This document shows positions 1 through 40,243 of a stretch of DNA of 40,243 nt, in pieces. The translations under genes were made by a program, and so were the position numbers. Positions within the stretch are counted from its first letter, which is position 1, and every line of letters starts with the position of its first letter. The notes beneath the pieces were generated by a model. That model saw nothing but the letters and a program-made list of their open reading frames with translations, was not told the origin of the DNA and searched no databases. Origin of the DNA: a virus; the IMG/VR virus record IMGVR_UViG_3300045988_112416; one strand, 5' to 3'.

Positions 1-74
1 CCAGCGTTAGCAGCTTCCTCAACAGAAACAGCTACAGCAACTGTAGCACCAACCATAGGGTTGTTACCCATTCC
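1..74. repeat. Left copy of att core direct repeat (at least 74 bp)
   Basis: nt 1-74 are identical to nt 40170-40243. Both copies run into a window edge, so the true length is unknown. The - strand frame is open (GMGNNPMVGATVAVAVSVEEAANAG). Confidence 0.9.
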
Positions 75-207
75 AATATAAGGAACTAATATGCAACCTA
101 CTTTATCTGCTAATGGCTAAAAAATGGCTTATTTCCGCCATTATTTCGATGTATGTTTTTTCTACGCAATTTACACTTTGCCTATTTTTACTATTTATCA
201 CTCAATC

Positions 208-232
208 TACGTGGACAAAATGTGGACAAAAA
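208..232. promoter_or_regulatory. Arm-type integrase binding repeats (two direct GTGGACAAA units), left arm
   Basis: The 25-mer TACGTGGACAAAATGTGGACAAAAA is identical to 40058-40082 next to the integrase gene. Confidence 0.7.
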
Positions 233-303
233 AAATAAAGATATAGTTAGGTTAATTCTTGCCAAAATGATATTATAAAACACTAAATTAACCAACTCTT
301 TAT

Positions 304-1224
304 TTAAATGGTTTTTATCAACTCATTCACTCTCTTCTGGATCTTATCCGGATTATATCTTGCTGCCTTGAGGCGGTCAATACGTTCCTGTCCATTGCCC
401 CAGCGGCCAGCGATTACCTCTCTTGCAATCTCATCTGTGGATTTTACGTGTGACGCTTTTACCTGCTTGTTGACCTCTGCCTGAACTTTCGCATAGTCGT
501 ACCCTGCCTTGGTCAACTTTGACTTTCTAACGTCGCCGTTCCCCCATTTGCCTGCGAGGACTTCCTTTGCTATCGTTGCAATGGACTTCTTCTTTATGGT
601 AGGCTTAGCCGTTGAAGATGTTGCAGTCTTAACCCCAGCATACTTCTGCCAAGTCACCTTGGATATGTACGCCTTATTGAGATCAAGATTACCATTATAT
701 CCGTTGAGTCGTCCATGGGAAGAGTACTGCCTGATAATGCAGTCATAAGAGCCCTCATTCCAAGGAGTCTTCTGGAATCCAGTATCGTTATTATCTGCAT
801 ACTGAGCTATCCAGAGTGGGTATCCAGCAGACTTAACTCTATCCATCGATGACTTCTGAATATATATGAAAGGTTTGATCCCTGTCCGCTTATAAACGTA
901 TGAGCACCATGCCTCGCACCACTCCGTATCATCTCTGCCAAATCTAGGATTGTTGTCGGTTTCCCAATCAAGGGCTATGATCCCCTTACCTATGAACTTC
1001 TTTATCTTACCTAAGAAGAAATCTGCCTCCTTCTTGACGTCCCCTCCATTTGCATAGTGATACATACCCAGTAAGCGTCCAAGTTTGAGCGTCTTGTTAG
1101 CATGGTCATTGAAACACCTATTGAAGTAGTCTGATCCCTCGGTAGCCTTGACTATTATAAAGTCGCAAGCCACCTTAGAGAGGTTAATGTCATCCTGATG
1201 CGCTGATATATCTATTCCATTCAT
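304..1224 (-). CDS. Endolysin: GH25 muramidase with two C-terminal Cpl-7 (CW_7) cell-wall-binding repeats
   Basis: N-terminus NGIDISAHQ..DFIIVKATEG is typical of GH25. Two repeats (IAKEVLAGKWGNGDVRKSKL..VQAEVN and IAREVIAGRWGNGQERIDRL..IQKRVN) match the Cpl-7 pattern. The start is placed at ATG 1224, which has an upstream GAGAAAGG and follows the holin stop by 1 nt. The track start at 1248 lies inside the holin gene. Confidence 0.9.
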   Translation of the reverse strand: MNGIDISAHQDDINLSKVACDFIIVKATEGSDYFNRCFNDHANKTLKLGRLLGMYHYANGGDVKKEADFFLGKIKKFIGKGIIALDWETDNNPRFGRDDTEWCEAWCSYVYKRTGIKPFIYIQKSSMDRVKSAGYPLWIAQYADNNDTGFQKTPWNEGSYDCIIRQYSSHGRLNGYNGNLDLNKAYISKVTWQKYAGVKTATSSTAKPTIKKKSIATIAKEVLAGKWGNGDVRKSKLTKAGYDYAKVQAEVNKQVKASHVKSTDEIAREVIAGRWGNGQERIDRLKAARYNPDKIQKRVNELIKTI

Positions 1225-1225
1225 A

Positions 1226-1651
1226 TTATTCGCCGCCTTTCTCTTCACTCTTTGATGTTAATATGTCTATTGCTTTATTGATTACCTCAGGAAGCGGTAC
1301 ACCCATGAGACCAGCGTTCTCAACAATACTGATCGTCTCATTTACAATAAATCCTATTATCACCGCATCCCGGATATAGTTTGAGCCTATCGCCAGATCA
1401 AGCCTATAGGCTATCAATACAAATAAAAGGGACATGCCCTTACGACATAATCCCTTCCATCCTGCCTTGCTCTCCAAGGCTCCTGATGCTGTTTTCTTGC
1501 TGTTGTGAAACACTCCAGCCACCACCAAGCCACTCACATAGTCAATGGCCATGAACATGACCAATGTTGCCAGTCCAGCATCCCATCCACCAAACAGGGA
1601 CGCTATCACACCGCCTATTGCTCCAGCGGTTGTACATATTGCATTTTTCAT
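1226..1651 (-). CDS. Holin (toxin-secretion/phage-lysis holin family, TcdE-like)
   Basis: 141 aa with 3-4 hydrophobic helices and a charged C-terminus, immediately upstream of the endolysin. Confidence 0.8.
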   Translation of the reverse strand: MKNAICTTAGAIGGVIASLFGGWDAGLATLVMFMAIDYVSGLVVAGVFHNSKKTASGALESKAGWKGLCRKGMSLLFVLIAYRLDLAIGSNYIRDAVIIGFIVNETISIVENAGLMGVPLPEVINKAIDILTSKSEEKGGE

Positions 1652-1669
1652 TTTTCCGTCTCCTTTCTC

Positions 1670-2623
1670 TTATGCTATTCTTACTGCTTTCATGTAACTA
1701 GCAGTTACATTTATGTTTGCTCCGCTACTCTGCCATGCCTGTAGATAGTACTTTGTATCTTCTGTCACAGACATTATCCACTGGCACTGTACATATCCAG
1801 TTGCAGCTGTGGCTGTTCCAGGAATAACATTTGTTGTCTGGTCAAAACCATTATCTGATGTAGCAAATCTAGCTCCCAGTCTGCCTCCCTTTGATGCAGC
1901 AAATAATATCGTTCCTGTCATCATATACACACCTGGCGGCAATGTCACTGAGGAGTTTGTATTCGACCAGACTCCTGATTTTATAGCCTTTGCTGTTGTT
2001 GAATTACCATAGAATGTTTCGCCAATACGGTAACCATTGCGGTAATAATCCCCTAAAACAGATAATGATGACTCACCCGAATTATCGCCAATGATTGTGT
2101 GCTTTCCGAGAAAGACAACACCAGACTTAGCTAAGCTCATTGAATTGCCATTCGTTATGTATATACCATCACTGCCGATCACAAGCTGCCGCTTCAGCTC
2201 GCTTATACCAACTATGATATTGCCGTCCTTGAATGTTATATACTTTGAATAGTTGTCCGGGTCCGCTTCGTCAACGTTTATAAGTTTCTCCCAAAACAGC
2301 TTCAACTCATTGCCTGACTTTTCAACCGACAGGGCCTTGTTATAAGCTGCCTTTGCTGCCTCATAGCTACTAGACTTTGAAACATCGGAATAGCTGAATG
2401 TCTTGCCGTCGCTCATAATAGTCAGATCAACAAAATATAAGGTATTTGTAGAGCCATCCGTATAAGACGGCTCTGTGGTTTTCCAATTACCTCCAGGATT
2501 GATGGTTGTAGGCTTAGCTGGTGCTGTAACCGTGGATGACTGAAGTAGATAATATCTTGTTACACTCTTGACATCCTTGACATTAAATATGGTTATTTCT
2601 GCCTTGGCTTTGATCATAGCCAT
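1670..2623 (-). CDS. Tail fibre / receptor-binding-like structural protein
   Basis: Position is between the collagen-like fibre and the lysis cassette. The N-terminus MAMIKAKAEITIFNVKDV is paralogous to the N-terminus of the upstream fibre (MATIKAADQITVLDVSDA). Confidence 0.6.
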   Translation of the reverse strand: MAMIKAKAEITIFNVKDVKSVTRYYLLQSSTVTAPAKPTTINPGGNWKTTEPSYTDGSTNTLYFVDLTIMSDGKTFSYSDVSKSSSYEAAKAAYNKALSVEKSGNELKLFWEKLINVDEADPDNYSKYITFKDGNIIVGISELKRQLVIGSDGIYITNGNSMSLAKSGVVFLGKHTIIGDNSGESSLSVLGDYYRNGYRIGETFYGNSTTAKAIKSGVWSNTNSSVTLPPGVYMMTGTILFAASKGGRLGARFATSDNGFDQTTNVIPGTATAATGYVQCQWIMSVTEDTKYYLQAWQSSGANINVTASYMKAVRIA

Positions 2624-2635
2624 AGAAACACCTCC

Positions 2636-3712
2636 TTACGCTTCAAGCTGACATGTGTAAGCCTGAGAGTTGTCTACGGCTCCAGCAGTAACCGTATACG
2701 TCTTTGATGTAGACACAAGTGTTGCCCCTTTATACCATTTTATTGTTCCAAGTCCAGATACAGTTCCATTATCAGCTATTATCTGTTCGGCGCTTCCTTT
2801 AAATACATGTGCTGTAAGCACGGTAGAACCGGTATTATTTTTAAAGATAATGCCGTTGCTTGATGTGATTGTTACAGTTATTGCGTCTGCTCCTGCATTG
2901 CCTTGAGGTCCCCGTGGTCCGGTTGGTCCAGTATTCCCCTGTGGTCCGGTTGGTCCTGTAGCCCCTTTATCGCCCTTGGCACCTGTTTCACCTTTGATTC
3001 TCGCCCATGTATATGAACTGACGGTTGCTGGGTCTGTCGGGTTATAATCCGTGCATGTACCTATATACATTCCAACATCTTCACCCGAGTTTGACGTGAA
3101 TGTTTTCCCTCCATCATTTGAATATTTTACATGAAAATATGATGTCTTACCGTTTACCCCTGTTGCTCCTGGAGTTCCATTAGTGCCGTCCTTAACAGTC
3201 TGGGTATGTGTGCCGTTTTTATCGGTGATGGTTATGGTTGTCACACCATTGGTTTTGGTGACCGATACAGTTGGGGATACCCCCTGGGGGCCCTGTGGTC
3301 CGGTTGGACCTGTAGCTCCTGTATCGCCCTTAGCACCTGTTGCACCTGTTCTCGATACTGCAAACGAAAACTTCTTACTAATTGTTATTCCATCAACAAC
3401 AACAGGGATAGTCGCTTCACATGCGGTTGTCAACTTTGCTGTCAGTGTAAATGTGATTGTGACTTTTGAAGTTCCACTGTTGCTTACTCCCGCTGTCACT
3501 CCTGTTGGGCATACGATTGCCTTAGGATCTACTGTAACAACGGAACACATGTTATTACCGCAATATGCTGCTGCATCTGTTGTGCATTTAGAACCGGCCA
3601 CAGCTCCCTGCGTGTCCCCAAGAAACGTATACGCCTCGCTTGACAGCACAACGTTATATGCGTCTGACACATCAAGTACTGTAATCTGATCTGCTGCTTT
3701 TATTGTTGCCAT
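2636..3712 (-). CDS. Collagen-like (Gly-X-Y repeat) tail fibre protein with C-terminal Ig-like module
   Basis: Two G-X-Y runs (GATGAKGDTGATGPTGPQGPQG and GETGAKGDKGATGPTGPQGNTGPTGPRGPQGNAG). The C-terminal segment IFKNNTGSTVLTAHVFKG...YTCQLE resembles the C-terminus of the 656-aa tail protein. Confidence 0.8.
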   Translation of the reverse strand: MATIKAADQITVLDVSDAYNVVLSSEAYTFLGDTQGAVAGSKCTTDAAAYCGNNMCSVVTVDPKAIVCPTGVTAGVSNSGTSKVTITFTLTAKLTTACEATIPVVVDGITISKKFSFAVSRTGATGAKGDTGATGPTGPQGPQGVSPTVSVTKTNGVTTITITDKNGTHTQTVKDGTNGTPGATGVNGKTSYFHVKYSNDGGKTFTSNSGEDVGMYIGTCTDYNPTDPATVSSYTWARIKGETGAKGDKGATGPTGPQGNTGPTGPRGPQGNAGADAITVTITSSNGIIFKNNTGSTVLTAHVFKGSAEQIIADNGTVSGLGTIKWYKGATLVSTSKTYTVTAGAVDNSQAYTCQLEA

Positions 3713-3730
3713 AGATTATTTTCCTCCTCG

Positions 3731-5701
3731 TTAATCTGTTATAAGTTCACACATGAAAGTTACCTTTGTATCTACATCTTCTGGTGAAAGAGTAAAAGAA
3801 AATCCGTCGTTCCCCATTCTTGAGTCGGCGGATGATATAATTCCATATGATTCTTCATCTAGCCTCTGCCATTTCCATTGAATATACGCAGAGCTTCCAT
3901 ACGTTTCATGTAACTTATCTATATCTGTTATCCTGTCTTTTCCGTGGTATATCACCACAGATAATACTGTTGATACTGCATTATTCTTGAATACCGTTCC
4001 TCTTGATGATTCTATTCTCAAAAGTGTGGTTATCTCATCTCTAACATTATCAACATCCTGCTTTATGTCGCTTAGAATATTTTCTATGTTTTGCTTGCCA
4101 AGGGTGAACTTATCTGCTGATATAGCAAGATGTGATTCTCCTTTATTGTCCACATAAAACATAACAAAATTATCCGAATCCCCGATGTTGAGCTGTCCGT
4201 CACTTCCAAGATATGCGCCCCTGGATGTATTGCTCACGCTTTCTTTTGTGCCAGAGAATAAACCACCATCAGCTATGTGCCAACCGCCGATTGTCGCCCC
4301 AAAGGCAACGAGATCGTCAACAGCAATCTTAGTTGCCGTGATAGACTTAGCTCTGATCACACCACCATCAAGGCTGTTGTAATCCGTCTGCTCTTTCTCT
4401 ACTGTATTACCATCAGTATTCAGCTTGTAATACAGTCCATCTTCACCTTTGATGACCAGCTTATCCGCTATGACTGTTCCACCCTTGATGCTGTCGCCTA
4501 AAATAGTCACTCCAACGAGCGTTCCTGTAACCTTCTGATCACCGACCACAACATCTTCAATCAGTCCTGACTTGGCGAAAAACTGCTCCAGTGCAGCCTT
4601 GCCTATATTTGCAAAGTCAATCTGAGCATACTTGATGTCTGCATCTGTCACATCCAGTTTATCTGCATACAAGCGTCTGTACACTTGCTGAACATAGCTC
4701 TCAGTTGGACTTACAAAAGTCGCTTCACTAAATTCTGTGCTGCCATATGATCCGATAGCCGTTATAAGCCCGCCATCATAGCTGAAATCGAGACTCATAA
4801 TCGGCACTGAATATGCTTTGCCATCTCTGCTCAATACCTGTACTATATCTCCAAGCTCAAGCCTCATATCACCAGCGAAACTGCATGTCGTTGGATGATA
4901 ACTCATATCCTTTAACTTTGCATACAGGCCATCAAGGATCTCCTGTGTCATCAGGAAATTGCTTGTTGCTATTCCTGTCAGCCCCTGTCCTGATTTAATT
5001 GTATTGTTCTCATCAACAGCACATGAGATATACCCAACCTGAAACACATTCTCCTGCACAACAACATCATCGAACGACCTGTTGAGTTCAACCGAATAAT
5101 CTGTTGTCGTGTACCACTTGAAATCAAGCACTCCATCCCTGTCAAATGTCGCAAACTTGCCGTCAAGGCCGGCTATAAAACCAACTACCTGTCTGTATGT
5201 GTAACCATCAAAGGTTTTTGATATACTGATACCTGACGGAGCATTCTTCATTCTGATACCTGTCAATGCCTCTATCTCTGCGCATACTTCCGATATATCA
5301 CAAGGATATAAGATATTAGACAGATAATATCCAGACATCTTGTAAGCCATCCTATCGTATGCAGTGAACGTGATCCTGCCATCATCAACAGTAGGTTTCT
5401 GTGCCATGAAGTATCCCATCTTGACATACTCTATACTGTCATCATCAAGCATGAGGCCTATCTCAAGCAGAATTTCCCTGCCGGTCAGACTTATATCCGG
5501 CTGTATCATTGTGATATCAAGCTGCGTGGAGCTGGCGCACCCTATCTCTAAGGTGCTTGTACCAGTTCCGGCTATACACTTCATATCAACACTGACAAAA
5601 CCGGATTCTATGACAGTGTCATCACATGTTATACGTGCTCTGAAGGTTCTGCCCTCTCCCATTATTCTATTGTCAAAGTCATCTGATACATTCGTGTACA
5701 T
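3731..5701 (-). CDS. Tail tip / minor structural protein (Tal-like)
   Basis: 656 aa, second gene downstream of the tape measure. Central coiled segment. C-terminal module VFKNNAVSTVLSVVIYHG...FMCELI is shared with the collagen-like fibre. Confidence 0.6.
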   Translation of the reverse strand: MYTNVSDDFDNRIMGEGRTFRARITCDDTVIESGFVSVDMKCIAGTGTSTLEIGCASSTQLDITMIQPDISLTGREILLEIGLMLDDDSIEYVKMGYFMAQKPTVDDGRITFTAYDRMAYKMSGYYLSNILYPCDISEVCAEIEALTGIRMKNAPSGISISKTFDGYTYRQVVGFIAGLDGKFATFDRDGVLDFKWYTTTDYSVELNRSFDDVVVQENVFQVGYISCAVDENNTIKSGQGLTGIATSNFLMTQEILDGLYAKLKDMSYHPTTCSFAGDMRLELGDIVQVLSRDGKAYSVPIMSLDFSYDGGLITAIGSYGSTEFSEATFVSPTESYVQQVYRRLYADKLDVTDADIKYAQIDFANIGKAALEQFFAKSGLIEDVVVGDQKVTGTLVGVTILGDSIKGGTVIADKLVIKGEDGLYYKLNTDGNTVEKEQTDYNSLDGGVIRAKSITATKIAVDDLVAFGATIGGWHIADGGLFSGTKESVSNTSRGAYLGSDGQLNIGDSDNFVMFYVDNKGESHLAISADKFTLGKQNIENILSDIKQDVDNVRDEITTLLRIESSRGTVFKNNAVSTVLSVVIYHGKDRITDIDKLHETYGSSAYIQWKWQRLDEESYGIISSADSRMGNDGFSFTLSPEDVDTKVTFMCELITD

Positions 5702-5711
5702 CTGATATCTC

Positions 5712-6077
5712 CTACTTCTCTATCAGGTCAACTCCAACCCCTGTATATCTGTACATTCCATCACGCACATCATATACCGGGTATGTCGGAGCGCCTGCAT
5801 ACATCCTCTTTGTTACATATTTCTTAGTTCGTGGATCCTTAAATTTGACATCAAAAAAAGAATCATAGATTGCGCTTTCGATAAGTGCTATCTGTGATTC
5901 TGTGAGATAATTCCACTTAATTTTTAATGTCATCTTTCTCGCCACTATATCGCCGAACATTTCTCCATCCGAAACTCGTCCAGTGTTCTTGCTCCAGATC
6001 TTCTCTGGTGCATAAGTGAGACCACCATTGATTGCTGGATCTGGCATGTCCACTCCATTTATAACAAGTTCTGCCAC
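5712..6077 (-). CDS. Small tail component in the distal-tail-protein position
   Basis: 121-aa ORF directly downstream of the tape measure. The call is positional only, and the protein is shorter than classical Dit proteins. Confidence 0.4.
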   Translation of the reverse strand: MAELVINGVDMPDPAINGGLTYAPEKIWSKNTGRVSDGEMFGDIVARKMTLKIKWNYLTESQIALIESAIYDSFFDVKFKDPRTKKYVTKRMYAGAPTYPVYDVRDGMYRYTGVGVDLIEK

Positions 6078-6091
6078 AGTCTCACTCCTTT

Positions 6092-9000
6092 CTATACCAA
6101 TAATGGATTCTTACCTGTCTGGATTGTCCTGTCGTTGATGTCCTTTACAACAACATCCGTAACCTCTTTTCCGCCAACGTACACCTTTATTACTGGTGTG
6201 CTTCCACCTGACTTGCCGCCATTGTTATTCGCTGCTGTAACAGCTCTATATACACCAGCTTCAATACCCTCAACAATCTGGGCATTATTAGCAACCGCAG
6301 TCTTGCCGTTGCTGAACTTACCAACAAGTTCCCCATGGTTCGCCATAAACAAACCGTCCTCCGGGAAGCCGCCGGTTGCAAATGTCGAAATATGACCAAC
6401 ATCAAAACCAAAAGTATTTCCGTCATATAATGTTCTTCCAAAAACCTTTATTTTCGGAATTGTAATACTAATCTTATTGAGATTATCAATTATATGAGTA
6501 TTTATCCAGCCAATAACCGTATTTATAGCTGATTTGAAGCTATCTTTGATCTCCTGCACAGAAGTAGCGGCTTTTATCTTAAATGATATAGTCTTATCTC
6601 TCCACTGTGCTGATCTGCTATTCCACCAGCCACGTATACTTGATATTGCTGTGCTTGCTTTTATTCCAAAATACGAAGCCTTACTCTTCCAGCCTGATGC
6701 TAATGAACGCCACCTTGATCTCACATTTGCTATTTTTGTGCTTACCTTTATTCCAAAATATGAAGCCTTACTCTTCCAGTTGTCAGCTCTTTCTTTCCAC
6801 CATTGCTTGACTGCTGTTGGTGTTGTTGCAACGATTGCTGTCAACAAGGCTGTCTTATCTTTCCAGTCCTGCAGCTTATCTGTTGCCCAATCTTTGATCT
6901 TGCCAACAGTTGCCTCGTCAAGCGCCGCTGACAGCTTCGCCGCTATTGGCAGCGACTTATCATCAGAACCGCCCCACAGACTCTTTATCGACTCCCATAT
7001 ATCTGACAAGGTATTCTTTAACTTGAGACCAACCTCAAGTGCTGTATCCTTGAGTTTAGCCCATACATCTTTGATACCTTCCCATATCTTCTGTGCCTGA
7101 TCTGACCAGTCTGTACTCTTGATCTGATTGATAATAGCATCCCAGATAGCAAGTACCAATTTGTAAAATGCGCCTGCAACACTGATGACAGCCTTGATAG
7201 CGCCTGTAATGATTCCTATCCAGTCTACCGATGTTATTGCATCGACAAGATCTGTACCAATAGAATCCCAGTCCACTTCATCGAAGAATGTCGATATACT
7301 GTTCAGTACACCCTTTACACCCTCACCGAAGGTCTTACCACCCTTCTTAAAGTCTATCGCTCCAAAGAAGTTATTAACTGTCTTGCTTGCACTCTCCCCG
7401 GCTTTCTTCCAATCAAACGTCTTGACAAAGCCAAAGCCTGTATCTACGACATTCTGAACCGCTGTACCAAGCGTATCTCCAGCCAGCGACCAATCTGTAG
7501 TGGACAGCGTGCTGTTTAGTGTTTCCGCAAGGGACTCTCCCCACTTCTTAAAATCAAACTTCTTCTGGAATGTATTGATTGCTCCCAAAATTGTATTGAT
7601 TCCATTACCAAGTGTGGATCCTACAAGATTCCAGTCTGTCTCCTCAACTGCTCCATTTAAAAAGTCGGCTATCTTCTCGGCTATGCTGTTGCACTTTTTC
7701 TGGACACTGCTCCAATCAATTGATCCTAAAGCACTGTTTATCTTGTCTCCAAGAGCCTTTCCAACAGCTTCCCAGTTGCCGCTCTTGATGGAATCCGCAA
7801 GGCTGCTTGATATATCAACCTTTGTGGTTTCCCAGTTGCCTGTATTCAGTCCGTTTCCTGAGCTGCCGCTTCCGGAGCTTCCACTGTTATCATCCAGCTT
7901 GGTGATCTGATCAAATCCAAGCAGGACATTCTGCAGTTCTTTAGCACTTGCAGCCGACTGGTCAAGGCTTGCCGAATAATCTTTCTGAGTATATACAGCC
8001 TTTTCAAATGTTGTTTGACCTGTAAGGTATGCAAAGAACTCAGCCAGCTTGTTAAATGCATCAGCCACAGTGTTCACTATACTTGTAAGTATCGGCGTTA
8101 TATAGCTGAGAAGTGGCTGAAATGCTGATAATATGCTACTCTTCAGATAGGTAAATGAGGATGCCAGCAGTGACAGATCATTGTTCACAACAACCGACTG
8201 CTTCGCAAAGCTCTGCAAGGTCTCACCCATTCCACTCATAAGCTGCATAAACAGCATTGAGAGCACCATAGACTTAACCATTCTGGATGTCTGTACAAAC
8301 TTTGAGCTTAATCCTGACAGCTTATCTTTAAGCGATGATAAGCCTCTTCCTATCAGTGTTGTATTCTCATAAAGTGAGAACAGTCTGCGCCCGGCACTGC
8401 CCGCCACAGTTCCAAAATTCTTTATGTGGGACACGCCATTCTGGAATCTGTGAATCAGTGACGCAGTAGCATTACCAACGTTCTTGACAGTAGATGCAAG
8501 TCTGCCAAAGAAGCCGGTAGATGTATTCTGAGATGTATTCTGCAAAGCGGCACTGAGCTGTGATATGCGTTCCTGTGCCTGCTGTATAGAATCCCTTGTC
8601 TGCTGCATATTTGCCTGAAGCATTTCCTGCTTACCGCTTAAACTTGCTGACTGTGTCGATGCCGTACTATATGCGTTCTGAAGTGATCTCAGTTTATTCT
8701 CCTGCTGAGTAATAATAGAGTTCATTCTCTGAAGCCCCTGCATGCTTCCAAAGTTTCTGCTTTCGGCACTGACTCCTCCCATGGCTGTTTCCAACTTCTC
8801 AAGTCTTCCCCATGCCTGCTCACTTGATGTATCCAGTTCATTCATCTTTTTAGTCATGTCTTCCATGGACATGAACGAATTACCAACATCTATGATGTCA
8901 TAAGGAGACTGCTTAAGTCTCTCCATGGCATTGAATAACTCGTTGGCTGATATCTTATTTTCATCAAGTGTAGTCTTGAGTCTGACCATCTCTGCATTTA

Positions 9001-9703
9001 TGCTGTCGTCAATATTCAGCTCAGACATTACTGAGGACATCGCCTCATAATCTCTTTTCAAACCATCAAGCTTTGTCTGCTGTACCTGTATATCATTACT
9101 GGTTTTCTGAACCTTCTGATTCTGTATATCGTACTTCTGATTCACTGCGTCCAGCTTTATCCTGTAGCCATTGAGGGTATTCTGCAACTTCTGGAGCTTG
9201 GCCTGTTCCGCGTCAAGAGCTTTCTGTGCCTTTTCCTGTGTTGCATCACTGGGATTTCTCGAAACCTTATACGATCTCGTCTCACCGCCATTGTTTGTAT
9301 TCCCACCCCAATTAGCTGTTGGCCTTGAGTTGAATACATCCTGCATAGTTTCTTTGACTTTTTTCCATCCGGTCGTTATTTTGGCCGTTTCAGCAGTGCT
9401 CTGCTTTGATACAGTCTGCATCTTGGAATTTATCTCACCAACCGCCTTGCCTGTTCCGCTAACAGTCTTCGTAACCTCTGACATCTGCTTGTTATATGCA
9501 GCACTCTGCTCTGTGAGCGTCCTGAGGTCTTTTGACATATCCTTGATAGGCTGCGTTATCTCATCCAAGGCACTTGCTATGTCCATGGTCTGTGCTTCAG
9601 TTCCCTTGAGAGTTTCGGTAATATCTGAAAGAGCTTTCTTCAGCTCATTGGTGTCAGCAGTAAACTTGACGGATATCTCCTCTATTGTCATATTCTGTCC
9701 CAC
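6092..9703 (-). CDS. Tail tape measure protein
   Basis: 1203 aa. Long coiled-coil N-terminal half, central hydrophobic segments, periodic Trp-containing repeats (TDWS/DWxxxG), and an internal 87-bp (29-aa) duplication. Confidence 0.9.
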   Translation of the reverse strand: MGQNMTIEEISVKFTADTNELKKALSDITETLKGTEAQTMDIASALDEITQPIKDMSKDLRTLTEQSAAYNKQMSEVTKTVSGTGKAVGEINSKMQTVSKQSTAETAKITTGWKKVKETMQDVFNSRPTANWGGNTNNGGETRSYKVSRNPSDATQEKAQKALDAEQAKLQKLQNTLNGYRIKLDAVNQKYDIQNQKVQKTSNDIQVQQTKLDGLKRDYEAMSSVMSELNIDDSINAEMVRLKTTLDENKISANELFNAMERLKQSPYDIIDVGNSFMSMEDMTKKMNELDTSSEQAWGRLEKLETAMGGVSAESRNFGSMQGLQRMNSIITQQENKLRSLQNAYSTASTQSASLSGKQEMLQANMQQTRDSIQQAQERISQLSAALQNTSQNTSTGFFGRLASTVKNVGNATASLIHRFQNGVSHIKNFGTVAGSAGRRLFSLYENTTLIGRGLSSLKDKLSGLSSKFVQTSRMVKSMVLSMLFMQLMSGMGETLQSFAKQSVVVNNDLSLLASSFTYLKSSILSAFQPLLSYITPILTSIVNTVADAFNKLAEFFAYLTGQTTFEKAVYTQKDYSASLDQSAASAKELQNVLLGFDQITKLDDNSGSSGSGSSGNGLNTGNWETTKVDISSSLADSIKSGNWEAVGKALGDKINSALGSIDWSSVQKKCNSIAEKIADFLNGAVEETDWNLVGSTLGNGINTILGAINTFQKKFDFKKWGESLAETLNSTLSTTDWSLAGDTLGTAVQNVVDTGFGFVKTFDWKKAGESASKTVNNFFGAIDFKKGGKTFGEGVKGVLNSISTFFDEVDWDSIGTDLVDAITSVDWIGIITGAIKAVISVAGAFYKLVLAIWDAIINQIKSTDWSDQAQKIWEGIKDVWAKLKDTALEVGLKLKNTLSDIWESIKSLWGGSDDKSLPIAAKLSAALDEATVGKIKDWATDKLQDWKDKTALLTAIVATTPTAVKQWWKERADNWKSKASYFGIKVSTKIANVRSRWRSLASGWKSKASYFGIKASTAISSIRGWWNSRSAQWRDKTISFKIKAATSVQEIKDSFKSAINTVIGWINTHIIDNLNKISITIPKIKVFGRTLYDGNTFGFDVGHISTFATGGFPEDGLFMANHGELVGKFSNGKTAVANNAQIVEGIEAGVYRAVTAANNNGGKSGGSTPVIKVYVGGKEVTDVVVKDINDRTIQTGKNPLLV

Positions 9704-9728
9704 CTCCTTCCTTTTCGTATTTCATTAT

Positions 9729-10094
9729 TTATTTCTGGCTCTTCGCCACATATCTGCGCATAATAGCCTTGTACTTCTCAAGCTCTGCCTGTCTCTTTTC
9801 TTTCTCGTTCCAGTATGGGAATATATCTGATACATTTATATCTCCATCATTCTTCCATACCCACATGGATATAAGCTCAGCCTGCCTGAATGCTATGTTG
9901 GCTTCGTGCTGGTGCTTCCTGCGTTCCCGCTCGTTGTAGATCCTTATCATGTCCACAAGCTCACCCCAGGTATAATCCAAAGCCTCAGAGAAGCCCACAC
10001 CAGCTATCCTTGCTTCAAAGAGAAGCCTATCTATATCATAAGGGAGTGCTGTCTGACTTATCCTCGGAATCGTTCGCCGTTGGGGTCTGTCCAC
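9729..10094 (-). CDS. Tail assembly chaperone, downstream frame (T-like extension)
   Basis: Overlaps the 3' end of the upstream chaperone ORF between the major tail and tape-measure genes. There is no usable RBS or ATG of its own (GTG sits 2 nt after GAAGGA). The frame stays open upstream of 10094. It is in the +1 frame relative to 10036-10503. Confidence 0.6.
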   Translation of the reverse strand: MDRPQRRTIPRISQTALPYDIDRLLFEARIAGVGFSEALDYTWGELVDMIRIYNERERRKHQHEANIAFRQAELISMWVWKNDGDINVSDIFPYWNEKEKRQAELEKYKAIMRRYVAKSQK

Positions 10095-10503
10095 TATCCT
10101 TCTGCAGCTTCTCTACTCTTTCCTCAAGGCTGTCAAACATAGTCTTATATGTTGTATTGATACTGTTTACAACACTATTTGCCTGATCCTTCTTGATAAT
10201 TCCGGAATTAACTGCAATATCTGTAAGGACCTTTGCAAAGTCCTCAGCTCCGCTTCTGCCGTTCTCAACAAGCAGATCGTAAAACTCCTCTCCATCTGTG
10301 ATCTCGTTGTCATTGCCATTGTAACCCAGAGCTATGCCAAGAATATCAACCGCTCTGTCTATATCATCTACTGCACCCATAAGAGTTGCCAGCATGTTCT
10401 CTTCGTACTTCTCCTTGAGAATCTTCTGACCACCTGCTGTAAGTCTCAAGTGAAACTTCTTCTCTGCTCCATCTACCTTGAGTTTGATTTCCAATGTCTG
10501 CAT
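10036..10503 (-). CDS. Tail assembly chaperone (G-like)
   Basis: 155 aa with an acidic C-terminus, located between the major tail protein and tape-measure genes. Confidence 0.7.
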   Translation of the reverse strand: MQTLEIKLKVDGAEKKFHLRLTAGGQKILKEKYEENMLATLMGAVDDIDRAVDILGIALGYNGNDNEITDGEEFYDLLVENGRSGAEDFAKVLTDIAVNSGIIKKDQANSVVNSINTTYKTMFDSLEERVEKLQKDSGQTPTANDSEDKSDSTPL

Positions 10504-10519
10504 ATCTGCTTTACCTCCT

Positions 10520-10549
10520 AAAAAGGCAGGGAGACCATTCCCCCTGCCT
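10520..10549 (-). terminator. Hairpin plus short U tract after the major tail gene (partial terminator/attenuator)
   Basis: - strand RNA AGGCAGGG-N10-CCCTGCCT followed by UUUU, then immediately the AGGAGG RBS of the chaperone gene. Confidence 0.45.
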
Positions 10550-10585
10550 GTGATGTATCATTTCATGTTATTGTGTTTAAAGTTT

Positions 10586-11008
10586 TTACGCTCCTACTGG
10601 ATCCGTAACCTCCCACTCACCCTGAAGGTTTACAACTGCCTTTGCCTTAATGAGGTTGTTGACCTCGGCACCGGTAACTGTCGTTGTAACATATCCCTTA
10701 TTCTTGAATACTGTCTTGTCAGGGAATGTGACCTCAACATCAACTATAGCCCCAGCATCCTCAAGGCCCTTGAGTATACGATAGTCTGAGGTTGTTGCTC
10801 CATTGTCATAGAGATACTCTACCTCCCAGCTATCGTTCTCCTGCACACCTGGAACACTTTTCTTTGACTTATCCTTGAAGCATGTAGCATCAAGTGATGA
10901 AGGTGTTCCTCCAATGTCTCCTATCTTTGTTGCATAATTAAGGGCTGTCTTGCCTATCTTGATATCAAGACCTATTGAGGCAAGTCCCTGCTTTGGTGTA
11001 TCTGCCAT
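10586..11008 (-). CDS. Major tail protein
   Basis: 140 aa, beta-rich, positioned between the tail-completion gene and the chaperones. Confidence 0.7.
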   Translation of the reverse strand: MADTPKQGLASIGLDIKIGKTALNYATKIGDIGGTPSSLDATCFKDKSKKSVPGVQENDSWEVEYLYDNGATTSDYRILKGLEDAGAIVDVEVTFPDKTVFKNKGYVTTTVTGAEVNNLIKAKAVVNLQGEWEVTDPVGA

Positions 11009-11030
11009 TGTTTTATACCATCCTTTCTGC

Positions 11031-11405
11031 TTATGAAATAAGCCTGTTTGTTCTTGTGTCTACTTTGCTGCTATATCTGAGAGTCTTTCTGCAATATCCG
11101 CTGGCATCAACATTATCTCCATCGTCATCCGGGCTTTCGTAGTCCCTGTTGAATCCAAGATCCACCATCTTCTCATCAACCATCAGCATGATGGATATGC
11201 ATTCCTTAAAGGTTCGGCTCCATATATCTATCTGAAAGCCCAAATTTTCAACAACACTGTGCATCCCTGTGCCAGTATTTGCTATCTGAATAAATGTAAC
11301 CAACGGAACATAACTTATAGACTTTGGATATCCATGTTTAACCTTTAATTCGTTATACTCTATGCTTTCAAGCAGCTCCTTGATCTGTTTTCTTGCATCT
11401 ATCAT
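11031..11405 (-). CDS. Tail completion / tail terminator-like protein
   Basis: 124 aa. Position is downstream of the HK97-gp10-like gene and upstream of the major tail gene. Confidence 0.5.
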   Translation of the reverse strand: MIDARKQIKELLESIEYNELKVKHGYPKSISYVPLVTFIQIANTGTGMHSVVENLGFQIDIWSRTFKECISIMLMVDEKMVDLGFNRDYESPDDDGDNVDASGYCRKTLRYSSKVDTRTNRLIS

Positions 11406-11929
11406 CTAGTGATCTTGCTCTCCATTCTTACCGCTGATTTCAGCCTTTCTACTATGTGTTCCTCATTGTTCTTCATAGCCGGATAGAGGTATGGCTGTGG
11501 TGCCTGTCCTCTGGTTAAATATCCTATAACCTCACCATCCTTCTTTATCGGGATGAAGTGATATTTTTCAGCCTGAGCCTTATCTATCTTGTCAACAGGT
11601 ATCATCCATGGTGTCTGCCTGTATCTGAGGTCTATTCCCTCAATCTTAAGGCCTGCCGCCTGTCCAACAGGTCCTGTGCCAAACTCCACATATGCTGCAT
11701 AGCTCGCATTGTTGTATACCTCACCAACAATCTTATCCTCTGTCTCAGTAACCCTTGTCTGTATCTTCTCTCTGAGATATCCACCATCAACAGGCGCAAG
11801 CGCTCTGGCTTCTCCTGCTATGCGGTCGGCTTCCTGTTCTACAATCTGTTTTACATTGCCGTCAATCCCACTAGCAAGTTTATCCAGAGCGCTTATGAGT
11901 GTATCTAATCCTTTGATTTCAATAGGCAT
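11402..11929 (-). CDS. HK97 gp10-family head-tail joining protein
   Basis: N-terminus MPIEIKGLDTLISALDKLA...QEADRIAGEARALAPVDGGYLR is typical of the HK97 gp10 family. Confidence 0.7.
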   Translation of the reverse strand: MPIEIKGLDTLISALDKLASGIDGNVKQIVEQEADRIAGEARALAPVDGGYLREKIQTRVTETEDKIVGEVYNNASYAAYVEFGTGPVGQAAGLKIEGIDLRYRQTPWMIPVDKIDKAQAEKYHFIPIKKDGEVIGYLTRGQAPQPYLYPAMKNNEEHIVERLKSAVRMESKITR

Positions 11930-11931
11930 AT

Positions 11932-12267
11932 CTACTTCACCCTCTCTATGATAACAAGACGATAAGATGGATAAGGCTTGATGGATTCCACGTTGTACAT
12001 GTTATCGCCCACCTTCACCCTGTCTTTTTCTTTCAGACTGATGGAGTCATCGAAAACACATCCCTGAAGCATCTCGTTAACACGCTCACCATACTCAGCT
12101 ACCTCAACCTCTGAAGATATAGGACTCCACAGAATCCTCTCAAGGATTCCTGATGGATCTGTCTCATATCCATATGATTCATGTCCATACTCATCCTCTT
12201 CAACATAACTACGATATATCCCGCTATTCTGTCTCTTCTGTGCTATCTTTCTTCTTATGCTTGACAT
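11932..12267 (-). CDS. Head closure / head-tail adaptor protein
   Basis: About 111 aa from the internal ATG (MSSIRRK...). The track N-terminal extension would overlap the previous gene by 137 nt. C-terminal pattern RVKVGDNMYNVESIKPY fits head closure proteins. Confidence 0.6.
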   Translation of the reverse strand: MSSIRRKIAQKRQNSGIYRSYVEEDEYGHESYGYETDPSGILERILWSPISSEVEVAEYGERVNEMLQGCVFDDSISLKEKDRVKVGDNMYNVESIKPYPSYRLVIIERVK

Positions 12268-12589
12268 ATACCCTCCTGTATCTCTTGAGGCTGTCCAGGA
12301 CCTTATCAACCTGTGTATCAAAGCTCTCTCCTGTGAGATATGTAGTATTCTCGGACACAACGCCCTCTGAATAGCTCTCAGACTTTATGTGCTTGTCAGC
12401 CTGGTCTCTCTCATAGAGTATAGCTGCGATCTCGACCGCCTTTGAGGCAAAGGCTTCATCAAACTGCTTCACATTCAGAAACAGAACTATCTCATCCTTC
12501 GCCTCTTCCAGATAATCGGTAAGGATCTCATCGCTTATATCCTTATCAGAGCCTATCTTCCTCTTAAGCCTTGCCAGTGAATCCATCAT
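12224..12589 (-). CDS. gp6-like head-tail connector (DNA packaging) protein
   Basis: N-terminus LARLKRKIGSDKDISDEILTDYLEEAKDEIVLFLN is typical of the connector family. Confidence 0.65.
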   Translation of the reverse strand: MMDSLARLKRKIGSDKDISDEILTDYLEEAKDEIVLFLNVKQFDEAFASKAVEIAAILYERDQADKHIKSESYSEGVVSENTTYLTGESFDTQVDKVLDSLKRYRRVYVKHKKKDSTEETE

Positions 12590-12599
12590 GTATCACCTC

Positions 12600-12815
12600 T
12601 CAGTCGGTCGCTTTTGTGGCTGTCTTTGTTTTCTTCTGAGGCTTTGGCTCTTCCTCTGCCTCGGTATCCTCCACCGGCTCATCCTCTGCCGGTGCCACGC
12701 TGGCCGGCTCATCCTCTATAACAAAGGTCTTTATGTCCTTGCGGCAATGCTCTACAACACGCTCATTCCGGCAAGTGAAGCTGTGTCCTGTGATAATATT
12801 CTTTATAATAGCCAT
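12600..12815 (-). CDS. Hypothetical small acidic protein (head module)
   Basis: 71-aa ORF between the capsid and connector genes, with a Glu/Pro-rich tail. Confidence 0.5.
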   Translation of the reverse strand: MAIIKNIITGHSFTCRNERVVEHCRKDIKTFVIEDEPASVAPAEDEPVEDTEAEEEPKPQKKTKTATKATD

Positions 12816-12825
12816 ATCTGCCCTC

Positions 12826-13665
12826 CTACTTTCTATTTACTGTGAGAGTTGCAAGTGCATCCTTCTGCAGTACCTTGACACCACAGAGGTGAAGTCCCTT
12901 GACAGCATCTGAGAAGTTGCTCTCTGGTCTGTAGCCCTCTGTCTCAGTGATCTGCTCGGCAAATGAAGCACCAGCATTTGTACCGCCAAGTATCTTGTAC
13001 TTTGTACCATCGGTGTTTGGTGTATTGTTTGATACATAGATCTGGAAGCCTGCAGCAGCTCCGATGTGTCCGCCCTGAAGGATTGCCATGTTGACATCTG
13101 TACCATTGCCAACGAATCTTGAATCCTTCTGAAGGAGTCCATGATAGAATGGCGGCACTACTACCCAACGGCCTACGAGCGGAACATTCTTCTCTGTGAG
13201 CTCTGTTCCAAGATCTACAAGCAAGTCATATGCATCATCCTTACTTGGAACAATTGGAGACTCATCACTTCCGACTGCTCCGGCAGCACCGGCTACCATG
13301 ATTCCTGCAAGCAGTGAATCAACCGTATCATTCAGACCATATGCGGTTCTTGCCATAGCCTCGTTCATGAGCTTAGGGTTAGTCTGCGCATTGTCCACAT
13401 CCTTGATGGCAAAATTGAAGTAATTTGCCTGATCAATAACAAGTGTATTCTGCTCACCTGTAAGCTCCTCTGGATCATCAATCTTTGCTCCTGTATACTT
13501 CTTGATCGTGATGTCACCGATCTGGTTGATCTTTACAGTATCACCATACTGCTTGATCTCGCCCTCATAGTCTCTGTTGACAAGTCCTGCATATACATGG
13601 ATCTTGTCAAGATGTGCAAGAAGTCTTGCACTCCAAATCTGTGGAATAAAATTCTTTACTGACAT
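12826..13665 (-). CDS. Major capsid protein (P22-coat-like/HK97-fold family)
   Basis: N-terminus NFIPQIWSARLLAHLDK..VNRDYEGEIKQYGDTVKINQ matches the coat-protein pattern. It follows the scaffold gene. Confidence 0.8.
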   Translation of the reverse strand: MSVKNFIPQIWSARLLAHLDKIHVYAGLVNRDYEGEIKQYGDTVKINQIGDITIKKYTGAKIDDPEELTGEQNTLVIDQANYFNFAIKDVDNAQTNPKLMNEAMARTAYGLNDTVDSLLAGIMVAGAAGAVGSDESPIVPSKDDAYDLLVDLGTELTEKNVPLVGRWVVVPPFYHGLLQKDSRFVGNGTDVNMAILQGGHIGAAAGFQIYVSNNTPNTDGTKYKILGGTNAGASFAEQITETEGYRPESNFSDAVKGLHLCGVKVLQKDALATLTVNRK

Positions 13666-13681
13666 ATTTCATCGTCCTTTC

Positions 13682-14344
13682 TTACTTGTTCTGCTTGAGC
13701 ACATTCTGCACCTCATCCCAGTGTGCATTGATCTCCTCGGCACTCATAGACTTAATGCTATCCATGGTTATTGTCGTGCCCTGGGTCTTATCCCTTGGTG
13801 CTGTGCCTCTCATTTTGTCGCTTACAGAATCCGCAACGGCTGTTCTGAAAGATGCTTCAAACTTATCAATCTTATCCGCTGTCTCTTCTGCTGTGTCGCC
13901 TGTCAGAACATCAGCAAATGAAGCATCAAGCCCTCTCTTGATCAGCTCCTTGCCTGTCGCAAGTACAAGCTGCTGTCTCTCAAATTCTTTTTTCTCAGCA
14001 TCAAAGGCGGCCTTATCCTTATCAAACTGATATTTTGCTCTCTGCTCCGCTGTCATCTTCTCCAGCTTCTTAGCCTCGTCAAGGTTTTCAATAGCCTCCT
14101 TGTCCCACTTTTCCTTGGCTGTAGCAAGTGCCTGTGTGACTCTTGCGTCCGAAGCTGACTGAACAGCCTTTTTGAACTCTGGTCTTGCCAAAATCTCCTC
14201 GACTGTCATAGTCTTAAGCACATCTTCAAGTGATGCTGTGCTTGTTGCCTGGTTCTGCTGTGCTCCCTGTGTCCGTGTACCAGGCTGTGTTGTTGCCTCA
14301 CCAGTCTGTGCCTGTGTCTGTGTTGTCTGCTGTGTGTCTGCCAT
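13682..14344 (-). CDS. Scaffolding protein (DUF4355-like)
   Basis: Gln/Thr-rich N-terminus followed by a long charged helical region. Lies directly upstream of the capsid gene. Confidence 0.7.
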   Translation of the reverse strand: MADTQQTTQTQAQTGEATTQPGTRTQGAQQNQATSTASLEDVLKTMTVEEILARPEFKKAVQSASDARVTQALATAKEKWDKEAIENLDEAKKLEKMTAEQRAKYQFDKDKAAFDAEKKEFERQQLVLATGKELIKRGLDASFADVLTGDTAEETADKIDKFEASFRTAVADSVSDKMRGTAPRDKTQGTTITMDSIKSMSAEEINAHWDEVQNVLKQNK

Positions 14345-14457
14345 AACTTTACATTCCTTTCTGTGTGCCTGTCAGTTCATGCCTGCCAGTAGTCTATTGA
14401 TATGTCCCCAGCAAGTTCATGCCTTGCTGTTGAGGTTTTAATGTCTTTTCCTTGACA

Positions 14458-14487
14458 ATAAAAAAGACCATGTTTTTATCATGGTCT
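14458..14487 (-). terminator. Rho-independent terminator downstream of the DUF2829 gene
   Basis: - strand AGACCATG-N7-CATGGTCT followed by UUUUUAUU. Confidence 0.7.
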
Positions 14488-14508
14488 GAATTAGCTACTA
14501 TTCTGTTT

Positions 14509-14976
14509 CTACTCCACTATTACCCAGTCTTCAGCAAGACAATCGTTTATACTCGGCACCCACATGGAGTGTGAACCATCAACACATCTGATCTGCAGAT
14601 ATGGGTTACACTTGAATAAGTCACCCTCGCTGATTCCCCAGGCTTCTGCGGTCTGCTTGTTACATGGTATGCCATCAGGATATCCCTTCTGAAATACAAC
14701 AAACATTCCTTTGCCATTCCAACCCTTTCTTGCAACCCTGAAACCCTTCTTGAGCATCTCAATAGCAATTCCAAACGTCATGTTGTCGCATGGTCTGTAT
14801 GCCTCATCAAACTGTTTCTCCGGTGACCAACTCTCATACCCGTCTGAATACTTGACAAGATATCCCTTATCGTTTGGATCCTCGTCTGACGGTATCGGCC
14901 AACCTCGGTAGTAGTTATACGCTCCTCTGGTCATCGGTCTTGCCTCAATCTGCTTTGTTCCTACATACTTCTTCAT
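14509..14976 (-). CDS. DUF2829-domain protein (Tad2-like candidate anti-Thoeris sponge) with a roughly 60-aa N-terminal extra domain
   Basis: The C-terminal half FGIAIEMLKKGFRVARKGWNGKGMFVVFQ...LAEDWVIVE carries the hallmark ARKGWNGKGM and EDW motifs of DUF2829. Confidence 0.7.
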   Translation of the reverse strand: MKKYVGTKQIEARPMTRGAYNYYRGWPIPSDEDPNDKGYLVKYSDGYESWSPEKQFDEAYRPCDNMTFGIAIEMLKKGFRVARKGWNGKGMFVVFQKGYPDGIPCNKQTAEAWGISEGDLFKCNPYLQIRCVDGSHSMWVPSINDCLAEDWVIVE

Positions 14977-15002
14977 TCTCTTATCCTCCTATTTTTGTGC
15001 AT

Positions 15003-15033
15003 AAAAAAAGCACCCTGCTACTGCGGAGTGCTT
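15003..15033 (-). terminator. Rho-independent terminator upstream of the DUF2829 gene
   Basis: - strand AAGCACUCCGC-loop-GCAGGGUGCUU (one mismatch, one G-U pair) followed by U7. The RBS AGGAGGA of the next gene lies about 12 nt further on. Confidence 0.6.
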
Positions 15034-15126
15034 GTTATAACATATCTAATATTGCTGCTTTCGAAATGTTTCTTTCTACTTCTCTTTCTTCTGCATGCTT
15101 TGATTTGTCTGAAAAAAACTGTAAAT

Positions 15127-16206
15127 TCATTTTATATCATTTTTAGGTTTATTTTCAAGTAATGGTTCACTTTCTTTCTTCTCAATCACATACTTCCTGT
15201 ACCACTGTGCATAACTCATATTGAACGGAACATGAATATTCTTGTTTGTCTCTGGATCCCTTGCAGTTCTCTCTTTTGTAAAAATCCCATCCTCCGGGTA
15301 TGCCATGGTTGTTGATCTGCAGTTTGGATGCATAGGCGGGAAGTTTACACCTACCTCTGCTTGGGAAACGAAGAATACCTCCTTGTCCAGGCTACGGCAT
15401 ATAGATGATGTCCTCATATCAAGTGTAGCAAGATAAATATACCTAAGTGTCCCTGCCGCCTTATATGACATCAAGGTGCCCTGATTACAACAGTGATTCA
15501 CCTCTGTGCGGATAATACGATTTATCTTATATCTTTCGCTTACTACCCTTGCCTCAAGTGCCAGCTCCATATCTCTGATACTCTGTCCTGTCATAAGGCC
15601 CTGTGTTATAACCTCTTCAAGGCTCTCTGCCAGCTTCTTTGTATTCTTCCATACCCGCTTTGAATAATTGGAGCCCGCCCAATTGGTTGCTATTGCCGCC
15701 TGTACATCCCTGTCAGCCAACTTCGTGAAGTCAAAGCCTGTCTCTGTTCTTCTCTGCTGGTCATAGATGCTCCTGTAGTAGCTCTGCTCATATGTATCTA
15801 TAAGCCTGTCTGTGAGCCTGTAATGAGCCGCAGAGCCAACTTTATATGCCTGTGCATGTATCAAATCCTTTAGTGCCTCAAGACGTGATATCCGAGCCGC
15901 ATAAGCCGGAGCATTGAGCCTTGCGAATATAGCCTGCCTAGCTACCTCCTCCTGACACTGTGCAAGTGTGATCATAAGATTGCGGCGCATAGTCTCCGTC
16001 TGTTTCTCATTAAGAAGCCTCAGAGCGGCATCCTGGCTTATTCCTGAATCACGTGCATACTTACCAAATATCTCTTCTATCTGTTTCTCCACAATGTCCA
16101 CAGCACCATCAAAGAGCTTGTTTACATGCATGATATCAACATCGGCTCTGTCCTGAGTAAGTTTCTCAAGATCTACGGCTCTTTTCTCCCAATAGTTGTC
16201 GCTCAT
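15127..16206 (-). CDS. Minor head / head morphogenesis protein (SPP1 gp7 / Mu F family)
   Basis: C-terminal motif TSSICRSLDKEVF...NFPPMHPNCRSTT. Lies directly downstream of the portal gene. Confidence 0.8.
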   Translation of the reverse strand: MSDNYWEKRAVDLEKLTQDRADVDIMHVNKLFDGAVDIVEKQIEEIFGKYARDSGISQDAALRLLNEKQTETMRRNLMITLAQCQEEVARQAIFARLNAPAYAARISRLEALKDLIHAQAYKVGSAAHYRLTDRLIDTYEQSYYRSIYDQQRRTETGFDFTKLADRDVQAAIATNWAGSNYSKRVWKNTKKLAESLEEVITQGLMTGQSIRDMELALEARVVSERYKINRIIRTEVNHCCNQGTLMSYKAAGTLRYIYLATLDMRTSSICRSLDKEVFFVSQAEVGVNFPPMHPNCRSTTMAYPEDGIFTKERTARDPETNKNIHVPFNMSYAQWYRKYVIEKKESEPLLENKPKNDIK

Positions 16207-16213
16207 AGATCAC

Positions 16214-17716
16214 CTACTCTTTCTCGGGATCCTTTTCTTTGTCATCCTTGATAGGTGTCTCCATATCCTGTGCATGCTGACCGCCAAACGTGGCAAGGTA
16301 CTGCTGCTGTTCCTCGGCTTTCTGCTTCTTCACATTCTCTATAACTTCATCAACATCTTTGATGAACCAGAGCTGTGAAAGAAGTGTCTTATCGTCCACT
16401 ATGCCCCTGAGCTGAGTTACCATATTGATGATTGTTGGCTTATCTATTGGCATTGCAACTGTGAATACAACATCAAGCTCTTTCTTGTCTATGAGAGACA
16501 TTTCACCCTTGACATTAAGCCAGTGGTTGTACATCTCGAATCTCTTCTTGAGACCTTTCTCAAGGCTCCTCATCTTGTTCTTCACAAGCATATTCATAAC
16601 CATCAACTTGAGCATGAGGGCCTGTCCTGAGCTGTTACCGGCAAAGTTCTCATCTGTCATATCAACTGTAAGGGTCATCTTGTGTATCTCACGGATAATA
16701 TCATTACAGAGCACTGAAACACTGTTTTCATCAAATGCTTTCTGTATGTACTCTATCTTTCCATCCAGTGGCAAGCCATCAATGAAGCGGTTCTTCTTCA
16801 GTTCTTTCTCGTCATCGTCATCTAATGTCATACCGAACATGGCAAGTATCGAATTGACGAACTTCTTCTTGTCTGTCACTCGGTCGCTGAAAAGCTCGTT
16901 GAGTGCATCCTGCATAGGAATGATCTGTTCAAAGTCACCCTGTCTCTCATCGTTGTTCTGGTACTCCACCACAGGAACCTCACCAAAGTAATGCTCCTGT
17001 TCGCTGCCCTCAATAAGATAGAACTCAAAATTATCAAGATCACGACTCCTGTATTCTTTTGTGTTGTGATCGTTGCATACAGTGATTGAATAATACTTTG
17101 ATTCATTCAGATCTTCCTGTATCTCGTAAATGATTGCAAACAACTTATTATGCTCCACTGTATTGTCACGAACCATGATGCAGTTCATAGGACTCACTAC
17201 TGTACTTCGTGGCTCTGGGTTTTCATCGCTGTTGGCATATAACTGCTCATAGGCTTCGCCATATATGCCTATAGCCTTACCTATCTTGGAATCTATCTCT
17301 GATATAGTCTCATTGTCGTATACGTCCTGTATGCGGCTTATATCAAGCTTCTGGGACAAGTCAGGATCATACAGCTTCACGCTTCCATTCTTGATGGAGG
17401 CTTTCACACCACCTTCAAGCTCCTTGCGCTGTTTGTCCGCTTTATCCGCTTTGTCGCTATTGTACTTGACCGGTTCACCAAGATAATATCCAAGGCCGAC
17501 ATCAACCACATATTTAGCATAGTTGACATTGAACCTTACAACATCATCATCGTCATCCGCTTTGCGTACAAGAATATCATGTCTGCCCTCATAGTAATCC
17601 TTACACTTAGCCCATCTGGCAAGCTGCCTTTTATGCTTCTGTATGAGGTATTTGAAAACCCTTGAATCTATGTTGTCTAAGTCCGGTACCATTGCCGGAT
17701 CTATGTATATTGCCAT
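16214..17716 (-). CDS. Portal protein (SPP1 gp6-like)
   Basis: 500 aa, immediately downstream of the large terminase, with an acidic C-terminus. Confidence 0.8.
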   Translation of the reverse strand: MAIYIDPAMVPDLDNIDSRVFKYLIQKHKRQLARWAKCKDYYEGRHDILVRKADDDDDVVRFNVNYAKYVVDVGLGYYLGEPVKYNSDKADKADKQRKELEGGVKASIKNGSVKLYDPDLSQKLDISRIQDVYDNETISEIDSKIGKAIGIYGEAYEQLYANSDENPEPRSTVVSPMNCIMVRDNTVEHNKLFAIIYEIQEDLNESKYYSITVCNDHNTKEYRSRDLDNFEFYLIEGSEQEHYFGEVPVVEYQNNDERQGDFEQIIPMQDALNELFSDRVTDKKKFVNSILAMFGMTLDDDDEKELKKNRFIDGLPLDGKIEYIQKAFDENSVSVLCNDIIREIHKMTLTVDMTDENFAGNSSGQALMLKLMVMNMLVKNKMRSLEKGLKKRFEMYNHWLNVKGEMSLIDKKELDVVFTVAMPIDKPTIINMVTQLRGIVDDKTLLSQLWFIKDVDEVIENVKKQKAEEQQQYLATFGGQHAQDMETPIKDDKEKDPEKE

Positions 17717-17743
17717 CGTGCATATATCCTTTCTGCCATGTGT

Positions 17744-18997
17744 TTATAATCCCTTAGGTCTCTTCCTTGACTTAACACGGCTGTTTCTTCGTATATCCTC
17801 TATTGAGTACCTGAGAGCCGCCATGGCATCGTCAAAGAACGGCACAGGCTCATCGATGTACTCGTTTGTCTTCTGGTCAAGCTGCCATTTCCACTGTCTG
17901 ATCTCGTCATATGTGTTTGTGCAGCTATAATGTATATGTATCTTGGGTATCTGCTTCAGATAATCTATCTGTGCATGTACGCTTCCCGGCTCCTTTAGGA
18001 CTCCTCTGGCTCTCTTATATCCGGCTTTCTGCCACATCTTGATTCTGTCCGGCTCTGCTGAATCACAGTACATATTTAGCTTTTTATCAAACTGCTTTTC
18101 AGCTGCCATCTGTATGATCTCGTTCGTGTCTTTCTCGTACACATAGAGTTCTTTGCAGATGTACAATTCACCATCCTTGAAAGCCACCTCAAGCAAAGCA
18201 TTTGCATGGTTAAATCCAAAATCCTGTGCATTCACTACATAATCGAAGTTGCTGTGATCTGTGTCAAAATCCTCAACAACATAGTTTGTAAGGATAAGGC
18301 CACCAACTTCGCCCCACTCCCCAAGTCCATAGACCCTATATCCCTCAGGATCCACCTTCTTACGTCTCTCCATTCTTGCCCTGTATGCCGCATCAATAAA
18401 TCTGTTGTTGACATAGTTGCTTGAATGTGTCAGTACATTCTCGTCCTCAATATCAAAGAAGTTTTTCTTTATCCAGTGGGTAGCTGATACAGGGTTAAAT
18501 GTCATCTTAATCTGATAGAACTGCCCTGGTGGCAGCTTACCTCTGAGACGGTCATCTATAATCTCAAAATCACTCTGCATAAGCTCCGTAGCCTCTTCTA
18601 TCCATACATCCGTGAGCTTTCCACGCTTAAATGTGATAGATTTCAGCTTTTCACGCTGCTTATCATCATTTACCCCTCTGAATATGATCTGGTTACAATT
18701 TGCCTTGCATTCGATCATGAGCGGGTTCTGCTTGATGGTCCAGTATTTCTCATATTTATCACCGAACATACGAAAAATAGCACCCTGCAATTCTGCAAAA
18801 GTGCTATCTCTGTTTGTTATATCTGATTTTCTTACACATAATAAATTCCTGCCTGGATCCTGAAGGAGCCTGAGTATATAGTTTGTGGCTGTGTCAACAC
18901 TTTTCCCGGATCCAGCCGAGCCTTTCATAACTATATATCTTCTCTTGCTCCTGTTCACTTCCTTAAATGCAGGATTAAGCTCAACTTTAATGTTCAT
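17744..18997 (-). CDS. terL: Terminase large subunit (PBSX-like)
   Basis: Walker A motif VMKGSAGSGKS near the N-terminus. The start is placed at ATG 18997 (MNIKVEL), which overlaps the TerS stop. The track start at 19057 lies inside terS. Confidence 0.9.
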   Translation of the reverse strand: MNIKVELNPAFKEVNRSKRRYIVMKGSAGSGKSVDTATNYILRLLQDPGRNLLCVRKSDITNRDSTFAELQGAIFRMFGDKYEKYWTIKQNPLMIECKANCNQIIFRGVNDDKQREKLKSITFKRGKLTDVWIEEATELMQSDFEIIDDRLRGKLPPGQFYQIKMTFNPVSATHWIKKNFFDIEDENVLTHSSNYVNNRFIDAAYRARMERRKKVDPEGYRVYGLGEWGEVGGLILTNYVVEDFDTDHSNFDYVVNAQDFGFNHANALLEVAFKDGELYICKELYVYEKDTNEIIQMAAEKQFDKKLNMYCDSAEPDRIKMWQKAGYKRARGVLKEPGSVHAQIDYLKQIPKIHIHYSCTNTYDEIRQWKWQLDQKTNEYIDEPVPFFDDAMAALRYSIEDIRRNSRVKSRKRPKGL

Positions 18998-19421
18998 CGT
19001 CTGCCATATCCTCCACTTCGGAATTATCCAGAGGTGTTTCATCACCATACGACACATTTATATTCAATGTCATATCTTCGCCCTCGGTATTCAGATTGAT
19101 AATATCCTCAGGCCTCTGCCCCACTGTATCCCTAATGAACTCAGCACTGGCAATTGAGCCCTTGAGAGCTTTCTGGACCTGTGCTATGAGTACAGCGTCC
19201 TGGACCGTGATGTTCTTGCCCTTTATATCTGCTATGTTCTTTATCTTGTCGATATTAACCACAGCACCTTTATGCAGGCTCATGGACAGGATAGTCTCAA
19301 GGGCATCTTTCATCTGCTTTTTTGCAGCTCTTGTCTTACCTGATTTGACGCCGCCTTTCTTGCCCGCTTCCTGAAGCTCTTCTTTTGTCATGTCCTTAAA
19401 GCTCTTTCCCATCCGTTTCAC
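18987..19421 (-). CDS. Terminase small subunit (putative)
   Basis: 144 aa, basic N-terminus and acidic C-terminus. Translationally coupled to terL. Confidence 0.6.
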   Translation of the reverse strand: MKRMGKSFKDMTKEELQEAGKKGGVKSGKTRAAKKQMKDALETILSMSLHKGAVVNIDKIKNIADIKGKNITVQDAVLIAQVQKALKGSIASAEFIRDTVGQRPEDIINLNTEGEDMTLNINVSYGDETPLDNSEVEDMADDEH

Positions 19422-19442
19422 CTGCCTTTCATATCAATCTAT

Positions 19443-20060
19443 TTACACCTTATTCTTCGCTGGCTTATATGAATATTCATATCCATACTTCTTTGCGTTT
19501 CTGCTGAGCCACTTACTGAGATCCGCATCATAGTTGTCACTACTTACCTTGACGCTATGAATGGCTTTGTTGAACTCCGTAGCCTTAAAATGTGGTTTCT
19601 TTTTAATCGTATATGTTCCTGCTCTTCTTTTGCTATATAGCTTAGGATCTATACCTCTAGGCGGCAATGCGTTTCTGCTGCTTGCTGTTACCGCCTTTTG
19701 CCCACTACCTGCCCATGTCTCAAGGTCTGCCCCACTAAAATTACCCCATCCATTCGCTGGATGATTGTGTATAAAGTGCTTACCTTCGCTTTCAAATGCA
19801 TCATAACTCACACTACCTCTGGAACCCTTATAATAATGTGTCACATACCCATTATCATCCACTTGGACTCCCCATTCTCGACCACTCTTGGTGTGCTTAT
19901 CATTAAAATTCTTGATAACCCTGTCTATACTTCCTGTATTCTTTGAACCATTCATCCAGGCAGGAAACAACTTCTCAGATGACTTACCTCTTCCATTTGA
20001 AAATGATAGCCCCCTATCTCCTTGCTTTGCCCTGAATGCGTTTGCTCCTCTGCCACCCAA
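19443..20060 (-). CDS. JAB/MPN (RadC-like) domain protein, putative
   Basis: REWGVQVDDNGYV...GSRGSV...FIHNHPANGWGNFSGADL resembles the RadC/JAMM signature E...HxHP...SxxD, with one extra residue between H and S. The start is moved to TTG 20060, 7 nt after GGAGG. The track N-terminus would run through a terminator hairpin. Confidence 0.5.
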   Translation of the reverse strand: MGGRGANAFRAKQGDRGLSFSNGRGKSSEKLFPAWMNGSKNTGSIDRVIKNFNDKHTKSGREWGVQVDDNGYVTHYYKGSRGSVSYDAFESEGKHFIHNHPANGWGNFSGADLETWAGSGQKAVTASSRNALPPRGIDPKLYSKRRAGTYTIKKKPHFKATEFNKAIHSVKVSSDNYDADLSKWLSRNAKKYGYEYSYKPAKNKV

Positions 20061-20076
20061 TTGCTTTACCTCCACG

Positions 20077-20105
20077 AAAAAAGGACACTTCACAATGAAG
20101 TGTCC
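20077..20105 (-). terminator. Rho-independent terminator abutting the RBS of the JAB-like gene
   Basis: - strand GGACACUUCA-UUG-UGAAGUGUCC (perfect 10-bp stem) followed by U6, then GGAGG. Confidence 0.8.
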
Positions 20106-20129
20106 CAACGTACTATAACTATGTAATAT

Positions 20130-20411
20130 CTATTCTTCCTCTATCGGGAACCACAAACTGCTGTCGTCATTCACGCACATACATAAAGGATTGTTAAATG
20201 CATCCTCCTCAGATTCCCAAAACTCTTTAAGTTTTTTATCTCCAAGCATTCCATTCTCATAGAGGTCATCTATATTCTTGAATGTTATCTCCTCATCCGT
20301 ATCATAATTAACGATTGATGCTGGACTATAATATATAAAATAATCTCCAATCCTGAATGCCTGCGCTTTCTTCATATGGTGTAAAAATGTGTCCTTAAGC
20401 ATATCTCCCAC
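20130..20411 (-). CDS. Hypothetical acidic protein
   Basis: 93-aa ORF abutting the ParB-DUF4417 gene stop. No motif recognised. Confidence 0.5.
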   Translation of the reverse strand: MGDMLKDTFLHHMKKAQAFRIGDYFIYYSPASIVNYDTDEEITFKNIDDLYENGMLGDKKLKEFWESEEDAFNNPLCMCVNDDSSLWFPIEEE

Positions 20412-21440
20412 CTAACCTCTCTTAAATGCTTTATTGTCATAATATTTCACCTGAATACTGTCAGGGAATTTATAACCTATATCACCGCCATATACAAGCA
20501 CTCTCTTTGGCCTGATGCGCTTGAGTGCTTCTGTCATTCCATTATACCACATCTGCTTATTTTCGTCATCCAGCTTGACTCCAATAGTTGACACTGAAAC
20601 AGTTCCACCCTGTTGTATTCCATCAAAACAGAATGTATATGTTTCTTTCTCTGCCCATGAAAGCGTTGGTATAACGGTAATACCCACATCCTGCATCATC
20701 TGACCGATGAGACGGCTTCTGTACACGTTCCATATCTTCATAGGCATCGGCATGTCCATGTACAGACTGAAGTCTGGAGTAAATACACAGTCAAACTCTC
20801 TCAGCTTGTCCATGTACTGTTGTGGGCTGTTCCAGATTCGCTCAAACTGGTAGTCATCAATGTAAAAATGTACTCCACATCTACGCTTCTTTGTGGATAG
20901 AACATAATTGAATGATATCAGCTCATCCGGCTCTGCATTCTGTGCCTCGATAATTGGCATCTGATAAAATCCCTCTGCCCTTGCTCCGTCAAAATCATCA
21001 AGGTTATATTCCTCGTATGTTCGCTCTCGTTCATCGCCGTAGTATCCGTCATCCTCATCATCCTCAAGCAGGTCTGGAACATCAAAACCAAAGTCTGCCA
21101 TGTCAAAATCCTCTATGGCTGTAAGCTCCTGGTTGAGCAAATCCAAGTCAAAACCACTGTTCATGGTCAACTTGTTGTGCGCCAGGATATATGCTTTCTT
21201 CTGCTGCTCTGTGAGCTCCGTAAGCCTTATACAAGGCAGTTCGGTATATCCAAGCTCCTTGGCTGCCAAGAGCCTTCCATGTCCCTCTATCAGGACGTTG
21301 CTCTCGTCGATTGCAAGCGGATCATTGAATCCAAACTCGCTGATGGATTGCTTTATCTGCTCAATCTGTTCCTGTGGATGCTTCTTTGCGTTCTTGGCAT
21401 ATGGTATTAACTTATCAATATCAACATATTCAATCTGCAT
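20412..21440 (-). CDS. ParB-like nuclease N-terminal domain fused to DUF4417
   Basis: N-terminus IDKLIPYAKNAKKHPQEQIEQIKQSISEFGFNDPL..IEGHGRLLAAKELG shows the ParB/Srx fold pattern. C-terminus VHFYIDDYQFERIW...FTPDFSLYMDMP is typical of DUF4417. Confidence 0.7.
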   Translation of the reverse strand: MQIEYVDIDKLIPYAKNAKKHPQEQIEQIKQSISEFGFNDPLAIDESNVLIEGHGRLLAAKELGYTELPCIRLTELTEQQKKAYILAHNKLTMNSGFDLDLLNQELTAIEDFDMADFGFDVPDLLEDDEDDGYYGDERERTYEEYNLDDFDGARAEGFYQMPIIEAQNAEPDELISFNYVLSTKKRRCGVHFYIDDYQFERIWNSPQQYMDKLREFDCVFTPDFSLYMDMPMPMKIWNVYRSRLIGQMMQDVGITVIPTLSWAEKETYTFCFDGIQQGGTVSVSTIGVKLDDENKQMWYNGMTEALKRIRPKRVLVYGGDIGYKFPDSIQVKYYDNKAFKRG

Positions 21441-21475
21441 ATCTGCCTCTTCCTAGCTTCGATATAGGTTCGAAG

Positions 21476-21703
21476 CTATACTTTCTTTCTCACTTTCTTT
21501 GGAATCACGACCATGTAAAACGGCTTACATACACTCATTACTTCTCCGCCTAACTTCATAGTCGGCTGGATTTTGTATACCCTGGTGCATTTAATCAATA
21601 CTCTTATCATCGCTATTGGTAAAGCCAATCTACCAAGTATCGGATGTATATATTCAAAACTATATTCAGGTCTCACAACCTCGAATCTTTTAATCTTACT
21701 CAT
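21476..21703 (-). CDS. Hypothetical protein (first gene after the late-regulator terminator)
   Basis: 75-aa ORF with a GAGGTG RBS. No motif recognised. Confidence 0.45.
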   Translation of the reverse strand: MSKIKRFEVVRPEYSFEYIHPILGRLALPIAMIRVLIKCTRVYKIQPTMKLGGEVMSVCKPFYMVVIPKKVRKKV

Positions 21704-21756
21704 ATCTCACACCTCAAACAAAATAGCCCAGTGGGGGAGAGAATCAATAACGACAT

Positions 21757-21790
21757 GTTCACATTTTACGATTTAGGAGTTTACATTTTA
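21757..21790. promoter_or_regulatory. Two 12-bp direct repeats GTTYACATTTTA spaced 22 bp, inside a 9-bp inverted repeat (21725-21733 / 21791-21799)
   Basis: GTTCACATTTTA (21757-21768) and GTTTACATTTTA (21779-21790). A third similar copy TTTTACATTTTTT lies at about 21925-21937. The site is between the late regulator gene and the first late ORF. Confidence 0.4.
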
Positions 21791-21802
21791 ACCACTGGGC
21801 AT

Positions 21803-21845
21803 AAGAAAAGGGACACAACCGAAATGGCAAACGGTCATGTCCCTT
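21803..21845 (-). terminator. Terminator downstream of the late regulator gene
   Basis: - strand AAGGGACA..ACCG-loop-CGGU..UGUCCCUU followed by UUCUUAU. Confidence 0.55.
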
Positions 21846-21948
21846 ATGAATCATATATTTTTATTGTTCTACGATAGCATATATAAATGTAAGATTGTGT
21901 AATACTATATATAAAAGCACAGAATTTTACATTTTTTATGAGCTATAC

Positions 21949-22368
21949 TTATAAATTTAGTATTTTTTTAGAGAACTCTTCAAGAGCCCATCCATGCATA
22001 CTTCTTATATATTCGTATGTATAGTTCATTTCATCAGCAATCGTTTTAAGTCGCTTGTACTCAACATATCTTTTGTACAATATGTTCATATACTTTGTAT
22101 TGCCGAGGCTCTGTATTTGAGTAATTATTTCATTCTTAAGCTTGGTGTATCTTCTGATATCTTTTTTTATTTCACGCTCAAGATCAACGTATCTGCCAAC
22201 TTTATTCCCCATTAAATCTTGTGAAACACTTGTTTGTACTTTTTCACTTGAGTAATCAAACGCTCCTGTACTTAGGGCCATTTCCTTAAGCTCATCGTAT
22301 TCTTGCTGTTTCTGTCTGATCTTCACATCAAGAAGCTCCACCTGTTTCAAATACTCTTTCGCTTTCAC
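21949..22368 (-). CDS. DUF1492-type late transcription regulator (sigma-70 region-4-like HTH, RinA/ArpU-like role)
   Basis: The pattern KEYLKQ..LD.KI..K..E...L...A.....SSEKVQTS....VDLEREI..DI.....LK.EI...I......ILYKRYVEYKRLKTIADEMNYTYEYIRSMHGWALEEF matches DUF1492 phage regulators. Confidence 0.65.
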   Translation of the reverse strand: MKAKEYLKQVELLDVKIRQKQQEYDELKEMALSTGAFDYSSEKVQTSVSQDLMGNKVGRYVDLEREIKKDIRRYTKLKNEIITQIQSLGNTKYMNILYKRYVEYKRLKTIADEMNYTYEYIRSMHGWALEEFSKKILNL

Positions 22369-22379
22369 CGCCTCACCTC

Positions 22380-22766
22380 CTACTTGTTCTCCCTGATGGT
22401 GAAATCCAAGCCTGTTTCTTCCTTTAGTGTCTGTATCAAATCATCCCATATGATATCCCCATCACATATAGCTGCTGTCTTTGAATTAAATCTTTCACAG
22501 AACCTATCAAGCCTCTTCTGTCCAAAATCGAACTCATCACGTAAGACCATGCAGGACATAATCAGAATCGTGTCTATCGTATTTAACTTGATCTTATATA
22601 CTGACTCATCAAGCTGCTTCTGGTTGACCTCGAGCGGAACAAACATGGCTCCTCTGGTCTTCAGCTCTTTCTCTGCCGCTTCCATGCCCTGTGTCTTGAT
22701 GACATTCATCAGCCATGCAGCCCCCGCCATTCTTGCTTCGTGTAGCTTTCTATCTGATTTTGCCAT
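22380..22766 (-). CDS. Hypothetical protein
   Basis: 128-aa ORF in the operon. No motif recognised. Confidence 0.5.
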   Translation of the reverse strand: MAKSDRKLHEARMAGAAWLMNVIKTQGMEAAEKELKTRGAMFVPLEVNQKQLDESVYKIKLNTIDTILIMSCMVLRDEFDFGQKRLDRFCERFNSKTAAICDGDIIWDDLIQTLKEETGLDFTIRENK

Positions 22767-22770
22767 CCTC

Positions 22771-23070
22771 TCACTCCTTCCGCATGAATCTGTTCATCAA
22801 ATGGTTGTCAGGAGCCATCTTCATTCTGAATCCTATCTGTCCCTTATTCTCTATCACTCCCGGATCATTGAGCTCTGCACCGTCAAGAAAGCTTCGGAGC
22901 TTCTTCATGCAGTCCGGACATAAATCCTTTGTCTCTACTGCATCATCGAACACATCAACTATCCTTGCCCTCATCGCCGCTCCGTGTTCAAACGGCAGGT
23001 CATAGAACCCGCCGCATCTATCGCATTTGCCTGCATATGCCATTCTATACGCTATCCTTCCTTGATTCAT
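22771..23070 (-). CDS. Hypothetical Zn-ribbon protein
   Basis: CDRCGG ... CPDCMKK cysteine pairs. Confidence 0.5.
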   Translation of the reverse strand: MNQGRIAYRMAYAGKCDRCGGFYDLPFEHGAAMRARIVDVFDDAVETKDLCPDCMKKLRSFLDGAELNDPGVIENKGQIGFRMKMAPDNHLMNRFMRKE

Positions 23071-23401
23071 AAGGTTTTGGCAACTTTCCCCAGGCTACAA
23101 CCTTATCTGTAATCTTTGAGTATTCGTAATTATCACAATAATCATGTACTTCATACCAGCCCTGTGGGATCCACCAAGAAATACCATTTTCTGTATACTC
23201 CCACCCATCTAAGATATCATCATCCACGTTCCATTCTAAATCTTCCAACGAACAATTGTGATGTGGAATATATACCGCCTTAACAACTCGACTGTATATT
23301 TCACCTGTTATTATTGAGGCTTTTTCTATCGTTACAAGAACCTCATCTGAAGTAGTTCCCTTTTCACATTTGGGAACTGTGTCTATATTCCATTTGGCCA
23401 T
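23045..23401 (-). CDS. Hypothetical protein
   Basis: 118-aa ORF, Trp/Asp-rich. Overlaps the next gene by 26 nt. Confidence 0.5.
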   Translation of the reverse strand: MAKWNIDTVPKCEKGTTSDEVLVTIEKASIITGEIYSRVVKAVYIPHHNCSLEDLEWNVDDDILDGWEYTENGISWWIPQGWYEVHDYCDNYEYSKITDKVVAWGKLPKPYESRKDSV

Positions 23402-23407
23402 TATGTA

Positions 23408-23656
23408 TCACTCTCCTTCACTCTGATCTATCGCCTGTCCACACGCCGGGCAATAATCGTATTTGTCATAATCAATTTCATAGCTAACGCCACAAGTGGG
23501 GCAAATCCATGTGTCATATACAAGATTTCCGTCAGGATCATACCCGTCACCTTCAATGTCTGGTTTCTTCGGTATCTGCTTTTCAAGTCTGTATTGCCAT
23601 TTTGTTGGCTTTGTAATCATCTTCTGCAAACTTGCAGTCGTTCTTGTCATCCTCAA
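23408..23656 (-). CDS. Hypothetical Zn-ribbon protein
   Basis: CPTCG ... CPACGQ cysteine pairs. Confidence 0.5.
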   Translation of the reverse strand: MRMTRTTASLQKMITKPTKWQYRLEKQIPKKPDIEGDGYDPDGNLVYDTWICPTCGVSYEIDYDKYDYCPACGQAIDQSEGE

Positions 23657-23714
23657 GCTGCATAAACAATCTCATATTTTTCAGCTTTTCTACTGCCTCA
23701 CGTTCTGTCATATA

Positions 23715-24377
23715 TTATCCCTCGCTTTCCGGCTTATCACATCGCTCAAACTCAATAACCCATACCCACGGATTTACATTCCATCCGTAGCGGTCAAGGT
23801 CGGATTTCTTGATGGTGGAGTCCCAAATACCTATAAATGATGTGAGTATAGCATTTTCATCAAACTTGCCATTTAGATGAACATATTTATCTGCTCCCTC
23901 AGTTAAAGCACTCTCTGCGCTGATTTCCTGCAACCGCTCCACCCTCACATCCGTAACCTTAAGCCAGATACGTGCGGCTTCTTTCGGCATATGGATGGAC
24001 GGGTGCCATTTCATCTCAATTTCTTTTCCCCCCCGGTAAAACTTCTCTGTATCGGAGTAGTCCGCACGGTAGATATACCGTTCTAATCCTTTGCGCCATG
24101 TTTCCCGGACATACAGGATATCATCTGTGTGATATGGTGGATTCCACCTTCTTTTTAGTTCTTCATCCGTGATATCCTCTGGAAGTTTGTATTCATCTCC
24201 CCAGTTTTCATATGCTGTTTTACTTGGATATCCCCAGGTACCGCAATCACCCCCTGCGAATGTATAGCAAAGTCTGCCTTGCGGCTGTGGGTTCACAATT
24301 CTTCTGGTACAACTCTTTCTCCTGTCCAAAATTGCCCGAACCATCTCGGTATTGAATAAAATCGGTTTAATCGCCAT
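23715..24377 (-). CDS. ASCH/PUA-like domain protein
   Basis: N-terminus KPILFNTEMVRAILDRRKSCTRRIV is the typical ASCH-like phage protein start. Confidence 0.55.
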   Translation of the reverse strand: MAIKPILFNTEMVRAILDRRKSCTRRIVNPQPQGRLCYTFAGGDCGTWGYPSKTAYENWGDEYKLPEDITDEELKRRWNPPYHTDDILYVRETWRKGLERYIYRADYSDTEKFYRGGKEIEMKWHPSIHMPKEAARIWLKVTDVRVERLQEISAESALTEGADKYVHLNGKFDENAILTSFIGIWDSTIKKSDLDRYGWNVNPWVWVIEFERCDKPESEG

Positions 24378-24684
24378 CTATTCCACCTGCCTTTACAATC
24401 TCGATTGATAAATTCATTGCTTTTTCTTTTGCTATGAATCGTTTAACAAGTTCATCATTAGTAGCTGTCATAAGCTGTGCAGTTGAATAGCCATCCCTCG
24501 CCGTTTCCAGATGTTCCACAACCTTGTCCACATCATAGACGGTTGATTCTGCTTGTGCAAAGTTTATGCATCTGTCAATCATCTGTATCTCTGACATGGT
24601 GTTGATAGGTCTGCCATCGTCATTTTCATACTCTTTGAAATCTCGCAACTTTTCAATCAACTTATCTGCATCAATCAGTCTCAT
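24367..24684 (-). CDS. Hypothetical protein
   Basis: 105-aa ORF starting MRLIDADKLIEKL. Overlaps its neighbours. Confidence 0.5.
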   Translation of the reverse strand: MRLIDADKLIEKLRDFKEYENDDGRPINTMSEIQMIDRCINFAQAESTVYDVDKVVEHLETARDGYSTAQLMTATNDELVKRFIAKEKAMNLSIEIVKAGGIDGD

Positions 24685-24883
24685 CGCTCACCCTCCTGTT
24701 CCATGCTTTAACTTCTTTTCTCTCTGCGGCATTGTAAGAACCCGCCCATGTTCCACCGCTTCTTCCGTGACAATTACAACAAATAATCTGTGCCCAAAAT
24801 CCCTTATCTTCTCCCGGAATTCGTTCATAATTCATTTCAGCTTTCCCACCGCAAAACGGGCACGGCTTTAATTCTTCACTCAT
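24671..24883 (-). CDS. lar: Lar-family restriction alleviation protein
   Basis: LKPCPFCGGKAE...CCNCHGRSG...AWNRR matches the Lar family pattern (CPFCG ... C..C ... WNRR). Confidence 0.7.
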   Translation of the reverse strand: MSEELKPCPFCGGKAEMNYERIPGEDKGFWAQIICCNCHGRSGGTWAGSYNAAERKEVKAWNRRVSDETD

Positions 24884-24889
24884 TGTTCA

Positions 24890-25189
24890 TCACTCCTCAA
24901 CCTTCCTTTCCGCCTCAAGCCATCTGCGGGTACATTCTATGCAATGTTGCTTACCCCTCTGACACACAATCTCGTCAAATCCAATCTCGTCAAATCCAAC
25001 CTCACTCGGACACATGATTATCGGCGCAAGATCCGCATCACCAAGCGACCTGATGTAGTCGCCGTTGGTCATCGGCTCATAGTTGTCAACTGCATTCTTG
25101 GTGCAGTGTGCGCATGGTTCCTGTGACTCGTCTCTACCTCTGTATTTGCATGTATGACAGCTTTCTTCTCTTACAGGTCTTATCTCCAT
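24890..25189 (-). CDS. Hypothetical Cys-rich protein
   Basis: CHTCKY...CAHC...CIEC motifs. Contains an in-frame 15-bp tandem duplication (GFDEIGFDEI). Confidence 0.5.
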   Translation of the reverse strand: MEIRPVREESCHTCKYRGRDESQEPCAHCTKNAVDNYEPMTNGDYIRSLGDADLAPIIMCPSEVGFDEIGFDEIVCQRGKQHCIECTRRWLEAERKVEE

Positions 25190-25425
25190 CGTATCCCTCC
25201 GTTCTTGATCATGTTACGGATATCCCACGTACTAAAGCTCTCAAGATATCCTGACACGCTCTTCATAACAACATAGCGTCTATGTACCTCCATGATGGTC
25301 CATCTTTTCCACACCATCACCGGTATATAGCCTTCTCTGTCTCCTTTGGTCTGTATCCTCACCACCTGCCCAGGACGGCAGATGGTGTTGTATATTGCGT
25401 CTATTTCAAAATCCGTCATGCTCAT
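25180..25425 (-). CDS. Hypothetical protein
   Basis: 81-aa ORF in the operon. Confidence 0.45.
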   Translation of the reverse strand: MSMTDFEIDAIYNTICRPGQVVRIQTKGDREGYIPVMVWKRWTIMEVHRRYVVMKSVSGYLESFSTWDIRNMIKNGGIRWR

Positions 25426-25432
25426 TCTCCTT

Positions 25433-26230
25433 TTACTCGGTCAGGAACTTATTGATGAAATACTGCTGTCCTTTGCCTGTTACCTTTGTTGTTCTAGTCT
25501 CCCTGACAGATCCATCAGAATTAACAACAGTGCTGATTTTTACCTCGAATAATCCCATATCCATGCTTCTCTGAGTTGGTGCGTTTCTATCCGTTCTTTT
25601 ATTGCCCCTGATCAAATATCCATTTTCTCTCAGCCACTCATACAGTCTGTTCTGTCCAATATTGACACCATTCTGTTTCAATATCTTGGCAAGTTCTCCG
25701 ACCAATATCGATGTATGACTTGCGGCAACTGCATCAGCAAATATTGCCTTTGGCTTCATGGTCTCTATCTGCTTGTCCCTCTCCAGAATCTTGTTCTGAG
25801 CTACCTGTAAGGCTCTGGCCATCAGTTCATCATCCGACATGGTTTCCTGTCCGGCTATGTACCCGCCATTCTTGCGGATGGATGGAAGCACCTCACTTGT
25901 CACCCAGCGTTTGAATCTATGCAGTTTTTCTATTCTTTCATCTACAAGGGAGTCATTTTGTGACACACCCTTTGCTTTCTGCGGCTGCATTTGAAAAAGT
26001 AAAGAGTACAAGCCACTTTCATTGATAACTATCATGTTTTGTTTTCCGCCCGGGGTCTCAATTTGTGATATTCTCTTGTCATCATCATCCACACTGGAAA
26101 GACTTCTCCTGTAATTTGTGTCTCCAAATGACTCACAAACATCCTTTCCGACAAGCCAAGGCTCACCATTCTCTATCAATGTTCTAATTTCCCCAAACTC
26201 CTTGTTCTGAAATATCTTTAATTCGTTCAT
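25433..26230 (-). CDS. Antirepressor (Bro-N domain plus KilAC/ANT C-terminal domain)
   Basis: LKIFQNKEFGEIRTLIENGEPWLVGKDVCESFG (Bro-N) and SILVGELAKILKQNGVNIGQNRLYEWLRENGYLI (KilAC). The start is set at ATG 26230, which is preceded by AAAGGAG. Confidence 0.8.
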   Translation of the reverse strand: MNELKIFQNKEFGEIRTLIENGEPWLVGKDVCESFGDTNYRRSLSSVDDDDKRISQIETPGGKQNMIVINESGLYSLLFQMQPQKAKGVSQNDSLVDERIEKLHRFKRWVTSEVLPSIRKNGGYIAGQETMSDDELMARALQVAQNKILERDKQIETMKPKAIFADAVAASHTSILVGELAKILKQNGVNIGQNRLYEWLRENGYLIRGNKRTDRNAPTQRSMDMGLFEVKISTVVNSDGSVRETRTTKVTGKGQQYFINKFLTE

Positions 26231-26251
26231 GTAATCAATCTCCTTTTCTTC

Positions 26252-26355
26252 TTGTTTTTTGAATCGGAGCACCTTATAATTAACTTACAAGGTACTCCTT
26301 GCAATAAGACAATTTCCTTGCTGGCTAGGCGAATTGGGATTGTCTTATTTTTTTG
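26252..26355 (+). ncRNA. Candidate roughly 70-nt antisense sRNA unit (promoter plus terminator) in the leader of the antirepressor gene
   Basis: TTGTTT (26252-26257), 17-nt spacer, TATAAT (26275-26280). It is followed by an 11-bp perfect stem AATAAGACAAT (26303-26313 pairing with 26339-26349) and a T run to 26354. No + strand ORF is present. Confidence 0.35.
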
Positions 26356-26501
26356 TCTCTTTCATCTGATGTAAAATCAATCAATAGTTCAACAAAGTCC
26401 TTGCTCAGACTTTTGTTGCCTCTTAAATTGACTATTGCCTCCTGAAAGGTTTCATCTGGCAATTCAACCATCAGCTCAATAATTTCCATAAGTTCAACCA
26501 T
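26325..26501 (-). CDS. Small ORF (58 aa) upstream of the antirepressor (Arc-position gene)
   Basis: Not in the track because it is under 60 aa. ATG 26501 is preceded by GGAGGTG. Translation is MVELMEIIELMVELPDETFQEAIVNLRGNKSLSKDFVELLIDFTSDERDKKIRQSQFA. Confidence 0.5.
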   Translation of the reverse strand: MVELMEIIELMVELPDETFQEAIVNLRGNKSLSKDFVELLIDFTSDERDKKIRQSQFA

Positions 26502-26520
26502 ATGTACACCTCCTATTCTT

Positions 26521-26587
26521 TACGCCCATTTCGGGCGTATTTCTTTCACGAAGTATAGCGTACAATATGGGCGTAGTCAAGTATAAT
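26521..26587. promoter_or_regulatory. Divergent promoter/operator region of the secondary immunity module
   Basis: Palindrome TACGCCC-N5-GGGCGTA (26521-26539) plus a third GGGCGTA (26569-26575). - strand promoter is TTGACT (26580-26575), 17 nt, TATACT (26557-26552). + strand -10 TATAAT is at 26582-26587. Confidence 0.6.
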
Positions 26588-26606
26588 TTAAGTGGAGGTT
26601 ATATGT

Positions 26607-26837
26607 ATGTTTGGTAAAAGACTCCGTCAAATACGTATGGAAAATGGCTTTACTCAGCAAAAAACTGCTGATTTACTTGGTATAACCTTGCGTTCATACC
26701 AAAAATATGAACAAGGTGAGCGTTCTCCATCTCTGGATTGTTTAGTCAAGATAGCGGACATCTTCAATGTATCTCTTGACTATCTGCTGTGCAGAGATGC
26801 ATTTATTCAATCTCACGCAAGATCCTCTGATGAATAG
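26607..26837 (+). CDS. XRE-family HTH regulator (Mnt-position repressor candidate)
   Basis: FGKRLRQIRMENGFTQQKTADLLGITLRSYQKYEQGERSPSLD is a classical HTH_3 pattern. The start is at ATG 26607, 8 nt after GGAGG. Confidence 0.8.
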   Translation: MFGKRLRQIRMENGFTQQKTADLLGITLRSYQKYEQGERSPSLDCLVKIADIFNVSLDYLLCRDAFIQSHARSSDE

Positions 26838-27003
26838 AAAATAAATCCTCTAGGTTATCCCATATTTCAAAATCACCGGTTCGGTCTCCAGATTCTATCT
26901 TTTGATAATATCTGAGACCGATACCCAAATAATCGGCAACTCCCTGTTGTGTCATTCCTTTTGTCTTTCTGGCATTCTTCAAATTATTTCTCATAGTAAT
27001 CAC
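26803..27003 (-). CDS. XRE-family HTH regulator
   Basis: LKNARKTKGMTQQGVADYLGIGLRYYQKIESGDR. Its 3' end overlaps the convergent XRE gene by 35 nt. Confidence 0.7.
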   Translation of the reverse strand: MITMRNNLKNARKTKGMTQQGVADYLGIGLRYYQKIESGDRTGDFEIWDNLEDLFSIHQRILREIE

Positions 27004-27028
27004 CTCAGTTCTCTTACTGCTCCGTTAT

Positions 27029-27121
27029 TTACAACCGTACCTGAAAGTACGCTTGTAAAATCCCTGTTGATGCTCCACCGCCTCCGGCAAAGTTATCAAC
27101 GATAAGCTCTCCGTTTATCAC
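27029..27121 (-). pseudogene. 31-codon 5' remnant of a DNA (cytosine-5) methyltransferase gene
   Basis: The GTG start overlaps the TGA of the upstream gene (GTGA). Translation (M)INGELIVDNFAGGGGASTGILQAYFQVRL-stop includes C5-MTase motif I (D-x-F-A-G-x-G-G), then ends. Confidence 0.45.
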
Positions 27122-29640
27122 TCGTTGCCCACCTCCAGGAAGTCAAACAACGTCGGTGAGTCAACCTCATTCTCCTCTGCCTGTAAATATCCAACACCAT
27201 CTCTGAAGTAATCCGGATTCAGTTCACATCCCTTACCGAACCGGTGCATTTTAACCGCCATCATTGGTACTGTCATAAGACCGCCGAACGGATCATATAC
27301 CACATCGCCCGGATTGCTGTATCTGTTGATGATCCTCTCAACAATATCAAGCTGCAACGGGCACACGTGCATCGTTGCCCTTCGTCTGCTCTGTGTCGTG
27401 TTGAGCGTTCGCATCCTGTTGATGTCGTCCCATACCTCAAGCTGATTCCAGGATCCTGGCGCTACAACCATGAATGTGGCTGGAAGCCTGCCATCTGTAT
27501 CCAGGTACTTCGCAAGTGCCACATGCTCCTCATAGTTGTATATGTGCTCTCTGCTGTACTGCCTGTACACTCTCTGTAAGTTATCCACAGATACACCCTC
27601 AAGCTCCTCTTTGCTTATCAGCCTGTCTCCTGAACTTCGCCAATATCCGTGGGCATCTATCTGCCACTGTGCCCTCGTGTATTCATCTTTGGTTTTCGTT
27701 ATCGGTTCATCGGCATAAGCTGTTGACCTGTCAGTTGGCAACTTACGGAACAGCAGAATGTACTCAGGGCATCCCACCCCCATCTTGGAACCATCCTTGC
27801 ACTGTTCAGACCATCCAAGGCGGTATGTCTGGTTGTTCTCCCTTACCACATCAGTAACCACAGTGATCATGCCGAAATACTGGAATCCGTGGCGCATATA
27901 ATGCTCTATACAGTCTGCATGGAACGGCTCAACTGTCGGCATTCCTGTGCCGGTAGCATTTCCGAACAGCACTCTATCCTTAACGTGGATGGCCGCCACT
28001 CTTCCCGGCTTCAGCACCCTCAAAAGCTCCGGTGTCAGGAAGTCCATCTGCTCAAAGAATCTTTCAGTATCCTGATTGTGTCCAAAATCGTTATAATTAG
28101 CTGAATACTCGTAGTGGTTGCCAAATGGTATTGATGTGTGTATCAGGTCAACACTGTTGCTCTCCATTGCCCTTGTCTCTTCCACACAGTCGCCATATAC
28201 AGCCTCATAATGCTTGCCTCTTACTGTTCTCTCTTCTCTTGTCCCTTCCACGCCCATCTTCCTTTCTAATCTCTCCGTCTTGTTGGCTGAATCAAGGCCA
28301 TATTTCTTCACGATCTCGATCATCTTCTTAACCATGTGATTGTGATTCTTCCACTTCTCGATCAGTGCGTCCTTGATCTCCCGCTCATTCTCCATGTAGA
28401 TGATGTCTATAACTACTGTGTCCTGCTGCAGGAACCTGTAACACCTGTGCACCGCCTGTATGAAGTCATTGAACTCATAGTCAATTCCAACAAATATCTC
28501 CCGGTGACAGAACCGCTGGAAGTTACAGCCTGAACCACTAATTGACTTCTTGGTAGCAAATAACCTTGTCTTGCCATTGCTGAAGTCTATGACTCTCTGC
28601 TCCCTAAGGTCGTAGTCCATGGATCCGTATATGTCCACTGTCTCCGGCAAAGCTTTCTTAATAGCGTGTCTCTCTGCTTCCTGATCGTGCCATAGAATAA
28701 AATGGTCTTCCGGAGAGCTATCAACTATCTCCTTCATCTTCTCTATCCTGGCATCTATGCTCTCACGCTTGATCTTTGCGGCTTCTTTAAGTCCTGTACT
28801 AGCCTGAGTGAAAAGCTCCATCTGGCCGTCCCTGTCAACTGAATCTCCGTAGTGTATAGGTATCTCGTGCCACCTCACATCCAGTGGAGGGAGTACATAG
28901 CCATCATCGGAATAATCTGGGTTGATGTCTGAAGGTTTTGTGATGAAAAGTGCCCAGCTACTCACCCACAACCAGAACTCATCTTCCATGTTCGGGTACA
29001 GTGTCAGGTTATTTGCCTTTGTTGAATCCCTCTGGAAGAATCTTGTAAGTGCCTGTCCTGTGTCCATGACTTCCAAGTACCCAGCATAATGAATCAGCTC
29101 CTTGTACTTGTTCGGCGACGGTGTAGCAGTCGCTACGAGCTTGTAAGGTACATTTTTGAACTTGTCTAGTAATGTCTGGTATGTCTTAGATCCGAACGAT
29201 CTAAGCACGGATGCTTCATCAAGTGAGGTTGCCGCAAAATACGATGGATCTATATCTCCGTCCCTCACTCTCTCATAATTCGTCAGAACGATCTGACTAG
29301 TGCTTGCCTCAACCTCTTCCATGGTTCGGCAATATTCAGGCTTCTCATAGCCCAGGAGTTCCACAGCATCCCTTGTAAATTCCTGCTTAACTCCAAGCGG
29401 TAATACAATCAGCGCTCTGCCGCCGGTATGCTCTGCTGCCTGATGACAGAATTCAATTTCCTGTGCAGTCTTGCCAAGTCCGAACGACTCAAACAAGGCT
29501 CTACGTCCACCCTTCAGCGCCCATGCCACCGCATCACCCTGATGTGGCTTTAGGGCTTTATTTATGCGGCTCTTATCGACCTCAAAGCCGCTGTCAATAG
29601 CAAGCTCTATCTTGCTCTCTAAAAACTCTCTGTATGTCAT
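27118..29640 (-). CDS. SNF2-family helicase fused to a beta-class N6A/N4C DNA methyltransferase
   Basis: Helicase motifs: GLGKT (I), LDEAS (II), ATATPSPN (III), QAVHRCYRFLQ (VI). MTase part: YGDCVEE..SVDLIHTSIPFG (motif IV region, SIPF instead of D/S-PPY) and GDVVYDPFGGLMTVPMMAV (motif I), in circularly permuted beta order. Confidence 0.8.
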   Translation of the reverse strand: MTYREFLESKIELAIDSGFEVDKSRINKALKPHQGDAVAWALKGGRRALFESFGLGKTAQEIEFCHQAAEHTGGRALIVLPLGVKQEFTRDAVELLGYEKPEYCRTMEEVEASTSQIVLTNYERVRDGDIDPSYFAATSLDEASVLRSFGSKTYQTLLDKFKNVPYKLVATATPSPNKYKELIHYAGYLEVMDTGQALTRFFQRDSTKANNLTLYPNMEDEFWLWVSSWALFITKPSDINPDYSDDGYVLPPLDVRWHEIPIHYGDSVDRDGQMELFTQASTGLKEAAKIKRESIDARIEKMKEIVDSSPEDHFILWHDQEAERHAIKKALPETVDIYGSMDYDLREQRVIDFSNGKTRLFATKKSISGSGCNFQRFCHREIFVGIDYEFNDFIQAVHRCYRFLQQDTVVIDIIYMENEREIKDALIEKWKNHNHMVKKMIEIVKKYGLDSANKTERLERKMGVEGTREERTVRGKHYEAVYGDCVEETRAMESNSVDLIHTSIPFGNHYEYSANYNDFGHNQDTERFFEQMDFLTPELLRVLKPGRVAAIHVKDRVLFGNATGTGMPTVEPFHADCIEHYMRHGFQYFGMITVVTDVVRENNQTYRLGWSEQCKDGSKMGVGCPEYILLFRKLPTDRSTAYADEPITKTKDEYTRAQWQIDAHGYWRSSGDRLISKEELEGVSVDNLQRVYRQYSREHIYNYEEHVALAKYLDTDGRLPATFMVVAPGSWNQLEVWDDINRMRTLNTTQSRRRATMHVCPLQLDIVERIINRYSNPGDVVYDPFGGLMTVPMMAVKMHRFGKGCELNPDYFRDGVGYLQAEENEVDSPTLFDFLEVGNE

Positions 29641-29700
29641 TCACTTCTCAGGAACCCGCTATAGCATTACCCCGGCCGGAGGTTCGGCTCCTTTCATGTG

Positions 29701-30525
29701 TTATTTATTATTCAGCTCATCCGCAAGCATCTTCTCAAGCTGGCTAAGCTGCTCTGTATTATCAGTCTGCTTAAAGTTTGCAAATCCATTTGGATTCACG
29801 TTCCGTGGCTGCCCTCGACTCTTGCCATCATCCTTAAGCGCATATAGGCCTGTCCATCCCTGCATTATCGACTGATTGAGAATCTGTACCTGCTCATGCT
29901 TATCGTGAGATAACGACTCCAGCTTGTTCATCATCAGCGTTATGGCCCTGTCACTCATAGGTTTCTTGATTCCCTTACGGAACTTGATGAACTCCACTAT
30001 GGCATCATTAAGCTCTGGATCATCGCTATACTTGACCGGTTCAGACTTCTTGCGTGGCTTACCCACCTCCGCATGTGCGCACGCACATGCCTTAGTAGGA
30101 GTATGTATATACTCCTCATTATCACTATCATTATCATATTCATTATCATTATCGGCTTTTTTGGGTTTATTTGGGTTTTTCTCGGTTTCAGAAATAACCG
30201 TTCGGTTTTTAATAAAACCATTCGGTTTATTTGGGTTTGCCTCGGTTTCGGAAATTTCCGCTTCCTTTATAGGTCTGCCGCCCTTCTTGCCGTTTGATCT
30301 GTTGCGCTCACATTTTTCCTCATACTTGGAGTTGTCCTTGTCCATGCGTGCCTTGATAAAAGAAAAACACATGGCAAGTGCACTACCTTTTGGAAGATCC
30401 GGAACTTCGCCTGTCTCCTGGTAGTCCATCAGAGCAAACATTAACTCACCGACCTGCTCCGGTGGCAGCATCGACAAATGCTCTCTATATTCGGTATAAA
30501 AGACAAAGCTCCCTTTATTTCCCAT
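29701..30525 (-). CDS. Replication protein / replisome organizer-like (tentative)
   Basis: N-terminus FVFYTEYREHLSMLPPEQVGELMFALMDYQETGEVP...NGKKGGRP and C-terminus IVEFIKFRKGIKKPMSDRAITLMMNKL...IMQGWTGLY resemble phage replication-organizer proteins. Contains iteron-like DNA repeats. The start is at ATG 30525, 10 nt after AAGGAGG. Confidence 0.5.
   Translation of the reverse strand: MGNKGSFVFYTEYREHLSMLPPEQVGELMFALMDYQETGEVPDLPKGSALAMCFSFIKARMDKDNSKYEEKCERNRSNGKKGGRPIKEAEISETEANPNKPNGFIKNRTVISETEKNPNKPKKADNDNEYDNDSDNEEYIHTPTKACACAHAEVGKPRKKSEPVKYSDDPELNDAIVEFIKFRKGIKKPMSDRAITLMMNKLESLSHDKHEQVQILNQSIMQGWTGLYALKDDGKSRGQPRNVNPNGFANFKQTDNTEQLSQLEKMLADELNNK
30162..30255. repeat. Iteron-like array (candidate phage origin) inside the replication gene
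   Basis: A roughly 32-bp unit GGTTTATTTGGGTTT(T/G)(T/C)CTCGGTTTC(A/G)GAAAT occurs twice 60 bp apart (30164-30195, 30224-30255). The short core T(C/G)GGTTT occurs 7 times at 10-20 bp phasing. It is flanked by the AT-rich ATCATTATCAT run at 30118-30154. Confidence 0.55.
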
Positions 30526-30530
30526 GTGGC

Positions 30531-30926
30531 TCACACCTCCTTGATTCTGATTCCATACTTATAAAGCATCAACTTACGCTTTATGATGTATTCCTTTGTT
30601 CTCATGCCCTTTGTATCTTCCACAACCATTTCAAATCCATCCCAGTAAACGAAGTCCGCTATGTATGAGCACTTACGCTCTAGGAGCTTTCCTGGTTTGA
30701 ATCTGCCCTTGTTGGGTCCTTTTTCATAGATCTCATTCGTGTATTCTCTCTGAGCTGGAATAAGCTCAAATTCTCTCTGAAGCTGCAAGCCTGTTATCTT
30801 GCCAGCTTTCTCAAGCAATTTCAGCTCTGTATACCTCTGTGCCTCTTTCTTGCTGTCAAATATAATGCCGTCTATTACAGCCTTCCTGTTGCCGTATTTG
30901 GCTCTTGACCTATTCCAAGCCATCAA
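30531..30926 (-). CDS. DUF1064 (PD-(D/E)xK nuclease-like) protein
   Basis: KYGNRKAVIDGIIFDSKKEAQRYTELKLL...YIADFVYWDG..VVEDTKG.RTKEYIIKRKL matches the DUF1064 pattern. Confidence 0.7.
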   Translation of the reverse strand: MMAWNRSRAKYGNRKAVIDGIIFDSKKEAQRYTELKLLEKAGKITGLQLQREFELIPAQREYTNEIYEKGPNKGRFKPGKLLERKCSYIADFVYWDGFEMVVEDTKGMRTKEYIIKRKLMLYKYGIRIKEV

Positions 30927-31025
30927 ATACTCCTTTCCCCCTGTCGCCCTCGAATAAGAGCAACAGGGATATATGCTAAGACATTACGCTGCGTGTTGTG
31001 ATGTATTATGTAATGTCAATGTAAC

Positions 31026-32078
31026 CTACTTGAAACTTCCGAACAGAGCCGCCTCGGCTGCATTCATCTCTGGCTGTGGATTTTCTGCCGGTGCTGGCTG
31101 TGGATCCTGAACACTGTTCTGTGTATTCTGAGCATTATTCTGAGTATCCTGTGGCTCTGCCTGTGGAGCCTGTGCTTCTGGTTCATTCATCTCTGTTGCT
31201 GTGGTTTCCACATACTCATCATTGTCATTCTCAACGTATGTAGGATGTCCCTCAGCGTCCAAGGTTGCCATATCGCCCTCAAATGCTTTCTGAAGATCGA
31301 TACTCATAACACCCCACTTGGAAATTAACTGACGGAGCATGGTCTTGTAAGCCATGCCATCAAAATTCTTGTACCAGAACGATGAATACATCCACGAATC
31401 ACGAGGATCATAGTTACCGGCTTCATAGTCAGCAAATGATACTCTCTGCTTCTCTCCGTACTTTGTCTTGACCTTTCCTGCATCCTTGTAGAATGCTGGT
31501 GAATACTTGTCCGCATGAGCAAGCATCTGAGCCTTACTCCAGTACATTGTCTTTCTGAATCCGTTCACAAGCTCAAACATTGCATAGTAGCCGATTGTCT
31601 CAGCCTCTTCTCTCTTGTCCCAATCATCAACCATGAGATTGACTTTAATATCCTCGTTGAGTGGGTCAAAGTATTCCAGTTCACCTTCTTTGATTGCAAC
31701 AACATTCAGTCTCTTATACTGACCAGAACGGATAGCCAGCTGAATATATCCCTTATATCCCATCTGGAACTGAGCTTCCTTGACACCAGTCTTTGTATTG
31801 TTGAATGGGACCATGTAATAGTGTCCGAGCTGTGGGGATGGTGAAAGCTGTAAGCTCTCGCCGAGAAGTGCAGCTGAAAGAATCGACTGATTCGTGCACT
31901 CCTGAAGTGTAGGGTTGGTGTTATAGGCTGATACGATAGCAGATATGAACCTCTGTCCGTTCTTACCACCAACCACCTTGTTAATCTGATTCTTGATTGC
32001 ATCCTGTGTAAGGTATGCTGTAATTCCAAGATTCTGCTGTGCTTTGTTTCTTGCTACTAAACTGTTATTTACTGCCAT
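31026..32078 (-). CDS. recT: RecT-family single-strand annealing protein
   Basis: RFISAIVSAYNTNPTLQECTNQSILSAALLGESLQLSPSPQLGHYYMVPF...GYKGYIQLAIRSGQY. Confidence 0.85.
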   Translation of the reverse strand: MAVNNSLVARNKAQQNLGITAYLTQDAIKNQINKVVGGKNGQRFISAIVSAYNTNPTLQECTNQSILSAALLGESLQLSPSPQLGHYYMVPFNNTKTGVKEAQFQMGYKGYIQLAIRSGQYKRLNVVAIKEGELEYFDPLNEDIKVNLMVDDWDKREEAETIGYYAMFELVNGFRKTMYWSKAQMLAHADKYSPAFYKDAGKVKTKYGEKQRVSFADYEAGNYDPRDSWMYSSFWYKNFDGMAYKTMLRQLISKWGVMSIDLQKAFEGDMATLDAEGHPTYVENDNDEYVETTATEMNEPEAQAPQAEPQDTQNNAQNTQNSVQDPQPAPAENPQPEMNAAEAALFGSFK

Positions 32079-32110
32079 TATTTTCTACCTCCTATGTAAA
32101 CTACGTGATC

Positions 32111-32341
32111 TTAATCACAGAACGACCAACTACAGTGTGGACATCCTGTTATAAGGTTTGTTCCTGCCGCCTCTACCGATATTCCTCTTTCTATCGATGT
32201 TCCATTTCTTTTTATCTTTTCATATATGTTCTTATTGCAATTCGGACACACGCCGCTATCTGGCGCAAAAAGAGGATACTTGTTCTTCTTGCAATATCTT
32301 TCCTGTGTCTCTATTGCCTCACTTATGTTGTAATGTTCCAT
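32111..32341 (-). CDS. Hypothetical Zn-ribbon protein
   Basis: CPNC ... CPHC cysteine pairs. Confidence 0.5.
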   Translation of the reverse strand: MEHYNISEAIETQERYCKKNKYPLFAPDSGVCPNCNKNIYEKIKRNGTSIERGISVEAAGTNLITGCPHCSWSFCD

Positions 32342-32353
32342 CTGCCTATCCTC

Positions 32354-32659
32354 CTAATACAATCCGAATGCCTTACGCAGTGCCTGCTCCAAGATGGAGC
32401 TCATATCCTGTGTATCCTTGTTGCAATTCGCTTTGGACAATATGTCAAGCACATCATTTATAAGTGCCTTCATAATCTTGTCAAGATCTCCATCAGCTTT
32501 TGAGGTCTCAACAGCTCTGTTTATCAACTGTTCTACAACTGGCTCTCCATACTCTTTGACAAGTGGTTCTCTTATTGCCTTCACTACAAGTGCCAGCTCC
32601 GATATAAGCATCGTTGCTGATCCCTTTATTGATACTAATCCATTTTCCGCCTTAATCAT
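32354..32659 (-). CDS. Hypothetical protein
   Basis: 101-aa ORF in the operon. Confidence 0.45.
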   Translation of the reverse strand: MIKAENGLVSIKGSATMLISELALVVKAIREPLVKEYGEPVVEQLINRAVETSKADGDLDKIMKALINDVLDILSKANCNKDTQDMSSILEQALRKAFGLY

Positions 32660-32671
32660 CTTGTATACCTC

Positions 32672-33535
32672 CTACTTAATCGCTCTGAACGCTATATTTC
32701 TGCTCTGGAAGAACTCTCTCAGAGCCGTTGCATCTTCCGTGGTAAGTTCAACCTCGAACTTCACTATCATCTTCTGTGGTTCCAGCTGTGACTCCTGTAC
32801 TGGTGCCTGCTGCACATCCTCTGGAGGTGTCACAGCCTGTGCCTTGCGTTCTTCCTCAGCCTTCCGTCTTGCCTCTTCTGCTGCTTTTCGTGCCTCTTCT
32901 GCAGCCTTTCTCCTTGCCTCTGCCTCAGCCTTTGCCTTTGCGATCTCTGACATTCTCTTAGCCTCAGAAATGGCCTTGTTAATGTCTAATGTCTCCTTAA
33001 ATACCTCTGTAGCCTCAAAGCCAAACTCTGGGAGCTGACTAAGTGTAAGAACTCCATTGCCGATCTCATACATCTTAGACTTCATCTGATCTTCTATACT
33101 CTTCATTGATACCGATGCATTCAACCACTTCGGATCCCAGATCTTCTCCAACGTGACAAAATTCTGGAAACCTATCTGAGAGAACAGCACTTCAATGGCT
33201 TTCTGCTTTTCGGCCTTGCGTTTCTCATCGTATGCCTTGACCTGTTCGTCTATCACCGCTATAGGCTTGTCTATGATACCTATGATCTCGTTGATTTGAG
33301 CCTTGAACACATTAAACGGCTGCATGTATTCTTTCTCTTTTCTTATTCTCTCGTCATTGAGGGCTTTCTTTAACTTGTTAAGGTTCGCCTTGTCTGCCTT
33401 TGCGTCCTTGATCTGGTCATCTGTGTAGACAAGCGTCTCATAAAATGAGACCTTAGATATAAGCTCAGCCTTGAGCTCTTCGTAGTTAAAATCAATCTTC
33501 TCCGGTATCGCTACCTCATTAACTCTTAATTCCAT
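32672..33535 (-). CDS. DUF1351-like phage protein
   Basis: N-terminus IDFNYEELKAELISKVSFYETLVYTDDQIKDAKADKANLNKLKKALNDERIRKEKEY. Central AEARRKAAEEARKAAEEARRKAEEERKA repeat. Confidence 0.6.
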   Translation of the reverse strand: MELRVNEVAIPEKIDFNYEELKAELISKVSFYETLVYTDDQIKDAKADKANLNKLKKALNDERIRKEKEYMQPFNVFKAQINEIIGIIDKPIAVIDEQVKAYDEKRKAEKQKAIEVLFSQIGFQNFVTLEKIWDPKWLNASVSMKSIEDQMKSKMYEIGNGVLTLSQLPEFGFEATEVFKETLDINKAISEAKRMSEIAKAKAEAEARRKAAEEARKAAEEARRKAEEERKAQAVTPPEDVQQAPVQESQLEPQKMIVKFEVELTTEDATALREFFQSRNIAFRAIK

Positions 33536-33545
33536 TTTTAACCTC

Positions 33546-33698
33546 CTAATTCAGCACCAGCTCATACTGGTTATTGTTCTTGTTCTCTCGTATCATCGAC
33601 ATGATACGCTGTGTCTGTCGCTGTCTCTCTTCCTCACAGTCGCAGTGCTCGCCTGGATCCAAGTAAGCACCGCATAACTGACATTCGTTGTAATACAT
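33546..33698 (-). CDS. Small Cys-containing ORF (50 aa)
   Basis: Not in the track. ATG is preceded by AGGAGAG. Translation MYYNECQLCGAYLDPGEHCDCEEERQRQ.... Its TAG stop overlaps the RBS of the next gene. Confidence 0.5.
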   Translation of the reverse strand: MYYNECQLCGAYLDPGEHCDCEEERQRQTQRIMSMIRENKNNNQYELVLN

Positions 33699-33708
33699 TG
33701 CATCTCTC

Positions 33709-34356
33709 CTATATCTCTGGGAGTATCAGCGGTGGTTCTTTCTTCACCTGTACGCACTCCCAGAAGTCTCTTTCAGCGTCAATAAGATACTGAATGTCAT
33801 CCTCTACCTCCGACCGGTCTATCTTGTAGTGTCTCGTCTGCAGATACACATCACCGTTAAATTCCGACTTAAGCTGAGCCTTGAGCACCACAAAGTCAAA
33901 CTCTGTTACCATCAGGTAATGCAACACCTGTATGTAATAGTTATCCGGGATTCTGTGATCCCATTTCTCCTTTTGCCTTGACTGCAGAATGTTGGTAGTC
34001 TTGCACTCCCACACGCCCTTACGACCATCCTGATCTATGAGCCATCCATCAAGAGATGCATGCGCCCACGGGTACTTGTCATTTGTGAACATGTTGTTTT
34101 CCACATACCCAACTTGATACTCTGGATAATCCAACTTGAATAGCTCCCTCAGATGCTTCTCAGCCTCTGTGCCATACTTGACATAAGGCTTGTCTGATAT
34201 GTCCTCAGGCTCTATGCCGTAGGCTTTCTCTTTAAATAGATCCACGTTGGTCTTGTAGGGGTTCATTCCCACAATAGCCGAGGCATCCGACCCGCCTATC
34301 TTGGTTCTTGCCCTGAGCCACTCTTCATGGCTCCCAAGGACTTTCATACTTACCAT
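33709..34356 (-). CDS. YqaJ-like (lambda Exo-type) recombination exonuclease
   Basis: RTKIGGSDASAIVGMNPYKT...HASLDGWL...WECKTT... is the PD-(D/E)xK YqaJ pattern. It pairs functionally with recT. Confidence 0.8.
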   Translation of the reverse strand: MVSMKVLGSHEEWLRARTKIGGSDASAIVGMNPYKTNVDLFKEKAYGIEPEDISDKPYVKYGTEAEKHLRELFKLDYPEYQVGYVENNMFTNDKYPWAHASLDGWLIDQDGRKGVWECKTTNILQSRQKEKWDHRIPDNYYIQVLHYLMVTEFDFVVLKAQLKSEFNGDVYLQTRHYKIDRSEVEDDIQYLIDAERDFWECVQVKKEPPLILPEI

Positions 34357-34589
34357 GGCTGTTCACTTTCTCTCTGATCTTCAATCCTGTTCATCTGCTC
34401 CACTGTGTTAAGCAGTCCCAGCTCTGTGAATACTGTTCCAAGCAAATATGCTATGAGGCTGCCAACCGGGAGAGCCATAATCAAAGCCGTGTTAAATATG
34501 ATGTTGTATGCCATAATGATCAGTATTATCAGCATCGCCGCAAGGCACACTGCCTTGACAGCCTTTGTATCCATGTTTCTCCTCTTCAT
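34350..34589 (-). CDS. Small membrane protein (2 TM)
   Basis: Two hydrophobic helices (AVCLAAMLIILIIMAY, LPVGSLIAYLLGTVF). Confidence 0.5.
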   Translation of the reverse strand: MKRRNMDTKAVKAVCLAAMLIILIIMAYNIIFNTALIMALPVGSLIAYLLGTVFTELGLLNTVEQMNRIEDQRESEQPW

Positions 34590-34679
34590 TGCTTTTCTTC
34601 CCCTTTTCTGCTATGATTTTCTTGAGTTATTTTTTATTTGCACCGGCGGAACTGCTATTCCAAAGGTGCTTTTTGTGTT

Positions 34680-34907
34680 TCACTCTTCTGCATCCAGACT
34701 TCGTGGTTTAAATGGATCTGACAGGTCCATCCCCTCTGCCTCAGCCAAGAATCTATCCAACTCTTGTTTACGGACTTTGTAAGCTCCAAGTTTCATAAAT
34801 TTAAGCTGTCCGCTTTTCCTAAGTCTGTGTACATACGCAACATTTGTATGTAATATTTCCGCTACCTCAGCAACTGTGTATATTGTTGTTTCTTCCGTTG
34901 TTCTCAC
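34680..34907 (-). CDS. Excisionase/MerR-like HTH (HTH_17) DNA-binding protein, possible Xis
   Basis: YTVAEVAEILHTNVAYVHRLRKSGQLKFMKLGAYKVRKQELDRFL. Confidence 0.55.
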   Translation of the reverse strand: MRTTEETTIYTVAEVAEILHTNVAYVHRLRKSGQLKFMKLGAYKVRKQELDRFLAEAEGMDLSDPFKPRSLDAEE

Positions 34908-34972
34908 CTCCTTTTTGCGTAATGTTTTGCAACATGTAACAGACGAGTATTTTCAAAAAATGCAAATATTTT

Positions 34973-35176
34973 TTACACGTCTTTCTCTATGACCAGCTTC
35001 AACCCAACCGCTTTCAATAAGCTGTCGGCATTAGTCAATGTCATTCCTCTTTTATCTGATTCCCACATGTACAAGCTCCTGTCAGTAAATCCTGCCTTTT
35101 CAGCCAATTTACGTTTTGACATGCCCTGTCTGAGTCTTTCTCCCTCAACAGCCTGTAATATTGTTTCCTTATCCAC
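34973..35176 (-). CDS. XRE-family HTH regulator
   Basis: RLRQGMSKRKLAEKAGFTDRSLYMWESDKR. Confidence 0.65.
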   Translation of the reverse strand: MDKETILQAVEGERLRQGMSKRKLAEKAGFTDRSLYMWESDKRGMTLTNADSLLKAVGLKLVIEKDV

Positions 35177-35259
35177 TTGACTACCTCCTTATATTTAGAT
35201 ACGATATATACTGGTATGAACATATGTTTATAACTAAATACATAGAAAGGAGTGCAACT

Positions 35260-35427
35260 ATGGAAACTTTCAAGACATTTCCTGCTACTAAGGCTGAGGC
35301 ACTGACACTGCTTTACCTTCAGAACCAGGACTTATCAGACAAGACCATTGAAGAGATCGTAGCTTTATATGACAACATATCTAAAAGAGCTATTAAAGCT
35401 TGTAATGTAAACGTAAAGCTTAGATAA
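35260..35427 (+). CDS. Small + strand ORF (55 aa) embedded in the - strand early operon
   Basis: ATG 35260 lies 7 nt after AAAGGAG. Translation METFKTFPATKAEALTLLYLQNQDLSDKTIEEIVALYDNISKRAIKACNVNVKLR. Confidence 0.5.
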   Translation: METFKTFPATKAEALTLLYLQNQDLSDKTIEEIVALYDNISKRAIKACNVNVKLR

Positions 35428-35431
35428 TCTC

Positions 35432-35599
35432 TTACTTAGTCTTTTTTGACTTACCAAGCCGGGCTCTTGTTTTCATCATGGAGTCAAGAGTCCGTGCCAT
35501 GGAATCCTTGTAGTCACACATATAGTTATCGTCTCTAACCTTCTTACACAGGTGCTTTATCGTCTTGTCCACTTCTTTCTTAAGTTTCTTTGTCTTCAT
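35432..35599 (-). CDS. Small basic ORF (55 aa)
   Basis: Not in the track. ATG is preceded by AAGGAG. Translation MKTKKLKKEVDKTIKHLCKKVRDDNYMCDYKDSMARTLDSMMKTRARLGKSKKTK. Confidence 0.45.
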   Translation of the reverse strand: MKTKKLKKEVDKTIKHLCKKVRDDNYMCDYKDSMARTLDSMMKTRARLGKSKKTK

Positions 35600-35693
35600 C
35601 GTTCCTATCTCCTTTCCTTCTTGATTTCCAAATGTCGAAAATCAACCTTCCGACAAATGTCCCAATGGCTATGCCAATGATCGTGGTCAACAT
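35580..35693 (-). CDS. Micro-ORF (37 aa), single TM
   Basis: MLTTIIGIAIGTFVGRLIFDIWKSRRKGDRNDEDKET. Its ATG overlaps the stop of the upstream micro-ORF (ATGTTGA). Confidence 0.4.
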   Translation of the reverse strand: MLTTIIGIAIGTFVGRLIFDIWKSRRKGDRNDEDKET

Positions 35694-35824
35694 CTTTTCT
35701 TTGGTTCCTCTCCATACTCTTTCTGAATTACGACAACAGGATTCGGCTTTGGCTCCAGTAGCTTTCTGATTGTCTGGAGCTCTTTTCTTATCTGTACCAG
35801 CTCTGTGTATATCTTCTTGAGCAT
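35687..35824 (-). CDS. Micro-ORF (45 aa)
   Basis: ATG 35824 lies 5-6 nt after AAGGAGGG. Translation MLKKIYTELVQIRKELQTIRKLLEPKPNPVVVIQKEYGEEPKKRC. This fits better than the Arg/Lys-rich N-terminus of the 92-aa track ORF. Confidence 0.45.
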   Translation of the reverse strand: MLKKIYTELVQIRKELQTIRKLLEPKPNPVVVIQKEYGEEPKKRC

Positions 35825-35918
35825 TTCTTCCCTCCTTTCTCCTTGTCGTCTCCATCATTCCACCCTATAATTTCCATAGGTGCATCAAGCATCAATCCAT
35901 ACGAAAGAAGGTGAAACT

Positions 35919-36152
35919 ATGAAGATTTATGCATGTCTTATTGGCAACTGGGTGTGTTTGAACGATGACCCAGATTGCAAAATAGGTAACGATGGCAAGT
36001 CTCCTGATATGTGGTATGAAGAAAACGCAGTTATCTACGCTCCTGAAAATCGCAAGCCAGATACCTATTACGAACTTGACTATGTGAAAATTCTTTACAA
36101 GGGTGTTGTCTACCGAATAAATCCTATATTTATTCAGACTGTCGAAGGTTAG
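35919..36152 (+). CDS. Small + strand ORF (77 aa) embedded in the - strand early operon
   Basis: ATG 35919 lies 6 nt after GAAGGTG. Upstream is TTGTCG (35843-35848), 17 nt, TATAAT (35866-35871). Translation MKIYACLIGNWVCLNDDPDCKIGNDGKSPDMWYEE.... Confidence 0.5.
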   Translation: MKIYACLIGNWVCLNDDPDCKIGNDGKSPDMWYEENAVIYAPENRKPDTYYELDYVKILYKGVVYRINPIFIQTVEG

Positions 36153-36330
36153 AATCACACTTAGCCAGTTCCTTAAAGACTTTGTCGGTATCCCTTAATG
36201 GTGTTGTGTTTGACATTAAGCGGATATCGGCATTGAATCTCTGATTCACTTCTCTCTCCAACTTAACCCAGTCCAAATAACTGATTCCGTCCAGTGCTTC
36301 CAGTATTTTGTTTAACTTCCCTGTTGTCAT
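36130..36330 (-). CDS. Hypothetical protein
   Basis: 66-aa ORF with an AAGGAGAGG RBS, the first gene after cro-like. Contains one GTTTAAC operator half-site at 36310-36316. Confidence 0.5.
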   Translation of the reverse strand: MTTGKLNKILEALDGISYLDWVKLEREVNQRFNADIRLMSNTTPLRDTDKVFKELAKCDSNLRQSE

Positions 36331-36350
36331 GCCTCTCCTTTCTCTTATCG

Positions 36351-36367
36351 GTTAAACTCTGTTTAAC
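36351..36367. promoter_or_regulatory. Distal operator copy GTTAAAC-TCT-GTTTAAC downstream of the cro-like gene
   Basis: Same 17-bp palindrome architecture as 36604-36620. Lies 253 bp from the main operator cluster. Confidence 0.55.
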
Positions 36368-36370
36368 TTT

Positions 36371-36577
36371 CTAAGCAAAAAAATACGCTGGATAGTCCTT
36401 TAAATCAATGTCAAGTAGTTCAGCCCACTTGTTCATCTCTTCCTGAGTAAATCCAGTTCTACAGTTCAACTTCTTTGATACAGAATTACTTGATAATCCC
36501 AATGCCTTGGCAAAATTACCCTGCGTTCCGTACTTCTCTATTATTCTTCCTCTCAGCTTGTCATACTGATATGGCAT
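36371..36577 (-). CDS. Cro-like HTH regulator
   Basis: LRGRIIEKYGTQGNFAKALGLSSNSVSKKLNCRTGFTQEE. The start is at ATG 36577 after GGAAGGAGG. Divergent from the CI-like gene. Confidence 0.7.
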   Translation of the reverse strand: MPYQYDKLRGRIIEKYGTQGNFAKALGLSSNSVSKKLNCRTGFTQEEMNKWAELLDIDLKDYPAYFFA

Positions 36578-36603
36578 TGTCGTACCTCCTTCCATTCGCA
36601 TTT

Positions 36604-36718
36604 GTTAAACCTCGTTTAACTTTAATGCTAGTTTAACCCTGTTTAACTCAGTTGTCAACCCTAAAGTTTAAAGTTTTTTAACTTTTTGTTTGATTTCGGT
36701 TAAACGTTGTTGTATAAT
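36604..36718. promoter_or_regulatory. Main genetic switch: divergent promoters with GTTAAAC/GTTTAAC operator half-sites
   Basis: Half-sites at 36604, 36614, 36631, 36641 and 36699. - strand promoter is TTGACA (36658-36653), 17 nt, TAAACT (36635-36630). + strand promoter is TTGATT (36690-36695), 17 nt, TATAAT (36713-36718). Confidence 0.7.
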
Positions 36719-36761
36719 CCAAATATAAAATATGCATATATAGATAGAGGAGGTTTAGTAT

Positions 36762-37148
36762 ATGAAATGGCCAACAACTGCTAACCGATTAAAACAAGCT
36801 ATGAATAATATAAATATGAGTGCACAAGAACTTGCAGATAGAAGTGGAGTTAGCAAAGCCTCCATAAGCCAATATGTTAATGGTAGTCATAAACCATCTA
36901 ACATATCAGCACCGAAACTTGCAAAAGTTTTAAAAGTAAATGCTATGTGGTTGATGGGATTCGACATGGATGAAGAACCAGCCAAGCCTACATATTACTT
37001 TGACGATGAAACAGCTCAGAAAGCACAAGAGATATTCGAGAACAAACAGCTCTCTCTTCTCTTCGATGCCGCAAGGGATGCAGAGCCAGAGGACTTGGAG
37101 ACAGTTCACACAATGCTCATGGCTCTCAAGAATAAAGAGAAACGATAA
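36762..37148 (+). CDS. CI-like / ImmR-like XRE repressor (no S24 peptidase domain)
   Basis: LKQAMNNINMSAQELADRSGVSKASISQYVNGSHKPS. 128 aa. Followed by an ImmA-like gene. Confidence 0.8.
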   Translation: MKWPTTANRLKQAMNNINMSAQELADRSGVSKASISQYVNGSHKPSNISAPKLAKVLKVNAMWLMGFDMDEEPAKPTYYFDDETAQKAQEIFENKQLSLLFDAARDAEPEDLETVHTMLMALKNKEKR

Positions 37149-37205
37149 TGCACATAAAACATCCCACTGATTTTGTTATTGTTTTTCTGACTACATTTGA
37201 AAGGG

Positions 37206-37442
37206 ATGATTTCTTTGGAATATATAAACGTACAGATGATGGATTTAAAATCTACCAAGATTAAAGAAACCGTGACCAGTAACGAAGATGGCTCTTATAC
37301 TATCTTCCTCAATTCACGATTCACTCAGGAACAACTCAATGACGCTTATATCCACGCTATCGGACACATAGACAGGGACGACTTCAACAAAGGCTCTGCC
37401 TATGTTGTTGAGGCTTATGCACATGGGCTAACTGAATTGTAA
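37206..37442 (+). CDS. Short ImmA/IrrE-like protein with degenerate metal site (HAIGH instead of HExxH)
   Basis: DGSYTIFLNSRFTQEQLNDAYIHAIGHIDRDDF...VVEAYAHGL matches the ImmA core, but the catalytic Glu codon is GCT (Ala). The RBS is weak and the start is uncertain (37197 TTG, 37206 ATG or 37233 ATG). Confidence 0.5.
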   Translation: MISLEYINVQMMDLKSTKIKETVTSNEDGSYTIFLNSRFTQEQLNDAYIHAIGHIDRDDFNKGSAYVVEAYAHGLTEL

Positions 37443-37544
37443 ATTGGTAAAAACGCATTATCAAGGCTGCGAAAACAAGCCTCAAATTTTAAACATTTTG
37501 TTCATTATATACAAAAAAATGTTTAATTTTCTGAACTTTTAGTA

Positions 37545-37573
37545 TTGACTTTTGATTAAAGGGCATATAATAT
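37545..37573 (+). promoter_or_regulatory. Candidate sigma-70 promoter upstream of the NYN gene
   Basis: TTGACT (37545-37550), then either TATAAT at 37566-37571 (15-nt spacer) or TAATAT at 37568-37573 (17-nt spacer). Confidence 0.4.
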
Positions 37574-37601
37574 AAATATACAATATTTATAAGTTAATTT
37601 T

Positions 37602-37657
37602 GCCCTTGGCAACGTCCTCCCACTATAAGGGATGTGACAACGCCCTGGGCTTTTTTT
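37602..37657 (+). terminator. Long imperfect hairpin with GC-clamped base plus T7 tract in the NYN leader
   Basis: GCCC (37602-37605) pairs with GGGC (37647-37650). Inner paired blocks are GGC/GCC, GTC/GAC and TCCC/GGGA. T7 tract at 37651-37657. The RBS AGGAGG follows within 10 nt. Confidence 0.5.
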
Positions 37658-37677
37658 ATACCTAAGAGGAGGATATT

Positions 37678-38394
37678 ATGGGAAAAACGAACAACTTATT
37701 GCCAGATCAAAAACATCAAATAACTACCGCCATCCTAGTTGATGGAGGGTTTTATAGAAAAAGAGCCCGCTATCTATATGGTGACAAATCACCATCAGAA
37801 AGAGCGGACGAATTGAACGAATATTGCTATAAACATCTTCGTGATAAATATGAAAATAGATATTTGTACCGCATATTCTATTATGATTGTCCACCTGCAG
37901 AGAAGAATATATATAATCCCTTGACTAATAAGAGTGAAAATTTGAAAAAATCAAGCGAATATATCTGGATGACTGATTTTCTAAATGAATTAAAACATCA
38001 TAGAAAATTTGCCCTCAGATTAGGTCGCTTATCCGATACACAACTCAACTATCATCTTAACACTGAGGCTACCAAAAAACTTCTTCAAGGCAAATTGGAA
38101 GTTGAGGATATAAGTCAGCAAGATCTTGTTCTTAATATAGAGCAAAAAGGGGTTGATATGAGAATTGGTGTGGATATATCGTCTCTTGCTTTTAAAAACC
38201 AAGTAAATCAAATTGTTCTCATTTCTGGTGATAGTGATTTTGTGCCCGCCGCCAAACAGGCTCGAAGAGAAGGCATAGACTTTATACTGGATCCAATGGG
38301 TGCACCGATAAAAGAAGATTTATTTGAACACATAGATGGAATACGCACACCTAAATTGAAAACACCAAACAAGGTCGAGGAGATAGAAAAATAA
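37678..38394 (+). CDS. NYN-domain (PIN-like, LabA/DUF88-type) putative ribonuclease
   Basis: TAILVDGGFY (first acidic motif), QKGVDMRIGVDI, and IVLISGDSDFVPAAKQARREGIDFIL follow the NYN signature D...K.VD...D...SGDSDF. RBS is AAGAGGAGG. Confidence 0.7.
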   Translation: MGKTNNLLPDQKHQITTAILVDGGFYRKRARYLYGDKSPSERADELNEYCYKHLRDKYENRYLYRIFYYDCPPAEKNIYNPLTNKSENLKKSSEYIWMTDFLNELKHHRKFALRLGRLSDTQLNYHLNTEATKKLLQGKLEVEDISQQDLVLNIEQKGVDMRIGVDISSLAFKNQVNQIVLISGDSDFVPAAKQARREGIDFILDPMGAPIKEDLFEHIDGIRTPKLKTPNKVEEIEK

Positions 38395-38440
38395 TAAGGT
38401 AAAAAAACTATAAACCGTATGCTAATGATATTTTTTATAG

Positions 38441-38555
38441 TTGAATGCGAGATAGATTTTGATTATAATAACTATATTAAGCCGCCTATAGGGCACGAAT
38501 TTTATGTAGTTATTTTTCTTAATATTTTAGACCTCGCAGAAATGCGGGGTCTTTT
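38441..38555 (+). ncRNA. Candidate roughly 80-nt sRNA unit between the NYN gene and int
   Basis: Near-consensus promoter TTGAAT (38441-38446), 17 nt, TATAAT (38464-38469). No RBS or credible ORF. Ends at the strong terminator 38530-38555. Confidence 0.4.
38530..38555 (+). terminator. Rho-independent terminator
   Basis: GACCTCGC-AGAAAT-GCGGGGTC (one G-U pair) followed by TTTT. Confidence 0.75.
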
Positions 38556-38644
38556 ACGTTGTATGAACCTATTCCAATTTGGAAATAGTTCAAAATAAAA
38601 ATCCCCCAGGTGCTGGAACACCTGAGGGAAGTTACCCACAAACC

Positions 38645-38717
38645 GAAGGCTTATGACTAACGTTTCAACAAACTACATTATATCATAAGCCTTCTCATTT
38701 TAGTAGGCTTATTTTTT
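38645..38717 (+). promoter_or_regulatory. Three-segment mutually exclusive hairpin element in the int leader
   Basis: Segment 1 GAAGGCTTATGA (38645-38656) is perfectly complementary to segment 2 TCATAAGCCTTC (38683-38694). Segment 2 also pairs with segment 3 AGGCTTAT (38705-38712), which is followed by T5. Confidence 0.45.
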
Positions 38718-38745
38718 ATGCCTATTTTTAGGAAGGATGATCTAT

Positions 38746-39996
38746 ATGAAGATACTTACAAGAAATAGGAACAAGAACAAATTCTATAAAGACGGCAGAC
38801 CCAAACCAGCAAACTGGGAATACCGCTTTGAAACAGCATCCATAGGTGGTAAGCGATACCATCACAGTGAATCTGGTTTCAATACCAAAAAGGATGCGCT
38901 TGATGCCGGTACTGCTGCCCTTGCAGAATATAACAAGTCTGGACAGATTTTTACCCCATCTGATATGTCTTTCTCTGACTATCTTGATTATTGGCTTGAT
39001 ACATACTGCAAGACAAATCTTGCCCAGAGCACATGTGACACTTATCGAAAGAGAATCAATAACCACATCCGCCCTACTCTCGGTGAATATTACTTAAAAT
39101 CAATTACACCTGCTGCACTTCAGGATCTCATAAATGAGAAATTTAACTCCGGGTATTCACGCAATACCTTGACCGATCTGAAAGGTATACTTACTGGTGC
39201 ATTTTCTTATGCTGTGGAACCATGCCGGTATATTGCTCAGAGTCCAGCTATATATATAAAGCTCCCTCAGCCAAGGGCAACCTCTGAAGATGTTCCGACA
39301 AGGAAAAAAATCCGCCGTGTTGTCACTCATGAAGAATGGAATCATATAATGGCCAGATTCCCAAAAGGGTCTACTGCTCATATACCTCTGATCCTTGGTT
39401 ATAGATGTGGTCTCCGCATCAGTGAGGCATTTGCCATCACATGGTCCGATATTGATTTTGATAAGGGTACACTATCTGTAAACCGACAGGTGCAGAAATA
39501 CGATGGTGACAAGCTATACACTATATGTAACCCCAAATACGACAGCTTCAGGACAATATCCCTTGACACAAAAACCATCGAACTCTTACAGGAAGAAAAA
39601 GATCACCAGGAGAAAGCCAAACTGTTTTATAGAGAGTTCCATCGCCAGGCAGGCGTTGATAAAGATAACCATATTGTTATGGATGATCCAAACGCTGAAC
39701 CTATGGAATTTGTTACCCAAAGAGAAAATGGGGAATATATAAAGCCAGACATAATGAAACATGTTAGCCGTGTAATCCACGGCAAGGCTACTAAGAATGG
39801 AATAGCTATATCCGAAGATTGGGATTTTCATTCACTAAGACACACACATGCAACCATACTTCTTGAAAAAGGTGTACAAATGCCTATGATACAATACAGA
39901 CTCGGACATACTGATGTTGAAATAACTGAAAGATATGTTCACCCTACAACTGCCATGAATGTTCAGGTAGAAGATATAATAAATGAGCTATATTAA
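38746..39996 (+). CDS. int: Tyrosine recombinase / phage integrase with AP2-like arm-binding N-terminal domain
   Basis: C-terminal HSLRHTHATILLEKGV...LGHTDVEITERYVH (R-H-R-Y catalytic pattern). N-terminal WEYRFETASIGGKRYHHSESGFNTKKDALDAG. The start is at ATG 38746, 8 nt after GGAAGGA. Confidence 0.9.
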   Translation: MKILTRNRNKNKFYKDGRPKPANWEYRFETASIGGKRYHHSESGFNTKKDALDAGTAALAEYNKSGQIFTPSDMSFSDYLDYWLDTYCKTNLAQSTCDTYRKRINNHIRPTLGEYYLKSITPAALQDLINEKFNSGYSRNTLTDLKGILTGAFSYAVEPCRYIAQSPAIYIKLPQPRATSEDVPTRKKIRRVVTHEEWNHIMARFPKGSTAHIPLILGYRCGLRISEAFAITWSDIDFDKGTLSVNRQVQKYDGDKLYTICNPKYDSFRTISLDTKTIELLQEEKDHQEKAKLFYREFHRQAGVDKDNHIVMDDPNAEPMEFVTQRENGEYIKPDIMKHVSRVIHGKATKNGIAISEDWDFHSLRHTHATILLEKGVQMPMIQYRLGHTDVEITERYVHPTTAMNVQVEDIINELY

Positions 39997-40015
39997 ATAT
40001 AAAAAATCCACATTT

Positions 40016-40108
40016 TTTGTCCACGTGTCCACGCAAGATTACGTGGACAAATTTTTTTACGTGGACAAAATGTGGACAAAAACACATTTTATACTGAATG
40101 TGGACAAG
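40016..40108. promoter_or_regulatory. Arm-type integrase binding site cluster, right arm (about 6 GTGGACA(A) units in both orientations)
   Basis: TTTGTCCACGTGTCCACG (inverted pair, 40016-40033), then CGTGGACAA (40042), CGTGGACAAAA (40060), TGTGGACAAA (40071) and TGTGGACAA (40099). Confidence 0.7.
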
Positions 40109-40159
40109 TTTTTGGAAAATTCTGAATTATCTCACAATTCCCCAAAGCCTTGATTTTAC

Positions 40160-40243
40160 TTAGAATTTACCAGCGTTAGCAGCTTCCTCAACAGAAACAG
40201 CTACAGCAACTGTAGCACCAACCATAGGGTTGTTACCCATTCC
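40160..40243 (-). CDS. 3' end of a host CDS entering from the right flank (partial, product not recognised)
   Basis: - strand frame ...GMGNNPMVGATVAVAVSVEEAANAGKF-stop. The last 2 codons and the TAA (40162-40160) are supplied by phage DNA. Confidence 0.5.
   Translation of the reverse strand, partial: GMGNNPMVGATVAVAVSVEEAANAGKF
40170..40243. repeat. Right copy of att core direct repeat
   Basis: Identical to 1-74. Confidence 0.9.

Follow-up and report, generated by a model that had tools for sequence, protein, structure and literature searches.

The locus analysed here raises the question of what a single ribonuclease-like gene, carried by a prophage between its repressor module and its integrase and flanked by non-coding units, contributes to the lysogen. 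The window, by which we mean the whole stretch of 40,243 nt (IMGVR_UViG_3300045988_112416) and not the feature under study, ends at the right in a fragment of a host gene, and no tRNA genes were found in it. A DUF739 Cro-like gene is followed by an HTH repressor gene, an 81-aa ORF, the NYN gene and a tyrosine integrase gene (Table 1). As the earlier note on this DNA had claimed, the NYN gene is on the lysogeny strand: it lies on the plus strand together with the repressor and the integrase, and the lysin, tape measure, portal, terminase and RecT genes lie on the minus strand. The note had also described a cargo position of low G+C content between the immunity genes and int, which agrees with the measured values of 0.318 and 0.356 within 37501-38500, compared with about 0.42-0.47 in most of 1-34500. 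The NYN locus is prophage cargo between the repressor module and the integrase. It has the traits of a moron (an independent cargo unit of a prophage), namely its own promoter (37545) and terminator (38529), a G+C content of 0.32-0.36 versus about 0.44, a position in a cargo hotspot and variable neighbours, and the NYN region is common to otherwise different phages. For example, a related locus (L005) is 98% identical to the window over 37374-38585 and 92% identical over 38545-38739, with no similarity beyond these segments.

The 238-aa product is predicted from its sequence to be an NYN (PIN-like) ribonuclease. The motifs VDGGF, KGVDMRIGVDI and SGDSDF had led the earlier note to propose a stand-alone NYN protein, and the profile searches and alignments bear this out. 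The match to the Pfam NYN domain (PF01936) scores 43.4 bits against a cut-off of 24.2 and is confined to residues 151-201; the match to the PHROG family phrog_5783 has an E value of 2.5e-88, and all listed homologues have PF01936. The family phrog_5783 carries no functional annotation. The acidic residues D22, D70, D160, D166, D185, D187, D201 and D205 are invariant in alignments A3 and A8, and those expected of a PIN-like active site are among them, namely D22 (VDGGF), D160, and D185 with D187 (GDSDF). The family comprises 187 clusters at 50% identity (E <= 1e-30). The AlphaFold2 model of the protein (pLDDT 84) contains a beta-rich insertion of about 75 residues, and its best viral fold matches in BFVD are LabA-like/NYN proteins (E 8e-6 to 5e-5, TM 0.4-0.57). 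A fold search of the PDB with the model gave no match at E <= 0.001, and a sequence search of the PDB for relatives gave nothing usable, 2qip alone appearing at E 0.15. Because the PDB fold search returned no significant match, the nuclease assignment draws on the Pfam HMM, the acidic residues and the weak viral fold matches. A connection to a known defence system, for which the earlier note had suggested a screen, was not found: PADLOC-DB 2.0 contained no full-length defence component, and its matches (HEC-09 at 21.2 bits and an NYN model at 20.5) covered about 45 residues of the NYN core. With matches of about 21 bits over a 45-residue core, the NYN gene is unlinked to any validated defence system.

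Table 1. Positions in the window of the genes and of the predicted promoter, RNA and hairpin elements around the NYN gene.
Feature	Position	Strand	Basis
DUF739 Cro-like gene	36371-36601	-	
HTH repressor gene	36762-37148	+	
Sigma-70-type promoter of leader RNA/NYN transcript	37545-37573	+	TTGACT-17-TAATAT
Alternative -10, TATAAT	37566-37571	+	Inside leader promoter
Predicted leader RNA, ~80 nt, TEG147-like	37578-37657	+	Start inferred from promoter; 3' end is the U-tract
Main hairpin P2	37602-37650	+	Covariance model R1, 80.7 bits
U-tract T7	37651-37657	+	Directly 3' of P2
Shine-Dalgarno of NYN gene, GAGGAGGA	37666-37673	+	Sequence
NYN-domain protein, stand-alone, 238 aa	37678-38394	+	Pfam, PHROG, invariant Asp
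Second sRNA-like unit, ~80-nt RNA, core CUAUAGGGCACGAAU	38441-38556	+	Promoter, terminator, conserved core
Promoter of second unit, TTGAAT-17-TATAAT	38441-38469	+	Sequence
Terminator of second unit, then TTTT	38529-38552	+	Folding, z = -3.5
Structured block directly upstream of int	38595-38736	-	Fold, z = -6.4
Terminator hairpin B of int-proximal block, then U-run	38602-38629	-	Fold
Hairpin A of int-proximal block	38645-38656 / 38683-38694	-	Fold
Tyrosine integrase gene	38737-39996	+	

Directly upstream of the NYN gene lies a predicted leader RNA, the main hairpin of which (P2) is built from an outer helix of 9 bp (GCCCTTGGC paired with GCCCTGGGC, with two mismatches), a 3x3 internal loop, a middle helix of 3 bp, a bulged C, an inner helix (TCCC/GGGA) and the loop ACTATAA. 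Together with the T7 tract, P2 forms an intrinsic-terminator-like element 20 nt upstream of the NYN start codon. Only 20 nt separate the U-tract from the start codon, too few for a further promoter, and hence one promoter is shared by the RNA and the NYN gene. The leader is a single hairpin unit in the window, and Tandem Repeats Finder detected no repeats in 37300-38800. The window copy differs from most relatives in its internal loop, which is AAC/AAC instead of the signature AGUA/GAA, and it has no convincing 5' hairpin (P1); what might correspond to P1 is a weak, AU-only stem at 37572-37590 that overlaps the -10 element.

To follow this RNA in other genomes, we used a covariance model, R1, for which the window copy was aligned with those of six relatives. 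R1 located the RNA on the plus strand just upstream of an NYN gene in 85 of 93 sources, and in 74 of 78 when viral sources were scanned. Co-occurrence with NYN homologues had been set beforehand as a check, and the upstream RNA accompanies them in about 93% of loci. The pair is found in Firmicutes, Actinobacteria, Spirochaetes, Fibrobacter, Akkermansia and other groups, the loci spanning Lachnospiraceae, Oscillospiraceae, Streptococcus, Staphylococcus, Brevibacterium and Collinsella as well as Treponema, Fibrobacter, Akkermansia, Odoribacter and a deltaproteobacterial MAG. At the NYN loci of Corynebacterium, Microbacteriaceae, Varibaculum, E. coli and Burkholderia, divergent hairpins occupy the same place. 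In one locus (L022), two separate copies of the leader stand in tandem.

Among 84 distinct sequences, all 16 of the 16 pairs of P2 show compensatory changes and 90% of the cells are paired. Cells changed on both sides number 317, as against 95 +/- 9 after shuffling and 26-52 when the partners were slid. Alignment by MAFFT followed by RNAalifold yields the same P2 helices, the column pairs of highest mutual information are the P2 helix pairs, and the G-U pairs in the alignment place the RNA on the plus strand. The surrounding elements keep their order as well. Of the 84 related loci, 59 have an equivalent promoter with a score of 10 or more out of 12, the end of its -10 element lying mostly 27-37 nt before the hairpin; each of the first five positions 3' of the P2 stem is T in 76-96% of the 84 distinct sequences; and the distance from the end of the stem to the NYN start codon is mostly 20-30 nt in the relatives, with the Shine-Dalgarno (SD) sequence in between. 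Most relatives also have P1 between the RNA start and P2. P1 is enriched over shuffled controls when assessed sequence by sequence, but was not recovered by RNAalifold on the MAFFT alignment because its loop lengths vary. The conserved single-stranded parts are the apical loop, A(C/A)N-AUA-R, and the linker (G)UUAA. In close relatives the leader is more conserved than the coding DNA (window and L006 are 85.7% identical overall and about 99% in the leader), and the leader promoter is nearly invariant among the window, L005 and L006 despite diverged coding DNA. By these comparative criteria the promoter-hairpin-T-tract unit, as the earlier note had supposed, is a structured RNA that is conserved and tied to the NYN gene. 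Two further features of the leader were considered and set aside. An anti-SD role of the hairpin sequence TCCTCC (by pairing with GGAGG of the NYN gene) was rejected because the inner helix varies (UCCC, CCCC, UCUC, CCUC, UUCC) with matching partners; it covaries freely, so that no anti-SD sequence is preserved. Pairing of the linker with the apical loop to form a pseudoknot was unsupported, as no column pair outside the helices combines high mutual information with pairing.

A search of the window against Rfam gave no match either at gathering scores or at E <= 10, TEG147 (RF03535) included. The link to this family emerged only when typical relatives of the window leader were scanned. Two loci reach the TEG147 gathering score of 56.1 bits (L094 with 57.6 and L075 with 56.3), three more score 40-53, and positions 3923-3982 of L342, directly before the S. 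aureus NYN gene, score 86.6 bits. R1 also matches the S. aureus TEG147 site (42.8 bits), and one alignment with a common structure covers S. aureus TEG147 and the window leader. On these scores, typical leader copies can be assigned to RF03535. The RF03535 model is narrow and misses most copies, the window's included; the window leader shares with TEG147 the hairpin and the position that TEG147 has directly upstream of the NYN gene in S. aureus but, unlike the RF03535 members above the gathering score, has no match to the model. TEG147 is assigned to the class Cis-reg by Rfam, and the S. aureus RNA, Teg147, is also named sRNA85 and srn_0960. Sarcin-ricin motifs are typical platforms for protein binding. 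The internal loop AGUA/GAA of RF03535 is predicted by JAR3D to be a motif of this kind (PMC13085918). Teg147 is regarded as a bona fide sRNA and was detected as a transcript of about 60 nt in S. aureus HG003 (PMC5826253). The upstream RNA is in part already described, its typical copies being TEG147; the papers searched on Teg147 gave no function for it and no link to NYN or to prophages. Likewise, a literature search on NYN in combination with prophage, defence, abortive infection, type III toxin-antitoxin (TA), lambdoid phages or likely S. aureus locus tags found no functional study.

One could argue that there is nothing special about the leader, and that a promoter-like site arising by chance and a terminator belonging to the immunity operon before it happen to lie beside an ordinary moron. 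Promoter-like sites in this AT-rich stretch do occur at chance level (22 versus 14.5 +/- 4.3 in shuffled sequences), and nothing stands out in the folding energy of P2 of the window by itself (z = -1.7). Terminator-like sites, at 9 versus 2.6 +/- 1.6, are more numerous than in shuffled sequences. It is conservation and covariation in other loci, and not folding energy, that raise the upstream hairpin above chance. Over 150 loci, whose upstream genes differ, have the promoter, hairpin, loops and spacing conserved; every pair covaries; and the RNA is a discrete transcript in S. aureus (PMC5826253). The nothing-special explanation, which the RNA-gene linkage and the covariation in the aligned sequences already contradict, is scarcely credible.

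The interpretation we favor, which we consider plausible rather than probable, is that the locus is a type III-like module expressed from the lysogen, in which an RNA antitoxin and attenuator is paired with an NYN toxin. A constitutive sigma-70-type promoter would drive transcription, most transcripts would stop at the hairpin and U-tract, and an abundant RNA of about 80 nt, of the TEG147 family, would accumulate. Occasional read-through would reach the SD sequence and the start codon 20 nt further on and give little NYN protein, so that the leader RNA would throttle the NYN gene in cis. We propose that the same RNA could also bind and silence the NYN protein in trans, as a one-unit, type III-like RNA antitoxin comparable with that of AbiF-RCd22. 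If the RNA supply failed or the RNA were displaced, as when another phage infects or the prophage is lost, unbound NYN protein might cut cellular or phage RNA, leading to abortive infection or exclusion, to prophage addiction, or to both. The likeness to type III TA systems is one of layout, the RNA being a single unit and the predicted toxin fold not being ToxN-like.

An alternative is that the RNA is purely a cis-regulatory leader, an attenuator holding NYN expression down until termination is relieved by some trigger, and that it neither binds nor inhibits the NYN protein. Such a leader could act like a riboswitch or respond to a protein or to a phage signal, and it would be compatible with a role of NYN as an effector of defence or exclusion. 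Promoter, hairpin, U-tract, SD and start codon follow one another in a fixed order, as they would in such a leader; the linkage, promoter, U-tract and spacing are accounted for equally well; Rfam's class for TEG147 points the same way; and the binding partner of the conserved loops could be a ligand or a factor and not NYN. In addition, a riboswitch-like role of RCd22 is discussed by the AbiF authors (PMC12373285). On the other hand, neither anti-terminator pairing nor a covarying long-range pair was found beyond the hairpin, and the protein clades of E. coli and Burkholderia have a different RNA, which fits a co-evolving partner better than a universal ligand. The copies of the RNA that stand without the gene also bear on this question. 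The leader RNA without NYN was found in about nine viral contigs and in 16 of 60 distinct metagenome motifs, and in pattern scans about a quarter of the RNA copies had no NYN gene. Several of these retain promoters of 10-12 of 12 and the 5' hairpin, and some lie on the opposite strand beside int. For strong-promoter copies without the gene, and for opposite-strand copies beside int without NYN, there would be nothing to regulate in cis. We consider both the pure attenuator and its riboswitch-like or signal-controlled forms to be rather unlikely. The NYN-less copies are as would be expected of orphan antitoxins, and they could be deletion remnants; in one locus (L316) the NYN gene is truncated.

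A further, doubtful extension of the antitoxin hypothesis is that the RNA of about 80 nt is also a mobile countermeasure, with which phages carrying only the RNA would disarm the NYN protein of a resident prophage. The RNA-only copies under a strong promoter, or fused to the int-proximal RNA on the opposite strand, could with equal doubt be read in this way. If this is true, one structured RNA would be the weapon in an arms race that extends over many phyla and takes in S. aureus and Shiga-toxin E. coli.

Another scenario is that the RNA and the NYN protein form an effector complex, the RNA being a cofactor or guide for NYN activity or target choice and not an inhibitor. The two are tightly co-inherited across phyla, and the conserved single-stranded apical loop and linker could serve such a role, which would parallel the proposed lineage from AbiF-ncRNA to Cas13; AbiF, moreover, is in a stable complex with its ncRNA (PMC12373285). 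However, the single-stranded stretches, being short and almost the same from host to host, are unlikely to be guides, and NYN-less RNA copies are common, which is easier to reconcile with an inhibitor or decoy than with a cofactor. We give this scenario little credence.

According to the earlier note, the NYN gene was bracketed by two RNA units. The upstream unit is tied to the gene, as described above, but the downstream unit was rejected as a partner of NYN: it is missing from distant NYN loci, indeed from all but the closest relatives of the window NYN locus, and is present in phages without NYN (three of its seven sequence variants are in contigs that have none). Sequence comparison indicates that the second unit is part of a separate, int-proximal non-coding cluster outside the NYN module. 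Its independence of NYN makes the bracketing of the gene by two RNAs coincidental. In at least 50 viral contigs, the structured block directly before int is found in front of one of several different integrase genes, irrespective of what adjoins its other side; it had no match in Rfam. Its substitutions give G-U on the minus strand and A-C on the plus strand, and hairpin B shows compensation (GGTG/CACC to GATG/CATC). Complementarity of the core CCUAUAGGGC of the second unit to the apical region of the leader was noticed by eye; it requires bulges and has no comparative support.

The neighbors of the NYN gene elsewhere suggest yet another possibility. Among 131 non-redundant loci, 81 have a co-directional recombinase gene downstream (58 tyrosine and 23 serine recombinases), with a median gap of about 140 nt, and this frequent co-orientation directly upstream of a recombinase, like the location downstream of the repressor, would fit a function in lysogeny or integration. 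In the lysogen, or while the prophage is being induced, the NYN RNase might tune phage or host transcripts, such as those of int/xis or of the immunity genes, and NYN might be autoregulated by the leader, for example as its substrate. Against this, the same RNA is kept away from recombinases, namely in the S. aureus nuSa-alpha island, in a locus where the NYN gene is beside chromosomal genes (L014) and at the cI-N site of E. coli; furthermore, the partner recombinases are unrelated, which argues for a cargo hotspot and not for functional pairing. A role in tuning such transcripts is improbable, and so is autoregulation of that kind. In E. coli phage ev099 the NYN gene is exactly between cI and N, which corresponds to the position of rexAB in lambda. 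In phiE202 it adjoins a TA pair and the integrase, in L015 it adjoins HicAB, and in the nuSa-alpha island it is about 3.5 kb from a GmrSD-type gene. Members of the NYN family are present in 275 of 5426 complete E. coli genomes, in Stx2a phages and in the S. aureus island. The NYN-RNA module is common in human-gut prophages.

Should the antitoxin hypothesis be correct, the locus would represent a new RNA-protein family of TA or abortive-infection systems, in which both the toxin fold (NYN) and the RNA antitoxin, made of one unit, are new. It would provide a function for phrog_5783 and for Teg147, which has been on the list of S. aureus sRNAs since 2010 with no function assigned, and the design of structured RNA, terminator and RNase seen in AbiF-RCd22 would recur with unrelated parts. 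Even if the leader is a mere cis-attenuator, it would be a well-supported class of regulatory RNA across phyla with a predicted sarcin-ricin module.

With Rae1/YacP, LabA, MARF1 and the CRISPR-associated NYN proteins, the window family shares the Pfam NYN domain and the conserved aspartates. It differs from them in its beta-rich insertion of about 75 residues, in being phage-borne with a dedicated RNA and in having no significant relative in the PDB, and we know of no protein among these characterized ones with a comparable leader RNA. RexAB of lambda, for which an exclusion phenotype has been shown, is found in the same niche: it follows the repressor, is encoded on the lysogeny strand, and has a promoter of its own and a lower G+C content; its proteins are unrelated to NYN, and it has no RNA partner. 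ToxIN, CptIN and TenpIN have an abortive-infection role on mobile elements. Like them, the NYN locus combines a promoter, an RNA, a terminator that would set the ratio of RNA to toxin, and a predicted endoribonuclease, with the terminator and one shared promoter both present. Unlike them, it has no tandem direct repeats, and the putative toxin is not ToxN/AbiQ, CptN or TenpN, as Pfam, NCBIfam and PADLOC give NYN only. In work reportedly published by Blower et al. in 2012, a phage carrying RNA mimics escaped ToxIN, and such mimics resemble the gene-less copies of the leader RNA. The logic of type III TA or abortive-infection loci, which the earlier note had invoked, is matched in the layout of promoter, structured RNA, terminator and toxin-like RNase, and a repeat-free analogue exists in AbiF-RCd22 (PMC12373285). 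In this system, from the C. difficile (Clostridioides difficile) prophage phi027 (abiF motif, Rfam RF03085), a SigA-type promoter precedes a structured RNA of about 100 nt with a conserved motif, a Rho-independent terminator, an RBS and a toxic RNase gene; the main product is the short RNA, and read-through yields the toxin (PMC12373285). RCd22 attenuates abiF in cis and neutralizes the toxin in trans, and the AbiF-ncRNA complex is stable (PMC12373285). The toxin there is an Abi_2/HEPN protein, whereas that of the window is NYN/PIN-like, and the RNAs are of different families; the window has no match to Abi_2 or to abiF RF03085. Toxicity, neutralization and RNA-protein binding have been shown for AbiF, and the NYN module is likened to it by layout: both are prophage-borne, both have the order promoter, RNA, terminator, RBS and RNase gene, and both use structured motif units in place of processed repeats of the ToxI type.

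The window is a prophage. Its minus strand encodes a lysin, an SPP1-type portal, a terminase, a methylase/SNF2 protein, RecT and a 1203-aa tape-measure-like protein, and the lysogeny block lies at the right end, on the plus strand. The 238-aa protein matched Pfam NYN with 43.4 bits (cut-off 24.2) and PHROG 5783, which has no assigned function, with an E value of 2.5e-88, whereas PADLOC gave only matches of about 21 bits that were confined to the NYN core. The G+C content is 0.32-0.36 across the gene, as compared with about 0.44 elsewhere in the window. Because of the Pfam and PHROG matches and this fall in G+C, the description of the gene in the earlier note, an AT-rich insert encoding an NYN nuclease, was accurate. 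The family comprises 187 clusters at 50% identity (E <= 1e-30), nearly all of them single-domain proteins of 200-280 aa, and is annotated but uncharacterised. The 81-aa ORF upstream carries the motif HAIGHIDRDDF; its 3' end is common to the window and the related contig L005, and the whole ORF to the window and the related contig L006.

Features of the lysogeny region and the adjoining right end of the window
Feature	Coordinates	Strand	Remarks
DUF739 Cro-like gene	36371-36601	-	opposite the HTH repressor gene
HTH repressor	36762-37148	+	lysogeny block
81-aa ORF	37197-37442	+	phrog_20886; no Pfam match; follows the repressor
NYN gene	37678-38394	+	238 aa
Unit 2, sRNA-like gene	38441-38556	+	promoter TTGAAT-17-TATAAT, fold of about 80 nt, terminator
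Inverted repeat	38565-38591		perfect, 11 bp, GAACCTATTCC-AATT-TGGAAATAGTTC; between unit 2 and the integrase-proximal block; kept in L005, partly in the contig L216
Integrase-proximal block	38595-38736	fold better on -	about 140 nt, conserved, structured, directly 5' of int
Tyrosine integrase (int)	38737-39996	+	
Post-int repeats	39997-40130		directly 3' of int; at least five GTGGACA(A)/TGTCCAC repeats, GTGGACAA motifs; probably integrase arm-type sites at the prophage end
Host GGGtGRT-family gene	40160-40243	-	3' end only; beyond int

The first clue that the unit upstream of the NYN gene (here, the leader RNA) is an RNA came from two related viral contigs, in which the stretch from promoter to RBS was almost invariant, although L006 is only 85.7% identical to the window over 36983-38727. 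In the upstream regions of distant homologues (gut prophages, Dorea phage DO134P1, Streptococcus phage Javan85), the sequences differed and the hairpin was retained. A covariance model, R1, was built from seven upstream regions. It matched the plus strand, ending just 5' of the NYN gene, in 85 of 93 sources (E < 5e-5) and in 74 of 78 further viral contigs (E <= 0.01), with hosts that included Lachnospiraceae, Oscillospiraceae, Streptococcus, Brevibacterium, Collinsella, Treponema, Fibrobacter, Akkermansia, Odoribacter and a deltaproteobacterial MAG. Most of the loci missed by R1 have a divergent hairpin at the same site (Corynebacterium, Microbacteriaceae, Varibaculum, E. coli and Burkholderia); the upstream sequence was too short to judge in two misses (L110 and L120), and another two (L060 and L095) were ambiguous. 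In an alignment of 84 distinct sequences that had been fitted to the model, standard pairs filled 90% of cells, compensatory changes were seen in 16 of 16 pairs, and 317 cells were changed on both sides, as compared with 95 +/- 9 in shuffles (none of 500 reached 317) and 26-52 when the partners were slid by 1-3 columns. These helices also emerged from plain MAFFT alignment with RNAalifold, where 11 of 16 pairs (7 sequences) and 15 of 15 (37 sequences) showed compensatory changes; among column pairs, mutual information was highest for exactly those of the helices. These results bear out the proposal of the earlier note that an ORF-less hairpin unit precedes the gene: it is a conserved structured RNA, and we are nearly certain that it is real and tied to NYN.

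A promoter of at least 10/12 was found upstream of the RNA in 59 of 84 loci, its -10 element ending mostly 27-37 nt 5' of the main hairpin, P2. The 5' hairpin, P1, often GUGUAAC...GUUACAC, varies greatly in sequence; 61% of loci, versus 17.5% of shuffles, had an ungapped stem of 7 bp or more. The linker is rich in (G)UUAA. P2 starts with an outer 9-bp helix and an internal loop, which in most copies reads AGUA on its 5' strand and GAA on its 3' strand. Above these come a 3-bp helix, a bulged C and an inner helix (UCCC/GGGA), capped by a 7-nt apical loop, A(C/A)N-AUA-R, whose A and U never vary. The sarcin-ricin (bulged-G) motif has AGUA/GAA as its sequence signature. The U-tract that follows has T at 76-96% in its first five positions, and the SD and start codon usually lie 20-30 nt 3' of the P2 stem. 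The window's own copy is a variant with an AAC/AAC internal loop, common to its closest relatives L005, L006 and L013, and its P1 amounts to no more than a weak AU stem, which overlaps the -10 element; the internal loops of L014 and L015 are A-rich and other than AAC/AAC. Four actinobacterial loci (L065, L066, L086 and L097) have high-GC versions about 60-110 nt upstream of NYN, with the internal loop CGUU/GAUG and often without a clear U-tract, and given these versions the terminator function of the hairpin may not be universal. In locus L022, two tandem copies of the leader RNA (2168-2234 and 2407-2475), with one promoter-like site each, stand upstream of one NYN gene.

Rfam scans of typical relatives identified TEG147 (RF03535, type Cis-reg), for which L094 and L075 reached the gathering score and three other loci scored 40-53 bits; the window's copy gave no TEG147 match. 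S. aureus has a homologue of the NYN protein (P0310, 229 aa, in a cluster of 306 sequences), and in the S. aureus locus L342 both TEG147 (86.6 bits, 3923-3982) and R1 (42.8 bits, 3919-3986) matched directly 5' of the NYN start codon, in an island with ssl genes. In strain HG003, Teg147 (also sRNA85 or srn_0960) is listed as a bona fide, expressed sRNA of 60 nt, and its G+C content above 40% was taken to suggest horizontal origin (PMC5826253); its expression from a genomic island has been reported (PMC3053349), the Rfam family was the product of a course (PMC7779021), and a 2026 JAR3D survey made the sarcin-ricin call for this family too (PMC13085918). Since Teg147 is listed as an expressed sRNA, accumulation of a short RNA is an experimental fact for the homologous locus. 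The papers found that mention Teg147 give no function and no link to the NYN gene; the RNA is in Rfam, in a narrow form and without function. We found neither the RNA-NYN pairing and how widespread it is, nor its prophage niche, nor the gene-less copies described in the literature searched.

In 81 of 131 non-redundant loci, the next gene on the same strand encodes a recombinase (58 tyrosine, 23 serine), at a median gap of about 140 nt, and the upstream neighbours are variable (HTH regulators, DUF4352, an ion-channel protein and others). The NYN gene of E. coli phage ev099 (L003, 3860-4849) lies between cI and N, as it does, by similarity to ev099, in phage 2B8 and 48 Stx2a phages; rexAB has this position in lambda. 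Matching DNA is present in 275 of 5426 complete E. coli genomes, 74 of which match at least 80% of the query. The E. coli clade (38% identity at the protein level) follows the design seen in the window with another RNA: the gene has a promoter to itself, and its start codon is preceded by a long hairpin of a different kind plus T7. In the P2-like phage phiE202, the gene lies beside a TA pair and the integrase. The niche of the module is that of lysogen-expressed exclusion and addiction cargo.

Copies of the RNA without the gene were sought by an exact-pattern scan of the conserved core. Of the 24 stretches in viral contigs, 11 had NYN downstream, 4 were chance occurrences within a coding region and about 9 were genuine hairpins that lacked NYN; the 60 distinct genuine motifs in metagenome contigs comprised 42 with NYN downstream, 16 without and 2 cut off. 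Several gene-less copies retained promoters of 10-12 of 12 and the 5' hairpin, and others adjoin a serine recombinase or HicAB, at sites occupied by NYN in relatives. Gene-less TEG147-type hairpins occur in the viral contigs L183, L188, L189, L190/L197, L191, L199 and L201 and, as examples among the 16, in the metagenome contigs L259, L269, L304, L306 and L330; some identical cores recur in different flanks, and NYN is truncated to 150 aa in L316. Eight contigs (L206, L213, L229, L230, L233, L246, L247 and L251) carry on the opposite strand a P2/TEG147-type hairpin that has a U-tract and comes straight after the integrase-proximal hairpin, just upstream of the integrase-proximal block (minus strand); there it replaces a promoter and P1. 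No NYN gene was found anywhere in the fetched DNA of these eight. The window's neighbourhood is that of the eight contigs minus the P2-type hairpin.

The earlier note had the NYN gene bracketed by two RNAs. This view had to be abandoned, as unit 2 is missing from all NYN loci compared other than the window, L005 and L006, and is present in phages without NYN. Unit 2 has a good promoter, a conserved core (CUAUAGGGCACGAAU), a fold with z = -3.5 and a clean terminator (GACCTCGCAGAAATGCGGGGTC, then TTTT), and its sequence hardly differs in L005 and L006. Only three viral contigs contain the exact core; seven sequence variants were found, three of them diverged copies in phages without NYN. In L005, about 153 nt (about 3895-4050, corresponding to about 38553 of the window) are inserted on the 3' side of the unit 2 terminator. 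The insert duplicates CGGGGTCTTTTACGTT, adds another hairpin and a stretch containing TTGACT, and may be the scar of a small mobile element or of recombination. The integrase-proximal block, with an invariant TGATATAAT inside it, lies directly 5' of at least five different integrase N-termini in at least 50 gut viral contigs, and the DNA on the side away from int is variable. Its minus-strand fold is very stable (z = -6.4), and its terminator hairpin shows the double change GGTG/CACC to GATG/CATC. Because substitutions give G-U on the minus strand and A-C on the plus strand, the pattern favours an RNA on the minus strand, about 95 nt long, with 38602-38629 and a U-run as its end. On the plus strand, alternative pairings of AUAAGCCU with two AGGCUUAU segments and a T-run before int are attenuator-like. 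Neither unit 2 nor the block had an Rfam match. On this evidence both are real; they are part of a non-coding cluster next to the integrase and lie outside the NYN module.

In the RCd22-abiF locus of a C. difficile prophage, a SigA promoter is followed by a structured RNA of about 100 nt and a Rho-independent terminator, and a toxic RNase is made by read-through; in cis, RCd22 reduces expression, and in trans it binds the protein directly and so neutralises it (PMC12373285). If the same logic applied here, NYN would be the toxin and the TEG147-type RNA its partner, and the strong promoter and terminator would keep the RNA in excess over the protein. We favour this logic because RNA and NYN are inherited together near-obligately across phyla, because an excess of RNA is expected from the promoter and terminator, because the RNA has a conserved, predicted protein-binding-type module, and because it differs where the protein clade differs, is duplicated in tandem in L022 and is common without the gene, which is seldom without an upstream hairpin; the niche is also of the defence/addiction type. 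Counted against it are the lack of repeats at the locus and of any match to validated defence systems. Alternatively, the RNA might be a purely cis-acting attenuator with no neutralisation in trans, which would explain most of the comparative data equally well. The gene-less copies cannot be cis-regulators; they could be orphan antitoxins, decoys or remnants. We think it probable that the leader RNA attenuates the NYN gene. That it also neutralises the NYN protein, by analogy with RCd22, is plausible if a little doubtful, and the case for an anti-phage or addiction role of the module is evenly balanced. The NYN locus shares its layout with RCd22-abiF, the one of the two for which the logic was demonstrated by experiment, and by this analogy it would be a type III-like "structured RNA plus RNase" design within an existing category.
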